DNA of 63,979 nt, counting the filler, from Thermoplasmatota archaeon (GTDB taxonomy: Archaea; Thermoplasmatota; E2; JACPAO01; JAHFTW01): assembly GCA_041623215.1 (NCBI GenBank). It is 4 parts of 4 records of this genome, joined end to end, with 100 filler letters (N's around TTAATTAATTAA, not from the genome) between each part and the next. Parts side by side here need not be neighbours in the genome. Positions count along the whole stretch, not along the records: positions 20,654 to 41,028 come from JBFJXH010000019.1; 3 more parts are not named here. One strand, written 5' to 3'. This document shows positions 1 to 63,979 of this stretch, piece by piece. Numbering within the stretch: the first letter of the stretch is position 1; the number at the start of each line of letters is the position of its first letter. The notes under the pieces were generated by a model, which saw only the letters and a list, made by a program, of their open reading frames with translations, ran no database searches and was not told the origin of the DNA. The translations under genes were made by a program, and so were the position numbers.

Positions 1-65
1 TCGTCTCCGGCCAAGCAGCCGGCAAACATGACCGTCACCACGGCCATCGCTAGAATGATGCGCAT
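1..65 (-). CDS. N-terminal fragment of a putative lipoprotein (runs off the window edge)
   Basis: Own translation from ATG at 65: MRIILAMAVVTVMFAGCLAGD, a hydrophobic signal with an AGC lipobox; AT-rich CTTATTTT about 25 nt upstream on the minus strand. Confidence 0.7.
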   Translation of the reverse strand, partial: MRIILAMAVVTVMFAGCLAGD

Positions 66-259
66 GATTGCGCGGTTGTATCACTTGAAAATAAGGCTGA
101 TGGGAGAAAGCACGTGCATACCGCCACTAATCGCGTCACCCGCTGCGGCCTACGCGCCGTGCAACCATTCAAGAATGATGCCCAGGTCGGCCGCCTGTCC
201 GGGGGACCCAGCCCCGGCCGTCGGCAGCCAGTCGACGGGCGTCATCGGCGCACGACTGA

Positions 260-332
260 GGGCCCTTGGGGTAGTTTGGTATCCTCGTGGCTTTGGGAGC
301 CACTGACTCCAGTTCAAATCTGGGAGGGCCCA
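260..332 (+). tRNA. tRNA-Pro(TGG)
   Basis: Acceptor stem GGGCCCT/AGGGCCC, anticodon arm GTGGC-TT-TGG-GA-GCCAC (anticodon 294-296), T-arm TCCAG-TTCAAAT-CTGGG; CCA not encoded. Confidence 0.95.
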
Positions 333-412
333 CTGAATTTGCCGGTGCGGACGACGGGACCCAGGCGTACCGCGACCGCAGCGGCCAAACGCCGGGTGTC
401 GCTGCCAAGCCT

Positions 413-898
413 GTGATTTGGAGCGACTCGGACATCGCGGCTGCGGTGGACGCCGGCGATATGGGACTCGACCCGTGGTTGCCAGACGACTTGACCCCCA
501 ACGGCGTTGACCTTCGCATCGGCCATGTGCTGGTGCCAAGCGTCAGCGATACACCAATGGACGATGGCACGGCCGTGGTTCCGCCGGGCTGCCACTTCTT
601 GATTGGCACCAGTAGCGTGGTGCGCATGCCGCCCACTGCGTGCGGTCAGCTATGGATTCGCTCCTCGTATGCAAGGCGCGGCGTGCTGGCGGCCTTTGGG
701 AAGGTGGAGGCCGGCTTCGATGGAAACCTCACGCTGGGCGCATTCCATGCCGGGCACGAGCCGTTGCACATCCCCATCGGCGACCGCTTTTGTCAACTGG
801 TTTTGGAGGACCTGCGCTCGCCGGTTGCCCGGAGCTACGAAGAGCGCTCCGGCAACTACCAGCACCAGCGCGGCATCACCCTCGCCAAGGACGCTTGA
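413..898 (+). CDS. dcd: dCTP deaminase/dUTPase family protein
   Basis: PNGVDLRIG, IRSSYARRG, GFDGNLTL and C-terminal GNYQHQRG; start moved to GTG 413 because the upstream ORF overlaps the tRNA. Confidence 0.85.
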   Translation: MIWSDSDIAAAVDAGDMGLDPWLPDDLTPNGVDLRIGHVLVPSVSDTPMDDGTAVVPPGCHFLIGTSSVVRMPPTACGQLWIRSSYARRGVLAAFGKVEAGFDGNLTLGAFHAGHEPLHIPIGDRFCQLVLEDLRSPVARSYEERSGNYQHQRGITLAKDA

Positions 899-899
899 C

Positions 900-1403
900 A
901 TGCAGGCCCTGCCAGACCTTCCCGTGATTCCATCCATTGGCAATCCTTGCGTCGAGCGGGGCTGCTCAAAGTGTTGTCACGACACGGAAATGCTGCTGAC
1001 CGAAGACGACGTGCGTCGCATCTCGGCCGTGCGACCCGACATGGAATTCTACTTCCAGGCCCCCGATGGCTTTCTTCAATTGCGGACGCGTCAGGCGCCG
1101 GCGGCGGCTGGCGGCCCGGCGGGCACCCTGCCGTGCACGTTTCTTCACCCAGACGGCAGCTGCACCATTCACCAATGGCGGCCCGAGGGATGCCGCCTTT
1201 ACCCCGGCATTTGGGACAGCGATACGAAGGTCCCCGTCCTTGATGACCAGGAGTGCCCGCACACGGATGCCTTCGCGTTGGATGCCGACGCCATGGATGG
1301 TGTGGCTCGACTGGCCGCCACGCTTGTGCATGAACGAAAGGAGCGTTTGACCAAGCGGCCAAGGCCCAAGGGTCAAGAGACCGGCCGGGATGGCCTGGCA
1401 TGA
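900..1403 (+). CDS. YkgJ family cysteine-cluster (Fe-S/Zn) protein
   Basis: CVERGCSKCC, PCTFL, CTIH and RPEGCRLYP motifs; ATG 900 right after the dcd stop. Confidence 0.85.
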   Translation: MQALPDLPVIPSIGNPCVERGCSKCCHDTEMLLTEDDVRRISAVRPDMEFYFQAPDGFLQLRTRQAPAAAGGPAGTLPCTFLHPDGSCTIHQWRPEGCRLYPGIWDSDTKVPVLDDQECPHTDAFALDADAMDGVARLAATLVHERKERLTKRPRPKGQETGRDGLA

Positions 1404-1669
1404 GCGAATTGGTGGCCAACCTTGCCGTTGCCGCGGCCTTGGCGTTAGCTGGCGTCGCCTTGTTGCTAGCCGGTGTCGCCTTCGTGTCATGGCGACGCGT
1501 GCGTCACGGCCGTCTGGCCTGGATTGGCGTCGCGTTCCTCGTCTTCGCGGCCCAGGGGATTGTGTTTCTGGGAACCGCGCTGGGTGACCGGACCGGCGAT
1601 ACTTGGCCCGTTGCCACGCTCCTGTCGCTCGGTGCCGTGGCCGCCTTGTACGTCGCCGTGCTTCGGTAG
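1400..1669 (+). CDS. Small membrane protein (about 3 TM helices)
   Basis: Three hydrophobic stretches, ATGA overlap with the upstream gene, and a paralog at 45838-46116. Confidence 0.75.
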   Translation: MSELVANLAVAAALALAGVALLLAGVAFVSWRRVRHGRLAWIGVAFLVFAAQGIVFLGTALGDRTGDTWPVATLLSLGAVAALYVAVLR

Positions 1670-1677
1670 GAAGTCCC

Positions 1678-2304
1678 TTGCCACCTCCAATTGACCCCAA
1701 GAAAGTCCTGGACCTTGACGTCCGTCGGCGCATCGTCGACCACGTGCAGGCCCACCCAGGCCTACACTTGCGGGGTCTGGCCGACGCCTTGGATGTGGCC
1801 GTTTCAACGCTCGAGTACCATTGCTACCAACTGCAGCGCCATGGACATCTGACCACGCGCGAGGACGGCGGGTTCAAGGCATTCTACCCGGCCCAGGGCC
1901 TCGACCGCCGTGACAAAGACATCCTGTACGTGGTTCGGCATGAGGCCCCGCGCCGCATCTGTGCCCACCTGATTCTTCACCCTGGCAGCACGCCCAAGGA
2001 CTTGCGAGCCGTCGTCGGTTTGTCTGCGCCAACTCTGAGCTTCCACCTTAAGCGACTGCGTGAGGCGGGCCTCTTGGACGAAGAGCCCATGGGGCGAACC
2101 AAGCTCCTGAGCTTGACCGACCCAGAGCGAATTGCCAACGTATTGGTCACCTACAAGGCGTCCTTCGTCGACGACGCGGTGGACCGCTTCGCCACCGCCT
2201 GGATGGAACTGTCACCGCCTGGAAGACCCGGTCGAGCCGGCGGTCAGACCGACGCTACGGCATCGGAGACCGGCGGCAACGCACCCTCGGACGAAGGTTC
2301 GTAG
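1678..2304 (+). CDS. Tandem winged-helix (ArsR/MarR-like) transcriptional regulator
   Basis: Two HTH units: HPGLHLRGLADALDVAVSTLEYH and PGSTPKDLRAVVGLSAPTLSFHLKRLREAGL; TTG start inferred. Confidence 0.85.
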   Translation: MPPPIDPKKVLDLDVRRRIVDHVQAHPGLHLRGLADALDVAVSTLEYHCYQLQRHGHLTTREDGGFKAFYPAQGLDRRDKDILYVVRHEAPRRICAHLILHPGSTPKDLRAVVGLSAPTLSFHLKRLREAGLLDEEPMGRTKLLSLTDPERIANVLVTYKASFVDDAVDRFATAWMELSPPGRPGRAGGQTDATASETGGNAPSDEGS

Positions 2305-2316
2305 CCCTTCAAGCAG

Positions 2317-3912
2317 TCACTCGTCGTCTTCGGGCCGGCGGGGCCAGAACAAGCCAGCTGCCGCAGCAACGCTGGCTGCGGCGCCCGCCAGCATGCCAAT
2401 CAAGACCGGGTGCTCCTTGTAGAGTTCGCCCAAGCCAGCAATGGTGATGGCATGCGTGGACCAATGCGGAATGCTTGCCATAAGCTGGATGCCATTGGCA
2501 TCCCGGACCATCCAGTATTCAGGTTGTCCTGCGTCGTCGGTCGGATCAAGGATGTCCTGGAGGCCGCCGTCCGCTTCTCGGAACACCACTTCTGTTTCTG
2601 TACCGTCGTCGTTGACATCGAAGTAACGCAATTCCAGCGCTTGTCCATTGAAGAGCGCGTGGTCTAGGTCAAGCACGATGGTGCGCCCGGAATCCAGTTC
2701 AGCGCTCACAACGACTCGAAGCGGCTTGCCCGGATCCGGCTTGGCCTTGGGCACCTCGACCGTGATGTTTACGTCGTCATACACGAGCACCTGGACGGGG
2801 TTGCTGTCGGTTTCCAGATCGACGACTCCGCCTGCGGAAGCTCCTGTGGCGACGGCGTCGCGGGCGCGGTCATCGGCGGTTCGCGGCAACGGGTGGTCGG
2901 CGCCCTTGACGCTGACCTGCGCGCCTACATGTTGACGGGCAATCGCTTGCTGGATGGCCGGCGCCGAATCCGGGTGGCCGCCCGGAGCGGGTTCCGGTTT
3001 GGCGGGTTCGACGTGGAGCGCCACGAAGGTGGGCGCCGTCAGCAATTGTCCCTCCAACTGTAAGTCGCGCCCAGTAAACACGAGCACTCCCGCACCATCT
3101 AGATTCAACCGGTAGCCGCCAGCCCACGCGGTGACGTCTGCGTCAGTTGGCAGAACCACATGAAGATCACTAGCGGGGCCACGGAATTGGAGGAAGCCTT
3201 TGGCGTGGTCATGCAGGAGCATGGTGCCGCCGTCAAATTGTACCAAGAGCCGGTGGCCCTTGTCATCCTTGATGATGCGCGGCGGTTCCGCCCAGGGCGC
3301 TTCGGGAACCACATGAAGCGCTTCAGCCACGAGGTGCCCGCGGAGCCGCAAGTCGGTGAGACCAAGGCCCGTGGCGCTCACGTTGTACGAAATCCATTCC
3401 AGACCGGACGCGGCCTTGCGGTGGTCCGCAATGCGCGAGCACACAGCAGGCGATGCGTCAGGATTTACGGCACAGCGGGCGGCGGGCGAGAGCGGACGCA
3501 GGGGCGATTGGGCTCCGGAATTGGGGCGAGCTTCGCCGGTCGTGCCATTCCCACGCGTGGCGCCCATGCTGCGGCAAGATTCGTGCTGGGGCTTTGCCCG
3601 GCAGAATGCTTCATGGCAGCGTTGACGCTCGGCAGGGTCGTCGGTGGATTGGCATTTGTGCAACCACTCGCGACATTCCGCCGGATGCTTTTCGCACCAC
3701 GTCTTCGCGTCTTCGTCGGTGCCGTCGGCCGAGGTCGCGTTGCCTGAGTTTGGCTCGGCGGTGCTGTTGTCGGCCGTGCCACGGCTGGGTTCGTCACCAT
3801 CCGCAGCGCCGTCGCCTCCCGGGCTGGTGCCATCTTGGGCCGCCACAGTGGTGGAAGCGGCCAGCAGGGCCACCATCAGCATCGCGGCAAAGCTACGTTT
3901 CACAATCTCCAC
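2317..3912 (-). CDS. Secreted, C-terminally membrane-anchored surface protein
   Basis: N-terminal signal peptide, Cys-rich segment, PHWSTH then a TM helix and RRPEDDE tail. Confidence 0.75.
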   Translation of the reverse strand: MEIVKRSFAAMLMVALLAASTTVAAQDGTSPGGDGAADGDEPSRGTADNSTAEPNSGNATSADGTDEDAKTWCEKHPAECREWLHKCQSTDDPAERQRCHEAFCRAKPQHESCRSMGATRGNGTTGEARPNSGAQSPLRPLSPAARCAVNPDASPAVCSRIADHRKAASGLEWISYNVSATGLGLTDLRLRGHLVAEALHVVPEAPWAEPPRIIKDDKGHRLLVQFDGGTMLLHDHAKGFLQFRGPASDLHVVLPTDADVTAWAGGYRLNLDGAGVLVFTGRDLQLEGQLLTAPTFVALHVEPAKPEPAPGGHPDSAPAIQQAIARQHVGAQVSVKGADHPLPRTADDRARDAVATGASAGGVVDLETDSNPVQVLVYDDVNITVEVPKAKPDPGKPLRVVVSAELDSGRTIVLDLDHALFNGQALELRYFDVNDDGTETEVVFREADGGLQDILDPTDDAGQPEYWMVRDANGIQLMASIPHWSTHAITIAGLGELYKEHPVLIGMLAGAAASVAAAAGLFWPRRPEDDE

Positions 3913-4017
3913 TCGCCGCCGCCGCTTATAAGGGTCCTCGGACGAGCGTCGAACGGTCTCCCACCCGGCTCACGGCCCACGCCTCTTATAGCAGGCTCTT
4001 GTCGGCCGGCCAACCCC

Positions 4018-5136
4018 GTGGCAACCATAGCGGAACAGATCAAAGCGCTCGAAGACGAGATCCTGAAAACGCAGAAGAACAAGGCGACCGAATTTCACAT
4101 CGGGAAACTCAAGGCCAAGATTGCTGCGTTGAAGCGTGAGCAAGAAAAACAGGCAGCACAAGGAGGCGGCGGCGGCCCCAGTTATGCAGTCAAGAAGTCA
4201 GGCAACGCCACGGTTGGCCTCATCGGTCTCCCGTCCGTGGGTAAATCCACGATTCTGGGCGCTGTGACGGGCAAGGAGTCTGAAGTTGGTGCCTTCGCTT
4301 TCACCACCCTAACCGTCATTCCCGGCATGCTGCGGCACCGGTTCGCCGACATCCAGATTCTGGACATGCCCGGCATCATCGAGGGAGCCGCGCTGAACAA
4401 GGGCCGGGGTAAGGAAGTCATCGCGGCAGCACGCAATTCTGACCTGATTCTGCTAACGCTTGACGCCAAGCAGGCGAAGAAGCACCTGCCCGTCATTCTG
4501 CGCGAACTTGAGCAATCGGCCATCCGCATCAACCGCCAGCCCAAGGACATCAACGTGTACTACCGGGACCGCGGCGGCGTCAAAATCATGAGCACCTGCA
4601 AGCAGACGCACATGACACTCGACCAGATTGAGGATATCGTGCGCCAGTTCCGCATCAACAACGCTGACGTGGTGGTGCGTCATGACATTACGGTGGATGA
4701 CTTGGTCGACCACCTATCCGGCAACCGCGTTTACATTCCAGCGGTTGCCATCGTCAACAAGGTGGACCTCGTAGGCGAGGAGGGGTATGAGGAAGTGAAG
4801 GAGTGGCTGGATGAACAAGGAATCCCCAACATCCCCATGGTCGCCAACAAGAAGCTCGGCGTCGATGAGGCCAAGGACTTCATTTACGACGCCTTGGATA
4901 TGATTCAGGTCTTCCTGAAGCCCCAAGGGGAGGAGGCGGACATGGAGGAGCCGCTCATTATCCGGGCCGGCAGCGACGTTGGAGCCGTGTGCGATAAACT
5001 GCACCGGGATTTCCGCCGACTGTTTCGCTATGCGCAGGTGTGGGGACCCAGCGGCAAGTTCCCGGGGCAGACCATAGGACTCGACCACGAACTACTGGAT
5101 GGCGATGTCTTGTCCATCATCACGCGCCGCGTGTAA
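4018..5136 (+). CDS. drg: DRG/OBG-family GTPase with TGS domain
   Basis: KNKATEFHIGKLKAK, GLPSVGKST, FTTL, DMPG, NKVD and C-terminal TGS; TTATA about 28 nt upstream of GTG 4018. Confidence 0.95.
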   Translation: MATIAEQIKALEDEILKTQKNKATEFHIGKLKAKIAALKREQEKQAAQGGGGGPSYAVKKSGNATVGLIGLPSVGKSTILGAVTGKESEVGAFAFTTLTVIPGMLRHRFADIQILDMPGIIEGAALNKGRGKEVIAAARNSDLILLTLDAKQAKKHLPVILRELEQSAIRINRQPKDINVYYRDRGGVKIMSTCKQTHMTLDQIEDIVRQFRINNADVVVRHDITVDDLVDHLSGNRVYIPAVAIVNKVDLVGEEGYEEVKEWLDEQGIPNIPMVANKKLGVDEAKDFIYDALDMIQVFLKPQGEEADMEEPLIIRAGSDVGAVCDKLHRDFRRLFRYAQVWGPSGKFPGQTIGLDHELLDGDVLSIITRRV

Positions 5137-5213
5137 GACGGGGCACGAGTCCCTCCGACGACGGTCCCTGAAACCAAACCGTCAAGCGCTATCCCGCGTG
5201 CTGGCCCTCGTCC

Positions 5214-6074
5214 ATGAAGGCCGTAATTCCCGCCGCTGGCTTCGGCACGCGCTTCTTGCCGGCTACCAAGTCAAGCCCGAAGGAGATGCTGCCTATTGTG
5301 GACAAGCCGGTCATTCAGTACGTCGTCGAGGAGGCAGTGGCGGCCGGCTGCGATGACATTCTCATCATTACAGGGCGTTCCAAGCGGGCCGTGGAAGACC
5401 ACTTTGACCGTAGTCCGGAATTGGAGCGCCGTCTGCGGGAGCGCGGCAAGCACGACCTCGCCGATTCGCTGGCCGCTATTGCAGACTTGGCCGACATCCA
5501 CTTCAAACGACAGCACGAGCAGCGAGGCCTGGGGCACGCCGTGTTGCAGGCGCGTAACCATGTCGGCGACGAGCCCTTCGCCGTGCTGCTTGGCGATGAT
5601 ATGGTCGTTGGCGGCGAACCGTCGTGCCTCGAACGCCTATGGCAGGTGCAGCACGAATTCGAGGGCAGCGCCTTGGCTACCGAGCAAGTGCCAGACGCCG
5701 ACGTTGGGCGCTATGGTATCATCGACCCTGGCGAAGCCATTGCCCCTGATGCAAGGCGCGTCAAGGACATGGTGGAAAAGCCAAGCTTGGCCGATGCCCC
5801 CAGCCGCCTCGGCGTCATGGGCCGCTACGTCTTGGAGCCCCAAATCTTCGACTACCTAGCCGACCAAACTCCGGGTGTGGGCGGCGAAATTCAGCTCACC
5901 GACGCGCTGCGGCGCATGGCCGTGAATCGCTCAGTCTACGCCGTGGACAGCCCGGGGCACCGCTACGACACCGGCCAACCTTTGGGCTGGCTGCTGACCA
6001 ACCTAGAATTGGGCCTTGATCACCCTGCAACAGCGGACGGCCTGCGCGCATGGTTGGCGGCGCAATCGCAGTAA
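5214..6074 (+). CDS. galU: UTP--glucose-1-phosphate uridylyltransferase
   Basis: KAVIPAAGFGTRFLPATK, PKEMLPIVDKP, VEKP, GEIQLTDA. Confidence 0.95.
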   Translation: MKAVIPAAGFGTRFLPATKSSPKEMLPIVDKPVIQYVVEEAVAAGCDDILIITGRSKRAVEDHFDRSPELERRLRERGKHDLADSLAAIADLADIHFKRQHEQRGLGHAVLQARNHVGDEPFAVLLGDDMVVGGEPSCLERLWQVQHEFEGSALATEQVPDADVGRYGIIDPGEAIAPDARRVKDMVEKPSLADAPSRLGVMGRYVLEPQIFDYLADQTPGVGGEIQLTDALRRMAVNRSVYAVDSPGHRYDTGQPLGWLLTNLELGLDHPATADGLRAWLAAQSQ

Positions 6075-6142
6075 GGCGGTTTGCTGGGCCAGGGCCCACC
6101 CATCGGGGCCAACTGTAAAGCGGGCGAAGCGGTCGCCCGTTC

Positions 6143-6571
6143 GTGGGCCCGCGCACATGGAAATTGGAAGAGGCGAACGCCGTATTGCCCCGCTTGCGCC
6201 CCTTGCTGGCCGAGGCCCGAGAGGCCTTGGAGCCGCTCCAGCAAACGCAGCAGGCCATTCGGGCGACGCTCGCCGCCAATCGGGACATTCGCCACCCCGC
6301 CCATGCGCGGCACCACGAATGGCAGGCGCTGATGGAGGAGCATCGGTCGCGACACGCCGTCTTTGACGACCGCCTTCGTGCGTTTGCAGAGGCTGGCGTG
6401 TTGGTCAAGGACGTCGCGAGTGGCCTCGTGGATTTTTACGGCGAAATCGGCGGGCGGCTCGTGTTTCTTTGCTGGCGGGAGGACGAGGACCAAGTAACGC
6501 ACTGGCATGAGCTGGAGGGGGGCTTTGCTGCACGCAAAGCAATCCCCGAATTGCCACTGGTGACCGCCTGA
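6143..6571 (+). CDS. DUF2203 family protein
   Basis: EEANAVLP, KD..GLVDF, LCW..E..HWHELEGGFAARK. Confidence 0.85.
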   Translation: MGPRTWKLEEANAVLPRLRPLLAEAREALEPLQQTQQAIRATLAANRDIRHPAHARHHEWQALMEEHRSRHAVFDDRLRAFAEAGVLVKDVASGLVDFYGEIGGRLVFLCWREDEDQVTHWHELEGGFAARKAIPELPLVTA

Positions 6572-6634
6572 ACCTGAGCTAGGCCGTGCCCTCTTACCCT
6601 GCATGGCGCCCTCGCGCAGCGCCGTGCCCGGGGT

Positions 6635-8470
6635 TTAGGAGTCTAGGCGAACGCCTTGCTGGTCGGCCGGACGCAGGGGCAGGTGCACACCGCTGACAAA
6701 GGACAAGTCGCCAAGCCGCACGATGACATCGCCGCCGTCGTAATCTTCGATGGTCCGCCCACTGTCGTTGCTCCGAATTGTGAATTGGAGGCGCTCGCCT
6801 TTCTTGATGAGGTCCTCCTGCGGATAGAAGTCCAAGGTGACCCCGTAGAATCCGGTCGGCTGCGGTGCCGGCGCCATCAGTCCATGGCGGAAGACCGGGT
6901 TCAGATAGCCGTAGTTTTCGCGCGAGCGAATCACTTCGCCCTGGTCGTCTACCACGTCCATGACAACGACCAAGTGACTGCGTTCAACGCCGGCCGTGTC
7001 AACCAATAGGTCTACGCGCGGGACGCCGGAAATCAGCGTGTCCTTCTCGAAGGTGCTGGTAGTAAACCGAACATGTTGCACGGGGACATCGTCGCAGGGC
7101 TGGCCCTGGCGCAGGACGCCGCGGGCGAGACCGTAGGTTCCCCGGTCATGCGGGCACGCGGTGAAGGTCTGGTCCTTGAGGTCGGGAACCGTGGCAGTCG
7201 CAAGGCCGCCATAATGGAAGGCCAAGAAGAGTTCATCATCGCTGTGCGAGGGCCCCGGCGTCCCGGTGAAGCCGTTGGCCACGTCAATGCGCTCGTGCAG
7301 GGGCCAGGTGGCCGAGCGGTGCCAGTTGCCATCGTTGTCCTCCACCCAGGCGACATCGGTCTGGAACATACCGGTATCAAGTTCCTTGAGGAATGTGTCA
7401 AAGAAGGAGACGGCGTACGGCCACCAATCGCCGTAGGCGCTGCCGGCATCATTCGGGTATTGGTGGCCCCACTGGCCGGCAATCAAGGTCTTGGCGCCAG
7501 CGCCGCCCGCTTTGCCGGGCAGGTCTTGGAACCAGTGGGCAATGTGGTCTGGCTTAACGTTCCAGTCCGCTAATCCTTGTGCCATAAGAACCGGGACCGT
7601 GATGTTGCTCGGCTTGGCACGTAGATTGCGCTCTTGCCACCACTCATAGTAGTCGCCCGATTGGTCAAGCCCGCCATGCGTCAACATGTTCTCATCGTAC
7701 GAACAGCCGGCCTCCTCAAGGATGCGTGGCAGATAATTGGGGGACTGCGGATTGAGCGTGGGCATGATGGCGTTCCGGGTGTAACCGGTGTTGGTGCCGC
7801 CGAGGCTGTGCTGGCCGCTGTACGGCACACCATCATTGTGGTGGTAGTGGTAGAAACTGGTGGACGCGACGACTGGGATGGTGGCCTTCAGGTGTTCATT
7901 GCCGGCAATGGCCGCCATGTGTGCTTCTGAACCGGGGTAGCTGGCGCCGATAAAGCCAACGTTGCCGTTCGACCACGGCAGGGTTCCCAGGTATTCCGTG
8001 AAGTGCCACAAGTCGTCGATATCCGCCTGGCCGCGAAGGTCAAGGCAGCCCGAAGAGTCCCCGGTGCCGCGCACATCCCCGTAGGCGAACGCGTAGCCGC
8101 GGTGCACAAAGGTCCAGTCGAAGCCGCCGACGCCAAGGACCGGCTCGGCCGCTTGGAGCACGCCGTTCACGTAGACGTTCTGTCCGGGCGCGGTGTAGGG
8201 CGTAAATTGGGCGATGATAGGGAAGGGGCCCTCGCCTTCAGGCCGGACGATACGCGCGTGCAGCAAGGTTCCCCCTTCACCTTCGAAGAAGTGATCCTCT
8301 TCGACCACCACGAGTGTGGGATCGGGGTCCTCCGGCTGGTAGCCGAGGTACGGAAGTTGGTCGTCGCTAGCTAATTCATCGGCTTGATCCGTCGGTTGGT
8401 CATCGGCAAGGCAACCTGCAAGAGCGAGACTCATCATCGACAGGGCAGCCACCACGGCTACGAAGCGCAT
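6635..8470 (-). CDS. CocE/NonD (peptidase S15-like) hydrolase, lipoprotein
   Basis: LAGC lipobox, TPY, DVRGTGDSSG, WSNGNVGFIGASY nucleophile elbow, DWNV. Confidence 0.9.
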   Translation of the reverse strand: MRFVAVVAALSMMSLALAGCLADDQPTDQADELASDDQLPYLGYQPEDPDPTLVVVEEDHFFEGEGGTLLHARIVRPEGEGPFPIIAQFTPYTAPGQNVYVNGVLQAAEPVLGVGGFDWTFVHRGYAFAYGDVRGTGDSSGCLDLRGQADIDDLWHFTEYLGTLPWSNGNVGFIGASYPGSEAHMAAIAGNEHLKATIPVVASTSFYHYHHNDGVPYSGQHSLGGTNTGYTRNAIMPTLNPQSPNYLPRILEEAGCSYDENMLTHGGLDQSGDYYEWWQERNLRAKPSNITVPVLMAQGLADWNVKPDHIAHWFQDLPGKAGGAGAKTLIAGQWGHQYPNDAGSAYGDWWPYAVSFFDTFLKELDTGMFQTDVAWVEDNDGNWHRSATWPLHERIDVANGFTGTPGPSHSDDELFLAFHYGGLATATVPDLKDQTFTACPHDRGTYGLARGVLRQGQPCDDVPVQHVRFTTSTFEKDTLISGVPRVDLLVDTAGVERSHLVVVMDVVDDQGEVIRSRENYGYLNPVFRHGLMAPAPQPTGFYGVTLDFYPQEDLIKKGERLQFTIRSNDSGRTIEDYDGGDVIVRLGDLSFVSGVHLPLRPADQQGVRLDS

Positions 8471-8556
8471 AGGTCTGGCGTTTCCTTGACACCTTTAGCG
8501 CTTGCGGCCCTTGGCCTGCCCCCAGGCTCATCAACCCCTCGTACATCGCGCCGCCC

Positions 8557-9477
8557 ATGGTCCAAGCCACCATTCGCGTGATCGGCGCCCCCCTTGACTT
8601 GGGCGCTAGCCGTCGCGGCACGGACATGGGTCCAAGCGCAATCCGCCAGGCGTCGCTGCACACGCGTCTGCAAGAGCTAGGGTACCTCGTTGAGGACGCC
8701 GGCAACGTGCATGCGCCTCAGATGGAGGAGCATTGGACCAAACAGCAGGGCGAGCTCAAGTTTGCCGACGAGATTCTGGCCACCTGCGCCGCGTTGGCGG
8801 ACAAGGTAGACCAAGCGGTGGCCGACGGCACCACCCCACTGGTGCTCGGCGGGGACCACTCGGTTGCCATTGGCACGCAAGCGGGCCTGGCCCGCCATTC
8901 CAAGAACCGGGGCCTCATCTGGATTGACGCGCACGCCGACTTCAACACAGACGCCACGAGCCCGAGCGGCAACATCCACGGCATGCCGGTGTCGGCCATT
9001 TGCGGCCTCGGCCACCCTCGGCTGGCGGACTTCGACGCCCCCGGGCCCAAGCTCCGTCCTGAAAACGTCGTCTTGGTCGGAATTCGCGACGTCGACCCCG
9101 GCGAAGCGGCACTGATGGCCCAGTCTGGCGTGCAGTACTTCACCATGCGCGACATTGACGAACGTGGCATGCGACGCGTCATGGACGACGCCTTGGCCAT
9201 CGCGGGCCGAGGCACGGACGGCGTACACCTCAGCTTCGACCTGGACGGCGTGGACCCACAGTGGGCCCCCGGCACTGGGACCACGGTGCCAGGTGGCCTC
9301 ACGTACCGTGAATCCCATCTGGCGATGGAGATGTTGGCGGACGCCGACGTGCTGGCTAGCCTCGAGTTTGTTGAGGTTAATCCCCTGCTGGATAACCAAA
9401 ATCAAACGGGCAAATTCACGGTTGGACTCATTGCTTCGGCGCTCGGCAAGAGCATCGTCAACACGTGTCCCGTGTAA
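8557..9477 (+). CDS. rocF: Arginase
   Basis: GGDHS, DAHADFN, SPSGNIHGMP, SFDLDGVDP, EVNP. Confidence 0.95.
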   Translation: MVQATIRVIGAPLDLGASRRGTDMGPSAIRQASLHTRLQELGYLVEDAGNVHAPQMEEHWTKQQGELKFADEILATCAALADKVDQAVADGTTPLVLGGDHSVAIGTQAGLARHSKNRGLIWIDAHADFNTDATSPSGNIHGMPVSAICGLGHPRLADFDAPGPKLRPENVVLVGIRDVDPGEAALMAQSGVQYFTMRDIDERGMRRVMDDALAIAGRGTDGVHLSFDLDGVDPQWAPGTGTTVPGGLTYRESHLAMEMLADADVLASLEFVEVNPLLDNQNQTGKFTVGLIASALGKSIVNTCPV

Positions 9478-9568
9478 CTTCCTTCGCCATCTTCGCTCCC
9501 GAAGTGTTAATGAACAACCCCCAATGGGCGGCCGAACCCCCTTCCAGGGGACCCTATCGAGTGACACC

Positions 9569-12500
9569 ATGGCCCGCAATGCCCGTGACTTCAGTGCCAA
9601 GACGGCCGCCATCTGGCTAGGACTCTTCTTTGTCCTAGCGTTGGTCATCCGGATCGCCTTCAACGTCGGTGTCGCCCACGACCCGACCGGCGACCGCTAC
9701 CTCTACTCCGGTAACGACCCTTACTACCACGACCGGACCGTGGACCACATCGTCACAACGGGCGAGTCCTTGTTGCACGACCCGGGCATCAATTACCCCA
9801 ACGGCGGCATGAACCCCAACCCGCCCTTGTATGACTGGACCGTCGCTATGGACGCGGGCCTGATGGCCAAGGCAGGCATCGGCGGCGCCGTTAGTCTGGC
9901 GCTCAACTTGGCGGTCGCCTTCTGGGGCGCGCTCCTCGTCATCCCGGTGTTCATGATTGCCAGTTCCTTGTGGGACCGCAAAGCAGGCATCTGGGCGGCA
10001 TTCTTCGCCGCCGTGTCCGCGCCACTCATTCAACGCAGTGCCTTCGGGTTTGCTGACCACGACGCTACCACCATCTTCTGGATCGTACTGGCCTTCGCCT
10101 TCATGATCAAGGCACTCCAGGCGCTGGACGGCAAACTGCACGTCAAGGACTGGACTAGCGCCGACCGCATGACCGGCATCAAGAACGCCTTCTCGGCCAA
10201 TCACGTTGCCATGCTGTGGGCCGCCCTAGCCGGGACCGCGCTCGCGGCCACCGCCCTCACCTGGAAGGGTTACCCCTACGCCTTGGCCGTCATGGCCGTT
10301 GGTTTCGGCCTGCAACTCCTGCTGGATCACCAGCGCCACAAGGACAGCACGGCGCTGGCCGGCGTTTACCTCATCCCTATGCTGCTGGTCACGCTCGTGC
10401 CGCTGCCGTACTACTGGGTTACGGGTCGCCTAGACAACACCATCATGGCGGGCCTGTACGTGCTCCTCGGAATGCTGGTGGCGGCCGCCATTCTCATCCC
10501 GACGCGTGAGATGCCCAGCATCGTCGTCTTCCCGTCCTTGATTGGTGCTGGCCTTCTCGGCCTCCTCATCATGCTGGTCGTGTTCCCTGACATTGGCCGC
10601 ACCATCTTCACCGGTCTTGGCTACTTCCAGCAGTCCAAGCTGTACACCACGATTGCGGAAGCGCAGCGCACCGAACTTGGGTTTGTAGTGGCCAACATGG
10701 GCTTCTTCACGTTCTTCCTCGCCCTGTGGGGCTGGGGCCGCAGCATCAAGCGCGGCTACAAGGGAGAACCCGCCATGCTGCTCATGGCGTCCTGGGGTGC
10801 CGTAGCCATCTTCATGGCTCTGGCCGCCAGCCGTTTCGTGGCCAATGCCGCACCGGTCTTCGCCATCCTTTCTGCCGGTGTCATGGCACCCATCATCTCC
10901 GTGCTCCGCCTCGAAGAAGTGTCGAGTCGCTTCCGCAAGCTGCACGGCCAAGGCAACGCCGTTTCCAATGGCTTCCGGAGCGTCACGATGCGCTCTGCTT
11001 TTGGCGTGGCCACGGTTGCCTTCCTGCTTGTCCTTCCCAACTTCTGGTTGGGCATTGACGCCGGTGCCAGCGCCCAGTTCGAACGCGAGAACGAACTGAA
11101 CAACAAGCGCTGGGGCGCCTTCGGACTCAACTTCGACATTGCCAGCAACGGTTGGCTCGAGGCGATGGACCATCTGGCCACGCTCGACCAAGACCTAGCC
11201 TTCGAAGACCGGCCAGCGTTCATTGCTTGGTGGGACTACGGTCACTGGGCGACGGACATTGGTAAGCACCCGACAGTCGCTGATCCCTTCCAGAGCCAGT
11301 TCGAATTGTCGGGCCGGTTCCTTGCGAGTGAGTCGGAAGAGGAGTCCACCGCTTGGCTATCCTTGCTACTCATTCGTAACGACCTTCACTCCAACGGTGG
11401 ACAATTGTCTGGCCCGGTGCGCGACGTCTTGACCGCTCACAGCCCTGAGTTGGCGGGCTTGACCAGTTCCAACTACGACACGCAGTACGAGCTATGGGCG
11501 CAGCACGTAGAAGGCGACGCCGTCTTCGACCTGTACGAAGGCATCCAGGACGCCACCGGCCACGCCGTTGGGTACATGGGCGTCGATGTCCGCATGTTCC
11601 CCATCAACCTACAGAACTCAGGCATCTTCTACGCGCCTGCTTTCTTGGCGAACAAGAACCCGGACGACTTCATTTCGTACACGTACTCGGGCGCCGGCCT
11701 CAGCCTGACCATGCGCCAGTACGACGTGGATGAGGCGGGCAACTCCTACCGCTTGGCCCAACCCACCTTCACGGCTGCAACGGGCGAAGAATACGACGTC
11801 TACGGCGGCCAAGCCTACCCCAAGGGGTCCGGTGCGCTGCTGGGCCTTGCTGGCCCCAACGAGGGCGTGAGTGTTCAACCTGCTTTGGACACCAAGCCAG
11901 CCTTCCAGCAGACGATGTACGCACGCGCCTTTGGCCACTACGCTGCCCAGGTGCCCGCCGGCGACGGCCTGCGCCACTGGCGCGTCATTCACCAAAGTGT
12001 GGATGGCGATACCCGTCTTGTGGCCCTGCTGCAATACTTCCAAGGCACCGAGGTCACCGGCACCGTCCGCGATGACCAGGGCCGCGCCATGGCAGGCGTT
12101 GATGTCACCTTCATTGACGGCTTCGGAGCCAGCCATGACGCGGGCACGACCGACGAGTCTGGTGCTTTCACGGCTCTCGCTCCCCCGGGCGACGACATCA
12201 TGCTGGCCGTCCGGCAAGGCGGCAGCGTTGTGCACGAGCAGTCCTTCCCTGTGGCCACCGACGGTGACCGCATTGACGGCGTTTCAGTCACGGTTCCCAC
12301 CGCCGACCTGTCGGGTGTGGCCTTCCGCGACTTGGATGGCGATGGCCAGTACAACGCCAGCAACGACGATGCGCTATCCGGCGTGACGGTGTCACTCGGA
12401 GGCTCCAACACGACAACGGGCATCAACGGTCGCTATTCGTTTGCCAACCAGCAAGCTGGGAGCTACAACATTCGAACCGTGGCCCACGGTTACGCTGCCA

Positions 12501-12832
12501 GTAACACGCCCGTGACGCTGCCCGCTGGCGCTAACATCAACCAGAACCTCGCGCTGTCACCGCTGGAAAGTAGTGCCACGCTCCGCTTCGAGGACGCATT
12601 TGGCCAAGACTTGGCCGCCGTTCCGATGGAGCTCACCGGACCGACCACCACGACGGTGACCACCAATGCGACCGGTTACGCCTCTGTCAGCCTGGCCCCT
12701 GGGGCCTACACGCTTACCATCGACCACGCCTTTACTGACTCGGAAGGCGTCGAAGTTTCCTACGACGAAGAGCGCTCCTTTACGGTGCCCTTCGGCGGCG
12801 CGGACTTCACCTACACGGTGACGCAGGGATAG
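9569..12832 (+). CDS. aglB: Oligosaccharyltransferase STT3/AglB with C-terminal carboxypeptidase-regulatory-like beta domains
   Basis: DPYYH, DHD, TIAEAQ and WWDYGH motifs; many TM helices; C-terminal GTV.D..G..AGV.V repeats. Confidence 0.9.
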   Translation: MARNARDFSAKTAAIWLGLFFVLALVIRIAFNVGVAHDPTGDRYLYSGNDPYYHDRTVDHIVTTGESLLHDPGINYPNGGMNPNPPLYDWTVAMDAGLMAKAGIGGAVSLALNLAVAFWGALLVIPVFMIASSLWDRKAGIWAAFFAAVSAPLIQRSAFGFADHDATTIFWIVLAFAFMIKALQALDGKLHVKDWTSADRMTGIKNAFSANHVAMLWAALAGTALAATALTWKGYPYALAVMAVGFGLQLLLDHQRHKDSTALAGVYLIPMLLVTLVPLPYYWVTGRLDNTIMAGLYVLLGMLVAAAILIPTREMPSIVVFPSLIGAGLLGLLIMLVVFPDIGRTIFTGLGYFQQSKLYTTIAEAQRTELGFVVANMGFFTFFLALWGWGRSIKRGYKGEPAMLLMASWGAVAIFMALAASRFVANAAPVFAILSAGVMAPIISVLRLEEVSSRFRKLHGQGNAVSNGFRSVTMRSAFGVATVAFLLVLPNFWLGIDAGASAQFERENELNNKRWGAFGLNFDIASNGWLEAMDHLATLDQDLAFEDRPAFIAWWDYGHWATDIGKHPTVADPFQSQFELSGRFLASESEEESTAWLSLLLIRNDLHSNGGQLSGPVRDVLTAHSPELAGLTSSNYDTQYELWAQHVEGDAVFDLYEGIQDATGHAVGYMGVDVRMFPINLQNSGIFYAPAFLANKNPDDFISYTYSGAGLSLTMRQYDVDEAGNSYRLAQPTFTAATGEEYDVYGGQAYPKGSGALLGLAGPNEGVSVQPALDTKPAFQQTMYARAFGHYAAQVPAGDGLRHWRVIHQSVDGDTRLVALLQYFQGTEVTGTVRDDQGRAMAGVDVTFIDGFGASHDAGTTDESGAFTALAPPGDDIMLAVRQGGSVVHEQSFPVATDGDRIDGVSVTVPTADLSGVAFRDLDGDGQYNASNDDALSGVTVSLGGSNTTTGINGRYSFANQQAGSYNIRTVAHGYAASNTPVTLPAGANINQNLALSPLESSATLRFEDAFGQDLAAVPMELTGPTTTTVTTNATGYASVSLAPGAYTLTIDHAFTDSEGVEVSYDEERSFTVPFGGADFTYTVTQG

Positions 12833-12858
12833 GCCGGCCAACAACTACGAAGCGGCCC

Positions 12859-13000
12859 TTCGCCATGCGCGGAGGCGTCACGGCAGTCGTGTCGCACTGA
12901 GCCCCTAGCTAGTGCGGGGGTTAGGTCGTGCCGAGGCAAGGCGCTGCCAGGCACGTTGGGTGCCGGATCTTCAGGGGGAGACCCCCTCGCCGCTGGCGAA
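12859..13000. ncRNA. Candidate structured RNA element between convergent genes
   Basis: Closing stem TTCGCCA/TGGCGAA enclosing several short hairpins; family not recognised. Confidence 0.35.
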
Positions 13001-13005
13001 CCGTT

Positions 13006-14160
13006 CTACGCCGCCAACGTCAGGGTCGCCAAGTGCTCTTCAAGGATATCCATACCGCGGTCGATGTCATCCAAACTGCAGGCATAGCTGAAGCGTAAGT
13101 GTCCTTCCCCGTGGCGGCCAAAGGCGCGACCCGGTGAGCAGATGAGGCCCTTCGCTGCAAGGTCTAGCGCCAATTGTTCGCTTGGCACGTTGAAGTCGTA
13201 GGAGGGCATTGCGTAGAATGCACCGGTGGGTGCCACCATGGACAAGCCGGGGATTGCTTGGATGCGCTTCGTGATGCGGTCACGCCGCTGTTGGAACGCC
13301 GCCACCATTTCCGTTACTTGATCCTGTGGACCTCGTAGCGCCGCCACGCCAGCGTGTTGAATGGGCGTTGGCGGGCAGGCGACCGTGTAGTAATGCATGG
13401 TTTCGAGGGCGCGCACGTATTCCTTGCTGCTTGCGATGCAGCCGAGGCGCCAACCCGTCATGGCGAACGTCTTGCTAAACGAATTGACCCAAATGACATT
13501 GTCCATGTGGCTGAGGAACGAATGATGTTCAACGTCGTAGGTCATCTGGTCATACACTTCGTCCGCGACGACCATGATGTCGTGGTCCTGCGCCACTTCA
13601 CAAACTGCCCGCACATCCTCCTTGGGCATGCAGGCCCCCGTGGGATTGCCGGGCGTGTTCATGACAATCAGCTTGGTTCGGGGCGTAATCTTCCGCTGAA
13701 TCTCTTCCACGTCTGGCAAGAAGCCGTTCTCAGGGCGAAGGACATACTGAACGGGCACGCCGCCGCAGATGCGGGCCTGTGATTCGTACAGGACAAAACC
13801 GGGGTCCGGGACGAGCACTTCGTCGCCCGAATCCACAAACGTTTGATTGATGGCCATGAGGCCTTGGGTGGCCCCTGCCGTGATGATGATGTTGTCGGCC
13901 TCAATAGTTTCGTGCCGGAAATCTTGGATTCGGTCAGCAACGGCTTGCCGAAGCTCGGGCAACCCAAGACTCGGGCCGTACCCGTTTTGGCCGGATGACG
14001 CCGCCTGATGCAGTGCCTCCACAATGTGAGGCGCGGGTTCAAAGTCGGGCTCACCAAGGCCCATGTTGACGGAGTCGGTCCCCGCCAGTTCGAACATTTT
14101 TCGAATGCCGCTCATCTCAATCCCCCGGAGACGGCGCGCCATGAGGTCCTTGGTGCTCAC
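13006..14160 (-). CDS. PLP-dependent aminotransferase class I/II (aspartate aminotransferase-like)
   Basis: GEPDF, NTPGNPTG, DEVY, SFSKTFAMTGWRLG. Confidence 0.92.
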   Translation of the reverse strand: MSTKDLMARRLRGIEMSGIRKMFELAGTDSVNMGLGEPDFEPAPHIVEALHQAASSGQNGYGPSLGLPELRQAVADRIQDFRHETIEADNIIITAGATQGLMAINQTFVDSGDEVLVPDPGFVLYESQARICGGVPVQYVLRPENGFLPDVEEIQRKITPRTKLIVMNTPGNPTGACMPKEDVRAVCEVAQDHDIMVVADEVYDQMTYDVEHHSFLSHMDNVIWVNSFSKTFAMTGWRLGCIASSKEYVRALETMHYYTVACPPTPIQHAGVAALRGPQDQVTEMVAAFQQRRDRITKRIQAIPGLSMVAPTGAFYAMPSYDFNVPSEQLALDLAAKGLICSPGRAFGRHGEGHLRFSYACSLDDIDRGMDILEEHLATLTLAA

Positions 14161-14320
14161 AAGTTGCGCCCATCGGTCATGGTTGATAAGCGCATCCGAG
14201 AGGGAACTGGTTCGAGTCCTGGCGCCCGCGGCGCAACGTCATGCTCGGCACCCAGCGCGGCACCCCGATTAACTGGACGGCGCTTACGCTGAGGCGACAG
14301 CCTCGTTGCCGAACGAACGC

Positions 14321-14626
14321 CTATGCTGCGACGACTTCAGCTTCCCGGTCGCCTTCCGTTTCGGCCTCGGGTGCGGCAGGCGCCGCAATCCGGTCCGGGA
14401 AGGTGCTTAGGACCACAATGTCGCCGACAGCGGCGACCCAGCGGTACGGGACCGCAATGTTGTGGCCGCCTTCGACAATCTTGGTGTTGGTGCGGGTCAA
14501 AAGAAGCGCACCGACACGGCGGTTGGGGAGGTCGATTTGGACGTTCTGCACGACGCCCACGTAATAGCCCCGGTTTGTGTACACGGGGAGGTTGATGAAG
14601 TCGGTGACCTCGGTTTCCATATGCAT
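14321..14626 (-). CDS. PRC-barrel domain protein
   Basis: LPVYTNRGYYVGVVQNVQID and VPYRWVAAVGDIVVL. Confidence 0.88.
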   Translation of the reverse strand: MHMETEVTDFINLPVYTNRGYYVGVVQNVQIDLPNRRVGALLLTRTNTKIVEGGHNIAVPYRWVAAVGDIVVLSTFPDRIAAPAAPEAETEGDREAEVVAA

Positions 14627-14745
14627 CCCTACGGATGGACCAAGAGGCGTTCACTTTTACCCTTTGCTACCGGCAGGATTCGACTGCCTAGCGCCGGGGG
14701 GGCCGCGGCGGCAACGCAGCGGCAGGGGATTCGTCCCCGCACCGC

Positions 14746-15744
14746 CTACCAGAATCGAATTGAGCCCGTGGCCACCACGAGCCCCACGAGGAAGCCGGCA
14801 ATGGCACCGCCATTGAGAAGCGGCAGGCCAGCCTGTGGGTTGCCACGCAACACGAACGTCATCAGGACTCCAAAGCCAACCAGCGTGCCTACGGCTGCGC
14901 CAACGGCGGGCCCCATGCCCCAAGCGGTCCCCGCCTCGACAGCGGCAGCGGCGTTGCCGAAGTGCATGGCGGAAACCACCAAGATGGTCGGCATGACCAA
15001 GTCGCCGAGGCCCATAAACAACGCTTCGCGCTCCGGCTTTGATTCGGGCCCGGCTTCCTTGAATTTGGCAACCTCGTCGCGAAACCGGTAACCCAAATGC
15101 TTGGGAATTACCAGGAGAACTGGCAGACGCAGCTCCAGCACCGAGTCTGCTAGGGCAAGCATGTGGCGAGTCTTGTAGACGGCAATGGCATCGTAGATGG
15201 CCAAGAGAACGAGCATGACCAGCACGGGAAGGATGCCGAGGCTGATACCGAAAATGGCGGCGGCACCTGCGGCCACCACGACCCCAACGGAATCAATCAC
15301 GTACCATTCGGGGTGCTTCCACAGCGCCAAAGTGGCCAGAGCAGCCAGACCCCATCCGGTGCCCCAAGCGACGCTCCCCTTTACGCCCAGCATCATTAGC
15401 ACGGGGGCGGTGACGTAGGCAACGGTGCTGCCAATGGCGCCCAGGATGATGACGCTGATCATCCACTTCTTGCCCCACTTGGCAATCGCCAAGATGATGG
15501 CTGTGAAGGCCAGCAGGAGCAAGATGTAGCCAATGCTGTTGCCGACGTTTTCGGGGTCTTCGAAGGCCTGCAACCCAGCATCCACGAAGGGCTGGGCAAA
15601 CAGGGTTGCCAGGCCCATGCAGACCACGAACGCCAGAGCCAGCGCGCCAGTACCCCATAGGTCGGCCGACGTGACCTCGGGCGGCGGACCCGCATTCGTC
15701 TCGGCAGCGGCGTCAGCGTTGACGGCCGGTGTTGATTGACTCAC
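14746..15744 (-). CDS. Presenilin-family (A22) intramembrane aspartyl protease
   Basis: YD (AIYDAIAV), GLGD and QAGLP motifs in a multi-TM protein; GTG start inferred. Confidence 0.92.
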   Translation of the reverse strand: MSQSTPAVNADAAAETNAGPPPEVTSADLWGTGALALAFVVCMGLATLFAQPFVDAGLQAFEDPENVGNSIGYILLLLAFTAIILAIAKWGKKWMISVIILGAIGSTVAYVTAPVLMMLGVKGSVAWGTGWGLAALATLALWKHPEWYVIDSVGVVVAAGAAAIFGISLGILPVLVMLVLLAIYDAIAVYKTRHMLALADSVLELRLPVLLVIPKHLGYRFRDEVAKFKEAGPESKPEREALFMGLGDLVMPTILVVSAMHFGNAAAAVEAGTAWGMGPAVGAAVGTLVGFGVLMTFVLRGNPQAGLPLLNGGAIAGFLVGLVVATGSIRFW

Positions 15745-15846
15745 GGGCGGGCCACAAACGGCGGCCTGAAAGGATAACCGATGCAGCCGGCCGTAGCGTG
15801 ACAAAGCGTTAAGCCGACGCCCGCATGGTAGTCATTGGTCGGTACT

Positions 15847-17412
15847 ATGGTAAGCCACAGTCGTTTGAAAGCCAGCATCCCTACAGTCCTCCTGCTTCTT
15901 GCCGCGCTGGCGCTTGCTGCCACGCCGGCTCAGGCCCAAGCGGGTGGGAGTGCCCAAGTCGCCAGTCCCGTGGACGGGGCGCTCATTGACCTCAACTGGT
16001 GCGCGCCGGGTGGCGGCGTCGGCCCCGACACCTACCCCGTCATCATCCACAGCCACGGCTGGGGCGGCAGCAAGTCAAGCTGCAAGGGAAGCTGGCTAGA
16101 CGAGGGGTACGCCTTCGTAAGTGTCAGCGCACGAGGTTTTGGCCGCAGTGATGGCCAAGCCAACGTCCACGACCCCGACTTCGAAGGCCGCGACTTCTTG
16201 GCGGTCCTGGATTGGATTTGGGAACAGCCTTGGTCCGCGAAGGAGACCGGCGACAGCGCCTGCGGTGGCAAGGACATCGTCATTGGCGGCAGCGGCGGCA
16301 GCTACGGCGGCGCTTTCCAGTTCCTCATGGCCTTCACCGAGAAGGGACTGACGGCAACCGAGGCAAACCCACAAGGGTGCACGCGGATGGACGCGCTTAG
16401 CCCCGACATGACTTGGTACAGCCTCCCCGACAGCCTAGCGCCCAATCATGTCGTTCGAAGCACTTGGGTCGCAGCGCTGTACGGCACTGGCGCCGGCACG
16501 CTGCCACAATACATCCACGAAGCAGCCATCTACACCTTTGCAACGGGCCAGCCGCCCGATGGAACCCTGTACGGCGTGCCCCACCCTGAAATTCCCAACA
16601 TCTTGGACGAATTCAACCAGCACGGACCGTCCTACTGGGTCGAGGACCGCAACATGCTTCTCGACATCCCCGTCTTCGTCCACCAGGGCCTGACGGACAA
16701 CCTGTTCAACCTCAACCAAGGCTTCCACAATTTCCACAAGTCCCTTACACCCGCCATGCACCAACAGTCGACGCTCGTCGGCTACAATGGCGGCCACGCC
16801 CTGCCAAATGTCCATCCGGTGGGAGCGGGCTTCCCCGGCGGCGACCCATGCAGCCCTGGTGGCTACGGCGCCGCTGAACGCGCATTCTACAATCTGCACC
16901 TCAAAGGCACGGGCGACGGTATCCCAACCGGAATCCACATGGCGACCGTTGACGGCGACTGCGTCGGTGGGGCACCGCTTGGCACAGGCAACTGGACCAG
17001 TCTGGACTTGCCCGTCAGTGTCGCTGCCGCGACCTCAACGGCGGGGGCCATTCAGCACATCCCACTTGCCTCGGGGCCCATGACGATTGCGGGCATCCCG
17101 GAATTGACGGCGAAGATGACCAGCGCTGGCGTTGATGCTCGCGCCTTCCTCGGCCTATCGCGCGGCTTCACCCCCGCCGATGCAATGGTGCTTGACAACA
17201 ACGTCATGCCCATTCGCGGACTAGCGATTGACATCCCCGTCCAAAGCGAATTGAGCACCGAGCTCGCTGGCGTCGCCGCCCACATTCCGGCCGGCCAAAC
17301 CCTGTTCCTGACGATTAGCGCCACCAGCGACATGTTCCCGGCTCACGGCAGCCGCGAAGGTGGCGCCATCCTGCTGGAGGACATCGAAGTCCTGCTGCCA
17401 ATCGCTAGCTAA
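15847..17412 (+). CDS. Secreted CocE/NonD-like alpha/beta hydrolase
   Basis: Signal peptide, HGWGG, ARGFGRSDG, GGSYGG nucleophile, QGLTDNLF, GGH. Confidence 0.85.
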   Translation: MVSHSRLKASIPTVLLLLAALALAATPAQAQAGGSAQVASPVDGALIDLNWCAPGGGVGPDTYPVIIHSHGWGGSKSSCKGSWLDEGYAFVSVSARGFGRSDGQANVHDPDFEGRDFLAVLDWIWEQPWSAKETGDSACGGKDIVIGGSGGSYGGAFQFLMAFTEKGLTATEANPQGCTRMDALSPDMTWYSLPDSLAPNHVVRSTWVAALYGTGAGTLPQYIHEAAIYTFATGQPPDGTLYGVPHPEIPNILDEFNQHGPSYWVEDRNMLLDIPVFVHQGLTDNLFNLNQGFHNFHKSLTPAMHQQSTLVGYNGGHALPNVHPVGAGFPGGDPCSPGGYGAAERAFYNLHLKGTGDGIPTGIHMATVDGDCVGGAPLGTGNWTSLDLPVSVAAATSTAGAIQHIPLASGPMTIAGIPELTAKMTSAGVDARAFLGLSRGFTPADAMVLDNNVMPIRGLAIDIPVQSELSTELAGVAAHIPAGQTLFLTISATSDMFPAHGSREGGAILLEDIEVLLPIAS

Positions 17413-17523
17413 CCATCGTCGAGCGATTCTCTTCCCCTTTGCCCCCCACTTACCTTGATGCGGGCACGCCATGCCGGGCTTTGCCAACCGGCAAAATGGA
17501 GCACGGCCGACGTGCACCACGGC

Positions 17524-18066
17524 TTACCAAATGTCGGCTGCGCCCTTGGCCGCCCGCCGTCGATTTTCCAGGAATCGATAGACCGACGCGTGTTCAGACC
17601 CATTGAGAATCATGTCCACCGCTTGCTTGGCCGCACCGAGTTCCTCGAGCGGCCCAATGATGCCGACTGTGTGGCCATAAACCGACAAGTCGCAGCCCGT
17701 TTGTTCCTCAATGATGCGACGCGTTTTGCCGTCCGTGCCAATGATGCGACTCTTGATGCGCCGCAGGTGGTTCTTGTGCTTGCCCACGTAATCGTGCAAG
17801 TCAAGCAGTTCGAAGTACATCTCATCGCTGAAGAGGCGCATGGCATGTTCGGGGCTGAACCCACGCCCAATCGCCTTGACGATATCGCGCATTTTGAGCG
17901 CCATCAAAGGATCGGCATTGGGATCCTCAATGTGCAACGTCACCTCGTTCACCTCCGTGTCCACTTCAATCCGGATGCCGCTGCGCTTCTCCAGGAGTTT
18001 GCGTGTTTCGCCCTTGGGGCCGATGACGACGCCAAGGCGTTCGTTGGGAATCTTGACGTAATCCAT
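17524..18066 (-). CDS. KH-domain RNA-processing protein (Dim2/Pno1-like)
   Basis: IGPKGETR, AIGRGFSPE, RIIGTDGKTR; conserved position beside rio1 and aIF-1A. Confidence 0.92.
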   Translation of the reverse strand: MDYVKIPNERLGVVIGPKGETRKLLEKRSGIRIEVDTEVNEVTLHIEDPNADPLMALKMRDIVKAIGRGFSPEHAMRLFSDEMYFELLDLHDYVGKHKNHLRRIKSRIIGTDGKTRRIIEEQTGCDLSVYGHTVGIIGPLEELGAAKQAVDMILNGSEHASVYRFLENRRRAAKGAADIW

Positions 18067-18067
18067 G

Positions 18068-19009
18068 TTAGACGTCCGGGTGTTCGAGTCGGTCGCGGAT
18101 GTGCGCTGCGTCGGCGGGGACGCTATGGCGCTTGAATGTGGACACCAGATTGCGGATGTCGCGGTCCAAGAATTCCCAAGCCATTGGGTGATTCTTCAGA
18201 ACCGCTTGCCCCACATCGATGATGCGTGGCACCCAGGTGCTTGGGTCTTCGGCGTCGGGAATATCCACGAGGATGTTGTAGGCGGAAAGGTCGGCGTGCA
18301 CGAGGCCAGCCGTGTTGTACGCGGCCACGTAGTCGTCGCAGAGTGAGTCGTAGAAGCGCTGGGCCGTCTCTTTGTCCAGCCGGCCAAGCTCTTGCAGTTT
18401 GGGCCATGCGTTGCCCTCATTGTCGCCCAGAAATTCGGTCACCAACACGTTCTGAAGCACGCGAACCGGCTCAGGAACCTTCAATCCAGCGTCGCGGAGG
18501 CGGTGCAGGTTGCGAAACTCCTTCTGGGCCCATTGGGTTACCAGGGCGCGCTTGTCGCGTGCTACGCCCTTGAAGCGCTCGTCGCCTTGGATGTATTGCA
18601 GCACATGCTTGAACGTGGCTGTGTTGACGCGGTAAATCTTGACCGCCAGCCTCCCACCCGTTGGCGTCGTAGCGACGAACACATTGGCTTCCTTGCCGGT
18701 GCTGATGGGGGAATCGATGCTCTTCACCGTGCCCTGGCTCAGCATCTTGTGAAGCACCATGAGGGTTGGGTGGTCAAACACCTCTCCCTCGGTTCGCCGA
18801 TCCTGGCCCTCCATGCGTGGCAAGGCATCCAACAACCGGTCTGCTTGGTCGAACGCCCATTGGTCATTGCTGGCCAGAAAGTCAACGTCGTCCGGGTCTT
18901 CTGCGGCCAGCACGGCGTCGTCGTCGCGGTCTTGCGCCCACGAGGTGTCATCGGCCGATTCGGGCCCTGGGGCAGGTCGCTCCGGGTCATCCTGGAGCGC
19001 AGCCGTCAT
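18068..19009 (-). CDS. rio1: RIO1 serine protein kinase
   Basis: STGKEANVF, AVKIY, LVHADLSAYNIL, IIDVGQAV; acidic N-terminal extension. Confidence 0.92.
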   Translation of the reverse strand: MTAALQDDPERPAPGPESADDTSWAQDRDDDAVLAAEDPDDVDFLASNDQWAFDQADRLLDALPRMEGQDRRTEGEVFDHPTLMVLHKMLSQGTVKSIDSPISTGKEANVFVATTPTGGRLAVKIYRVNTATFKHVLQYIQGDERFKGVARDKRALVTQWAQKEFRNLHRLRDAGLKVPEPVRVLQNVLVTEFLGDNEGNAWPKLQELGRLDKETAQRFYDSLCDDYVAAYNTAGLVHADLSAYNILVDIPDAEDPSTWVPRIIDVGQAVLKNHPMAWEFLDRDIRNLVSTFKRHSVPADAAHIRDRLEHPDV

Positions 19010-19013
19010 GGTA

Positions 19014-19445
19014 TCAGAAATCGCCGTCAAGGACTTCAGGAATCATGCCGCGGCGGCTCATGTTGGCGGCCTGCGTGCGGTGGTAACGGTAGATGACATC
19101 GGCCTTTTCATCCTGGAAATCCCAAGGCTTGATGATGAGAAGGTCGCCGGGCTTAATCCACATGCGGCGCTTCATCTTGCCCCGGATGCGACCCATGCGG
19201 CTCTTGCCGTCCTCGCACATGACGGTCAGCTTGCTGGCACCCATCAGGGAGTCGGCGATGGCGAACATCTCGTACTTGCGATGATCGGGCATCTTGTACC
19301 GCGTCGTGTCTTCTTCTTCCACGGCATCATCGGGGTCAGCGGCATCCACTGATTCGTCGATGGATTCCTCGTCTTCGAGCTCGCCGTCTTGCGTCTCCTC
19401 GTCGGCTTCCTCGCGGAGGTCTTCTTCGGGCACGGTCTTTTCCAC
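19014..19445 (-). CDS. eif1a: Translation initiation factor aIF-1A with acidic N-terminal extension
   Basis: CEDGKSRMGRIRGKMKRRMWIKPGD..PWDFQDEKADVIYRY. Confidence 0.95.
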   Translation of the reverse strand: MEKTVPEEDLREEADEETQDGELEDEESIDESVDAADPDDAVEEEDTTRYKMPDHRKYEMFAIADSLMGASKLTVMCEDGKSRMGRIRGKMKRRMWIKPGDLLIIKPWDFQDEKADVIYRYHRTQAANMSRRGMIPEVLDGDF

Positions 19446-19546
19446 GACCCCTTTTGTCTTAAGGCTTGGCAGCGCCGGGCCCGCTGGCCCGTAGGGCGCC
19501 CCGTCTGCCCCCCAACGGTCAAACGCCAGCCGGCCATGGCCGCCCG

Positions 19547-20553
19547 ATGAGCGGCATGCAAGCCGTTGCCGAACGCCCAGTGCAAGCGGTCATGCCCCGC
19601 ATTCGCTTGGTGGCACATACCCAGAAGCCCTTCGATCTAGCGGTGGCTAGCGCACGAACCTGCTACGCCAAGCACTTCGTTTTCCAGGGCAGACTTGGGC
19701 CCGCAGGCGAAAGGGCACGAACCAATCTTGCTGCGGCGCTGCCTGACCACGCCGATGCACTGGCGGTCATCGGTCGCCTCGACACGCCGCATGAGCAACG
19801 GCTGGAATTCGTTGCCATGGTGCAAGCCGATATCCCCGCCGACCAAGCGGACACCCGGGAAGCCGTGGCCGTATTTGCTGACCTAGCGCGCCAGCGCGCC
19901 GACGCTGATGCTCGCATTGCTGATTCCATCTTCGAAGCGGGGCATCACACGCCGTTTCAGCATCCAACCTTTGTGTTTGCCTTGGAAGATGTCAGCCGCA
20001 ACGTGGTGGAGTCCTTCTTCCACAATCATACGTTCTACAATTCGGAGCAGCAAAGCCAGCGCTACGTGGAGATGGCGTCGGCGCGTGTCCACGTTCCTGA
20101 TTCCGTCGCAGCCGATGCGGCTGCCAGCACGGCCTACGAGGGAGCAATTTCTGCTGCCTGGGATGCCTATCATGACTTGCGCCAACGGCTTGTGGCATCC
20201 AACATCAAGGTAATGACCGCGATTGGCCGCATCAAGGGCCAAGACGAGGAGGCCATCCGCAAGGAGGCCGAAAAGAAGGCCCAGGAAATGGCACGCTACG
20301 TCATTCCCGTGGCTGCGGCGACACAGTTGTACCATACGGTAAGCGGCATTGTGCTATTGCGCTACGCCCGCATGTGTCGGGCCAACAACGTGCCCGCCGA
20401 AGCAGAGAACGTGGTTCAGGCCATGTTGGACGCCGTCGCGCAGGTGGACCCTGAATGGATTGAGCGCATTCGCCAAGAGCCGCACGACGCCGCGAACCTT
20501 CCCGAAACCTTGCTGGCCGGCGCGACATCGGGCGCCCCCGAAGCCGCAGCAAA
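19547..20553 (+). CDS. thyX: FAD-dependent thymidylate synthase (ThyX-like), 3'-truncated by contig end
   Basis: ARTCY, GHHTPFQH..F.F....VSR, SEQQSQRY, ARYVIP. Confidence 0.8.
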
Positions 20554-20653
20554 NNNNNNNNNNNNNNNNNNNNNNNNNNNNNNNNNNNNNNNNNNNNTTA
20601 ATTAATTAANNNNNNNNNNNNNNNNNNNNNNNNNNNNNNNNNNNNNNNNNNNN
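20554..20653. other. Artificial contig linker
   Basis: 44 N + TTAATTAATTAA (stops in all six frames) + 44 N. Confidence 0.97.
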
Positions 20654-21771
20654 AGGTCCTTCTCGGATACTTCGACGAAGTTGCCCCCACCCCAGGTCTT
20701 GGCCATTTCGTCAAAGGCGTCGTCAGTCAAGTGATTCTGGACGGTCTTGTGAACCGTTTCCGCCGTTTTCTTGTTGGTAAACGTCAGGCGCGTCCGGCGC
20801 AGTTCCTCGTGCAGCAGGAGCGTGTCCACGGCGCCCATTTCCAAGGCTTCGCGGACCTCGTTTTCACCGTACGTGGCTAGGCCGCCATCGGGCTTGGCAG
20901 TCTCCTTTAGGAAGCGCTGCATGACGTGCTTGTCTTCCAGTACGCCAATGCCGAGAATTGCTTCCCCCGCGGCTTCCACTAGTTCCTTGAGTCCCTGGTC
21001 ATCGTCCGTGTAGCCGGTGTCGAAGTAGGTCTTGTGCATCTTCTTGAGCAGTTCATGATGAAGATACCCTTCCTCGGCAAAGTAGACCTTGGTGGGACCT
21101 GGGCCACCCAGGATAATCCCCTTCAGGTCCTCCTCAGCCATGAAGATCTCATCCGCCTTGGCGGCCTGGGCTTTGAACCACTCGTGTGCTGCTTCCTCTG
21201 TTAGGCGTTCAAAGCGCCGCTGTGACTGCCCACCGCGACCGTGTTTGCTTGGCACCTGCGATTGCTTGTTGTGGATGGGAACGAGCGTCTTTCCTTTCAG
21301 GAGGCCGATGCTGCATTCCTTGCGGTCGATAATCATGAGCCCGAACACGTCGTCCGTGTCCAGCATCCCTAGAAGCGGGTCAACGTTGAAGGTTGAGTCG
21401 CAGCGATACTGGTAGGTCCCAACCGGCTGGGGCGGCTCGATGACGTGCGCGACCTGCTTGCTCTTGTTGCCACCGACCGACACGTTGCCCACAAACATCG
21501 CCAATCCATTCTCCGGCGTCTGTTTGTAGTTCTTGAGGCGCGCCATCATGCTGGTCAAGGCACCGCCCACTGCGTCACGCGTTTGCTTCGACTTGATGTT
21601 GCTTGATTGACCCACTTCGTCGCGCAGCATGCCCATGGCGTCGCTGATTTGTCGCGTTGGCGGGATATACAGCGTAACCAGTTCTGTGCCCATGCCGCGC
21701 GCCTCCGCCAACTCTTCAATGGTCCGCTTGAAGACGTATTTCTGACGGTCACTCCAATCGGAGACGCTCAC
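20654..21771 (-). CDS. prf1: Peptide chain release factor aRF1, 3'-truncated
   Basis: GTELVTLYIP, NIKS, YRCD, HGRGGQSQRRF; start moved to GTG 21771. Confidence 0.95.
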
Positions 21772-21822
21772 GGTGGCGGGCCAAGCGGAACGTGTATTTG
21801 AAGCCCCGATGGTCGCCGCTGT

Positions 21823-22551
21823 GTGCCCGGTGTTGCCGACGTCCGCCCCATCGTGATTGCCATTGGCGGCAGTGTGCTTGCGCCGCGTGACGCGAACGCC
21901 GAACATGCCGGGACCTTGGCCCGCCTCGTCCAAGAACTGGCACAAATGCGACCCGTCGCAGTGGTTGTCGGCGGCGGCCGACCGGCACGGGATGCGATTG
22001 CCACGGCCCGCCCTCACGCACCAGATGAGGCCGCCTTGGATGTCCTCGGCATTCTGGCCACCCGGCTCAACGCAGCCACATTTGCAACTATCGTGGGCCT
22101 GCCGGACCCGACCAATCTGCCCGCAACGACCGCCCAGGCAGCTCAGCGTTTAGCCGACCCCAGTTCCGGGGGCACGGCGCATCGCGTGGTCATCATGGGC
22201 GGCACGGACCCGGGCCATTCAACCGACCAAGTCGCCGCCGAGCTGGCCATCCGGTGCCAGGCGACGCGGCTTGTCATCGCGACCAACGTAGACGGGGTCT
22301 ATACAGCCGACCCTAGCAGCAATCCCAGCGCAACGCGACTGACAAGCCTGGACTTTGCGGGGCTCGCGGCCATCGTGGGAGACACATCTTGGACGAGCGC
22401 GGGCCAATCTGGCGTCATTGACGGACCCGCCACCGACATCATCATGGCCAACCGCCTGACAACCTGTGTCGTCAACGGCGCCGACATTGACGCCCTGCGT
22501 TGCGCGGCCACCGGCGAGCCCTTTAGTGGAACAATCATCCAGGACTCGTGA
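21823..22551 (+). CDS. pyrH: UMP kinase (archaeal)
   Basis: IGGS, VVGGG..AR, MGGTDPGHSTD.VAA, ATNVDGVYTADP. Confidence 0.92.
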   Translation: MPGVADVRPIVIAIGGSVLAPRDANAEHAGTLARLVQELAQMRPVAVVVGGGRPARDAIATARPHAPDEAALDVLGILATRLNAATFATIVGLPDPTNLPATTAQAAQRLADPSSGGTAHRVVIMGGTDPGHSTDQVAAELAIRCQATRLVIATNVDGVYTADPSSNPSATRLTSLDFAGLAAIVGDTSWTSAGQSGVIDGPATDIIMANRLTTCVVNGADIDALRCAATGEPFSGTIIQDS

Positions 22552-22742
22552 ACGTAGCTGCCCATGGCCACTGCGAGATTTGCGGCACCGTCGTCGAAGA
22601 AGGCAAACGGTGGTGTAGCGATGAATGCAAAGGCAGGTATGATGAAGCGCAGAAATTGAAGAAGCGCCAGATGCTCATCATGGTAGCTGTGATTGTGGGC
22701 GCCCTGCTGTACGTGAATCTAGTTCGGGCAGGCATTCTGTAG
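22548..22742 (+). CDS. DUF2116 family Zn-ribbon membrane protein
   Basis: HGHCEICG..WCSDEC followed by a C-terminal TM helix. Confidence 0.85.
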   Translation: MNVAAHGHCEICGTVVEEGKRWCSDECKGRYDEAQKLKKRQMLIMVAVIVGALLYVNLVRAGIL

Positions 22743-22824
22743 CTCCCACGTAATCAAGCTCGTTGGGCCACCGAAACCCACCAGCACAGGCTTTACGGAG
22801 ACGCCACCGTGGCTGGCCTCGAAC

Positions 22825-24282
22825 ATGACGGATTGGTCCCTGGCCGAGCAGCGCCTCCTTGTTCGCCTCCTAGGTGGAGCAGTCTCAGCTGATGCCTCGT
22901 CCTTGAAGGCAGCGAGCCGCTTGGCGGTTGCCGGACTGGTCGAGGTCTCCGAGCAGTCCACGACGCGAGCAACCCTCACGGACGAGGGCGCCGAGGCGGC
23001 CGAGAAGGGTCTACCAGAGCGCCGAGCCATCGAACTGATTCAGCAAGCTGGCGGCGGCGGCCTGCCGATGGGGGACATGATGGGGCAATTGGGCGCGGCT
23101 GGAAAAGTCGCCGTTGGCTGGCTCAAAAAGAAGGGGTGGGCGAGCATCGAACAGGGCCGCCTTGTTGCCCAAGGCGAGGCGCCGCCGGGGCCGGACGAAA
23201 CTTTGCTCACGCAACTGGCCGCAGACCCCGATGCGCCCTGGGACGAAGACGCGGGCGCGCCGCTGGCCCAACGCGGCTTGGTTCATGTGGAAGACTTTGT
23301 CCAGCGCAGCATTGCTCTTACAGAGGCTGGTAAGACGGCCGCCCAATCGATTGACGCCGCCATTTTGGACCAAGCACAGGAAATCAACCAAGTGACGCCC
23401 GCCGTGCTGGCGGCCTGGTCGGATTGGACACCGGAGCAGAGAGCTTCCGCCCAGCTTCGCGGTTTTGGGCTGGACGCGGACGTTGCCCCTCGGCATCCCG
23501 GCAAGGCACACCCACTGACGCACATCATTCAGGAAATCCGAGACATCTTCGTAAGTCTCGGCTTCCAAGAAATCATGGGCGACTACGTTGAGTCAGCCTT
23601 CTGGAACATGGATGCATTGTTCATTCCCCAGGACCACCCAGCGCGCGACATGCAGGATACATTCTACCTGGATGCCCCGGCCACGCTGGATGTCGCCGAC
23701 GCCGATTTGGAGCGCGGCAAGGAGATTCACGAAACGGGCGGCGAGACGGGCTCAACCGGCTGGGGGCCCGGCTTTGACCCCGCAGTCAGCCAGATGGCGC
23801 TTCTTCGCACCCACACAACGAATACGACGGTGCGCTTCCTTGCCGAGAATCCCAAGCAGGCTTGCAAGGTGTTTGGCATTGGCAAGGTGTTTCGCAAGGA
23901 AACCATGGATGCCACGCATTTGCCTGAATTCTATCAAATTGAAGGAATTGTCACGGAGCCAGGCGCCAATTTCAACATGCTCGTGGGGTTGTGCAAGGAA
24001 TTCTTCACCCGCATGGGCTTTCCAGAAGTGCGCTTCCGACCGGCCTACTTCCCCTATACGGAGCCATCCATGGAGATTGATGTCCTATACAACGGGAAAT
24101 GGATGGAACTTGGCGGCTGCGGCGTTTTCCGTCCGGAAGTGACAGAACCATTGGACGTTCCAGACCCCGTGCTCGCCTGGGGCCTCGGCCTAGAGCGCCT
24201 AGCCATGATGCGGCTAGGCCTCAAGGATATTCGCGACCTCTACGTGTCCGATATCAAATGGCTCCAAGAAACGCCACTCTAG
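22825..24282 (+). CDS. pheS: Phenylalanine--tRNA ligase alpha subunit
   Basis: FWNMDALFIPQDHPARDMQDTF, LRTHTT, THLPEFYQIEG, YFPYTEPS. Confidence 0.97.
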   Translation: MTDWSLAEQRLLVRLLGGAVSADASSLKAASRLAVAGLVEVSEQSTTRATLTDEGAEAAEKGLPERRAIELIQQAGGGGLPMGDMMGQLGAAGKVAVGWLKKKGWASIEQGRLVAQGEAPPGPDETLLTQLAADPDAPWDEDAGAPLAQRGLVHVEDFVQRSIALTEAGKTAAQSIDAAILDQAQEINQVTPAVLAAWSDWTPEQRASAQLRGFGLDADVAPRHPGKAHPLTHIIQEIRDIFVSLGFQEIMGDYVESAFWNMDALFIPQDHPARDMQDTFYLDAPATLDVADADLERGKEIHETGGETGSTGWGPGFDPAVSQMALLRTHTTNTTVRFLAENPKQACKVFGIGKVFRKETMDATHLPEFYQIEGIVTEPGANFNMLVGLCKEFFTRMGFPEVRFRPAYFPYTEPSMEIDVLYNGKWMELGGCGVFRPEVTEPLDVPDPVLAWGLGLERLAMMRLGLKDIRDLYVSDIKWLQETPL

Positions 24283-24347
24283 CGTTGCTTGGTTTGGCCG
24301 GGACAATGGCCCCGTCGGCCAGCAGCGGATGGGGGCCACATTCTCGG

Positions 24348-24854
24348 TTAATACACCGTGACGGCGCGCACGCCTTGGACGCGCTGCAAGTCGGGCACGA
24401 GGTCGCCCGTGACGGCCGCCTCCGTCACCACAAAGAGCCTCGGTTGATCCGTAAAATCAGGGTCGTCTACGATAGCTTGCCGGATGCTATGGCCATGTTC
24501 CGCAATGACCCGGCTCACCCCGGCTAGAATCCCCGGCCGGCTCGCATTTGTGGGAATGATTTCGATAACGCCGAGCCCGAGCGGCGGCGCCGCATCCTTA
24601 AGATGCATGGTCGGAGCAAAACGCGTGAAGGCTTGCGCCAATTCGGCATCTTCCAGAATGGTTCGAATGGTCGCCTGGACGATGCGCCGGTCCACGTTTG
24701 CAGCACGCCCGACAGCCGTGTCCGCCAATTCAATGGGTCCGGCGAAGATTTTGTGGTCGGCCGGATTGATGCGAAAGCCATGATGAATCATGAGCTTCAC
24801 CACCCGCTCTTGGGCGGGGTAGCGCCGGAAGTGCTCAATCAGCCGGTCCCACAT
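24348..24854 (-). CDS. ACT-domain regulator of amino acid metabolism (archaeal)
   Basis: F.RYPAQ.RV, VDRRIV..T, LGLGVIEI, PGILAGV....IRQAI.DDP. Confidence 0.85.
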   Translation of the reverse strand: MWDRLIEHFRRYPAQERVVKLMIHHGFRINPADHKIFAGPIELADTAVGRAANVDRRIVQATIRTILEDAELAQAFTRFAPTMHLKDAAPPLGLGVIEIIPTNASRPGILAGVSRVIAEHGHSIRQAIVDDPDFTDQPRLFVVTEAAVTGDLVPDLQRVQGVRAVTVY

Positions 24855-24882
24855 GCTCGTTTCCAGCCGCCGAGGCCATTTG

Positions 24883-24900
24883 ACCATTGCCATGAATGGT
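24883..24900. promoter_or_regulatory. Palindrome ACCATT-N6-AATGGT, candidate operator
   Basis: Perfect 6-bp inverted repeat in the short intergenic region between the ACT regulator and the aro operon. Confidence 0.35.
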
Positions 24901-24958
24901 GATTGATGTCCGGATTTGGCTACAAACGCATAAAACAGGGCATAGGGTCGATGGGTGC

Positions 24959-25738
24959 GTGGCACCCCACCTGCTTGGCAAGCTGGCTACCCCAGGAGGT
25001 AGCATTCTCATGGTTCCCCTGGACCACGGCATCAGCATGGGGCCCATTGACGGCATCGAAAAACCCGCCAGACCCCTCCAGGCAGCCGCCACTGGAGGCG
25101 CCACCTGCACGGCGCTTCACAAGGGGCTAGTGCACATCGCGAAACGCGCTGTCCCCGACCTGCCAATCCTCCTGCATGTGTCGGCCAGCACCGACGTGGG
25201 CCCCGACCCGCACGAAAAGCGCCTCGTGGCAAGTGTCGAGGATGCCCGCCGGATGGATTGCGCCGGCGTCTCGTTTCACTTGAACCTCGGCGCCCGCACC
25301 GAAGCCCAGATGCTCCAGGACGCCGGGCACGTTACCAGTGAGGCTGCCGCCGCAGGCCTCCCGGTGCTTGGCATGATTTACCCCCGCGGCCCGGCCATCG
25401 CCGACCCCCACGACCCGCAACTCGTTGCACACGCCGCGCGGCTCGGCGCTGAACTTGGCTGCGACATCGTGAAAGTACCTTACACGGGGGATGCTGCCTC
25501 CTTCAAGCACGTAGTTGCAGGGTGCCCCGTGCCCGTCATCATAGCCGGCGGACCGCGCCGGACAGACGCCAAATCAAACCCGGGTGCCGCCCACCCACCC
25601 ACCTCCTTTGACCAATTCCTCGAGGACGTGGCGAACGCGGCCAAGGCGGGCGCGCGCGGCGTCTCCATTGGCCGCAATGTCTTCCAACACAGCGAGCCGG
25701 CTAAAGCCATGTCAGCCATCGCCGCAGCATTCCCATGA
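24959..25738 (+). CDS. aroA': 2-amino-3,7-dideoxy-D-threo-hept-6-ulosonate synthase (AroA', class I aldolase)
   Basis: VPLDHG, HKG, MIYPRG, ELGCDIVKVPYTG, IAGGP, IGRNVFQ; directly upstream of DHQ synthase II; start uncertain (24896 or 24959). Confidence 0.88.
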   Translation: MAPHLLGKLATPGGSILMVPLDHGISMGPIDGIEKPARPLQAAATGGATCTALHKGLVHIAKRAVPDLPILLHVSASTDVGPDPHEKRLVASVEDARRMDCAGVSFHLNLGARTEAQMLQDAGHVTSEAAAAGLPVLGMIYPRGPAIADPHDPQLVAHAARLGAELGCDIVKVPYTGDAASFKHVVAGCPVPVIIAGGPRRTDAKSNPGAAHPPTSFDQFLEDVANAAKAGARGVSIGRNVFQHSEPAKAMSAIAAAFP

Positions 25739-27135
25739 CCCCCTCCCTGGCCGACCGCATCCCTCTTTGGATTGACTTGCGAGGCGTCCCCGTCAACAAG
25801 CGGCTGCCCTATTGGAAGGCCGTGCGTGGCGTATGCGCGGAACAGGTGCTGCTTGGCCGCGATGACCCACACCTGGATCGCGCCGAATCGGACCCCATCA
25901 CGCTCGTTGATGGCCGCAATACGCTCAAACAGGAGGGTAAGCCGGTTGGACGGTATGTGATTATGCGCAGCGTCCGCGACCAAGACCGCGCCAAGGACGT
26001 GGACGGCATTGTCGTCGTGGAATCAGACAAATGGAGCATCATACCCCTGGAAAATCTCATCGCGGCCAGGCGCGACCGTCCAGGAACCCTGTTTGCAATT
26101 GCCAAGGACCCAGAGGAAGCGCTGCGCTTTCGCGACACGCTCGAGGTTGGCGTCCACGGCATTGTATTGCAGCCCACATCACCCAAAGCCATCGACGAAA
26201 CGCACGCGGCCCTCGCCCAGCGCGGACCCCGCATCGACGACCGGCCAGCCGAAACTCCGGCCACCTCGCCCGATGCCCAAGCAGGGACCGTTGGTGCCGA
26301 CACCCCTCGCCCGCCGCAGGATGAAACGGACCAGGAACACACACCAGGTGCAGACCCCGGCAACGACTCGTCCCATGACGCGGATGTTGACGCGCCCGCA
26401 CCCACAGGCATCGACATGGTGGGCGCGTCACCCCATGGTCGCGATGCAACGGGGCCAGACGATACCAGCAGCGATAGCAGTGATTCTGTCAGTGACGATG
26501 GCGTCTGGGATGTCCCGGACGTAGACGAAGAGGGCCTGGAGGAGGCCCTGGATGTGGGCGACGCCCCGATCGACCCAGACTTCCTGGAAGTGGCAACCAT
26601 CACCGAGATTCGTGATGCCGGCCCGGGCGACCGCGTCTGCATCGATACCACGAGCATTTTCCGGCCGGGCGAAGGCCTACTCATCGGCTCGACGGCGCGC
26701 AGCTTCGCCCTTGTGCACGCTGAAACGATTGAAACGCAATACGTGCGGGCCCGTCCATTCCGGGTCAATGCCGGTGCCATCCATTCTTACATCTATGCAC
26801 CGGACGGCAAAACGCATTACCTCAGCGAACTGCGCTCGGGTTCCAAAGTACTGGCGGTTCACCCGGACGGCATCCACCGAATCGTAACCGTTGGGCGGGC
26901 CAAGATTGAACGCCGCCCCCACTCCCTCGTCAAGTGGCGCACCCAGGACGGTTTTGCCGGCAGCGCCATTCTCCAAACGGCCGAGACGATCCGTCTTGTG
27001 CGTGCCGATAAGAAGCGAGCGGGCCAAGTCGTGGCGGTCACGGACCTCAAGAAGAAGGACCAAATCCTGGTCCACCGCGAGCAGGACGCCCGACATTTCG
27101 GCATGCCAGTGAAGGCGTTTCTAAAGGAGCAATAA
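25735..27135 (+). CDS. aroB': 3-dehydroquinate synthase II (AroB') with an acidic internal insertion
   Basis: WSIIPLENLIA, LEVGVHG, GDRVCIDT, RPFRVNAG, GRAKIERRP, LQTAETIRL, ARHFG. Confidence 0.92.
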   Translation: MTPSLADRIPLWIDLRGVPVNKRLPYWKAVRGVCAEQVLLGRDDPHLDRAESDPITLVDGRNTLKQEGKPVGRYVIMRSVRDQDRAKDVDGIVVVESDKWSIIPLENLIAARRDRPGTLFAIAKDPEEALRFRDTLEVGVHGIVLQPTSPKAIDETHAALAQRGPRIDDRPAETPATSPDAQAGTVGADTPRPPQDETDQEHTPGADPGNDSSHDADVDAPAPTGIDMVGASPHGRDATGPDDTSSDSSDSVSDDGVWDVPDVDEEGLEEALDVGDAPIDPDFLEVATITEIRDAGPGDRVCIDTTSIFRPGEGLLIGSTARSFALVHAETIETQYVRARPFRVNAGAIHSYIYAPDGKTHYLSELRSGSKVLAVHPDGIHRIVTVGRAKIERRPHSLVKWRTQDGFAGSAILQTAETIRLVRADKKRAGQVVAVTDLKKKDQILVHREQDARHFGMPVKAFLKEQ

Positions 27136-27137
27136 CC

Positions 27138-28787
27138 TTGCACCGTCACGAGATCGTTGCAACAATCGCTGCCCCCGATGTGGACAACATGGTCCAAAGC
27201 CTGCAGGCAGCCACGGCCCCCGGCACCCTGCCCGGCACAGCGCAGCTCGAGATTCGATTGGATTCGCTTTGGTCGCAGGCACCCACGCCCGAAGCCGCAA
27301 CCCGCGACGTTGCAGCGCTGCTCGATGCCGCCGGCGAACAACGCCTCTTGGCTACCCTTCGACCGACACGCCAAGGCGGCCAATACAGCGGCGACGAGAC
27401 CCAACGCCTCAACCTCCTGGCAGCAGCAGCCTCCCTTGGCATGAGCGTTGATATCGAGGCCGACCACCCCCAACTCCCAGTGCTGGTCGAAGCAATCAGG
27501 AGCCAAGCTGCAACTGCCACGGACGGTCCAGCCATCCTTACCAATCCGGCAACCATCACGCTCAGCCATCACCTTGCGGCCACGCCAAGCGCTGAGGATG
27601 GTTTGCACCACTTAACGCGGATGCAGGACGCAAAGGGCGACGTCCATAAGTTGGCGTTTCCCGCCACCGGCTTTTTGGGTGTACTGCGGGCCGCCACGCT
27701 GGTTCACAATCATGCTAAGCGCACGGGCAAGCCGTGCGTGATGCCCATGGGCGACCATCCGCCCGAGGTCCGCGCTGCGCTCGCAGCCATTGGCAACGTC
27801 GCCACCTACGCACACCCTCCGGGGGAGCAGCCTGCTGCCCTCGGCCAACCGGATGCCAAGGCATTGGACGCGGTTTGGACGCATTGGGGATTAGCCGCAG
27901 GGCGGTTGGGACCCATCGACGGCTCCCAGCGTGGATTTCCACCGGAGACCACGACCGCGCCCGGTTGGTACGCAGTCATTGGCAGTCCCATTCACCAGAG
28001 CCTCAGCCCCCGGATGCATAACACCATGTTGCAACAGGCGGGTCTTGATGAGCGCTACGTGAGTCTTGAAGTCCCGCGGAATCACGTCATGGCGCTAACG
28101 CTCAACGCCGCAAACGCTGGCCTTCGAGGCATCAGCGTGACAGCGCCCCTAAAAGAAGAGGCCGCCCGCGCAGCGACTCACACGGATTCCCTGGTTGACG
28201 CCATTGGAGCAGCCAATTGTATTCGGTTCGACCCGGCCACCAACGAGGCTCATGCGACCAACACCGACGCAACCGCGTTGCAGCGCCTGCTGAAACCCTG
28301 CGCCGGCGATGCTGCCGTGGTCCTTGGAACGGGTGGCGCCGCTCGTGCAGCCGCATGGGCCCTGCAACAGCTCCAATGCCCGACAACCATCGTCGGCCGT
28401 GATGCGGCGGCCGCAGCGGCCATGGCTGCGGCCTTTGAAGCCACGAGTCAAGCGTGGCCCACGAACCTTCGGAAAGGGGCGACCGGGCCACTGGGACAAG
28501 CCGGCGTCTTGGTGAATGCAACCCCACTTCGAGACCAGCAGTTGATTCCGCTCCTGAGCACGCCGAACCTCGTGCTGGACATGACGTACGGATCGGGCCC
28601 GAGCCCGCTGGAGCAGGCTGGGCGGTCCGCGGGATGCCAGGTAGTTGGCGGCATCGACTTGCTGGTCGAGCAAGGCGTTGACGCATTTGCGTTCTGGACC
28701 GGCCAGGACGCGGACCGCCAAGTCATGCAGGACGCCGTTCGAGAAGCCTCGTATGCGTCAGCCCAGGGGGCGGCCGTTGCCACCTGA
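27138..28787 (+). CDS. aroDE: Fused type I 3-dehydroquinate dehydratase / shikimate dehydrogenase
   Basis: N-terminal EIRLD, ATLR..QGG, DIE, SHH, KLA, ALGQ; C-terminal SLSPRMHN, VTAPLK, NTD, GTGGAARA, NATP, DMTY. Confidence 0.88.
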   Translation: MHRHEIVATIAAPDVDNMVQSLQAATAPGTLPGTAQLEIRLDSLWSQAPTPEAATRDVAALLDAAGEQRLLATLRPTRQGGQYSGDETQRLNLLAAAASLGMSVDIEADHPQLPVLVEAIRSQAATATDGPAILTNPATITLSHHLAATPSAEDGLHHLTRMQDAKGDVHKLAFPATGFLGVLRAATLVHNHAKRTGKPCVMPMGDHPPEVRAALAAIGNVATYAHPPGEQPAALGQPDAKALDAVWTHWGLAAGRLGPIDGSQRGFPPETTTAPGWYAVIGSPIHQSLSPRMHNTMLQQAGLDERYVSLEVPRNHVMALTLNAANAGLRGISVTAPLKEEAARAATHTDSLVDAIGAANCIRFDPATNEAHATNTDATALQRLLKPCAGDAAVVLGTGGAARAAAWALQQLQCPTTIVGRDAAAAAAMAAAFEATSQAWPTNLRKGATGPLGQAGVLVNATPLRDQQLIPLLSTPNLVLDMTYGSGPSPLEQAGRSAGCQVVGGIDLLVEQGVDAFAFWTGQDADRQVMQDAVREASYASAQGAAVAT

Positions 28788-29697
28788 CGCCCAAGGGAAT
28801 GACCCGGCCAACGATTCCGGCCCGAGCGAGAAAACGCCGGCTTCCGCCGAAGCGTCCGCCTTTGGGGCGGTCACCATACTCAATGCAACTGCTACGGGCA
28901 TTGGGGCCAGCTTGGCCACCGACCTCGGCATCACCGCAACGTGGGAATGGCAAGCGGAACCCGGCTTGCGATTCCATAATGACACGGGAGCTGATGATTC
29001 TCTGGCGCAGGCCGTACACCAGCAGTTGGCGGCTCGTCTCGACGGCGTCGTCCCCGGCGGCGCCGAGGTATCCACGCGTGGCGGCGCGCAACCGGCGCGT
29101 GGCCTGAAGACCAGCAGTAGCGCCGCGGCAGCCATGGTGCTGGCGGGCTTACACGCCGCTAATCAAGCGCCCAGCCACAACGAAGTAATCGCGCTTGCCA
29201 TCGACGCAGCCGTGCAAGCCGGCGTCACTTTGACGGGGGCCTACGATGATCAGGTGGCGACCGTGCTCGGCGGATGTCACCTGACGCTCAATCCTGCGCG
29301 ACGCATCCTGCAGCCGTTGCCGATTCAGCCGTGGCACGTGGCGGTCTGGATGCCCGATGAGCACATTGCCAAGGATTTGGTCAAGAATTTGGACGTGCGA
29401 CCCGCCATGGCCGGCGCGCGACGCGTTGTTTTGCTGGCCCAAGCGGGGGACTTGCCCGGAGCCATGACGGAAAACGGCCGGACCTTCCACCGGCTCTACG
29501 AGGCCGCCGGGCTACCCGTAACAGATGAACCAACCCAAGTGGCGCTGGATGCCGGGGCCCTCGGGGCTGGCCTGTCTGGCACCGGCCCCGCCGTCGCCGC
29601 TTTGTTCGAGCACCCGGTTGATTTGGCAGTCGTGGCGGGCGGCACGTGGACATGGCAAAAGGCAGTGGACCGAAGGCCATCGGCGGTCCGTGCATGA
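28777..29697 (+). CDS. aroK: Archaeal (GHMP-type) shikimate kinase
   Basis: GAVTILNATATGIG, GLKTSSSAA, TLTGAYDD, GLSGTGP. Confidence 0.9.
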   Translation: MPPDAQGNDPANDSGPSEKTPASAEASAFGAVTILNATATGIGASLATDLGITATWEWQAEPGLRFHNDTGADDSLAQAVHQQLAARLDGVVPGGAEVSTRGGAQPARGLKTSSSAAAAMVLAGLHAANQAPSHNEVIALAIDAAVQAGVTLTGAYDDQVATVLGGCHLTLNPARRILQPLPIQPWHVAVWMPDEHIAKDLVKNLDVRPAMAGARRVVLLAQAGDLPGAMTENGRTFHRLYEAAGLPVTDEPTQVALDAGALGAGLSGTGPAVAALFEHPVDLAVVAGGTWTWQKAVDRRPSAVRA

Positions 29698-31061
29698 CGG
29701 GCAGGCAAGCTTCGCCCGACTCCCACTACAGCCCCCCAGGCCAGGCCCGTGGGCGCGTGCGGGTGCCCGGCAGCAAGTCCATCACGCACCGATCCTTCAT
29801 CCTGGCGGCGCAAGCAACGGCACCCACCACCGTTCGTGGCGCCTTACTCGGGGCCGACACGGGCGCGACCCTTCGTTGCCTCATGGACCTGGGGGCGGAC
29901 GTGCGAATTCAGGACCGAGCCGCGGGCATCGTTGCCTTTCATCCAGCACCTCTTCACGCGCCTGCTGGACCCCTCGACTGCATGAACGCGGGCACGGCAC
30001 TCCGGCTGTTGGCAGGTCTCGTTGCCCGCCTGCCCGCCGCGACGATTCTCATCGGTGACGAAAGTCTCTCCAGCCGCCCCAGCGAGCCGCTTCTGGAGGC
30101 CTTGCGGCACGCCGGCGCCGCCGTGGATGCCGCGCCCGGAGGCCGACCGCCACTGCGAATCCAGGGCCCCATCCGTCCGGGCAGCTACGTCTTGCCGGGG
30201 GCCTCGAGCAGCCAATACGGCTCAAGTTTACTTCTCACGCTGCCATTCCTGCTAGGGGACTCGGAGCTCGCTCTTGAAGCGCCCGTGCACTCTGCACCCT
30301 ACCTTGATGTGACGGTCCAGGCCGCCACCGCGTTTGGCATCCAAATTTCCAGCCGCCCCTCCCCCGGAGGCGGCCGCCATTACGATATTCCGGGCGGCCA
30401 AGCAGCACGCCCGCCGGCAAGTGGCGTCGTTGAAATCGAAGGCGATTGGAGCACCGCCGCCTTTCCCCTCGTTGCGGGAGCCATTACCGGTGGCAAGATC
30501 GAGGTAGCCGGTGCAACCAGAGCAAGCGGGCAGGGCGACAAGGCCATACTTGCCCATCTGCAGCAGTTTGGAAGTGCAATACAGTGGGACGACGACGGAA
30601 CAGCCGTCACGCTTTCGCCGCGCCACCATGACTCTGATGCCACCCTCGTGAGCCCTGGCACCATTGACGTGGCCGCCACGCCCGATGCGTTTCCCGCCCT
30701 TTGTGTCCTGGCGGCGGTCGCCAACGGGACCACGACCTTCAGCGGCGGCGGGCAGTTGCGCGTCAAGGAATCAGACCGCATCGTCGCCATGGCCCAAGGA
30801 CTGAAGATGTGCGGCGTCAACTGTGAAGAAAGGCCGGATGGCCTAGTCGTCCACGGCGTCGGCGGACCCGTACCGGGGACGGGGATAGATGGACCCGTCG
30901 TGCAGGCGCACCACGACCACCGGATTCACATGGCCTTCGCGATTTTGGGACTCGCTAGCCAACGCGGCGTCAGCGTGGACGGAGCCGCCTCGGTGGCCGT
31001 GTCGTATCCGAACTTCCATGAAGACCTCCGCCGACTCACGGGCCAGGAGCAGCCGACATGA
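29694..31061 (+). CDS. aroA: 3-phosphoshikimate 1-carboxyvinyltransferase (EPSP synthase)
   Basis: PGSKSITHR, NAGTALR, SSQY, KESDRI, DHRIHMA, SYPNF. Confidence 0.95.
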   Translation: MTGRQASPDSHYSPPGQARGRVRVPGSKSITHRSFILAAQATAPTTVRGALLGADTGATLRCLMDLGADVRIQDRAAGIVAFHPAPLHAPAGPLDCMNAGTALRLLAGLVARLPAATILIGDESLSSRPSEPLLEALRHAGAAVDAAPGGRPPLRIQGPIRPGSYVLPGASSSQYGSSLLLTLPFLLGDSELALEAPVHSAPYLDVTVQAATAFGIQISSRPSPGGGRHYDIPGGQAARPPASGVVEIEGDWSTAAFPLVAGAITGGKIEVAGATRASGQGDKAILAHLQQFGSAIQWDDDGTAVTLSPRHHDSDATLVSPGTIDVAATPDAFPALCVLAAVANGTTTFSGGGQLRVKESDRIVAMAQGLKMCGVNCEERPDGLVVHGVGGPVPGTGIDGPVVQAHHDHRIHMAFAILGLASQRGVSVDGAASVAVSYPNFHEDLRRLTGQEQPT

Positions 31062-32167
31062 ACCGGTTCGGGACCAGGTTCCGCCTCAGCCTCTTCGGCG
31101 AATCGCACGGCAAGGGCGTGGGCGTAACCATCGACGGCGTGCCCGCAGGACTTGCCCTTGACCCAAGTCGCATTCAGCGCCACCTGGATCAACGTCGGCC
31201 CGGGCAATCACCACTCACAACCCAGCGCAAGGAAGCTGACCAGGCGCAGGTGCTCTCAGGGGCCTTTCGCGACCACGCCACGGGCGCCCCCCTAACCATT
31301 TGGATTGCCAACACCGACCAGCGTTCGCGGGACTATGGCGACCTGGAATTCCTGCCGCGCCCGGGACACAGTGACTATCCAGCCCACGTACGCGCCAAGG
31401 GCTTCAACGATTTTCGGGGCGGCGGCCACTACTCGGGTCGGCTAACGGCCCCCCTGGTGGCAGCCGGAGCGGTCGCCATGGCCATCCTAGACGAGGCGGG
31501 CATCCAGGTCGCAGCGCACCTACAAGCCGTTGGCACTGTGGGCGTCGATGCGGCCGAGCCAAGCCTTTGGGACATGGCAGCAAGGGTTCCGGCAAGCCAA
31601 GTTTTTACGGCGCACGCCGGCGAAATTGAAAGCGCCATGGTGGCTGCCGTGGACGATGCCCGGCGAAGCAAGGATAGCATCGGCGGCGTGGTATCATTTG
31701 CAGCGGCCAATCGGGACCCCAACCAAACCATTCCAGTAGGGTTGGGCGACCCGTTCTTCGACAGCGTCGAATCAACGTTGTCGCACCTGCTGTTTAGCGT
31801 CCCCGCCATCAAGGGCGTGTCCTTCGGCTCCGGCTTCGGGGCGGCATCCATGCGCGGCAGCGCGCACAATGATGCCTGGTCCCCCTCGCCAGAGGGCCCC
31901 ACCACCAACACCAATCACGCCGGCGGGTTATTGGGTGGCCTTACCAACGGTGCGCCCTTGACAGGCCGCGTGGCCGTCAAGCCAGCCAGTAGCATCTTCC
32001 AACCACAGGCCACCATAGACCTGCGAAGCGGCGAAGCGGCAACCTTGAACCTGAAGGGCCGCCACGACCCCTGCATCGCCATCCGCGCCGTTCCGGTGAT
32101 TCGCGCATGCATCGCGATTGGCTTGGCCGACCATGTCCTGCACGGCCGCCAGGAGGGACTGGTTTAA
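31058..32167 (+). CDS. aroC: Chorismate synthase
   Basis: FGESHG, RPGHSDY, RGGGHYSGR, GRHDPCI. Confidence 0.96.
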   Translation: MNRFGTRFRLSLFGESHGKGVGVTIDGVPAGLALDPSRIQRHLDQRRPGQSPLTTQRKEADQAQVLSGAFRDHATGAPLTIWIANTDQRSRDYGDLEFLPRPGHSDYPAHVRAKGFNDFRGGGHYSGRLTAPLVAAGAVAMAILDEAGIQVAAHLQAVGTVGVDAAEPSLWDMAARVPASQVFTAHAGEIESAMVAAVDDARRSKDSIGGVVSFAAANRDPNQTIPVGLGDPFFDSVESTLSHLLFSVPAIKGVSFGSGFGAASMRGSAHNDAWSPSPEGPTTNTNHAGGLLGGLTNGAPLTGRVAVKPASSIFQPQATIDLRSGEAATLNLKGRHDPCIAIRAVPVIRACIAIGLADHVLHGRQEGLV

Positions 32168-33270
32168 TGGACGGCGATGGCGACCCCGGCGTGGACCGCA
32201 TTCGCGAGGAAATTGCCGAGCTGGACCGGACCATCCTCGAAGCTGCGGCACGCCGCGTGCACTTAGCCAGGGAATTAGGAGAGGCGAAGCGGGCGCAGGG
32301 CCGCCCGGCCATTGACCTGCTGCAAGAGAAGCGGGTCCTGGAACGAGCCCGCCGAACGGCAGAGGCCGCGTTGTTGGACGGTGCCACAGCAGCAGCCATT
32401 GTTGACCAACTCATTCAGGCCAGCGTCAAGGCGCAGGAGCAGGACATGGTCGTGACCCGTGGGTCCGGCACCGGGCGCACCTGCGTCCTCATGGGTGGCG
32501 CTGGCCGCATGGGTCGCTGGTTCAACCGCTTCCTGCAGTCGCATGGCTACGATGTGCATCTGATTGACCCGGCTTACGGGGCAGCCCACAATGACGCGGC
32601 GGCGACGCATCTCTACGATGCGGACTTGGTCCTCATGGCCATTCCCCCACGTGCCATCGCACGCCAATACGAGGCGTGGGCCGAAGAGCCTCCCCAGGGC
32701 GTCATCGCAGACATGGCGAGTGTGAAGTCCCCCCTCGTTCCTGTCATTCAACAGCTTCGAGAAGGAGGCGGGCGCGTCGCGAGCTTCCACCCCATGTTCG
32801 GCCCCTCAACGCTGACGTTGCGTGACGCCGACGTGGTTCTTTGTGACACGGGCGACGAAGAAGCAACGGCAGCCATCGAGCATTTGTTTGCACCAACAGC
32901 AGCAAACGTCATTCACATCGGACTCGACGAACACGACCAGGTGATGGCGCAGGTGCTGGCATTGGGCCACGCCACCGCCATCGCGTTTGCTGCTAGCCTG
33001 GATCCAGCCACGCTGCCCGTCCACTCCACGACCTTTTCGCGCCTCGAAGCGGTTGCGGCCAGCGTGGTGGATGAAAGCCCCGAGGTGTACTTCGAAATTC
33101 AAGCAGACAACCCTCACGCAGCAAGTAGCGTTGAACATCTGCGGCACTGCCTCGAACGCCTTCAAAAGGCCGTTGCCAAGGACGACCGGACTGCCTTCTC
33201 TAGCCTCATGCAAGCCGGCAAGGATGCTCTTGATTCGCGCGCAGACCACCGGCGGAGCGTCGTTCCATGA
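32167..33270 (+). CDS. tyrA: Chorismate mutase / prephenate dehydrogenase fusion
   Basis: N-terminal IREEIAELDR..RR AroQ-type domain; GGAGRMG, DMASVK, HPMFGP, EHDQVMA. Confidence 0.9.
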   Translation: MDGDGDPGVDRIREEIAELDRTILEAAARRVHLARELGEAKRAQGRPAIDLLQEKRVLERARRTAEAALLDGATAAAIVDQLIQASVKAQEQDMVVTRGSGTGRTCVLMGGAGRMGRWFNRFLQSHGYDVHLIDPAYGAAHNDAAATHLYDADLVLMAIPPRAIARQYEAWAEEPPQGVIADMASVKSPLVPVIQQLREGGGRVASFHPMFGPSTLTLRDADVVLCDTGDEEATAAIEHLFAPTAANVIHIGLDEHDQVMAQVLALGHATAIAFAASLDPATLPVHSTTFSRLEAVAASVVDESPEVYFEIQADNPHAASSVEHLRHCLERLQKAVAKDDRTAFSSLMQAGKDALDSRADHRRSVVP

Positions 33271-34676
33271 AAGTGCTCAAGTTCGGTGGAGCAGCCGTGC
33301 GCGACGCCGCCGGCATGCAACGCGTCGCAACGATTGTGGCCGCCACCCAAGGCCCGCGCGTCGTAGTGACCAGCGCCATGCACGGGGTCACAGACCGCCT
33401 GCAAGCAGTCCTGGAGCGCGGCCCGCTCGAGGAGAGCAGCGTCTTCGTCCTGGTAGATGAATTGCGTTCGCGGCACTTGGAAGCCTTGGCAACCTTATGC
33501 CCGGGGGGAGACAACGAGGCAAGCTATGCCGTGGACACCGGCCTCGAACGATTGGAACGACTACTGTACGGCATCGCCTACACGCAGGAGATTACGCCGC
33601 GCCTGCACGACCTCGTACTGTCCTTCGGTGAACGCCTTGCAGCGCCGGTCCTGGCGGCCGCGCTCCGAAGCGCCGGCTGTCCGGCACGCGCCTTTGACGG
33701 CGAGCACGCAGGCATCCTTTCCCTTGGGCCGTTCGGCAACGCACGACCCGACTTAACCAACCTCAAGGACGCAGTCAACGGCAATCTCCGGACCGTGGCC
33801 GAGGCCACCCAACCGGTGGTGCCGGTCGTAACTGGATTCTACGGCGTGGACGCTGCCGGCGATGCCACGCTGTTTGGCCGCGGCGGTAGCGACTACGTGG
33901 CTGCGCTGCTTGGCTACGCCCTTGATGCCGAGGCGGTTGAGCTATGGAAGGATGTGGCTGGCTTTTTGACGGCCGACCCCAACGCCGTCCCGGACGCTCG
34001 CCTGATTCCAGAAATGGATTACGAGGAAGCCGCAGAGTTGGCCAACGTGGGTGCAAAAGTGCTGCATGCACGCTGTGTTGAACCAGTCCAGGGCGTCGGC
34101 ATTCCCATTCACATCCGGTGCTTCGCCGAACCGGATGCCGCAGGCACCGTCATTGGCCGCGGCGCTCAACCGGCCCCAGCACTGGTGCGCGCAACCGCCT
34201 GCCGACGCGGCTTGGGCATCCTTCGCCTGCATGGCCCCGGGATGGCCCACACCCCAGGGGTCGCAAAACGCGTTTTTGATGCCTTGAGCGCGGCACGCGT
34301 TAATGTCCTCAACATGGCGACCAGCCAGGCAACCTTTGCGTTGCTGCTTGCCTCCGATGATTTGGATCGCGCCAACCGTGCGTTGCAACCCCTCGTCGGC
34401 GGCGTGATTCAAAGCATGGAGGCCCTGCCAGACCGGGCCCTCGTGTGCGTCGTAGGAAAAGGTCTGGGCGAACGACCCGGCAGCGCCGCCGACATTCTCG
34501 ACGCGGTGGCCCAAGCCAAGGTCAACATCGAAATGATTAGCCTCGGCGCCAGTGACTTGGCCATTGATTTCATCATGCAAGACAAAGGATCATCGGCCGC
34601 CTTGCGCGCCATCCACGATCGCTTCCTCAACGGCAACGTGAAGGCAATTGCCACATCGTCGGAGGCCCAAGCATGA
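33267..34676 (+). CDS. lysC: Aspartate kinase with two ACT domains
   Basis: VLKFGG, VVVTSAM, SFGERL, GRGGSDY, GAKVLH. Confidence 0.93.
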   Translation: MKVLKFGGAAVRDAAGMQRVATIVAATQGPRVVVTSAMHGVTDRLQAVLERGPLEESSVFVLVDELRSRHLEALATLCPGGDNEASYAVDTGLERLERLLYGIAYTQEITPRLHDLVLSFGERLAAPVLAAALRSAGCPARAFDGEHAGILSLGPFGNARPDLTNLKDAVNGNLRTVAEATQPVVPVVTGFYGVDAAGDATLFGRGGSDYVAALLGYALDAEAVELWKDVAGFLTADPNAVPDARLIPEMDYEEAAELANVGAKVLHARCVEPVQGVGIPIHIRCFAEPDAAGTVIGRGAQPAPALVRATACRRGLGILRLHGPGMAHTPGVAKRVFDALSAARVNVLNMATSQATFALLLASDDLDRANRALQPLVGGVIQSMEALPDRALVCVVGKGLGERPGSAADILDAVAQAKVNIEMISLGASDLAIDFIMQDKGSSAALRAIHDRFLNGNVKAIATSSEAQA

Positions 34677-35728
34677 CCACCAAGATTCCCGTGGCGGTGG
34701 CTGGCGCAACGGGCGCCGTTGGCCAGCGCTTCATCCAATTTCTGCACGACCACCCTACGTTTCAGATAACGGCGCTGGCGGCAAGCGACCGGAGCGCAGG
34801 ACGCGCCTACCGTGACGCGGCGAACTGGATTCTCGACACGCCCATGCCCGATGCCATTGGTGCACAAGCAGTGGTTGGCCTCGAAGATGTTCTTTCGGAC
34901 CCGGCGGTCCGCGTTGTCTTCAGTGCGCTTCCAAGCGCTGCTGCCAGAGAATTGGAGCCCCGCTACGCGCAGGCGGGCAAGGCTGTGTTCACCAACGCGT
35001 CGCCGCATCGCATGGCCTCCGGCATCCCACTGCTGATTCCGGAAGTGAACCCCGAGCATCTTGACATGGTGCGCGACCAAGCCACCTTCCCTGCCGGCGG
35101 GTTCATTGTTGCAAACGGCAATTGCAGCGGCATTATTCTGACGCTCGCCTTGGCCCCGCTGCACCGTGCCTTTGGCCTTGAAACCGTCCACGTCACCACA
35201 CTGCAAGGCTTGAGCGGGGCCGGCTACCCGGGCGTCAGTGCCCTTGATGTGGTGGACAACGTGGTGCCGTTCATTGGTGGCGAGGAAGACAAACTGGTCG
35301 AAGAGCCCCAGAAAACACTCGGCGCTGTAGACGGGTCCGCCGCCGACTTCCAGGTTTGGCCAACCTGCACGCGCGTCCCGGTGCGAGAGGGTCACCTCGA
35401 GTGCGTCCACGTGACCCTTCGGGCGGACGCCGACGAGGCGGCCATTCGCGCGACCTTAGCCAATTTCCGCGGCCCAGACGACGTGATGTCCCTGGCCATG
35501 GCCCCTGCCGCCCCGATTCAGGTTACCACCGACGTCGATCGGCCGCAGCCACGACGAGACCGGGACAATGGCAACGGCATGGCCATCACCGTCGGCCGCA
35601 TCCGCGTTGATGGCCCCCGCCAGGTCCGCTTCGTCGTCCTTGGCCACAACACAGTGCGGGGAGCGGCGGGGCAATCGGTGCTCAACGCCGAATATGCGGT
35701 AGCACGCGGCCTCGTGGCGCCAAGCTAG
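34673..35728 (+). CDS. asd: Aspartate-semialdehyde dehydrogenase (archaeal type)
   Basis: GATGAVGQRF, NGNCS, LSGAGYPG, HNTVRGAAG. Confidence 0.95.
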   Translation: MTTKIPVAVAGATGAVGQRFIQFLHDHPTFQITALAASDRSAGRAYRDAANWILDTPMPDAIGAQAVVGLEDVLSDPAVRVVFSALPSAAARELEPRYAQAGKAVFTNASPHRMASGIPLLIPEVNPEHLDMVRDQATFPAGGFIVANGNCSGIILTLALAPLHRAFGLETVHVTTLQGLSGAGYPGVSALDVVDNVVPFIGGEEDKLVEEPQKTLGAVDGSAADFQVWPTCTRVPVREGHLECVHVTLRADADEAAIRATLANFRGPDDVMSLAMAPAAPIQVTTDVDRPQPRRDRDNGNGMAITVGRIRVDGPRQVRFVVLGHNTVRGAAGQSVLNAEYAVARGLVAPS

Positions 35729-35769
35729 TCGCACAAGCGACAAATACCGGGCGCGGCAGTGCTTGCTTG

Positions 35770-35817
35770 ATGAGGACACACCGCCGCGTCCCACCGCATG
35801 CCCATTTCGGGGCGTGA
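35770..35817 (+). CDS. Putative his-operon leader peptide MRTHRRVPPHAHFGA
   Basis: 15-codon ATG..TGA uORF with 3 His codons, ending 39 nt before the hisG ATG and embedded in a nested stem-loop. Confidence 0.5.
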   Translation: MRTHRRVPPHAHFGA

Positions 35818-35856
35818 GCGCGGCGCCGCCTTTGGTCCTCTCTGCGATGTGAGTGA

Positions 35857-36723
35857 ATGACCCTACGCTTGGCGATTCCCAACAAAGGCCGTCTCTCCGA
35901 CGATGCCGTGGCTGTGCTACGCCGAGCCGGCATCCGTCTCGAAAGCAGCAGCGAACGGCAATTGCAGGCCACGGCCCTGGATGGCCGCCTGCAAATCCTG
36001 TTCGTACGCGCTAGCGACATTCCGGGCTTCATTGCCAACGGCGCCGTCGATTGCGGCATTACCGGCTCGGACGTGGTTGCCGAATCGGGCCACGCCCTAG
36101 ACCGATTGGTGGACCTAGGCTTCGGCGCCTGCCGGCTTGTCATGGCTGTCCCCAACGAACATGCCGCCACCTCATCGGCCGACCTGCCCGACGGCACTCG
36201 TGTCGCGACGAGTTTCCCCCACCTTGCCAAAAGCCACTTCGAGCAACTCGGCAAAAAAGTCCGCGTGGTGGAGGTATCGGGCGCTTGCGAGGTGACACCC
36301 GCCGTGGGCGTCGCCGACGCCATCCTCGACTTGACGAGCAGCGGCAGCACGCTGCTTCAGAACCACCTGCGCGAAATTGACACCGTTCTCACTTCCACTT
36401 GTGGCCTCTTTGCGCGCCCCCCCACGGGCCGCGAGGAGCCAGACCCTGAACGCGAACGCCTCCGATTCGCATTGGAGTCCGTCGTCCAAGCCCGTGGCAA
36501 GCGCTACCTCTTGGCAGACCTACCGCGCACCCAACTCGACCAGGTTCGGTCCTTCCTGCCTGGGCTAGCCGGCCCCACCGTGGTAGACTTAGCCGGCCGC
36601 GACGATTTGGTGGCCATTCAGGTCGTCGTGGACGAAGCCGATGTCTATGACGCTGTCCACCAACTCAAAGACCTCGGCGGCCAAGGAATCCTCATTGTCC
36701 CAATTGATCGCCTCGTACCCTAA
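35857..36723 (+). CDS. hisG: ATP phosphoribosyltransferase (long form)
   Basis: AIPNKGRL, RASDIP, GITGSD, SGACE, DLTSSGSTL..N.L and C-terminal regulatory domain. Confidence 0.96.
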   Translation: MTLRLAIPNKGRLSDDAVAVLRRAGIRLESSSERQLQATALDGRLQILFVRASDIPGFIANGAVDCGITGSDVVAESGHALDRLVDLGFGACRLVMAVPNEHAATSSADLPDGTRVATSFPHLAKSHFEQLGKKVRVVEVSGACEVTPAVGVADAILDLTSSGSTLLQNHLREIDTVLTSTCGLFARPPTGREEPDPERERLRFALESVVQARGKRYLLADLPRTQLDQVRSFLPGLAGPTVVDLAGRDDLVAIQVVVDEADVYDAVHQLKDLGGQGILIVPIDRLVP

Positions 36724-36727
36724 CCTC

Positions 36728-38020
36728 ATGTCTCGCATCATTGAACCCCAAGATTTGCCAACCGACCCCGCCGAGTGGTCGCCCTGGACCGAGCGGGCGC
36801 AAGCCGTGCCTGAGGAGGTCCGCAAAAAGGTCCGCACCATCGTGGATGACATCGCCGAGCGAGGCGACCGTGCCTTGTCACAGTGGTCCGAGCAATTCGA
36901 TGGCATCCCCGCACGCATCGTTCCGACCGAAGAATGGCACAAAGCGGCCGACGGCTGCCCCAAAAGCGTCGCCCAAGCGATTGACGAAAACCACGAGCGA
37001 ATTCGAGACTTCCATGCACGGCAGGCGCCAACAGCGGACGAATTCGAGGCCACGCCGGGCGTACTACTTGGGCGCCGCCCGGTGCCCTTGGATGCCGTAG
37101 CATGCTATGTCCCTGGGGGTCGAGCGCAATACCCCAGCACGGTCCTCATGACGGTTACACCGGCGGCGATTGCCGGCGTGGGCCGCATTGTGGTCACGAC
37201 TCCTCCCACCCATGACGGTAGCGTGGACCCCGTTGTTGCCTACGCGGCCAAGGCGGCAGGCGCAACCGAGATGTTTGCGGCAGGTGGTGCCCAAGCCATT
37301 GCGGCGTTGGCCCACGGAACGCAGACCATTGAGCGCGTGCAGGCAATTGTCGGACCGGGCAATGCTTTCGTCACCGCGGCCAAGAAGCACGTCAGCGACC
37401 TCGTCCGAATTGACGCGCCGGCCGGCCCCTCCGAACTCCTTGTCCTAGCGGACGCCGGCGCGCCAGCAGGCCCGATTGCATGGGACCTTCTGGCCCAAGC
37501 AGAACACGACCCAGACGCCCAAGTCCTTCTTGTCACCGACGACGCTACCTTAGCAGATGGCGTGGCCGACGAGCTGATGGAAGGATTGCCCAAGGAGCGC
37601 CGGGCCCGCATTATCGACAAGAGCCTTCGAAACCACGGCGCCATTCTGGTGGCCAGCGACATGGCCGAGGCGGTAGCCTTCACCAACGCGTACGGCGGCG
37701 AACACGTTGCCGTAGTGACCGCCGACCCCTTGGCTACGGCGAATCAAATTACCGCAGCGGGCAGTCTTTTCTTGGGCCCCCACGCGCCCGTTACCCTGGG
37801 CGACTATGGGTCCGGCACCAACCATGTCTTGCCTACGATGGGCTTTGCGCACCAACGCGGCGGCCTGGCCGTCGATGACTTCGTCCGCTGGATTACATGG
37901 CAACAGGTCACGGCGGACGGATTGGCGACGTTAGCGCCCTCCGTGACCACGCTGGCGGATGCCGAGGGTTTGCACGCACACGCTCGCGCCGTCACAAGAC
38001 GACTCGAGGACAGCCCTTGA
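36728..38020 (+). CDS. hisD: Histidinol dehydrogenase
   Basis: YVPGG, GGAQAIAAL, GPGNAFV, AGPSE, QAEHD, GDYGSGTNHVLPT. Confidence 0.96.
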   Translation: MSRIIEPQDLPTDPAEWSPWTERAQAVPEEVRKKVRTIVDDIAERGDRALSQWSEQFDGIPARIVPTEEWHKAADGCPKSVAQAIDENHERIRDFHARQAPTADEFEATPGVLLGRRPVPLDAVACYVPGGRAQYPSTVLMTVTPAAIAGVGRIVVTTPPTHDGSVDPVVAYAAKAAGATEMFAAGGAQAIAALAHGTQTIERVQAIVGPGNAFVTAAKKHVSDLVRIDAPAGPSELLVLADAGAPAGPIAWDLLAQAEHDPDAQVLLVTDDATLADGVADELMEGLPKERRARIIDKSLRNHGAILVASDMAEAVAFTNAYGGEHVAVVTADPLATANQITAAGSLFLGPHAPVTLGDYGSGTNHVLPTMGFAHQRGGLAVDDFVRWITWQQVTADGLATLAPSVTTLADAEGLHAHARAVTRRLEDSP

Positions 38021-39117
38021 CCGACGGGCCCGATTCTGACCGCGCAGCCCGCGTCGCCGCGTGGACCCGCCAGGCCGTGCAAGACTTGCAGCCCTACTAT
38101 CAAGCGCCGCTGCAAGGCTCGCCCCTTCGCCTCGATCAAAACACCAACCTGCTTGGCCCCAATCCAGTTTTGCAAGCAATCCAGGTGCAAAACCTAGGCG
38201 TAGACCAGTACCCAACACGCGACAGCGACATCTTGCGGGCGGCCCTGGCGCGGCATCATGGCCGTGGTTTGGCCGCCGAAAACTTTGCCTGCACGAATGG
38301 TAGCGACGAGGCCCTGGACCTCCTTTGTCGGACCTTTACCGAGCCCGGGTGCACGTTGGCAACGACACGGCCCGGCTACTCCCTGTACCCGTTCTATGCC
38401 AAAGTCCACGACCTTGCTTTCGAAGACGTTCCTCTCGCCGGCTCGTTTGGCTCATGGCGCCTTGACGTTGACCGCTTGCTCGCAGCTGCGGCCCGCCTGA
38501 CCATTGTAGCGTCCCCCAACAACCCCACAGGCAACGCCTTTGCGACCAACGATTTGGAACGCTTGGTCCAGGAGTCACCAGGCATTGTGGTCATTGACGA
38601 GGCGTACATCGAGTACGCAACCGACCGCAAGTCCTTCCTGCCGTACGTTGAGCACTTTGACAATTTGGTCGTGCTACGGACGTTCAGCAAGGCGCACGGA
38701 TTGGCTGGCCTTCGCGTCGGCTACCTCGCCGCCAATAGCGACTTGATGCAGCGCCTGCTGCTTGCCAAACCACCGTACAACCTCAATCTCATTGCCGAGC
38801 ACGCCGCAGCAGCCAGCCTCGACGAGCCCTGGGTGGCACGCGGCGTTGCCACCGTGCAAGCGGAGCGCGAGCACCTGGAGGAGGCCCTGCGCCAGCGCGG
38901 CTTCAAGGTGCAGCCAAGCGACAGCAATTTCCTCCTGACCCTACCACCCATTGGCCACGACGCGGGAGCGTTGTATCTTGGCCTCAAACAACGGGGCATC
39001 CTGGCCCGGACCTTTCCGAACAAGCCCATGGTGCAGGATACCATTCGTTTCACTGTGGCGGGGCCGGACGAGACCTCGAGACTGCTGCATGCGCTCGATG
39101 AGGTGCTTGTTTCGTGA
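38017..39117 (+). CDS. hisC: Histidinol-phosphate aminotransferase
   Basis: NGSDE, SPNNPTG, DEAYIE, RTFSKAHGLAGLRVG. Confidence 0.94.
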   Translation: MTDGPDSDRAARVAAWTRQAVQDLQPYYQAPLQGSPLRLDQNTNLLGPNPVLQAIQVQNLGVDQYPTRDSDILRAALARHHGRGLAAENFACTNGSDEALDLLCRTFTEPGCTLATTRPGYSLYPFYAKVHDLAFEDVPLAGSFGSWRLDVDRLLAAAARLTIVASPNNPTGNAFATNDLERLVQESPGIVVIDEAYIEYATDRKSFLPYVEHFDNLVVLRTFSKAHGLAGLRVGYLAANSDLMQRLLLAKPPYNLNLIAEHAAAASLDEPWVARGVATVQAEREHLEEALRQRGFKVQPSDSNFLLTLPPIGHDAGALYLGLKQRGILARTFPNKPMVQDTIRFTVAGPDETSRLLHALDEVLVS

Positions 39118-39809
39118 CCGAGCCTGAACAGCGCGGCGCGGCGGTTGGCGAGGCTGGATCAGGTACCCCGTGGGCCATCTGGGACTACGGTGTTGGGAAC
39201 CTGCATAGCCTACGAATGGCACTCGAGCGAGCTGGCGCCCGTGTGGAGGTAACAACGAACGCGGACCGTTTTACCAACGCCCATGTGGCGGTCCTTCCAG
39301 GCGTCGGGGCGTTTGGCGCCGTTATGGATAGCCTAGAAGCGGTTCGAGACGGCTTGCGAGCCCGGCACGAAGCTGGGCGCCCGATTCTCGGTGTTTGCAT
39401 CGGGCACCAGGTTCTGTACGAAGGCAGCGCCGAGGACCCAGAGCACACGGGCCTGGGGCTCGTGCCTGGTCGCGTTGAGCGCTTGCCTGGGAGTGCCCCG
39501 AAAATTCCCCACATGGGCTGGAACACGCTGGAGGATTGCGCGGGCTTGCTGGCCCCTTGCCAGGATTCCTACGTGTACTATGTCCATTCCTACGCAGCCC
39601 CTCTAAAACCATCGGCGCCCGGAGCCTCTGACCGTCCGGCGGGCTCATGGCAGATGCTAGCCACCACGACCTACGGCGCGCCTTTTGCAGCTGCAATTAG
39701 GGCGGGAGAAACGGTAGGCGTCCAGTTCCATCCCGAGAAGTCGGGGGAGACGGGTGCAAGAATCTTGTCGTCGCTGGTCGAGCGATGGGGTTCCAGGCCA
39801 GGCCTGTAG
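39114..39809 (+). CDS. hisH: Imidazole glycerol phosphate synthase glutaminase subunit
   Basis: DYGVGNL, LPGVGAF, GVCIG.Q, PHMGWN, YYVHSY, QFHPEKS. Confidence 0.95.
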   Translation: MTEPEQRGAAVGEAGSGTPWAIWDYGVGNLHSLRMALERAGARVEVTTNADRFTNAHVAVLPGVGAFGAVMDSLEAVRDGLRARHEAGRPILGVCIGHQVLYEGSAEDPEHTGLGLVPGRVERLPGSAPKIPHMGWNTLEDCAGLLAPCQDSYVYYVHSYAAPLKPSAPGASDRPAGSWQMLATTTYGAPFAAAIRAGETVGVQFHPEKSGETGARILSSLVERWGSRPGL

Positions 39810-39819
39810 TCAACCGGTC

Positions 39820-39844
39820 AAGGGGAAGGGAAGAAGGGGAAGAA
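39820..39844 (-). terminator. Pyrimidine tract, putative terminator of the 39890-40510 gene
   Basis: TTCTTCCCCTTCTTCCCTTCCCCTT on the minus strand, about 45 nt after the stop codon. Confidence 0.45.
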
Positions 39845-39889
39845 CGAGTGGCGCATGTCACGCCCGACGGCTTAGTCAAGCAGGGTGGC

Positions 39890-40510
39890 CTAGGCTTCCG
39901 GGACCATCACAGAGATGGTCACGGCGCCTTGGGCGGCACCAGTGCCGGGGCCAAGGTCGAATGAAACGTCGCCGAAGGCGGGCGGCGTGCACGTGGTGCC
40001 ACCGCTGCCGTTGTCGGTTGCGGCAGACACGACCAAGCCGTTCGAGCCCATGGCAACATCGTCGCAGTCGCCAAGGCCGCTCACCGTGAACTCGTCCCAG
40101 ACGCCTTCGTCAACTTGAATCCAAATCGTCATTTCGACCGCATCGGCCGGAATGGTGATGGTGAAGTTGGCGCGCTCGGCGCTGGTTGCGCGGAAGGTTT
40201 CATTGAGGATCTCAACGGCTTCGTACGTGACGGTGACGTTGTCATCGGTCGTGGCGTTGCCATCGGTCATGTTGCCATCACCGGTTGTGGCGTTGCCATC
40301 AGTCATGTTGCCATCGCTGGTTGTGGCGTTGCCACCGTCATCGGCGCCGTCGTCCGTGGTGTTACCGTCGGCCACGCCGGTGTCGCCAGGGTCCGCCTGG
40401 TCGGCGTTGTCGCCAGCATCTTGGACCGGCTCGTCGTCGCCAAAGTCGAGGCAGCCAGCCAAACTCATGCTCACGAGAGCGAGCAGCAGAAGGGGGGTTC
40501 GTAGTCCCAT
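39890..40510 (-). CDS. Acidic lipoprotein rich in N-glycosylation sequons
   Basis: SLAGC lipobox, DGNAT/DGNMT repeats, TTATATAC about 25 nt upstream. Confidence 0.8.
   Translation of the reverse strand: MGLRTPLLLLALVSMSLAGCLDFGDDEPVQDAGDNADQADPGDTGVADGNTTDDGADDGGNATTSDGNMTDGNATTGDGNMTDGNATTDDNVTVTYEAVEILNETFRATSAERANFTITIPADAVEMTIWIQVDEGVWDEFTVSGLGDCDDVAMGSNGLVVSAATDNGSGGTTCTPPAFGDVSFDLGPGTGAAQGAVTISVMVPEA
40251..40336 (-). repeat. 36-nt coding tandem repeat (about 2.4 copies)
   Basis: GTGGCGTTGCCATC(G/A)GTCATGTTGCCATC.. at 40251, 40287 and partially at 40323. Confidence 0.85.
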
Positions 40511-40609
40511 GATGTTCGCCAAGGGACCTCGTATATAACGTCTATAGATGACCACATGCACGGTGCCAGCCAAGCCTTCAAGCGCAGACGCCATCCGGGG
40601 ATTGTCGCC

Positions 40610-41028
40610 ATGGACATTTACCCGGCTATCGATCTGCAAGGAGGCCACGTCGTCCAACTCGTGGGCGGCGACCCCGACCGCGTCGCAGTCAAAGAAGACC
40701 GGACTCCCGCCGAGCAGGCAGGCTACTGGCGTCGCCTCGGGGCACGGCGCTTTCATGTCATCGACTTAGATGCGGCGCTAGGTCGCGGCGACAACCTGTC
40801 GCAGTTGCAAGGCATTTTGGGGCACGGCGAGCCGGTGACCTTCGGCGGCGGCGTTCGCCACATGATGGACATCGAATCCCTGCTGGCCAGAGGCATTGGC
40901 CGCGTCATTGTCGGAACGCAAGGAGTGCGCAATCCTCGGTGGCTGCGAGAAGTTGCGGCCATCTACCCCGGGAAAATCGTCCTCGCCATTGACGCGCGTG
41001 GCCGAGACGTCGTCGTCAAGGGCTGGAC
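40610..41028 (+). CDS. hisA: HisA (ProFAR isomerase) family protein, 3'-truncated
   Basis: IYPAIDL.GG.VVQLVGG, HVIDLDAA, GGGVR, AIDAR...VKGW. Confidence 0.9.
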
Positions 41029-41128
41029 NNNNNNNNNNNNNNNNNNNNNNNNNNNNNNNNNNNNNNNNNNNNTTAATTAATTAANNNNNNNNNNNNNNNN
41101 NNNNNNNNNNNNNNNNNNNNNNNNNNNN
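41029..41128. other. Artificial contig linker
   Basis: N44-TTAATTAATTAA-N44. Confidence 0.97.
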
Positions 41129-42027
41129 CGTCGGGCACGATGGCCAACCAAATCGCAGCCTGGGTTCACACGGCGCGTCACGGCGCCATTGTGGCGGAGG
41201 AAAACAGCCACCTCGCGTTGTACGAGGGCGGTGGCGCCGCCCTACTGGCAGGCGCCCAGTTGCGAACCGTGGCAGCCCAGCGCGGCGTCTTTGGCCCCGG
41301 CGCCCTGGACCGATTTTGGTTCCCGGACGACCCCCACTTCGCCACCACCAAGATGATTGCCATCGAGAACACGCACAATTGGCACGGCGGCACCATCTGG
41401 ACGCCGGAGGAGGTTGCGGCCATTCAGGACACAGCCCATGGCCATGGCGCCATGGTGCACATGGATGGAGCCCGCCTGTGGCATGCCGCAATTGCTCGTG
41501 ACCAGCCGGAGACCGCCTGGACCGCCCACGTTGATTCCGTCATGTGCTGCCTGTCCAAGGGGCTGTCTGCTCCCGTAGGCAGCGTCCTAGCTGGCAATGC
41601 CGACTTCATTCACAAGGCACGAACCGTCCGCAAAGTGCTGGGTGGGGGTATGCGCCAAGCGGGCATCATCGCAGCGGCCGGATTGGAAGCGCTGACCCGC
41701 ATGCGGGATCGCCTCTCCGAAGACCACGCCAATGCCACAACGCTCGCCTCCGCCTTGCAGGACCTACCCGGGCTAGAGCTTCTTGGCATGCCAGAAACCA
41801 ACATCGTGTATTGCGACGTGGCCGCCTCGGGCATGAGCGCCGCCCAATTCGTTGCAAATGCGGATGCCGTGGGGGTTCGTTGCTTGTTCCGTGACGCCGG
41901 CTCCGTGGTCCGCTTCGTGACGCACCGCCACGTGAGTCGAGCCGACATGGAAGAAGCGGCAGCGCGGCTCCAAACGGTCGTTTCGGGGGCCGCGGCGGGG
42001 TCGGTGCAGCGGACGGTGGCGCCGTGA
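41129..42027 (+). CDS. ltaE: Low-specificity L-threonine aldolase, 5'-truncated
   Basis: SGTMANQIA, ENTHN..GG, HMDGARL, CLSKGL.APVGS, GGGMRQAG. Confidence 0.93.
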
Positions 42028-42515
42028 CGCCGCCCGCGGCAACCGTACGTTATGCCGATTGCCTCGTGGTCCGAATGACGCCCGAGGACAACGATGAGTG
42101 GCTGGTGTTGAAGCGAAGTGAACAGGTAATTTTGCCGGGTGCCTGGCAACCCGTGCAAGGCCACATCGAAGCGGGCGAAACTGCCTATCAATGCGCGGCC
42201 AGGGAACTTCGGGAGGAGACCGGTCTACGTCCGAAGGCGTTCTACCAAGTCTCCGCCATCAACCGGTTCTACTTGGCACAGTACGACCAAGTCATTCTGT
42301 CGCCGGTTTTCCTTGCCGTGGTGGCCAGCAACGCCAAGGTGCAACTCTCAGATGAGCACGAGAGCTACGCATGGCTTACGCCCGATGACGCGGCAAAGCG
42401 CATGCAGTGGCCAGGCCAGCGAGAATCCTTGTGGACCGCGCGCGAACAATTCATTCTTGACCCCGCGCCACGGCCAGAAAGTCGCATTGACCACTTGCTC
42501 GATGGGACAAGCTAG
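42024..42515 (+). CDS. NUDIX hydrolase (NudB-like)
   Basis: WQPVQG followed by the Nudix box GHIEAGETAYQCAARELREETGL; LSDEH. Confidence 0.9.
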   Translation: MTPPAATVRYADCLVVRMTPEDNDEWLVLKRSEQVILPGAWQPVQGHIEAGETAYQCAARELREETGLRPKAFYQVSAINRFYLAQYDQVILSPVFLAVVASNAKVQLSDEHESYAWLTPDDAAKRMQWPGQRESLWTAREQFILDPAPRPESRIDHLLDGTS

Positions 42516-43450
42516 TCGAGCCAGTGCACGTCCAGACGGGCCACCACATCGGCAGCGACCCCACCATCGCTATCGACCATGAGGACCCACTCCGATGCCG
42601 GATACGATTCGACGGCGCCGACGCAGGTACCCCCCGCACCGACTCCGAGCGTCGGGCCGATGATACAACGAACCATGGGTTCGCCGTCGGCAAACACAAG
42701 CACCGCCACGTCGCCCGCGGCAGGGCCATGATTCACAACGAGTTCAGCAAAGGCCGGGGCGTGGGGGCCGTAAATGGTCTCGCTTTCCGTGGAGAATGGG
42801 GTGACCGTTGCCTCAATTGTGACGCTGTCCGAGTAGCCGCCTGCGGAAGCCTCCTTGAAGGCGGCCTCGGGGCCGTTGAAGTCGTCGTCCATGACCGTGC
42901 CATTGCGCGCATTGATGACGGCACCATAGGAAGTGCCGTTGCCCTCCTCGCGCTCAATGAACCAGTAGGGTTCGCCATCATCGGCCGCCAAGCTCCAGAA
43001 GGTGCTTGTGTTGGCCGCCGGCGCAGGCCAATCCAGTTCGCGCCGCAGAATGGCCGGCAACTCGTCCGAGTCAATGCGCCAATCTGCAATGGGCTCGATG
43101 CCAGGCAGGTCCTCCTCGTCAAGTGGACCATACGCTTCTGCCAGCACTCCCAGCGCTCCGGCAACAATGGCGCCGTAGCCGTGGGTGTCATTCTTGAACG
43201 CGTAGGCCCAGATGGGCGCCTTGCCGTCTGCTTGGACGGCATCAGCATGCACTTCGAAAGTCCAATCATCGTCCACGAGGCGGCGAAACGGCTCCAGACC
43301 CCCAACCCACATGAGACGGGCATCCGTCAGGTGGTCGGCGGCTTCATCGGCCGCCATGTCGCGGCCCTCCTTGGCCGAAATGGTGCCATCGTCGTCGAGG
43401 CAACCGGCAAACATTAGAGTCGCGAGACTGGCAAAGACCAACCACTTCAT
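42512..43450 (-). CDS. Hypothetical lipoprotein
   Basis: MKWLVFASLATLMFAGCLDDD lipobox; acidic composition; possible PepSY-like AVINARNG motif. Confidence 0.75.
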   Translation of the reverse strand: MKWLVFASLATLMFAGCLDDDGTISAKEGRDMAADEAADHLTDARLMWVGGLEPFRRLVDDDWTFEVHADAVQADGKAPIWAYAFKNDTHGYGAIVAGALGVLAEAYGPLDEEDLPGIEPIADWRIDSDELPAILRRELDWPAPAANTSTFWSLAADDGEPYWFIEREEGNGTSYGAVINARNGTVMDDDFNGPEAAFKEASAGGYSDSVTIEATVTPFSTESETIYGPHAPAFAELVVNHGPAAGDVAVLVFADGEPMVRCIIGPTLGVGAGGTCVGAVESYPASEWVLMVDSDGGVAADVVARLDVHWLD

Positions 43451-43542
43451 GGCCGCCCATGGCGGAGCGCCAGCCATGAACCTTGTGGATAGCCTTGCCA
43501 TGAGTCCGCTCGCGCTAAGAGTAGTCAGGACTTGCCAGCCAT

Positions 43543-45237
43543 GTGCCCGAGCACCAGGCCCCGGTCATCGTGGCGGATTGGACGGAGCGTCACCGCCCGC
43601 GAGGGCTGGCGGATCTTGTTGGCAACGGGCCGAGCATCAAGAAGCTCGCCGCTTGGGCCGAGGCATGGCAAACGGGGAAGCCTCCGGCCAAGCGAGCGGT
43701 CGTGTTGGCGGGCCCACCCGGGACGGGTAAGACCAGTGCTGCCTTGGCGCTAGCCGCCGACATGGGCTGGCCCGTCATCGAGTTGAATGCTAGTGATGCC
43801 CGCAACGCCGACGCCATCAAACGGGTGGCGGGAGCCGGCGCCGTCCACCAAACCTTTGGCAGCGACGGGTCGTTTCAGGGGGCCGGCAATGAGCGGGGAC
43901 GAAAACTCATCATCCTAGACGAGGCGGACAACCTGACCGAGCGATTGTCGGGCGAAAACGCGGCCGGCGGTGGCGGTGCAGGCAGCGGCAAGGACTTGTC
44001 TGATAAGGGTGGCAAGGCCGCCATCTTGGCAACCATCCGCGAAACCAAGCAACCCATCATTCTCATTGTCAATGACCTTTACGCGCTGACCCGGGGGGCG
44101 GGCTCGGCCCTCAAGGGGCTCGCTGAGACCCTCAAGTTCACCCGCGTCAACGTCCGCAGCATCCCAAAGGCGCTGGCCAACATCGCTCGCGCCGAAGGCA
44201 TCGACGTGGAACCAGCCGTGTTCGAGGCCATTGCGGGGCGGGCCGGAGGCGACTTGCGCGCGGCCGTGCGCGACTTGGAATCCATTTGCCGCGGCCGCAC
44301 CACGGTTACATCAGCCGACCTAGCCAGCCTCGGCGACCGAGATGCCACGGGCAACATGTTCGACCATGTGGCCCACATCCTCAAGCAGGCACCCTTCGCG
44401 GAACTGCGCCGGGAGGGCATGAGCATTGATGCCACACCCGAGGATTTGGTGCTCTGGGTCGATGAGAATTTACCCAAGGAATACAAACATCCCGAGGACC
44501 TTGTGGCCGGCTACGAGGCCCTGAGTCGCGCCGATGTGTTTCTTGGCCGGACGCGGCGCAAGCAGCACTACCGGCTCTGGGCGTATGCCGGGGATTTGGC
44601 CCGGCTAGGGGTATCGGCCGCTCGGCAGCACCCCAAACCGCGCGGCGGCCGCTTCGAACCGCTCGGCTTCCCGCAGTGGCTCTCCAAAATGGGCCGTACC
44701 AAGGGCATCCGGCAGAGCCGCGACCAACTGACCGCAGCCATCGCGGTCAGCATGCACATGAGCCGGTCTAAGGCGCGATTGCACCAATTCGAGACCATTG
44801 CTCGGCTCTGCCAGATGGATGAACCATTTGCCATCTCCTGCGCCTTTGCGTGGGACCTCACGGATGCGCAAGTCGAGGCCTTGCTCGGGCCGGCTGCAAC
44901 CACGGCGCGCGTCAAAGCGGTCCGCGACGGTGTCAAACAACGCCAAGCGGAAGAAGCGGAGGCGAGCTTGGCTCGGGCCAAGGCGGCCGCCGTAGGCGGG
45001 ACCGGTGCGCGACAGGCAGGAATCGCGGCACCAGGGGGAGGTTTGGCCGGTTTCTCTGACGACACCGAGGACGAGGTGCAGCCCGCCGAGCCTGCGGACG
45101 AGGCGGGTGCGGGCGTCGGCGCATCGGGCGAAGCCGGCAGCGACGATGGCGAAGGCCACCCCGAGGGTGACTCGGCAGATGCCGCCCGGCGGCCCCCCCG
45201 TCCAAGCGCCGGCGACGGCCAACGGACGCTTTTCTAA
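43543..45237 (+). CDS. rfcL: Replication factor C large subunit
   Basis: WTERHRP, GPPGTGKT, ELNASD, DEADNL, GDLR; C-terminal QRTLF PIP-box-like motif. Confidence 0.95.
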   Translation: MPEHQAPVIVADWTERHRPRGLADLVGNGPSIKKLAAWAEAWQTGKPPAKRAVVLAGPPGTGKTSAALALAADMGWPVIELNASDARNADAIKRVAGAGAVHQTFGSDGSFQGAGNERGRKLIILDEADNLTERLSGENAAGGGGAGSGKDLSDKGGKAAILATIRETKQPIILIVNDLYALTRGAGSALKGLAETLKFTRVNVRSIPKALANIARAEGIDVEPAVFEAIAGRAGGDLRAAVRDLESICRGRTTVTSADLASLGDRDATGNMFDHVAHILKQAPFAELRREGMSIDATPEDLVLWVDENLPKEYKHPEDLVAGYEALSRADVFLGRTRRKQHYRLWAYAGDLARLGVSAARQHPKPRGGRFEPLGFPQWLSKMGRTKGIRQSRDQLTAAIAVSMHMSRSKARLHQFETIARLCQMDEPFAISCAFAWDLTDAQVEALLGPAATTARVKAVRDGVKQRQAEEAEASLARAKAAAVGGTGARQAGIAAPGGGLAGFSDDTEDEVQPAEPADEAGAGVGASGEAGSDDGEGHPEGDSADAARRPPRPSAGDGQRTLF

Positions 45238-45251
45238 CGCGGCGGACCGCC

Positions 45252-45836
45252 TTAGAGCCGAACCGCTTCCCAGGCGTCTAGGAAGCCCGCCACGAGTTTG
45301 TCCGGTGGCCGATGCGCCATGAGAAGCTGCATGACATGATCGGCATCGCGAACCGCAACAGGGCGACGGCGCCCATCCTCCAATGTCTCGAGGATGTTTT
45401 CCTTCAGGAGACCCTTGACGTGATGATGCAGCGTGCCGCGCGCCAGGCCCATCCGCGGCGCCAGTTCGCCTAGCGTCATCGGACCCTCATCCAGCAAGTG
45501 AAGCACAAGTTGCAACGGGACTGGGCGCCGCAGCCAAGCCAAGACCCGGCGGTCGTCGGGGTCCACCGCATCAATGGCTCCCGCCACGCTGCGCTTGGTC
45601 GGCCACAACGTGATGCGCTCGCCATCTTCCCGTTGCTTGACGAGGCCATGCTTGGTCAGAACCCGTGCGTGGTACTTGACGTGATTAATCTCCAAGCCCG
45701 CTTCCTGGGCGACGCCGCTGAGGTGCAAACCGGGGTGGCGTGCAATGGTATCGTGCACACGCCGACGGGTGTCCAGGTCGAGGACCGTGGTTGCTTCAGC
45801 AGCAGCCGCCAATGCCACGACGAATGCGGCGTCCAT
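45252..45836 (-). CDS. Tandem winged-helix transcriptional regulator
   Basis: VLDLDTRRRV..I..HPGLHL and a second HTH LGELAPRMGLARGTLHHHV; paralog of 1678-2304. Confidence 0.85.
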   Translation of the reverse strand: MDAAFVVALAAAAEATTVLDLDTRRRVHDTIARHPGLHLSGVAQEAGLEINHVKYHARVLTKHGLVKQREDGERITLWPTKRSVAGAIDAVDPDDRRVLAWLRRPVPLQLVLHLLDEGPMTLGELAPRMGLARGTLHHHVKGLLKENILETLEDGRRRPVAVRDADHVMQLLMAHRPPDKLVAGFLDAWEAVRL

Positions 45837-45837
45837 G

Positions 45838-46116
45838 CTACAAGGTGGCGCGATAGAACGCGCCGAGGGCCACAAGATCTAGGGTTAGCGTGGCCAACAT
45901 CCAACGTTGCCAATCGGGCGTCGCGAAGAGGGCGACCGCGAGAACGAGGGCCTTGCCTGCTAGCAAGCTGAAGGCAGTGGCGAGCCAGAAGACGCGGGGC
46001 GTTGGCGTGTAGCGCCAACTTCGCCAGGCAACGAACGTGAGGGCCCCGGAGACTGCCAAGAGGGCGGCAGCCACGAGGTTCTCGGCGATCAAGGAGCCTC
46101 CCGCAGACGTTTCCAC
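45838..46116 (-). CDS. Small membrane protein (about 3 TM helices)
   Basis: VAWRSWR...RVFWLATAF; paralog of 1400-1669 and again directly upstream of a wHTH gene. Confidence 0.75.
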   Translation of the reverse strand: METSAGGSLIAENLVAAALLAVSGALTFVAWRSWRYTPTPRVFWLATAFSLLAGKALVLAVALFATPDWQRWMLATLTLDLVALGAFYRATL

Positions 46117-47000
46117 ATGGGAAAGCCGACCACCGCTGCGACCGTCAAGAAAGCAAGGGCGAATAGTACCGGGTTGCCTGCAATGGCGCGGGCGGCAGCA
46201 ACCAGTTGTTCGCTCGGCGTGCGCGTGAACGCGAGCGTGGTAGAACTCTCTTCACCCGCCGGCAACGGGGCATACCACGTCCAGCCATCCTGATAGGTGG
46301 CAAGGATGGCGCCAACGTCCACGGTGAGATTGTAGGGTGCCGCTTCCAGCCGCCAGGTGCCGTCTTCGAAGACGGCCTCACTATTGGTAGTGCGCACCCG
46401 CAGGGAGAACAAGGTGCCCGGCTGACTGCGGTCCGGCGGGTCGAGCTGAAAGGACAGCGCGGTCGCCGTGGGCTGTTGCACCGCGTCGAGCTTGAGGCTG
46501 ATGGACAAAACACCCGCCTCGCCGCGCCCCGGTCCGCCGAGGGGCAGCGTATCGTTGCCATTGGCAGGCGGAGGAATGGCGTAAGTGGCCGTTGCCCCGT
46601 GGCGCGTTTGGAGGTTGGGCTCAGCCATCATGGATGCTTGCAAGCCAGCGAGGGGGATTTCACGCACAACGGCATCAGGCAACGAAAAGCGGCCGTCACC
46701 ATCCACATCATGAAACTCCTGGAGGCTATCGAACACAAAGCGCTGCTCGAGATTCACAATCTCTGGTTCCAGCGCAACCAGGCGAGCATGGAGGGTCGCG
46801 GTGGCCAGGGAGAAGGAGTGGATGACGAGATCGCGGTGGGCACCGTCATCGAGGGTGCTTCGCAGGGAGGCGCCATCCGGCACAATATCAACAGACACCT
46901 CTCGGTGACGCTCATGCCACTCCGGGTGCTCGGGCTTGGCAAGGCCCCCTGGAATGGAAGCCAGCAATAGGCCAATGGCAAGAACGGTCAGGATACGCAT
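46089..47000 (-). CDS. Secreted, C-terminally membrane-anchored protein
   Basis: Signal peptide, DVDGDG calcium-loop-like motif, C-terminal TM helix plus KRLR. Confidence 0.75.
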   Translation of the reverse strand: MRILTVLAIGLLLASIPGGLAKPEHPEWHERHREVSVDIVPDGASLRSTLDDGAHRDLVIHSFSLATATLHARLVALEPEIVNLEQRFVFDSLQEFHDVDGDGRFSLPDAVVREIPLAGLQASMMAEPNLQTRHGATATYAIPPPANGNDTLPLGGPGRGEAGVLSISLKLDAVQQPTATALSFQLDPPDRSQPGTLFSLRVRTTNSEAVFEDGTWRLEAAPYNLTVDVGAILATYQDGWTWYAPLPAGEESSTTLAFTRTPSEQLVAAARAIAGNPVLFALAFLTVAAVVGFPMWKRLREAP

Positions 47001-47071
47001 GGTTTCACCGAGGGTCTCGGGGCCTCAAAAGCCGCACGAACGAGGAAGCGGAGGAGACGAGTAGGATTGTT

Positions 47072-47097
47072 GAAAAAGGGAGAAGGAGGGAGAAGAA
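47072..47097 (-). terminator. Pyrimidine tract, putative terminator
   Basis: TTCTTCTCCCTCCTTCTCCCTTTTTC on the minus strand, 14 nt after the PKD gene stop. Confidence 0.5.
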
Positions 47098-47111
47098 CAA
47101 CCATTGGTCGA

Positions 47112-47861
47112 TTAGTGGTCAATGACCAGGGTGCCAAGGACGTCCACGATACCGGAGGTAGCTTCGATTTCCAGCGTGTATTCGCCAGGGCCGGCGGGCG
47201 GCACCAGGAAGCTCAGTTCGTCGTCGGCATCCACATCCAAGACCTCAATGGCAATGGCTTCGCCATCGGCATCGAGGATGCGGACCGTCAGTTGGCTTTG
47301 GCCAACCGGCAGTTGGTCGGTGGCAGTCAGCGTCACGTTTAGGCTGTGCGCCGTTGCGCCGGCCACGAAGGCGAGGCGGTAGAGCCGACCCTGCGAGTCG
47401 GGCAGCGGGGAGGCTTCCGTAAGGAGCGCCTCGACGGCGTGCACTTCGTCCACGACGATTGTGGTTGCCATGCTAGCGACTTCAGTGGTGGCCACGTCGT
47501 CGCCAATCTGTTCCGTAATGGTCAGGGTGGCAACGTAGTGTCCGCCGCGTTCGTAGGCGTGTTCGATGACGGCCTCTTCGGAGGCGTTGACGGTGAGGTT
47601 GGTTCCGTCGCCTAGGTCGAAGTGCCAGACCGTAATGGTCGCAGCATCTGTCGAAGGCGTGGAGTTGCGGCCGTCAAACGTGACCGTTTGGCCGTTGGTT
47701 GTTTCACTCGTGCTGGATTCCAGGACCGCGTTGGGGGCGGTCATGGGGGCCGCCTGATCGTCCTCCAGGCAGCCGGCCAGCGGGACCATGGCCAGAATGG
47801 CCATGCTCACGAGGCACAGGCGTTTGTTGGTGGGGCGTGGGTGTTTCACGGTTGTCACCAA
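47112..47861 (-). CDS. PKD-domain lipoprotein
   Basis: PLAGC lipobox; VTFDGRNS, WHFDLGDG, HAY..GG.Y...LTIT; start uncertain. Confidence 0.82.
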   Translation of the reverse strand: MVTTVKHPRPTNKRLCLVSMAILAMVPLAGCLEDDQAAPMTAPNAVLESSTSETTNGQTVTFDGRNSTPSTDAATITVWHFDLGDGTNLTVNASEEAVIEHAYERGGHYVATLTITEQIGDDVATTEVASMATTIVVDEVHAVEALLTEASPLPDSQGRLYRLAFVAGATAHSLNVTLTATDQLPVGQSQLTVRILDADGEAIAIEVLDVDADDELSFLVPPAGPGEYTLEIEATSGIVDVLGTLVIDH

Positions 47862-47914
47862 TGGGCCATGGTGCGGCCGTGGTACTTAGGTCGCTTTTCA
47901 GACGATTCGGCACT

Positions 47915-48268
47915 TCACGCTAGGCGCCAGCCAAGCCACGCCAGGAGAGGCCCTCCGAGAGCATTGGCGGCCACGTTCACCCCGGCTAGGCCGGTGCGAC
48001 CTTCCCGCACAAGTTCCACGGTTTCGACGCTGTAGGTTGACAGGGTCGTAAAGGCGCCAAGAAACCCAACCGCCATCAGCAGGCGAGCGCGGTGCTCCAT
48101 GCCGTGGTCCAGGAAGAGAAAGCCCAACAGAAACGCGCCTGCCAGGTTCACCGCCAAGGTATGCCACGGGAACGCAAGACGCGGCACGGCGGTGCTGACT
48201 AGGAAACGTGCGACGGCGCCGGCGGCCCCACCGACTGCAACCCACAGGACAGAGGTCAATTGGGGCAT
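47915..48268 (-). CDS. crcB: Fluoride efflux channel CrcB/Fluc
   Basis: [35 protein letters not shown]. Confidence 0.93.
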
Positions 48269-48293
48269 GGAACAGGTGGCCAACGGGCTTAGC

Positions 48294-48302
48294 GTTATAT
48301 AC
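48294..48302. promoter_or_regulatory. TATA box, possibly bidirectional (crcB / rps17e)
   Basis: GTTATATAC centred at 48298, 30 nt from both ATG 48268 (-) and ATG 48328 (+). Confidence 0.65.
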
Positions 48303-48327
48303 AGCGGCCAGTCACGACGGTTTGTCC

Positions 48328-48561
48328 ATGGGCAACATCCGTCCGACCTACATCAAGCGCGTCGCCATCGAACTGGTGGAACGATTCAACGACCAATTCA
48401 CTGGTGACTTTGAGCACAACAAGAAGATGGTCGATGAACTGACTGATGTCAGTAGCACCAGCTTCCGCAACCGCATCGCCGGTTACGTGACGACCTACCG
48501 CCGCAACTGGGAATCCAGTACGGTCGAACAAGACGACGACGACGTCCCCGCCGCTGCGTAA
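48328..48561 (+). CDS. rps17e: 30S ribosomal protein S17e
   Basis: [26 protein letters not shown]. Confidence 0.96.
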
Positions 48562-48607
48562 GCAGTTGTCAATTGGAGCTGGCCCGGCCGGCTCATGGCA
48601 CGCATGC

Positions 48608-48631
48608 TTGCTACCCATTCTCGGTTAGCAA
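48608..48631. promoter_or_regulatory. Palindrome TTGCTA-N12-TAGCAA upstream of the rib operon
   Basis: Perfect 6-bp inverted repeat just upstream of the TATA-like TTTTGATA (48637-48644). Confidence 0.4.
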
Positions 48632-48667
48632 CTCGCTTTTGATATGCCCCCTTTTGGTGGTCCGCCT

Positions 48668-49393
48668 ATGGACAACGTGACCGCCGCCACCCGCGCCCTC
48701 CAGCGCGGCGACCCTGTTCTTCTGTACGACGCCGACGGCCGCGAAGAAGAAGTGGACATGGTGGCCTTGGCACGCCATGCAACGCCCGACCTGCTACGGC
48801 GCCTGCGCCAGGACGCCGGTGGACTCGTGTGCTGCTGCGTCCCCCCCAGCTTCCACCAAGGCCTCGGCCTGCCCTTCGAAGCGGATGCCCTGCGGGCCGC
48901 CCAGGATGCCCACCCCGTCCTTGCCCATATGCATGCCAACGACTTGCAATACGACTCTTCCCCGAGCAGCTTTGGCATCACAGTCAACCACCGGTCAACG
49001 CGCACCGGCATCACCGACAACGACCGGGCAGCCACGATCCAAGCACTTGGCGACGCCGTCGGCCAACTGCCCGATGCCGCCGCCTTTGGCGCCGCCTTCC
49101 GCAGCCCCGGCCACGTTCACCTTCTCAATGGACATGTGGACGGAGTTACCGGCCGCCAAGGCCACACGGAACTAAGCCTCGAACTAGCACGACAGGCGGG
49201 AGAGGATGACCCGTGCACCGTCATCTGCGAAATGCTAGGCCCCGATGGGAACGCCTTGGACCTAGCGGGCGCCCGCGCCTACGCTCAAACCCACGGCTTG
49301 GTGCTCCTTGACGGTGCCGATGTTCTGGCCGCTTGCCAGGGAGCCGACGCGGCCGCAGGCATGAAGTCCCAAGCGGCGCTCGGCGCAGCGTGA
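48668..49393 (+). CDS. ribB: 3,4-dihydroxy-2-butanone-4-phosphate synthase (archaeal type)
   Basis: YDADGREEEVD, DAGGL.C, TGITDNDRA, FRSPGHV, RQGHTE, CEML. Confidence 0.94.
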   Translation: MDNVTAATRALQRGDPVLLYDADGREEEVDMVALARHATPDLLRRLRQDAGGLVCCCVPPSFHQGLGLPFEADALRAAQDAHPVLAHMHANDLQYDSSPSSFGITVNHRSTRTGITDNDRAATIQALGDAVGQLPDAAAFGAAFRSPGHVHLLNGHVDGVTGRQGHTELSLELARQAGEDDPCTVICEMLGPDGNALDLAGARAYAQTHGLVLLDGADVLAACQGADAAAGMKSQAALGAA

Positions 49394-49899
49394 CCTCCCC
49401 TACCGGACCACCCGGCGCAACGGCCACCAGGGCGGAACCCCGCCCGCATGTCCGAGTCATGACGACGGGTGTTTTCGATCTTCTGCATCCGGGTCACGTG
49501 CACATGCTACAGGAAGCCAAAGCCCTCGGTGATGAACTGGTCGTGGTCATCGCGCGTGACGACAACGTCACCCGCGAGAAGCACGCTCCCATCACACCGG
49601 AAGAGCACCGACGCGATATGGTGGCCGCCCTCAAGCCGGTGGACACGGCGGTTCTCGGGCACCGAGCCGATTACTACCGCATCGTCGAGGAGATGCAACC
49701 AGACATCTTCGCCCTCGGCTTCGACCAGGGGTACGATGAAGCCCAAGTGGCGGCCGAATTCGACCGGCGGAACATCCAATGCAGCGTCGTGCGACTGCCC
49801 GAATACGTGGGAGACTTACAGGGCAGCCGCCGCATCATGGAGAAGATTGCCAAGCGCGCCGCCGCCGACAGCCTCTATCCTGGCAAGGAGGCTACATGA
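49390..49899 (+). CDS. ribL: FAD synthase (cytidylyltransferase family)
   Basis: GVFDLLHPGH, LVVVIARD, PDIFALGFDQ; rib operon context. Confidence 0.9.
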   Translation: MTSPTGPPGATATRAEPRPHVRVMTTGVFDLLHPGHVHMLQEAKALGDELVVVIARDDNVTREKHAPITPEEHRRDMVAALKPVDTAVLGHRADYYRIVEEMQPDIFALGFDQGYDEAQVAAEFDRRNIQCSVVRLPEYVGDLQGSRRIMEKIAKRAAADSLYPGKEAT

Positions 49900-50447
49900 C
49901 ACGCGACGCCCATCTTGCGGCGCTTGACACGATTGTGGAAACCTGGGCCGAGCGCCAAGTGGCACCGGCTCCAGGCACGGCCGTGTACGGGGTCATTGAC
50001 ACCACGTTCGCAGTGGCTCGCATGGGGCCACGCGCCATCCACCAATTGGAATCGCACGGCGTCACGGAAGACCGCATTCGCTACCTGACGGTGCCCGGAT
50101 TCAAGGACCTTGGAGTCGCCGCTCGCTCGTTACTTTCCACCGACTGCGACATCGCCATATGCTGTGGCATGGCAGGCCCTGAGCCGATTGACAAGCAGTG
50201 CGCCCAAGACGCCAGCCTCGGCATCCAACTAGCCATGCATGCAACCGGCCGACCCGCCTTGGAGGTCATTGTCCACATGGATGAAACGGACGACCCAGCC
50301 GAGCTCGTGGCCGTGGTGGATAATCGAGTCCGGGAACACGCCACCAACGCTTATTGGATGATGGAAGACCCGGCAGAATTGACGCGCCGCGCCGGCACCG
50401 GCCAACGGCAAGGATTCGAAGATGTGGGCGGCTTGGAAACGGGCTAA
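49896..50447 (+). CDS. ribC: Archaeal riboflavin synthase
   Basis: DTTFA..MG, TVPGFKDL, EVIVH.DE, EHA.N, AGTGQRQG. Confidence 0.9.
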   Translation: MTRDAHLAALDTIVETWAERQVAPAPGTAVYGVIDTTFAVARMGPRAIHQLESHGVTEDRIRYLTVPGFKDLGVAARSLLSTDCDIAICCGMAGPEPIDKQCAQDASLGIQLAMHATGRPALEVIVHMDETDDPAELVAVVDNRVREHATNAYWMMEDPAELTRRAGTGQRQGFEDVGGLETG

Positions 50448-50524
50448 GCGGTCGCCTCAGCCAGCTTTTGCCGACCTCCCAACCACAAAATAGCAGGACA
50501 ACGTGCGCAAAAGCGGGATGCACG

Positions 50525-51373
50525 ATGGATGAGAACGCGCTGGAAGCGATGATTCGCCGGCAACAACAAGCACAAGCTGGTTACGAGTCCGGCCCGAAGG
50601 CGGAATTGAAGGAGAAATCGGACGATTTCGAAGTGTACGAGCGGCCCAAGCCACAAGAACCTGAGCCGGTTGAGGAAGCGCCTGCCGCCCCCGAACCGGC
50701 CCCGGAGCCGCTGCCCAACCCTGAACCCGCCGCTGCCGCACCTTCCGTCATGGAGCCGCAGGCGCCTGAAACGGTGGACCAGGGCTTGCCCCGCGTGTTC
50801 CGTCGCCCAGAGGAATCACCGACCGTATCTTCGGCCCCAGTGGATGAGCCAGCCGCAGTCACGCCGCCACCCACCGAGCCGACGGCGTCCTCGATTCCAA
50901 GTCATGCGGAGCAGCAAGCTGCACACACCGCAAGCCACGAATCGCCAGGAGCCGGCGGAGAAGGAGCAGCCATTGCCATCGTTCAGGCGGATTTCCACCC
51001 CGATGTCACCGATGCCATGGCCAGCATGGCCGCCAGCCACGCGAAGAAGCGCGGCGCTACAGTGCCGGCCCACCTGCATGTTCCTGGTGCCTTTGACACA
51101 CCGCTTGCTACCAAGCGACTCCTCGCCCGAGACGATGTAGACGGCGTCGTCGTAATTGGGTGCGTCATCCAAGGCGAGACTGCCCACGACGAAGTTATTA
51201 CGCACGCCGTAGCGCAGCAGCTAACACGCTTGGCCTGTGAGTTTGACAAGCCCGTTGCCTTGGGCATTTCAGGACCGCGCATGACGGCTGCGCAAGCCGA
51301 AGCGCGCATCGTTATGGGACGAAATGCCATGGACGCAGCCATCGAACAAGCGCTGCTTCTGCGCCACGTCTAA
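50525..51373 (+). CDS. ribH: 6,7-dimethyl-8-ribityllumazine synthase with long N-terminal extension
   Basis: C-terminal IAIV.ADF, VPGAFD.P, GCVIQGETAHD, KPVALGISGP; about 149 aa of E/P/A-rich N-terminus. Confidence 0.9.
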   Translation: MDENALEAMIRRQQQAQAGYESGPKAELKEKSDDFEVYERPKPQEPEPVEEAPAAPEPAPEPLPNPEPAAAAPSVMEPQAPETVDQGLPRVFRRPEESPTVSSAPVDEPAAVTPPPTEPTASSIPSHAEQQAAHTASHESPGAGGEGAAIAIVQADFHPDVTDAMASMAASHAKKRGATVPAHLHVPGAFDTPLATKRLLARDDVDGVVVIGCVIQGETAHDEVITHAVAQQLTRLACEFDKPVALGISGPRMTAAQAEARIVMGRNAMDAAIEQALLLRHV

Positions 51374-51966
51374 GAGACTTGGCGGAACCTACGCACGGTA
51401 AGTTCCTCGAAGAAGAAGCGTCGTTGCAGCGCAACCTCACACCGGTAACCTGCGGCTTCCAAACGCGCTTCCAGCGGCTTGGGGTCACTGAGGCTACTGT
51501 GCACTACCAAGACGCAACGAGGCCGCGGTGTAAGCGCCGCCACTTGGTCGGCGAAGCGGAGCACCACTGCGTTGCCATCCTGCCCGCCGTCAAAGGCCAA
51601 GTTGAGTGGCCCCTGGACAACGTCATCAGGCCCCGTCGGCAGGTACGGCGGGTTGAAGGCGACGAGGTCGAAGGGGCCCGGTAATCCATGCAGAAGATCC
51701 ACTTCATGGGCGTCCAGGGCGACTCCGTTCTGGCGTGCATTGTGAAGGGCCAATTGCACGGCGTGTGGATTGGCGTCAGTGCAGGTGACCTTGGCGCCTT
51801 TCTTCGCCGCCACAACGCTGACGAAGCCTGTGCCGCAGCCAACCTCCAGGAAATTGATTCCGGGTGTCGCTTCGTTGCCAACCGCTTCCGCCAACAGCCA
51901 TGTGTCGTCGCTGGGTTCGTACACATCTGGGTGGGTGGCGAAGAAAATGCCATCGTGCTCCGGCAT
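51370..51966 (-). CDS. HemK2/MTQ2-family protein methyltransferase
   Basis: VYEPSDDT, EVGCGTG, FNPPYLP, DGG.DG. Confidence 0.9.
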   Translation of the reverse strand: MPEHDGIFFATHPDVYEPSDDTWLLAEAVGNEATPGINFLEVGCGTGFVSVVAAKKGAKVTCTDANPHAVQLALHNARQNGVALDAHEVDLLHGLPGPFDLVAFNPPYLPTGPDDVVQGPLNLAFDGGQDGNAVVLRFADQVAALTPRPRCVLVVHSSLSDPKPLEARLEAAGYRCEVALQRRFFFEELTVRRFRQVS

Positions 51967-51967
51967 G

Positions 51968-52780
51968 TTACCGCGTTCCTTCGCCTGCAGCCGGCGCTGC
52001 ACCGACAAGCTGGGAGACCAAGCTGGCAAACGTCTCGGGCGCCAATGCCTCCGGTCGTTGGTTGGCCAAGTCCAATGTGTCCAACACGGCCAGGGTCCGG
52101 TCCCGCGGGATACCATGGGACGCTACCGCGCCAGGCAAGGTATTGCGTAACTGCTTACGACGCTGACCAAACGCGCCATCCACCACCGCCCGCCACAATT
52201 TCTCATTCGCTACCAGGAACGGAGATTCTTTGTGAGGCTCTAGAACAACGACAGTGGAGCGAACCTTGGGCGGTGGGTCAAAGGCCCCAGGCGGAACATC
52301 CCGGAGGCGGCGAACACTCACCCTCCTGGCCGCGTACACGGACAAACGGCCATACGCCTTGCTCCCGGGTCCCGCCAGTAGCCGGTCCGCGAATTCCTTC
52401 TGATACATGAGCACGGCTCGGCGCCACGGCCGCGACGCTTGCAAATCCACCAGGCGGGCCGTGATGGGTCCCGAGATTTGATACGGCAAATTGCTGACAA
52501 TGATGTCGGGCGTCCCCAAATCAACCCGCATGGCATCGCCCTCGACCACGGTCAATCGAGGGTCGTCGGAGTCTCGCATGGCTGCGGCCAACGCTTCATC
52601 AAGCTCGATGCAGGTCAAGTGGCCGCCATCCCCGAGCGCATCCAAGATGCGATGCGTAAGGACCCCAGGGCCGGGCCCAATCTCCAGCACGTGATCATTG
52701 GGCTGAATGCCGGCCGCTTGCACAATGGCGTCAGCCATGCGGCCATCGCGAAGGAAATGCTGGCCGAGGCGCCGACCCAT
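51968..52780 (-). CDS. rsmA: 16S rRNA adenine dimethyltransferase
   Basis: LGQHFL, EIGPGPG.LT, SNLPYQIS, YGRLSV, PPPKV.S. Confidence 0.95.
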   Translation of the reverse strand: MGRRLGQHFLRDGRMADAIVQAAGIQPNDHVLEIGPGPGVLTHRILDALGDGGHLTCIELDEALAAAMRDSDDPRLTVVEGDAMRVDLGTPDIIVSNLPYQISGPITARLVDLQASRPWRRAVLMYQKEFADRLLAGPGSKAYGRLSVYAARRVSVRRLRDVPPGAFDPPPKVRSTVVVLEPHKESPFLVANEKLWRAVVDGAFGQRRKQLRNTLPGAVASHGIPRDRTLAVLDTLDLANQRPEALAPETFASLVSQLVGAAPAAGEGTR

Positions 52781-52801
52781 GCGCTGGCACCGCCGTCCGC
52801 T

Positions 52802-53422
52802 TTAGTAACGGCCGCGGCCGCCGCGGCCACCATAGCCGCCACGTCCGCCACCGCGCCGCGCATCCTCTTCCTTCTGCGGGGGGCGGGCGTAAATGTGGTA
52901 TTTTTCCGACTCGTCCGTGAGCTCCTTGATGATGCGGCCAATGATGACCTTCTCAGGATGCTGCATGCCGGTGCGCTCCTCAAGCTCCGCCAGCGAAGCA
53001 AAGGGCGCCTTCTTGCGCTCGTCGAGGATGTGCTCAACGGACTTTTTGCCTACGCCGGGCAGCAGTTCAAGCGCGTGGAAACGCACGCTAATCGCGGGTG
53101 CTTCGTTGAAGAAGCGTACGAAGCGCGGTTCGTCGGACTTGATGATGTCCTCGATGACGTAGGGCAATTCTCCGTGCGCCGCCGGCGTCAAGTCGCCGTA
53201 ATGGACGCGACCGCGAATCTTCTGCACAATGTTGCGCTTCTCCACGTCCTTGCCCACATAGCAACGGTCGCCGATGGTGAAGCTGACGCCGTGTTTGGGC
53301 ACCAGTTCAAACAGGGTGAATTGGGCCTCGCCAACGCCCAGGAGCGTCGGCTCACGGCGCGCCGGAGGCGCATCGGGCCGGCCATTGGGTAAGAAGTCAA
53401 GGATGTGGACGTAGTCTTCCAT
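52802..53422 (-). CDS. DUF655 family RNA-binding protein
   Basis: ILDFLP.G, FFN.A..IS.RFH.LELLPGVGKK; RGG-rich tail. Confidence 0.92.
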   Translation of the reverse strand: MEDYVHILDFLPNGRPDAPPARREPTLLGVGEAQFTLFELVPKHGVSFTIGDRCYVGKDVEKRNIVQKIRGRVHYGDLTPAAHGELPYVIEDIIKSDEPRFVRFFNEAPAISVRFHALELLPGVGKKSVEHILDERKKAPFASLAELEERTGMQHPEKVIIGRIIKELTDESEKYHIYARPPQKEEDARRGGGRGGYGGRGGRGRY

Positions 53423-53433
53423 GGAGGGAACTC

Positions 53434-53808
53434 CTATGCGACGTAGTTGGCGTCGACGATGTCAATGATCTTCTCGACCGTGTCCTCGTCCAGCTCATGG
53501 CGGCTCTTCTGGAAGATGCCGCGGACGTCATCAGGATGCAGGGGAAGCAAATCGGCCACGCGAATGGCGTACTTTTGCTCAATGCCGGGAAGCAATTCCT
53601 CCACCGCAGCGACAACCTTGGTGGCGGCCTCCACTTCGATACGAGCGAAACGGCGAGCATGCTCCATGGCAATCTTCTGCTCGTACGTCATTTCTTCCCG
53701 CGCCTCTTGCGCTTCGGTGAGCATGTGCTTGACTTCGGCGAGGCTGATGAGACGGCCTTCTTCCTCGAAGTCGTCCAGAATGACGTCTTGGTCGGCGTCG
53801 GCGCTCAT
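53434..53808 (-). CDS. rpoF: RNA polymerase subunit F (Rpo4)
   Basis: ISLAEVK, YEQKIAMEHA..F, ADLLP...DDVR; conserved position between L21e and DUF655. Confidence 0.92.
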   Translation of the reverse strand: MSADADQDVILDDFEEEGRLISLAEVKHMLTEAQEAREEMTYEQKIAMEHARRFARIEVEAATKVVAAVEELLPGIEQKYAIRVADLLPLHPDDVRGIFQKSRHELDEDTVEKIIDIVDANYVA

Positions 53809-54098
53809 TGCACAGCCTTCAAGTGTTCGCCGCGAACCACAAGCGTCTTCGGCTTGTTACCGTGCGTGATGGCGACTACGAAGGAACCGCCCTGCTTGCC
53901 CGTAACGACGCCGGTTTGGCCCTGGAAGCGCTTGTGCGTCATTCCCTTGTGGACAGCCGGATCGTTGACAATGGCGACGCGGGCGCCTTCGGCGAATTCG
54001 CGCAGGACAGCATTGGGCGTCGGGTTGCCACGGTCGCGGGGACGCTTGGAGAAAACGCCGCGAGTTTTGGAACGGAGGCCTTTGGAACGGATGGGCAT
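53805..54098 (-). CDS. rpl21e: 50S ribosomal protein L21e
   Basis: SKGLRSKTR, H.GM.HKRFQGQTG, EHLK; GGTGA Shine-Dalgarno upstream. Confidence 0.96.
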   Translation of the reverse strand: MPIRSKGLRSKTRGVFSKRPRDRGNPTPNAVLREFAEGARVAIVNDPAVHKGMTHKRFQGQTGVVTGKQGGSFVVAITHGNKPKTLVVRGEHLKAVQ

Positions 54099-54216
54099 GG
54101 TGTTCACCTGTTGCCGTCAGACCCCGGAGTAGGGGGTCCGTACGGGACGGTAAGGTGGCCTGGACTGGTCGCCGTATAAAAGGTTGAGTGAGGTTTGGGG
54201 GCGCTGCGGGCAGCCA

Positions 54217-55422
54217 CTACGCCTCATCCAAGATGCCACAAACGTCCAAAGCCTCCACGACGCAAGGCACTCCGACGACAGCCGAAAAACTCGGCTCCGT
54301 TCGGCCATCATCGCCACTCACGAGTTCCTTGATGTAGGCTCCAGAGTCGGCGTGGACCTCGAGTGTGAAGTGAGTGTCGTCCTTCCATTCGGTGACGCGA
54401 AGGCGGTGAATCTTGCGCTCCCGGACGAGGTCGGCGCGGCGGTGGCTGACGCGTTCTGGCGTGCGTTGTTGCAGGGTGACGCCCTCCATGCTGGCGGCGG
54501 CCGCCACGACTGCCTCCTTGGACAAGGCGCCCTCACTGACGCAGTGGGCGAGGTAGGTCTTGTCATAGGCACCGGCCTTGATGGTGGCCACTTCCGCCTT
54601 TTCCACCATGTGCAAGCTGTTGACGCCAACGCCAGTCTTGGAAGATGATTCGTTGATGGCCTCGGCAACCGCAGCCAAATCGACGCCTGTTCGCTTGCGG
54701 GGCGACTTGACCTCGAGCACGAAGGGGCGGCCGGTGCCAAGCATGAGCGCATCAATGTCTTCTCGCCCAGCGCCGTGGAAGCTGTAGGACTCACCGGCGA
54801 AGGCCGGCAGGAGGACGCGGCCAATTTCATCTTCGACGGACGACGCGTACAAGACGCCCTCGTCGTCGCACTTGAAGCAGCCACGGCCTTGGCACGTCTT
54901 GCACGGCCAATGGGTCTGAGGAATGTCGCGGCGCGTCTTGGTGTAACGCCCCTTGATGTAGACGCTGCGAGCATCCACGCGAGCCGTCCAAAACCGTGTG
55001 TCCAGAAGGATGGCGGCCTCCGGCTCAGCCAAGTCTAGCTCGGCGCCGGTGGCCGTGGCCAGCATCGGGGCAAGCAAGCGGTTCGCCTCGGTGCGAAGCG
55101 TATCTTTGGGCCCTTCTTCCACGACCCTTTCTTTCTCGCGCGCTTCGCAGTCGCTTGGAAACAGAGCGCCGATTTGGAAGCGCGAGAACTCGTAGTCACG
55201 CGCGGCTTCAAGGCAAGCAGCCAGCCATGATTCGACATCGGCGAAGGCACCTTCGCAAACGAGACAGTCCTCCTCCGGCACCTCAGCTTGGCCCGCTTCC
55301 AAGGCAGCCGCCGCTTGAGCTTCAAAGCCTAAGGCACCCACGATGCGACGGCCGCGGCAACGGAGGCACCAGCCGGCGAAATTGGGCCCTTCCGAGGCTT
55401 GCGCACCAATGGTTTGAGCCAT
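54217..55422 (-). CDS. pus10: tRNA pseudouridine(54/55) synthase Pus10
   Basis: GRY.K..R.IPQT.W, HGAGREDIDALM, QRTPERV.HRR, GAYIKELVSGD.GRT.PS. Confidence 0.95.
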   Translation of the reverse strand: MAQTIGAQASEGPNFAGWCLRCRGRRIVGALGFEAQAAAALEAGQAEVPEEDCLVCEGAFADVESWLAACLEAARDYEFSRFQIGALFPSDCEAREKERVVEEGPKDTLRTEANRLLAPMLATATGAELDLAEPEAAILLDTRFWTARVDARSVYIKGRYTKTRRDIPQTHWPCKTCQGRGCFKCDDEGVLYASSVEDEIGRVLLPAFAGESYSFHGAGREDIDALMLGTGRPFVLEVKSPRKRTGVDLAAVAEAINESSSKTGVGVNSLHMVEKAEVATIKAGAYDKTYLAHCVSEGALSKEAVVAAAASMEGVTLQQRTPERVSHRRADLVRERKIHRLRVTEWKDDTHFTLEVHADSGAYIKELVSGDDGRTEPSFSAVVGVPCVVEALDVCGILDEA

Positions 55423-55423
55423 G

Positions 55424-56524
55424 TCAAAGCGCCCCATAGGCGGGCACCAGTTCGCCTAATTCCAGCGTCAATTCCCATTCGCGGCGGCACCTGCATTGCA
55501 CTTTCTCCAGGCACAAGTCAAGGAACTTGACGTCCTGGGTTTCCTTGTACTTCTTGAGGTAGCCGCCAACACGTTCGTCGCAGGTGCCGCAATTGTGCGC
55601 ACCACGGTCTTGGCCTGCGGCAATGACATCCGACTTGATGACCACGCTGCGTTGGCCTCCCGCGCCGTCATCGCGTGCCGTGGCATCGGCGTCGCGCAGC
55701 GCATGGACAAGCGTCCACAGCCAGGGCGCCCGGTAGCCACCCCGGCGGTGCAGTGCATCCACCACGGTGCGGCCTTGAATGTTGGTTGGATTCAGACTGA
55801 CCACATTGCTGTGGGGTGCTGCTGCTGCAATGGTGGCGCGACTGTCGGCCAAGGCATCACATTCCTTCACGAAGGGCGGCTTGCACATGAGATATGCCTT
55901 GACCGAAACGTCGTGGCGTCGGCACGCCTCGGCCGCCTCCGGGAACGCCGCGAAAGGATGTCCCTTGTTGACGGCGTCCTTCAAGATGCGGTCGTTACTG
56001 GACTCCACGCCAATGCCAACCTCAAGGCGGTTGACAAGGGGCGCCAGGGGGGCAAAGGCGTCGTCGGTGCAGAAACCGGGCAGCGCCTCAAAAGCCACTT
56101 TGGCAGGTTGCTTTCCAATGGTGGAAAGGATGGCGACTTGGGCATCCACGGGGACTTCGTGGCGGTCGATGAAGGAGCCCGATGTGTAGATCTTCACCAA
56201 TTCTTCGCCGTCGTACTTGCGCCAGGCGCGTTCGAATTGGGCCACCAGTTGTTCGGTGCTCACTTTCTGCCACGCTGATTCGTTGGCGTAACCACACATG
56301 GTGCATCCGCCGGCTAGAGCCCACGTGCAACCGCGTGTCTTGAGGATGACGACGAGCGCCCGACACGGCTTGCCATCGAGGACGTCCTCCTCGCTCCAGC
56401 AACGAATGTATTCGGTCAAATCACCCGGGTCGTCGCGCATCGGAATGCTGGCACGAATGGCACGCGCCTCATCATTCAGCTGGGTGTTTACGAAGGCGTA
56501 GTCAACGGCTGCCTTGGCACTCAT
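55424..56524 (-). CDS. Archaeosine biosynthesis radical SAM enzyme RaSEA
   Basis: TRGCTWALAGGCTMC (CX7CX2C), KIYTSGSF, KPPF, RGAHNC; adjacent to ArcS. Confidence 0.9.
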   Translation of the reverse strand: MSAKAAVDYAFVNTQLNDEARAIRASIPMRDDPGDLTEYIRCWSEEDVLDGKPCRALVVILKTRGCTWALAGGCTMCGYANESAWQKVSTEQLVAQFERAWRKYDGEELVKIYTSGSFIDRHEVPVDAQVAILSTIGKQPAKVAFEALPGFCTDDAFAPLAPLVNRLEVGIGVESSNDRILKDAVNKGHPFAAFPEAAEACRRHDVSVKAYLMCKPPFVKECDALADSRATIAAAAPHSNVVSLNPTNIQGRTVVDALHRRGGYRAPWLWTLVHALRDADATARDDGAGGQRSVVIKSDVIAAGQDRGAHNCGTCDERVGGYLKKYKETQDVKFLDLCLEKVQCRCRREWELTLELGELVPAYGAL

Positions 56525-58293
56525 GCTACGACCTCCTGGACGGGCGCGGGCGCCTTGACGACGTGCTTCAAATTGACGGCCGCGCCGCGCTTGAACACGC
56601 GCATTTCTTCGGCACTCATGGTGGCAATTCCGCAGGCGCGGACCTCGCCATTGTGCACCACGACAACCGTGTCGCCAATGCGCACGTCGTCGTCGCAATC
56701 GTCAACGCCAACGGCAAACAGGGTGCTGGTTTTGCTCGGCCAGAAGTCGCCAATGTGAACGCGCTTGACGCCACAGGCAGCGACCAATTCAGCCCCCTCC
56801 AGCGTGAGAGACAGAAGCCCCCGGTCCGTGACCATGCCGCGCTGCGAACCATCCGGCCCGAACAACTTGACAAAGGGGGCCTTGCCACGCGCGGACGCAT
56901 CCGCCACAAGCGCGGCTCCTGCTTCAGGGCCGAATTGGAAGGACGCCAGGGCGCGAAGATCGTCCAATTTGCGCGCCTTGGCACCAGCAAACCCGTCGCT
57001 TCGCCCCACATCCTCCTTCACGCGCGCCAATGCCGCCGCCAAATCTCGGCAGCCGGCGATGCTTTGAGGCGCACCTGCGACGTTGCTGTGATGCGCACCG
57101 TCAGGCAACAGGTCGCGGATGAAACTCCACGTGCTTGCGGGAACATGCGCGACGACGTGTTGGTAGTGGCCAGCATCCAGTAAGGCCGCCAATTGTTCAC
57201 GGATGACTTCCTCTTCGTCCAGCATCCAGCGACCGGTGACCGGGACATCGTACGAAGCGGCGGGCCAGGCATTTTCCAATTCGCGGGGCACCACGCCAAG
57301 CGGGCTAGTAATCATCACTTCGTGCACGCGGTGGCGAATGCCCGAATCATCTAGTGTGCGGGCAAAATAACGGTGCGATTTGCTGCGACCATACGGCTTG
57401 CGGGCACTACAGGGAAGCAGAACGAGAACGTCTGCCGGTGGCGGCGCATAGTCATCACGTACCCGGCGTCGGAAGGCTTCGACATCAGGGCGCCACAGGG
57501 CTTCCGGCGTCATGCAATCAACCGGACCGCCAAGGCGGGGCACGGCCATGTCAAAATGCTCGAAGTGCCGGTCGAAGCGCCGCAGCAATTCGATGCCGCC
57601 CGGTGCCGTGTAGGCACGGCGTTCGGCCAAGCTTCGCAGGCTGCCCGATGAAATGGCATGGCGAACGCGCCGCAATTCATCGCGCGCGGCCTCCAAGTTG
57701 AAGCGCGTCAGCGCCTCCACATCCTCCGGGTCAAGGCCCAAGACTTCGGTCACGGCGGCCCCCACCAGAACGCCGTCAGCGGTCCACGCTTCGCCCCGCG
57801 TTGCCGCCAACAAAAGTGGACTCGCATCGAACAGGTCCACGCCAAGACTCGCCCAAACGGCGTAGTCAGCCGGGGTGCCAAGCGCCGGAGCCCACAACAG
57901 ACGTGCAGGAGTCGCTTCGCGACGCGCCTTGGTCAGCGCGGTGACGGTACGGCCCGAGTGGGTTGCCCAGCCACCGGCATCATGCCAGACGGCTACGTCA
58001 TCGCCAATGGGCAGGACCTGGACGTCCGAGGTAGGAGACGGACAAACCGCCGGCACCACAAGCTCGGCACCCGATACATCACGCGGGTAGAACCATGTGC
58101 CTTCACTTACGAAGCGAACGCCGGCTCCTGCATCGGGACCCGCACCGAGGGTCACCTCGGCCCAATCGGGCACGCCAGCAGAAGTTTCCGGCACGATGAG
58201 CGACGGGGTGCGAAGCTCGCCTGCATCGGCCTGCCAACGGCAGACACGCGCCAAGCCCTCGCGGTGGACAATTTCGAGCACGGCTTCGCCCAC
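56521..58293 (-). CDS. arcS: Archaeosine synthase alpha subunit (TGT-like, DUF5591 and PUA domains)
   Basis: GVDLFD, LLPCSARKPY..SKSH, ITSPLGVVPRELE, YDVPVTG.W, C-terminal PUA-like domain. Confidence 0.9.
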   Translation of the reverse strand: MGEAVLEIVHREGLARVCRWQADAGELRTPSLIVPETSAGVPDWAEVTLGAGPDAGAGVRFVSEGTWFYPRDVSGAELVVPAVCPSPTSDVQVLPIGDDVAVWHDAGGWATHSGRTVTALTKARREATPARLLWAPALGTPADYAVWASLGVDLFDASPLLLAATRGEAWTADGVLVGAAVTEVLGLDPEDVEALTRFNLEAARDELRRVRHAISSGSLRSLAERRAYTAPGGIELLRRFDRHFEHFDMAVPRLGGPVDCMTPEALWRPDVEAFRRRVRDDYAPPPADVLVLLPCSARKPYGRSKSHRYFARTLDDSGIRHRVHEVMITSPLGVVPRELENAWPAASYDVPVTGRWMLDEEEVIREQLAALLDAGHYQHVVAHVPASTWSFIRDLLPDGAHHSNVAGAPQSIAGCRDLAAALARVKEDVGRSDGFAGAKARKLDDLRALASFQFGPEAGAALVADASARGKAPFVKLFGPDGSQRGMVTDRGLLSLTLEGAELVAACGVKRVHIGDFWPSKTSTLFAVGVDDCDDDVRIGDTVVVVHNGEVRACGIATMSAEEMRVFKRGAAVNLKHVVKAPAPVQEVVA

Positions 58294-58338
58294 GAAGTCC
58301 CCTCTTTAGGCGTTGGGGGCCGCCCCTGAAGGAGCACC

Positions 58339-59325
58339 TCAGTTCTTGGGGTGGTAGCCCTTGTGGCTGGAGCAGTATTTGCTGCCGTAGCGAGACTTGT
58401 TCTGGCAAGGCTTGCCAGCCTTCGTTTCCGCCTGGCACACGGGGCGCCCCTCAATCTCGTCCGGCACAGGGCCCTCGCGAGGTGCATCCACGGTTACTTC
58501 AGAGTGGGTCGGGCGGCCATCGGCCCGCTTGACGGTGCGAGTCGTGGTCGTGGTGCTGTGCCCAAGGCCATCGTTGCGTGTCACCGTGCGGGTGGTCTCC
58601 ACGACCACATCGTCCGTGTCCCCACGATACTCCTTGCGGATGACGTCGTCCACCAATTTCGGGGTGAACCGGCGGGGTTCCTTGACGCCGCGGTCCTTGA
58701 CATGGTAAACCGTGCGACCGCTGTCGTGCGTGGCCCGGGATACGTAGCCCCCGCGCGTTTCGTAGAACTTACCGTCATGGCCGCGGTGGTCCGGGCCGTG
58801 GTAGCGTCCGCACTCGCTGCACTTGTGCGCACCGGTGTGCCGTGTTGCCAGTTTGATGAGCTCACGGTGCCGAACTTCGCTGCTGCGAATCTTGTCCACC
58901 GGGCTTGATGCGCGGTAGCCAGGAATCTTGCTGCGGCCAAAGTGGTCGATTTCCCAGTGGATTTGGCCCATGGTAGCTGGGTGTCGTGGCCGCCATTCGC
59001 GGTCCACGACGTGGCGCTCCACAGAGGTGGATTCGCTTGCGGGCTCACCTTCCCACGTGATGCGCTTGATCTTGCTGGTGCCCCCAATTCCTTCCAATTC
59101 AATGGTGGCGCCCGAGCCATCGGTCGGCGCTGCGTCGGCGCCTGCACCATCCCACGCCTCAGGTTCTTCCGATACAGTAGTGGTCGTGGTGGTGGTCTTG
59201 GTGACCACGCTTTCATTGCTCGCCAACGGCGCAGGCTCGGCAGCCGGCGCGGCGGCTTCCGGTTCCTTGCGCGAACGCTTGCGGGCTTTCACGACGGCTT
59301 GGGTCTGCGCCAGGGGTTTGACCAT
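58339..59325 (-). CDS. Hypothetical basic protein with C-terminal CCCH (DUF5763-like) motif
   Basis: CQAETKAGKPCQN...YCSSH; internal HKCSECGRYHGPDH; TTTAAA about 30 nt upstream of ATG 59325. Confidence 0.7.
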   Translation of the reverse strand: MVKPLAQTQAVVKARKRSRKEPEAAAPAAEPAPLASNESVVTKTTTTTTTVSEEPEAWDGAGADAAPTDGSGATIELEGIGGTSKIKRITWEGEPASESTSVERHVVDREWRPRHPATMGQIHWEIDHFGRSKIPGYRASSPVDKIRSSEVRHRELIKLATRHTGAHKCSECGRYHGPDHRGHDGKFYETRGGYVSRATHDSGRTVYHVKDRGVKEPRRFTPKLVDDVIRKEYRGDTDDVVVETTRTVTRNDGLGHSTTTTTRTVKRADGRPTHSEVTVDAPREGPVPDEIEGRPVCQAETKAGKPCQNKSRYGSKYCSSHKGYHPKN

Positions 59326-59427
59326 GGGGCTCGAACGCCCACCCCTCACACGGTTTAAAGGGTGCATGGCACGGGCCAGGCTCACGGCCAGGCCAAACGC
59401 CATAAGGGACGAGGGTGACTTTCGTCT

Positions 59428-59958
59428 GTGCCCGAGGACGCCGACCTGGACGCTGCCGCACCCGCCACCCAGGCCCAAGGCGACGCCAGCGACATCGAAG
59501 TGGACACTTGGCTGCAAGCTGCCAAGGCGGTCCTGCTGGCTGAAGGGTTCAAGCGCGACCCTAAGCAGGCACGAAAACCGGGCCAAATGTGGGGCGTGAT
59601 TCGCCAGGAGCCCGATGACTTGCAATTGCACGTGCGCGCCTTCAAGGATGGTCGGCTGGAATCAGAGGTGGAATTGTCCAACAAGTACGTGCAACACTTG
59701 TGGTCCAAGCGCCGCAACGCCGCGCCGGAAGTCGCCGAGATTCTGGAGCGCGCCGGGCTCCCGACGATTTTCGTTTCCAAGGAGTTCTTGCCGCTCACGG
59801 GCGCCGCGGAAGACAAGCGGATGCCCACAGGGCGGACCCGGGTTCGCACCATGGTGCTGGCGGAAATCGCCGTCGGCATTGGCCTCATTGTTGGCCGTCA
59901 GTACCTCAAGCGCGCCGTGTTGCGGCGCATGCCAGGCGGCAAAGTCTTGCGCAAGTGA
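59428..59958 (+). CDS. Hypothetical protein with a C-terminal hydrophobic helix
   Basis: Natural-looking ORF (KPGQMWG, LHVRAFKDG.LESEVE) filling the gap before dtdA. Confidence 0.7.
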   Translation: MPEDADLDAAAPATQAQGDASDIEVDTWLQAAKAVLLAEGFKRDPKQARKPGQMWGVIRQEPDDLQLHVRAFKDGRLESEVELSNKYVQHLWSKRRNAAPEVAEILERAGLPTIFVSKEFLPLTGAAEDKRMPTGRTRVRTMVLAEIAVGIGLIVGRQYLKRAVLRRMPGGKVLRK

Positions 59959-59972
59959 GGTGATGGCACCTT

Positions 59973-60803
59973 GTGCGCGTCCTGGTGACTAGCCTGTCCG
60001 ACAACGCCAGCACCAACATTCGCGACCGCCTACTCGAGCAGGCAGCGTGGACAACACTAGACCATGTCACGTTTCGCGGACGACCTGTGCAGGAGCGGAT
60101 TGATGGTAGGACCGGTACGGCGGCCCGCATCGTGGAAGTAGATGGCCCTACCGTCACCGACGAAACGCTTACCGGCGACCTTGCGGCAACCGACTGGCCC
60201 ATCGAGGCGGTTTGGTTCCTAAGCCGCCACCGCGCCGCCAGTGGCGAACCTAGCCTGACCGTCCATCCCGTCGGCAACCCCACTGACCGCCACGACGTTG
60301 GTGGCCAACCGCGCACCTACGGCACCTGCGCCCCGCGCGACATGGGTGCTCTGCTGCGCCGACTGCAGGTTCACCGCGACGCGCTGAACCTCCCCCATGC
60401 CGTGACGTTCGAAGCGACCCACCACGGCCCCTTCATCCAGCAACCAGCCCTGTTCGTTGAGATTGGCAGCAACGAAGATTGGTACGATGACGTGCCCTCC
60501 GCCAACGCGCTGGCCGGAGCCGTCCTTGATGTTCTGGGCGGCGATGGCTTCATCGACGGGCCCGTCCAGGTTGGGTTGGGCGGTGGCCATTACGTCCCCC
60601 ACCAAACCCGCAAGGCGCTGGAAGGCGAAGCTGACTTTGGACACATGATTGCATCCTACGCCATTGAACCTGACGACCCCGAGCTTGTGGCAACCGTACA
60701 GGCGGCCCGGGACGCCACCCCCGGCTGCGACGGCCTCTACGTCCACAAGAAGGGACTCAAGGGCCCGCAGCGGCAAGCGCTTCGCGAGGCCGGGTTGCTG
60801 TGA
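59973..60803 (+). CDS. dtdA: D-aminoacyl-tRNA deacylase (archaeal DTD2)
   Basis: SRH..SG.PSLTVH..GN, FEATHHGP, FVEIGS, GGGHY. Confidence 0.93.
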   Translation: MRVLVTSLSDNASTNIRDRLLEQAAWTTLDHVTFRGRPVQERIDGRTGTAARIVEVDGPTVTDETLTGDLAATDWPIEAVWFLSRHRAASGEPSLTVHPVGNPTDRHDVGGQPRTYGTCAPRDMGALLRRLQVHRDALNLPHAVTFEATHHGPFIQQPALFVEIGSNEDWYDDVPSANALAGAVLDVLGGDGFIDGPVQVGLGGGHYVPHQTRKALEGEADFGHMIASYAIEPDDPELVATVQAARDATPGCDGLYVHKKGLKGPQRQALREAGLL

Positions 60804-60850
60804 CCGGCCCGCGCATGAAGCGTTAAACGGCGGCGCCATAGTTAGCGGCC

Positions 60851-61345
60851 ATGCACGCGTCGTTGCCCCGCCCCCTTACTACAGCTCTCGCGGTGGCCCT
60901 CCTGCTCTTCACCGCCATGCCCCTTGCAACGGCCGAGGATTACGGCATCATCCCGCAGGACGACGCCGGCAGCGGTCGCGATGCCCCTGACGCACCGTCC
61001 AAGGAGATTACCATCCAGCCCGGAATCGTTTACAGCGGAGCCGGCACGGGGCCGTTGACTGACAGCCGGGATTACTACCACTTCACAGGCACTGCGGGCC
61101 AACTGTTCCAGGGCTGGTCGGACGGCAACACCGGCTGCTACTACCTGCACAACGCTCAGGGAGAGGAGATGGACTTCGCGTGCTCGTACGGCGGCACGCC
61201 CATTAACACCGGCCCGTTGCAAGTGACGCTGCCGTATACAGGCGACTATTACTTCGTGGTTAGCCACGTGGCCGCGGGACTGTACGAATTCGCATTTGCG
61301 TTCGACGAGGCGCCGCCGGATGTCCGCACCCTGCGGGACGTCTAG
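60851..61345 (+). CDS. Small secreted protein (PPC-like beta-sandwich)
   Basis: Signal peptide, QDDAGSGRDAPD, D.RDYYHF, LPYTGDYYFVV. Confidence 0.7.
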   Translation: MHASLPRPLTTALAVALLLFTAMPLATAEDYGIIPQDDAGSGRDAPDAPSKEITIQPGIVYSGAGTGPLTDSRDYYHFTGTAGQLFQGWSDGNTGCYYLHNAQGEEMDFACSYGGTPINTGPLQVTLPYTGDYYFVVSHVAAGLYEFAFAFDEAPPDVRTLRDV

Positions 61346-61376
61346 GGCCGAATCTCGACCCCTGGTGCTTTCATCC

Positions 61377-61476
61377 NNNNNNNNNNNNNNNNNNNNNNNN
61401 NNNNNNNNNNNNNNNNNNNNTTAATTAATTAANNNNNNNNNNNNNNNNNNNNNNNNNNNNNNNNNNNNNNNNNNNN
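61377..61476. other. Artificial contig linker
   Basis: N44-TTAATTAATTAA-N44. Confidence 0.97.
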
Positions 61477-61617
61477 CGCCACGCCCAAACCAGCGCCGAA
61501 GTTACCGTGACCGAGGGGCCCACATCCCCCGACCAGGATACGCCTGCCCCAGTCACCGTGACGTTCTTGGCCATCGGTTTCGCCGCCTTGATTGCCACGG
61601 CCCTGCGGCGCCGCTAG
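61477..61617 (+). CDS. C-terminal fragment of a surface protein with a sorting-signal-like tail
   Basis: Own translation ...DQDTPAPVTVTFLAIGFAALIATALRRR*: short motif, TM helix, basic cluster. Confidence 0.7.
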   Translation, partial: RHAQTSAEVTVTEGPTSPDQDTPAPVTVTFLAIGFAALIATALRRR

Positions 61618-61724
61618 ACGCCGGCAATGTCAGCGGCGTCAGCCGCATGGCCAAGCGCCTTGCGAGGACGCTTGCTGTCGCGCGCAGAGTACGTCTTGAT
61701 AACCCACCTCGCCGTCCTCCAGTC

Positions 61725-62861
61725 GTGGCCTTCGACCCCGAAGATAACCTGTTCCTGCTTGCCGGGCCTGTCAAGATGCACCACCGGGTTCGCGCTGCGA
61801 TGTCAGCCCCCGCCTTGGCACATCGTTCGCCTGAGTTTGGCGCCGTGAACGAGCGCATCTTTGACCACTGCCGGACCTTGCTTGACACGAAGCACGTGGC
61901 AATCCTGGCAGGTTCGGGGACTGCCGGCATGGACGCCGCCGTATCCAACTTGGTCCATTGGGGCGATCGTGCCATTGGCCTAGACGGCGGTAAATTCGGC
62001 GAACGGATGGCGGACCTGGCGGCGCATTACGCCGGACCCGAGGCAGTACGCATCACGGCCCCCTGGGGCAAGGCGTTTGATTTGGATGCCATCGAGGCCG
62101 CGCTCGAGGAGGGCGCCTCAGCGGTGTGCTTCACGCTGAATGACACATCAACGGCGACCATGAATGATGGCCGCGCAATTGCCCACTTGTGCCGCAAGCA
62201 CGACGCGCTGTCGATTGCCGATACCATCACGGCCACAGGGGCCGTTCCCACACCCATGGACGATTGGAATCTGGACGTCGCCATTTTTGGTTCTCAGAAA
62301 TGCATCGGTGGCCCAGCGGGTCTGGCGTTCGTTGGGGTCAGCGAGCGGGCCTATGAACGCTTGGATTCGCCATCGTACTACCTCGACCTGAAGAAGCACA
62401 TTGACCGGGCCGAGAAGGACAATCAGACGCCGTTCACGGCCGCAGTGCCTCTGCATTTGGCCTGCGTCGAAGCGCTCGACCAGCTGATGGCCGAAGGACT
62501 TGAGGCGCGCTTCGCACGAACCAAGCAAATGGCCGCTGGGTGCCGAGCCGCCGTTGAGGCAACCGGCCTTGAATTGGCCGCCGATGCCGACGTACGAAGC
62601 GACACGGTCACGGCGGTACGCTACCCCGACGGTATCACGGATAGGGACATTCGGGGCCGCCTGAAGGAAGAGCTTGGGGTGGTCGTGGCGGGCGCCCAGG
62701 CCGACTGGAAGGGCAAGGTGTTCCGGATTGGCCACCTAGGCCAGGCGTCGTGGGCTGAGCTGGCGGCCGGATGGGCCGCGTTGGAAGTAGCCTTCAAGCG
62801 GGCAGGCCATCCGTTGCCCGCCGGCGCAGGCGTCGCAGCCCTGGTTGACGCCGTAGCGTAG
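61725..62861 (+). CDS. Class V PLP aminotransferase (alanine-glyoxylate/serine-pyruvate family)
   Basis: GPV, HRSPEF, GSGTAGM, GKFGER, GSQKCIGGP.GL, FRIGHLG. Confidence 0.92.
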   Translation: MAFDPEDNLFLLAGPVKMHHRVRAAMSAPALAHRSPEFGAVNERIFDHCRTLLDTKHVAILAGSGTAGMDAAVSNLVHWGDRAIGLDGGKFGERMADLAAHYAGPEAVRITAPWGKAFDLDAIEAALEEGASAVCFTLNDTSTATMNDGRAIAHLCRKHDALSIADTITATGAVPTPMDDWNLDVAIFGSQKCIGGPAGLAFVGVSERAYERLDSPSYYLDLKKHIDRAEKDNQTPFTAAVPLHLACVEALDQLMAEGLEARFARTKQMAAGCRAAVEATGLELAADADVRSDTVTAVRYPDGITDRDIRGRLKEELGVVVAGAQADWKGKVFRIGHLGQASWAELAAGWAALEVAFKRAGHPLPAGAGVAALVDAVA

Positions 62862-62953
62862 CACCCCTTGGCCAGGCCGCCAAGAGAGGCGTTGCAAGCG
62901 CCCCCAAGTGCGCGCCACCCATCGTAGCCCACGCGCTGTGGCGCTGCACTCAA

Positions 62954-63763
62954 GTGGCTAGCCCGCCATCATTGGCTGTGAAGCGTCTTGGCGCATTGGT
63001 CATTGGCGACGAGATTCTCGCAGGGCACGTCCATGAATCCAACACCCATTGGTTGGCCAAGCGGCTCCAAGGCATGGGAATCAAGTTGGCCCGCGTGGAG
63101 ATTTGCACCGATGACTTGCCGGATATCGTGGCATCCGTTCGCCGCTTCCTGCACGACCTGGACCTCGACTATGTCATTACCTCGGGAGGCCTCGGGCCGA
63201 CACCGGACGACCGCACCATGCAGGGCATCGCCGACGCCCTGGGTGCGAAGCTCGTCCTTTCAGAGGAGCGCCGCGCGTGGCTGACAACTCGTGTACGCGA
63301 GGGGCACCGGCGCGGATATTTTGACACGGCCGAGCCAAATGACGGCATTCTGAAGATGGGTTATCTTCCAGAGGGAGCAGACGCAATGCCGAACCTAGTG
63401 GGGACGGCGCTGGGCGCGATTGTCACGCACAACACGCCCAACCGGACGACGCGATTGTTCACGCTGCCAGGGGTGCCTGCCGAGTTCATGCGGATGTTCG
63501 ATGAGTGCATCGCCCCGACACTTGAGACGGCTGTTGCGGCCCACGTGGAGGAGCTGATTCTGTACACCGAGGAGTCCCGATTCTTTGGCGTTCTATCAAA
63601 GCTGGAGTCCGATTATCCATCCGTGGCCTTGGGCAGCTATCCTGAGACGGGGCACATTCGCTTTCGCGCCACAGGCCCGCAACGAGACGCCAAGGCGGTC
63701 ATTGACACGCTGCGCGAAGCAGGCCAGCCGTTCTTGTCCCCGCCTCCCGGCCGCCAGCGATGA
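62954..63763 (+). CDS. CinA N-terminal-like / molybdopterin-binding domain protein
   Basis: IGDEIL.G...N, SGGLGPTPDDRT, LPGVP.E, GSYP. Confidence 0.88.
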   Translation: MASPPSLAVKRLGALVIGDEILAGHVHESNTHWLAKRLQGMGIKLARVEICTDDLPDIVASVRRFLHDLDLDYVITSGGLGPTPDDRTMQGIADALGAKLVLSEERRAWLTTRVREGHRRGYFDTAEPNDGILKMGYLPEGADAMPNLVGTALGAIVTHNTPNRTTRLFTLPGVPAEFMRMFDECIAPTLETAVAAHVEELILYTEESRFFGVLSKLESDYPSVALGSYPETGHIRFRATGPQRDAKAVIDTLREAGQPFLSPPPGRQR

Positions 63764-63839
63764 GTCCCAATTGCCGGCAGGCTTAGCGGGCCGTTGACAC
63801 CGACCGCGACCATAGCGCGAGAAAACCCAGCTACTCGAA

Positions 63840-63979
63840 TCAACCAAGGTTGATGTCGTCCTGGTCGGGCGCCAGGAACGTATCGTACTCAGGTGTGGAG
63901 TCCTCGCTACCGCCAATGGTCGACTGCACAATGTGGTAAATCTCGTCGAGGCCATTACGGTCAATGCTACTCGCCGGCA
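63840..63979 (-). CDS. C-terminal fragment, probably a GPN-loop GTPase
   Basis: Own translation PASSIDRNGLDEIYHIVQSTIGGSED...INLG*, resembling the PxSs...GldElY...GGED end of archaeal GPN GTPases. Confidence 0.55.
   Translation of the reverse strand, partial: PASSIDRNGLDEIYHIVQSTIGGSEDSTPEYDTFLAPDQDDINLG

Follow-up and report, generated by a model that had tools for sequence, protein, structure and literature searches.

Does the short gap ahead of the histidine operon of a Thermoplasmatota archaeon hold a leader through which ribosomes gauge histidine, and, if so, what would such a gauge control? Leader-peptide attenuation is a textbook bacterial device. In the passages of a 2010 survey that treat its occurrence, no groups beyond Proteobacteria, Actinobacteria and Firmicutes were known to use it (PMC2965389). 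A 2021 review on coupling in archaea nowhere uses the word attenuation, and the pertinent passages of two archaeal Ribo-seq papers raise uORFs merely as a possibility; the small-ORF tables of Haloferax and Methanosarcina Ribo-seq studies may list such leaders. Our literature search, which included exact phrases and left subscription papers mostly outside its scope, found no archaeal leader-peptide attenuator. The leader described here, from a window of 63,979 nucleotides made up of four joined parts of one genome, is thus likely, to judge from its sequence, to be a novel case of bacterial-style leader-peptide control before an archaeal his operon.

A histidine-codon leader ahead of hisG

The gap between asd and hisG measures 128 nt, as previously reported, and the whole region lies within one contig (Table 1). 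The genes asd, hisG, hisD, hisC and hisH were all named via NCBIfam. Which gene stands upstream of hisG differs among relatives, asd being so placed in the window. An archaeal host is indicated by an RFC large subunit and a TrpY-family regulator encoded in the window, and HisG is 61-68% identical to named records titled Thermoplasmatota. The TrpY-family gene (24351-24854, minus strand) is divergent from an apparently leaderless aromatic operon on the plus strand (24959 onward), which runs from ADH synthase to chorismate mutase/prephenate dehydrogenase and then to aspartate kinase and asd.

Table 1. Coordinates of the his leader and flanking genes in the window
Feature	Position	Strand	Basis
asd (upstream neighbour, outside the element)	34673..35728	+	NCBIfam naming
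CAAATA, TATA-like; predicted promoter element for a leaderless transcript that begins at the uORF ATG or close to it	35741..35746	+	sequence, A/T peaks and promoter score
Putative leader uORF of 15 codons with His codons 4, 10 and 12	35770..35817	+	sequence and orthologous uORFs
Predicted outer helix, 5' strand (partner 35835-35840)	35772..35777	+	sequence; identical in same-genus locus L002
Predicted middle helix, 5' strand (partner 35819-35825, just past the uORF stop)	35782..35788	+	sequence, fold
Predicted inner hairpin bearing His10 and His12 (35797-803 / 35810-16)	35797..35816	+	sequence, fold
Predicted post-stop arm (middle helix 3' strand)	35819..35825	+	fold predictions
Pyrimidine-rich tract with predicted outer helix 3' strand	35829..35843	+	predicted window structures
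Probable SD element GTGA, 4 nt before the hisG ATG	35849..35852	+	sequence; same spacing in same-genus L002
hisG, ATP phosphoribosyltransferase, first gene of the operon	35857..36723	+	TIGR00070 over cut-off
hisD, hisC, hisH	36728..39809	+	abutting or 4-nt overlaps

The uORF that the earlier note had read in this gap translates as described, with its three His codons in place. Since a single short ORF says little, orthologous upstream regions were compared, as that note had proposed. HisG was found in 31 of 61 genomes, and 30 loci were returned, of which 28, the window included, had upstream DNA; the two without it were left out of the leader count. All 28 order relatives with upstream DNA (27 from the main set plus G005, the 31st HisG genome, spanning three families of the order) carry an 11-18-codon uORF before hisG with His codons near its end. 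Histidine accounts for 85 of 354 uORF codons (24%); the two remaining frames have 6 and 9 of 354, and the proteome has 2.6%. It is encoded by CAU in 67 of these 85 cases, while hisG itself prefers CAC (126 of 148). A His codon lies two codons ahead of the stop in 20 of the 28 leaders and three codons ahead in 23; the window leader is atypical, its last His standing four codons ahead. Residues other than His drift without conservation, yet the frame and position of the ORF are kept. A metagenome locus with the same leader type (L110) is placed inside the HisG clade of the order. In 19 of 27 leaders, and in 10 of the 11 from genomes lacking the termination factor FttA, uORF and hisG share one reading frame.

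A strict leader rule, fixed after the leaders had been seen and with one locus omitted for an unassigned start, was passed by 27 of 27 hisG loci and by 3 of 744 other genes of this genome, and a fully blind rule by 20 of 28 hisG leaders and 8 of 716 other genes. Outside the His codons the sequences are so divergent that alignment was possible in small groups only, and these kin are not independent of one another.

Promoter spacing fits the start of the uORF. The TATA-like CAAATA noted before is present; A/T peaks occur at -29 to -23 before gene starts of this genome and at -37 to -24 before family uORFs, and for 28 of 29 leaders a frame-blind promoter score placed the start in the His frame, compared with 53 of 101 candidates overall. 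The uORF is likely translated without a leader of its own, from a predicted start at the 5' end of the transcript.

A short ORF enriched in codons for the end product, directly ahead of the biosynthetic operon, is one mark of amino-acid-sensing leader-peptide attenuators, and on this comparative evidence a real, conserved cognate-codon leader is present in archaea. The core of the earlier proposal, a His-codon leader as candidate archaeal attenuator, has thus held, because the orthologous leaders all carry the uORF; the FttA mechanism attached to it has not (see below). That ribosomes would read this leader as a histidine gauge is highly probable.

Outside the order, 58 hisG upstream regions were read, picked across families from the 118 hisG-positive of 401 genomes. 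The blind rule detected a His-pair ORF in 7 of 8 loci of family f14 and in one of two each in f31 and f25, all Thermoplasmatota families, and in 2 of 13 in f10, a chance-like rate; families f35, f21 and f34 offer candidates by eye only. The leaders of these other families form a second His-leader type (L240-L245, L247-L249, L251, L255, L278), in which a G-rich stretch is followed by the His pair, at about codon 11-14, and then by 4-12 further codons. Classical his attenuators with a conserved HHHGPTGRG-like leader occur in Gemmatimonadota and other bacteria (L049-L075; metagenome L088-L156). In unrooted trees the HisG clade of these bacteria sits amid Thermoplasmatota HisG, a possible archaea-to-bacteria transfer; import of the leader from bacteria is not supported by these trees.

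The cognate pattern recurs at a second amino-acid gene: a Thr-rich ORF lies at promoter distance before thrB in 4 of 8 loci, none of them in this genome. In L182-L185 this ORF has 17 codons with TTT-RR-TT-R as its conserved core, and a hairpin spans its stop. A His uORF precedes hisS in only 1 of 29 cases. No conserved Trp leader was found before trpE (22 of 24 loci with upstream DNA, three of which look like paralogues), no Arg leader before argG, and no conserved aromatic leader before ADH synthase, where a loose rule gave 11 scattered matches in 30. Aspartate kinase, examined for a cognate leader, is mostly operon-internal, ilvB was not found over cut-off in 37 genomes, and the leuA family was not found in this genome. 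Two Arg-rich short ORFs that emerged from the short-ORF scan of this genome, at G000:C26:4719 before a 2-hydroxyacid dehydrogenase-like gene and at C26:11218 before carA, were considered as cognate leaders and look like chance.

The genes trpE, argG, hisS and that for ADH synthase appear leaderless and lack a cognate ORF, several having operator-like boxes or a divergent regulator. Upstream of trpE (L158-L175), a conserved CAATGCTTAT-like box that may serve as promoter or operator precedes an apparent TTG start by about 33 nt, and argG (L189-L213) has a conserved near-palindromic box TGTCC...TTTAGACA between itself and a divergent gene, a candidate arginine-regulator operator. With leader ORFs at some genes and operator-like boxes at others, this lineage appears to use both leader peptides and transcription factors.

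Fold of the leader and a predicted translational switch

The three nested helices proposed earlier all pair, the inner one including a G-U pair, and together they form the minimum-energy structure of 35729-35860 and of 35770-35856, though not of 35741-35856. The accompanying warning that GC-rich DNA folds easily was well placed: taken by itself the window is ordinary, with a fold z of -0.45 (35741-35870), a local z of -1.8, a pair count equalled in 2 of 40 shuffles, and a low rank for its uORF in the genome-wide short-ORF scan (p 0.013). It is conservation that lifts the window fold beyond chance. Leaders of family f1 form a long hairpin in which the uORF pairs with the stretch past its stop and the His codons lie near the apex; most family leaders have an equivalent helix between uORF and post-stop arm, made of different letters, and they fold better than shuffles (mean z -2.1; 11 of 24 below -2). 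Families f2 and f3 lack this cross-stop hairpin (3.9 bp, against 10.1 bp when shuffled), and in the wider leader set the hairpin is not above shuffles. Covariation is thin: eight small alignments yielded 7 pairs with both partners changed and 10 with a single partner changed, beside 50 broken and 114 invariant pairs. A search of Rfam, including its His_leader model, gave no match at gathering score and one chance match at E 4.6.

At the other end of the leader, the SD-like GAGTGA (35851-56) of the earlier note is present as a motif and abuts the ATG, so that GTGA, which we take as the SD candidate from the general SD consensus, is the better choice. The same note had suggested that a stalled ribosome might hide or expose the hisG start. 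This survives weakly and in altered form, since freeing the uORF does not open the start. In our switch model a 28-nt ribosome footprint was moved codon by codon and the cost of opening the hisG start was computed. The predicted cost is high with the ribosome over codons 2-8 and near the naked-RNA value at the last His codons: a ribosome on codons 2-6 raises it by 1.8 kcal on average relative to the last two His codons, by more than 0.5 in 20 of 24 leaders, with shuffle controls giving differences of 0.8 and 0.9 kcal. In the window, the pyrimidine tract is predicted to pair with the hisG SD region once the 5' end of the uORF, including its start, is covered; with a ribosome at His10 or His12, that 5' end is predicted to hold the tract instead. 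The naked leader RNA is predicted to be as open at the hisG start as the stalled state, and with a queued second ribosome or the whole uORF covered the start is predicted to be more closed (+2.2 kcal, 18 of 24).

Simpler versions fared less well. A first model gave no rise in SD unpairing on stalling (12 of 27), and direct release of the SD through a stalled ribosome was not supported across the family by structure models. In the f14 leaders, anti-SD pairings drawn by eye were mixed, 5 of 9 being easier to open, one of these five with a mis-set start; the corresponding calculation did little better than shuffled uORFs, and footprint-only models do not make the His position the open one.

These predictions outline how the gauge might act. 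When histidine is plentiful, ribosomes would keep loading and passing codons 1-8. By covering the hairpin's 5' strands (35772-35788) they would free the stretch 35819-35843, with the post-stop arm and the pyrimidine tract, to pair with the hisG SD and start, and hisG, with the coupled hisD, hisC and hisH, would stay low. When His-tRNA runs short, the ribosome would remain at the end His codons, the 5' strand would recapture the arm and tract, and hisG would be translated. Because the His codons adjoin the stop, the signal is probably the dwell time of the ribosome rather than its position. Control at the level of translation is also what remains by elimination, given that FttA, Rho and RNase J were not found. 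We place the combination of a gauge with a hisG translation-start switch, in which the start stays open while a ribosome is parked on the final His codons, just short of an even chance; the translational output in particular is given about half the probability of sensing. The odds on the switch are modest: the modelled effect is small, shuffled controls show half of it, and the kin are not independent. The switch also presupposes that the RNA can pair around a bound ribosome and that the 5' end stands empty.

Rival outputs and the missing termination factor

The main rival keeps the same histidine gauge and makes its output factor-independent pausing or termination: once the ribosome has gone the hairpin would zip and polymerase would stop in the U/C tract behind it, unless a stalled ribosome prevented this. 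Archaeal intrinsic termination at poly(U) is described in the relevant passages of PMC8116511, a run of at least three T occurs in the spacer of 24 of 28 leaders as against 68 of 187 same-strand gaps of this genome (A runs, 1 of 28), and in several leaders the run directly follows the hairpin. The runs are short, however, three T in the window and 3.2 on average in FttA-lacking genomes; a rule for hairpin plus U-run terminators, which many bacterial his leaders passed, found none in L001-L030 (28 with upstream DNA); and the accessibility of the tract responds inconsistently to ribosome cover, rising in 11 and falling in 7 of 24. We consider this output unlikely.

Another ribosome-dependent output of the same gauge, through mRNA stability or a hand-over of ribosomes from uORF to hisG, is improbable to a slightly greater degree. 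His codons adjoining the stop, which make dwell time the likely signal, would suit it, and the 19 of 27 uORFs in frame with hisG are unexplained under the other models; read-through from uORF to hisG is not required, however, because in the window an in-frame stop immediately precedes the ATG of hisG. RNase J, on which a stability route might draw, was not found in any of five genomes and is rejected as effector, as is Rho, likewise not found in five of five. Simple re-initiation would raise hisG when histidine is plentiful, which is the wrong sign, and leader gaps of 30-65 nt exceed the 10-13 nt peak of bacterial re-initiation given in the pertinent part of PMC4833913.

The main proposal of the earlier note, that FttA/aCPSF1 cleaves at the pyrimidine tract unless a ribosome shields it, fails for this genome. 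According to the passages of PMC11616081 that bear on it, the factor has a preference for U-rich RNA, and competition between it and the ribosome is hypothesised. Here the aCPSF1 family model recovered a distant paralogue only, and a second search of 63 genomes, with the aCPSF1 of a family member as query, found none in 12 of 32 family genomes, namely this one (88% complete) and 11 relatives, leader-bearing ones included. The lacking set comprises all of genera g1, g2, g4, g7 and g9 (genomes 72-93% complete) and is not one clade in the HisS tree. By comparison, aCPSF1 was found in the other 20 family genomes, in all 25 of the more distant genomes and in 5 of 6 others of the order, the single miss there being 70% complete. 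It usually lies after the proteasome beta gene and ahead of pantoate kinase; in this genome those two genes stand about 180 nt apart on one contig (G000:C83:4262-4447), and in 8 of 9 further genomes (L371-L379) they are 0.1-1.1 kb apart, too short for a 1.9-kb aCPSF1. The gene is thus absent in place in 9 of the 10 genomes checked, G007 having a different neighbourhood, and a search for its KH domain found it in none of four lacking genomes but did find it in the one control.

Since the leader persists with and without FttA, the factor is not its required effector here, and by its gene content the FttA route is largely excluded for this genome; for the leader described here the route is very improbable. 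In the 20 family genomes that have FttA, the spacers and T runs of the leaders are longer, and the factor may act in those genomes. Exposure of an FttA site under ribosome cover, also modelled, was inconsistent across leaders. The absence of aCPSF1 is significant in its own right, for the factor is described as universal and essential in archaea in the passages of PMC7515710 and PMC8653824 that address this, and its absence in place means that in these archaea transcripts must be ended by other means.

An action of the peptide itself, such as a small His/Cys metal-binding peptide, draws on the roughly fivefold enrichment of Cys codons in the uORFs (4.8% against 0.9%), yet is very improbable, given peptides of 11-18 residues with nothing but His conserved, the synonymous CAU bias, the position ahead of hisG and the Thr counterpart ahead of thrB. 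A chance ORF in a GC-rich, easily folding spacer, to which the unremarkable figures for the window alone would point, has next to no probability beside 28 of 28 relatives against 3 of 744 control genes and the specificity of frame and codon.

Among the outputs considered for the histidine gauge, the translational switch is the most probable, at modest odds. More broadly, Thermoplasmatota may control amino-acid operons by leaders that ribosomes read, with neither terminator nor termination factor and with the parked ribosome as the ON state, in a family several of whose genera lack FttA/aCPSF1; this reading, which takes in wide use of His leaders and of Thr leaders in some genera, we would rate, as a whole, somewhat below even. 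If true, the leader would offer a convenient reporter with which to study how transcription and translation are coupled and how transcripts end where FttA is lacking. As a compact 116-nt element with many natural variants, it makes ribosome-mediated amino-acid control in archaea, and the step at which it acts, directly testable.

Comparison with known systems

Like the bacterial hisL (Rfam His_leader), the archaeal leader is a His-codon ORF directly before hisG with the same presumed signal. In the bacterial his leaders used for comparison the His run lies mid-peptide, with 10-17 codons to go to the stop, and a GC hairpin and U run follow, whereas the archaeal ones have 2-5 His near the stop, a spacer of 30-65 nt, no such terminator and no Rfam match. 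A partial archaeal precedent may exist in the Methanothermobacter trpY leader, where a very short Trp-codon mini-ORF was reportedly suggested by Xie and Reeve in 2005 to tune translation; that ORF reportedly comprises two codons and precedes a regulator, unlike the hairpin leaders of 11-18 codons before a biosynthetic operon described here.

FttA/aCPSF1 termination shares a U-rich tract downstream of a short translated region, as described in parts of PMC11616081 and PMC7515710, whose relevant passages hold no amino-acid-sensing, regulated use of FttA; it differs in its factor, which was not found in this genome. A closer parallel is offered by the leaderless polycysteine short ORFs of mycobacteria (Ms5788A), which, according to the portions of 10.1101/834739 that concern them, stand first in the transcript, contain at least two cognate codons, lack an intrinsic terminator and are proposed to control the downstream start via a stalled ribosome. 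The host here is an archaeon and the amino acid histidine. In Ms5788A the stalled ribosome directly blocks an SD-hiding structure, as the same portions have it (10.1101/834739), a direct form that is unsupported in the archaeal family; the wiring here would be indirect, because covering the uORF is predicted to close the hisG start. By analogy, then, it is the mycobacterial leaderless polycysteine ORFs that the archaeal leader would most resemble in the way it works.
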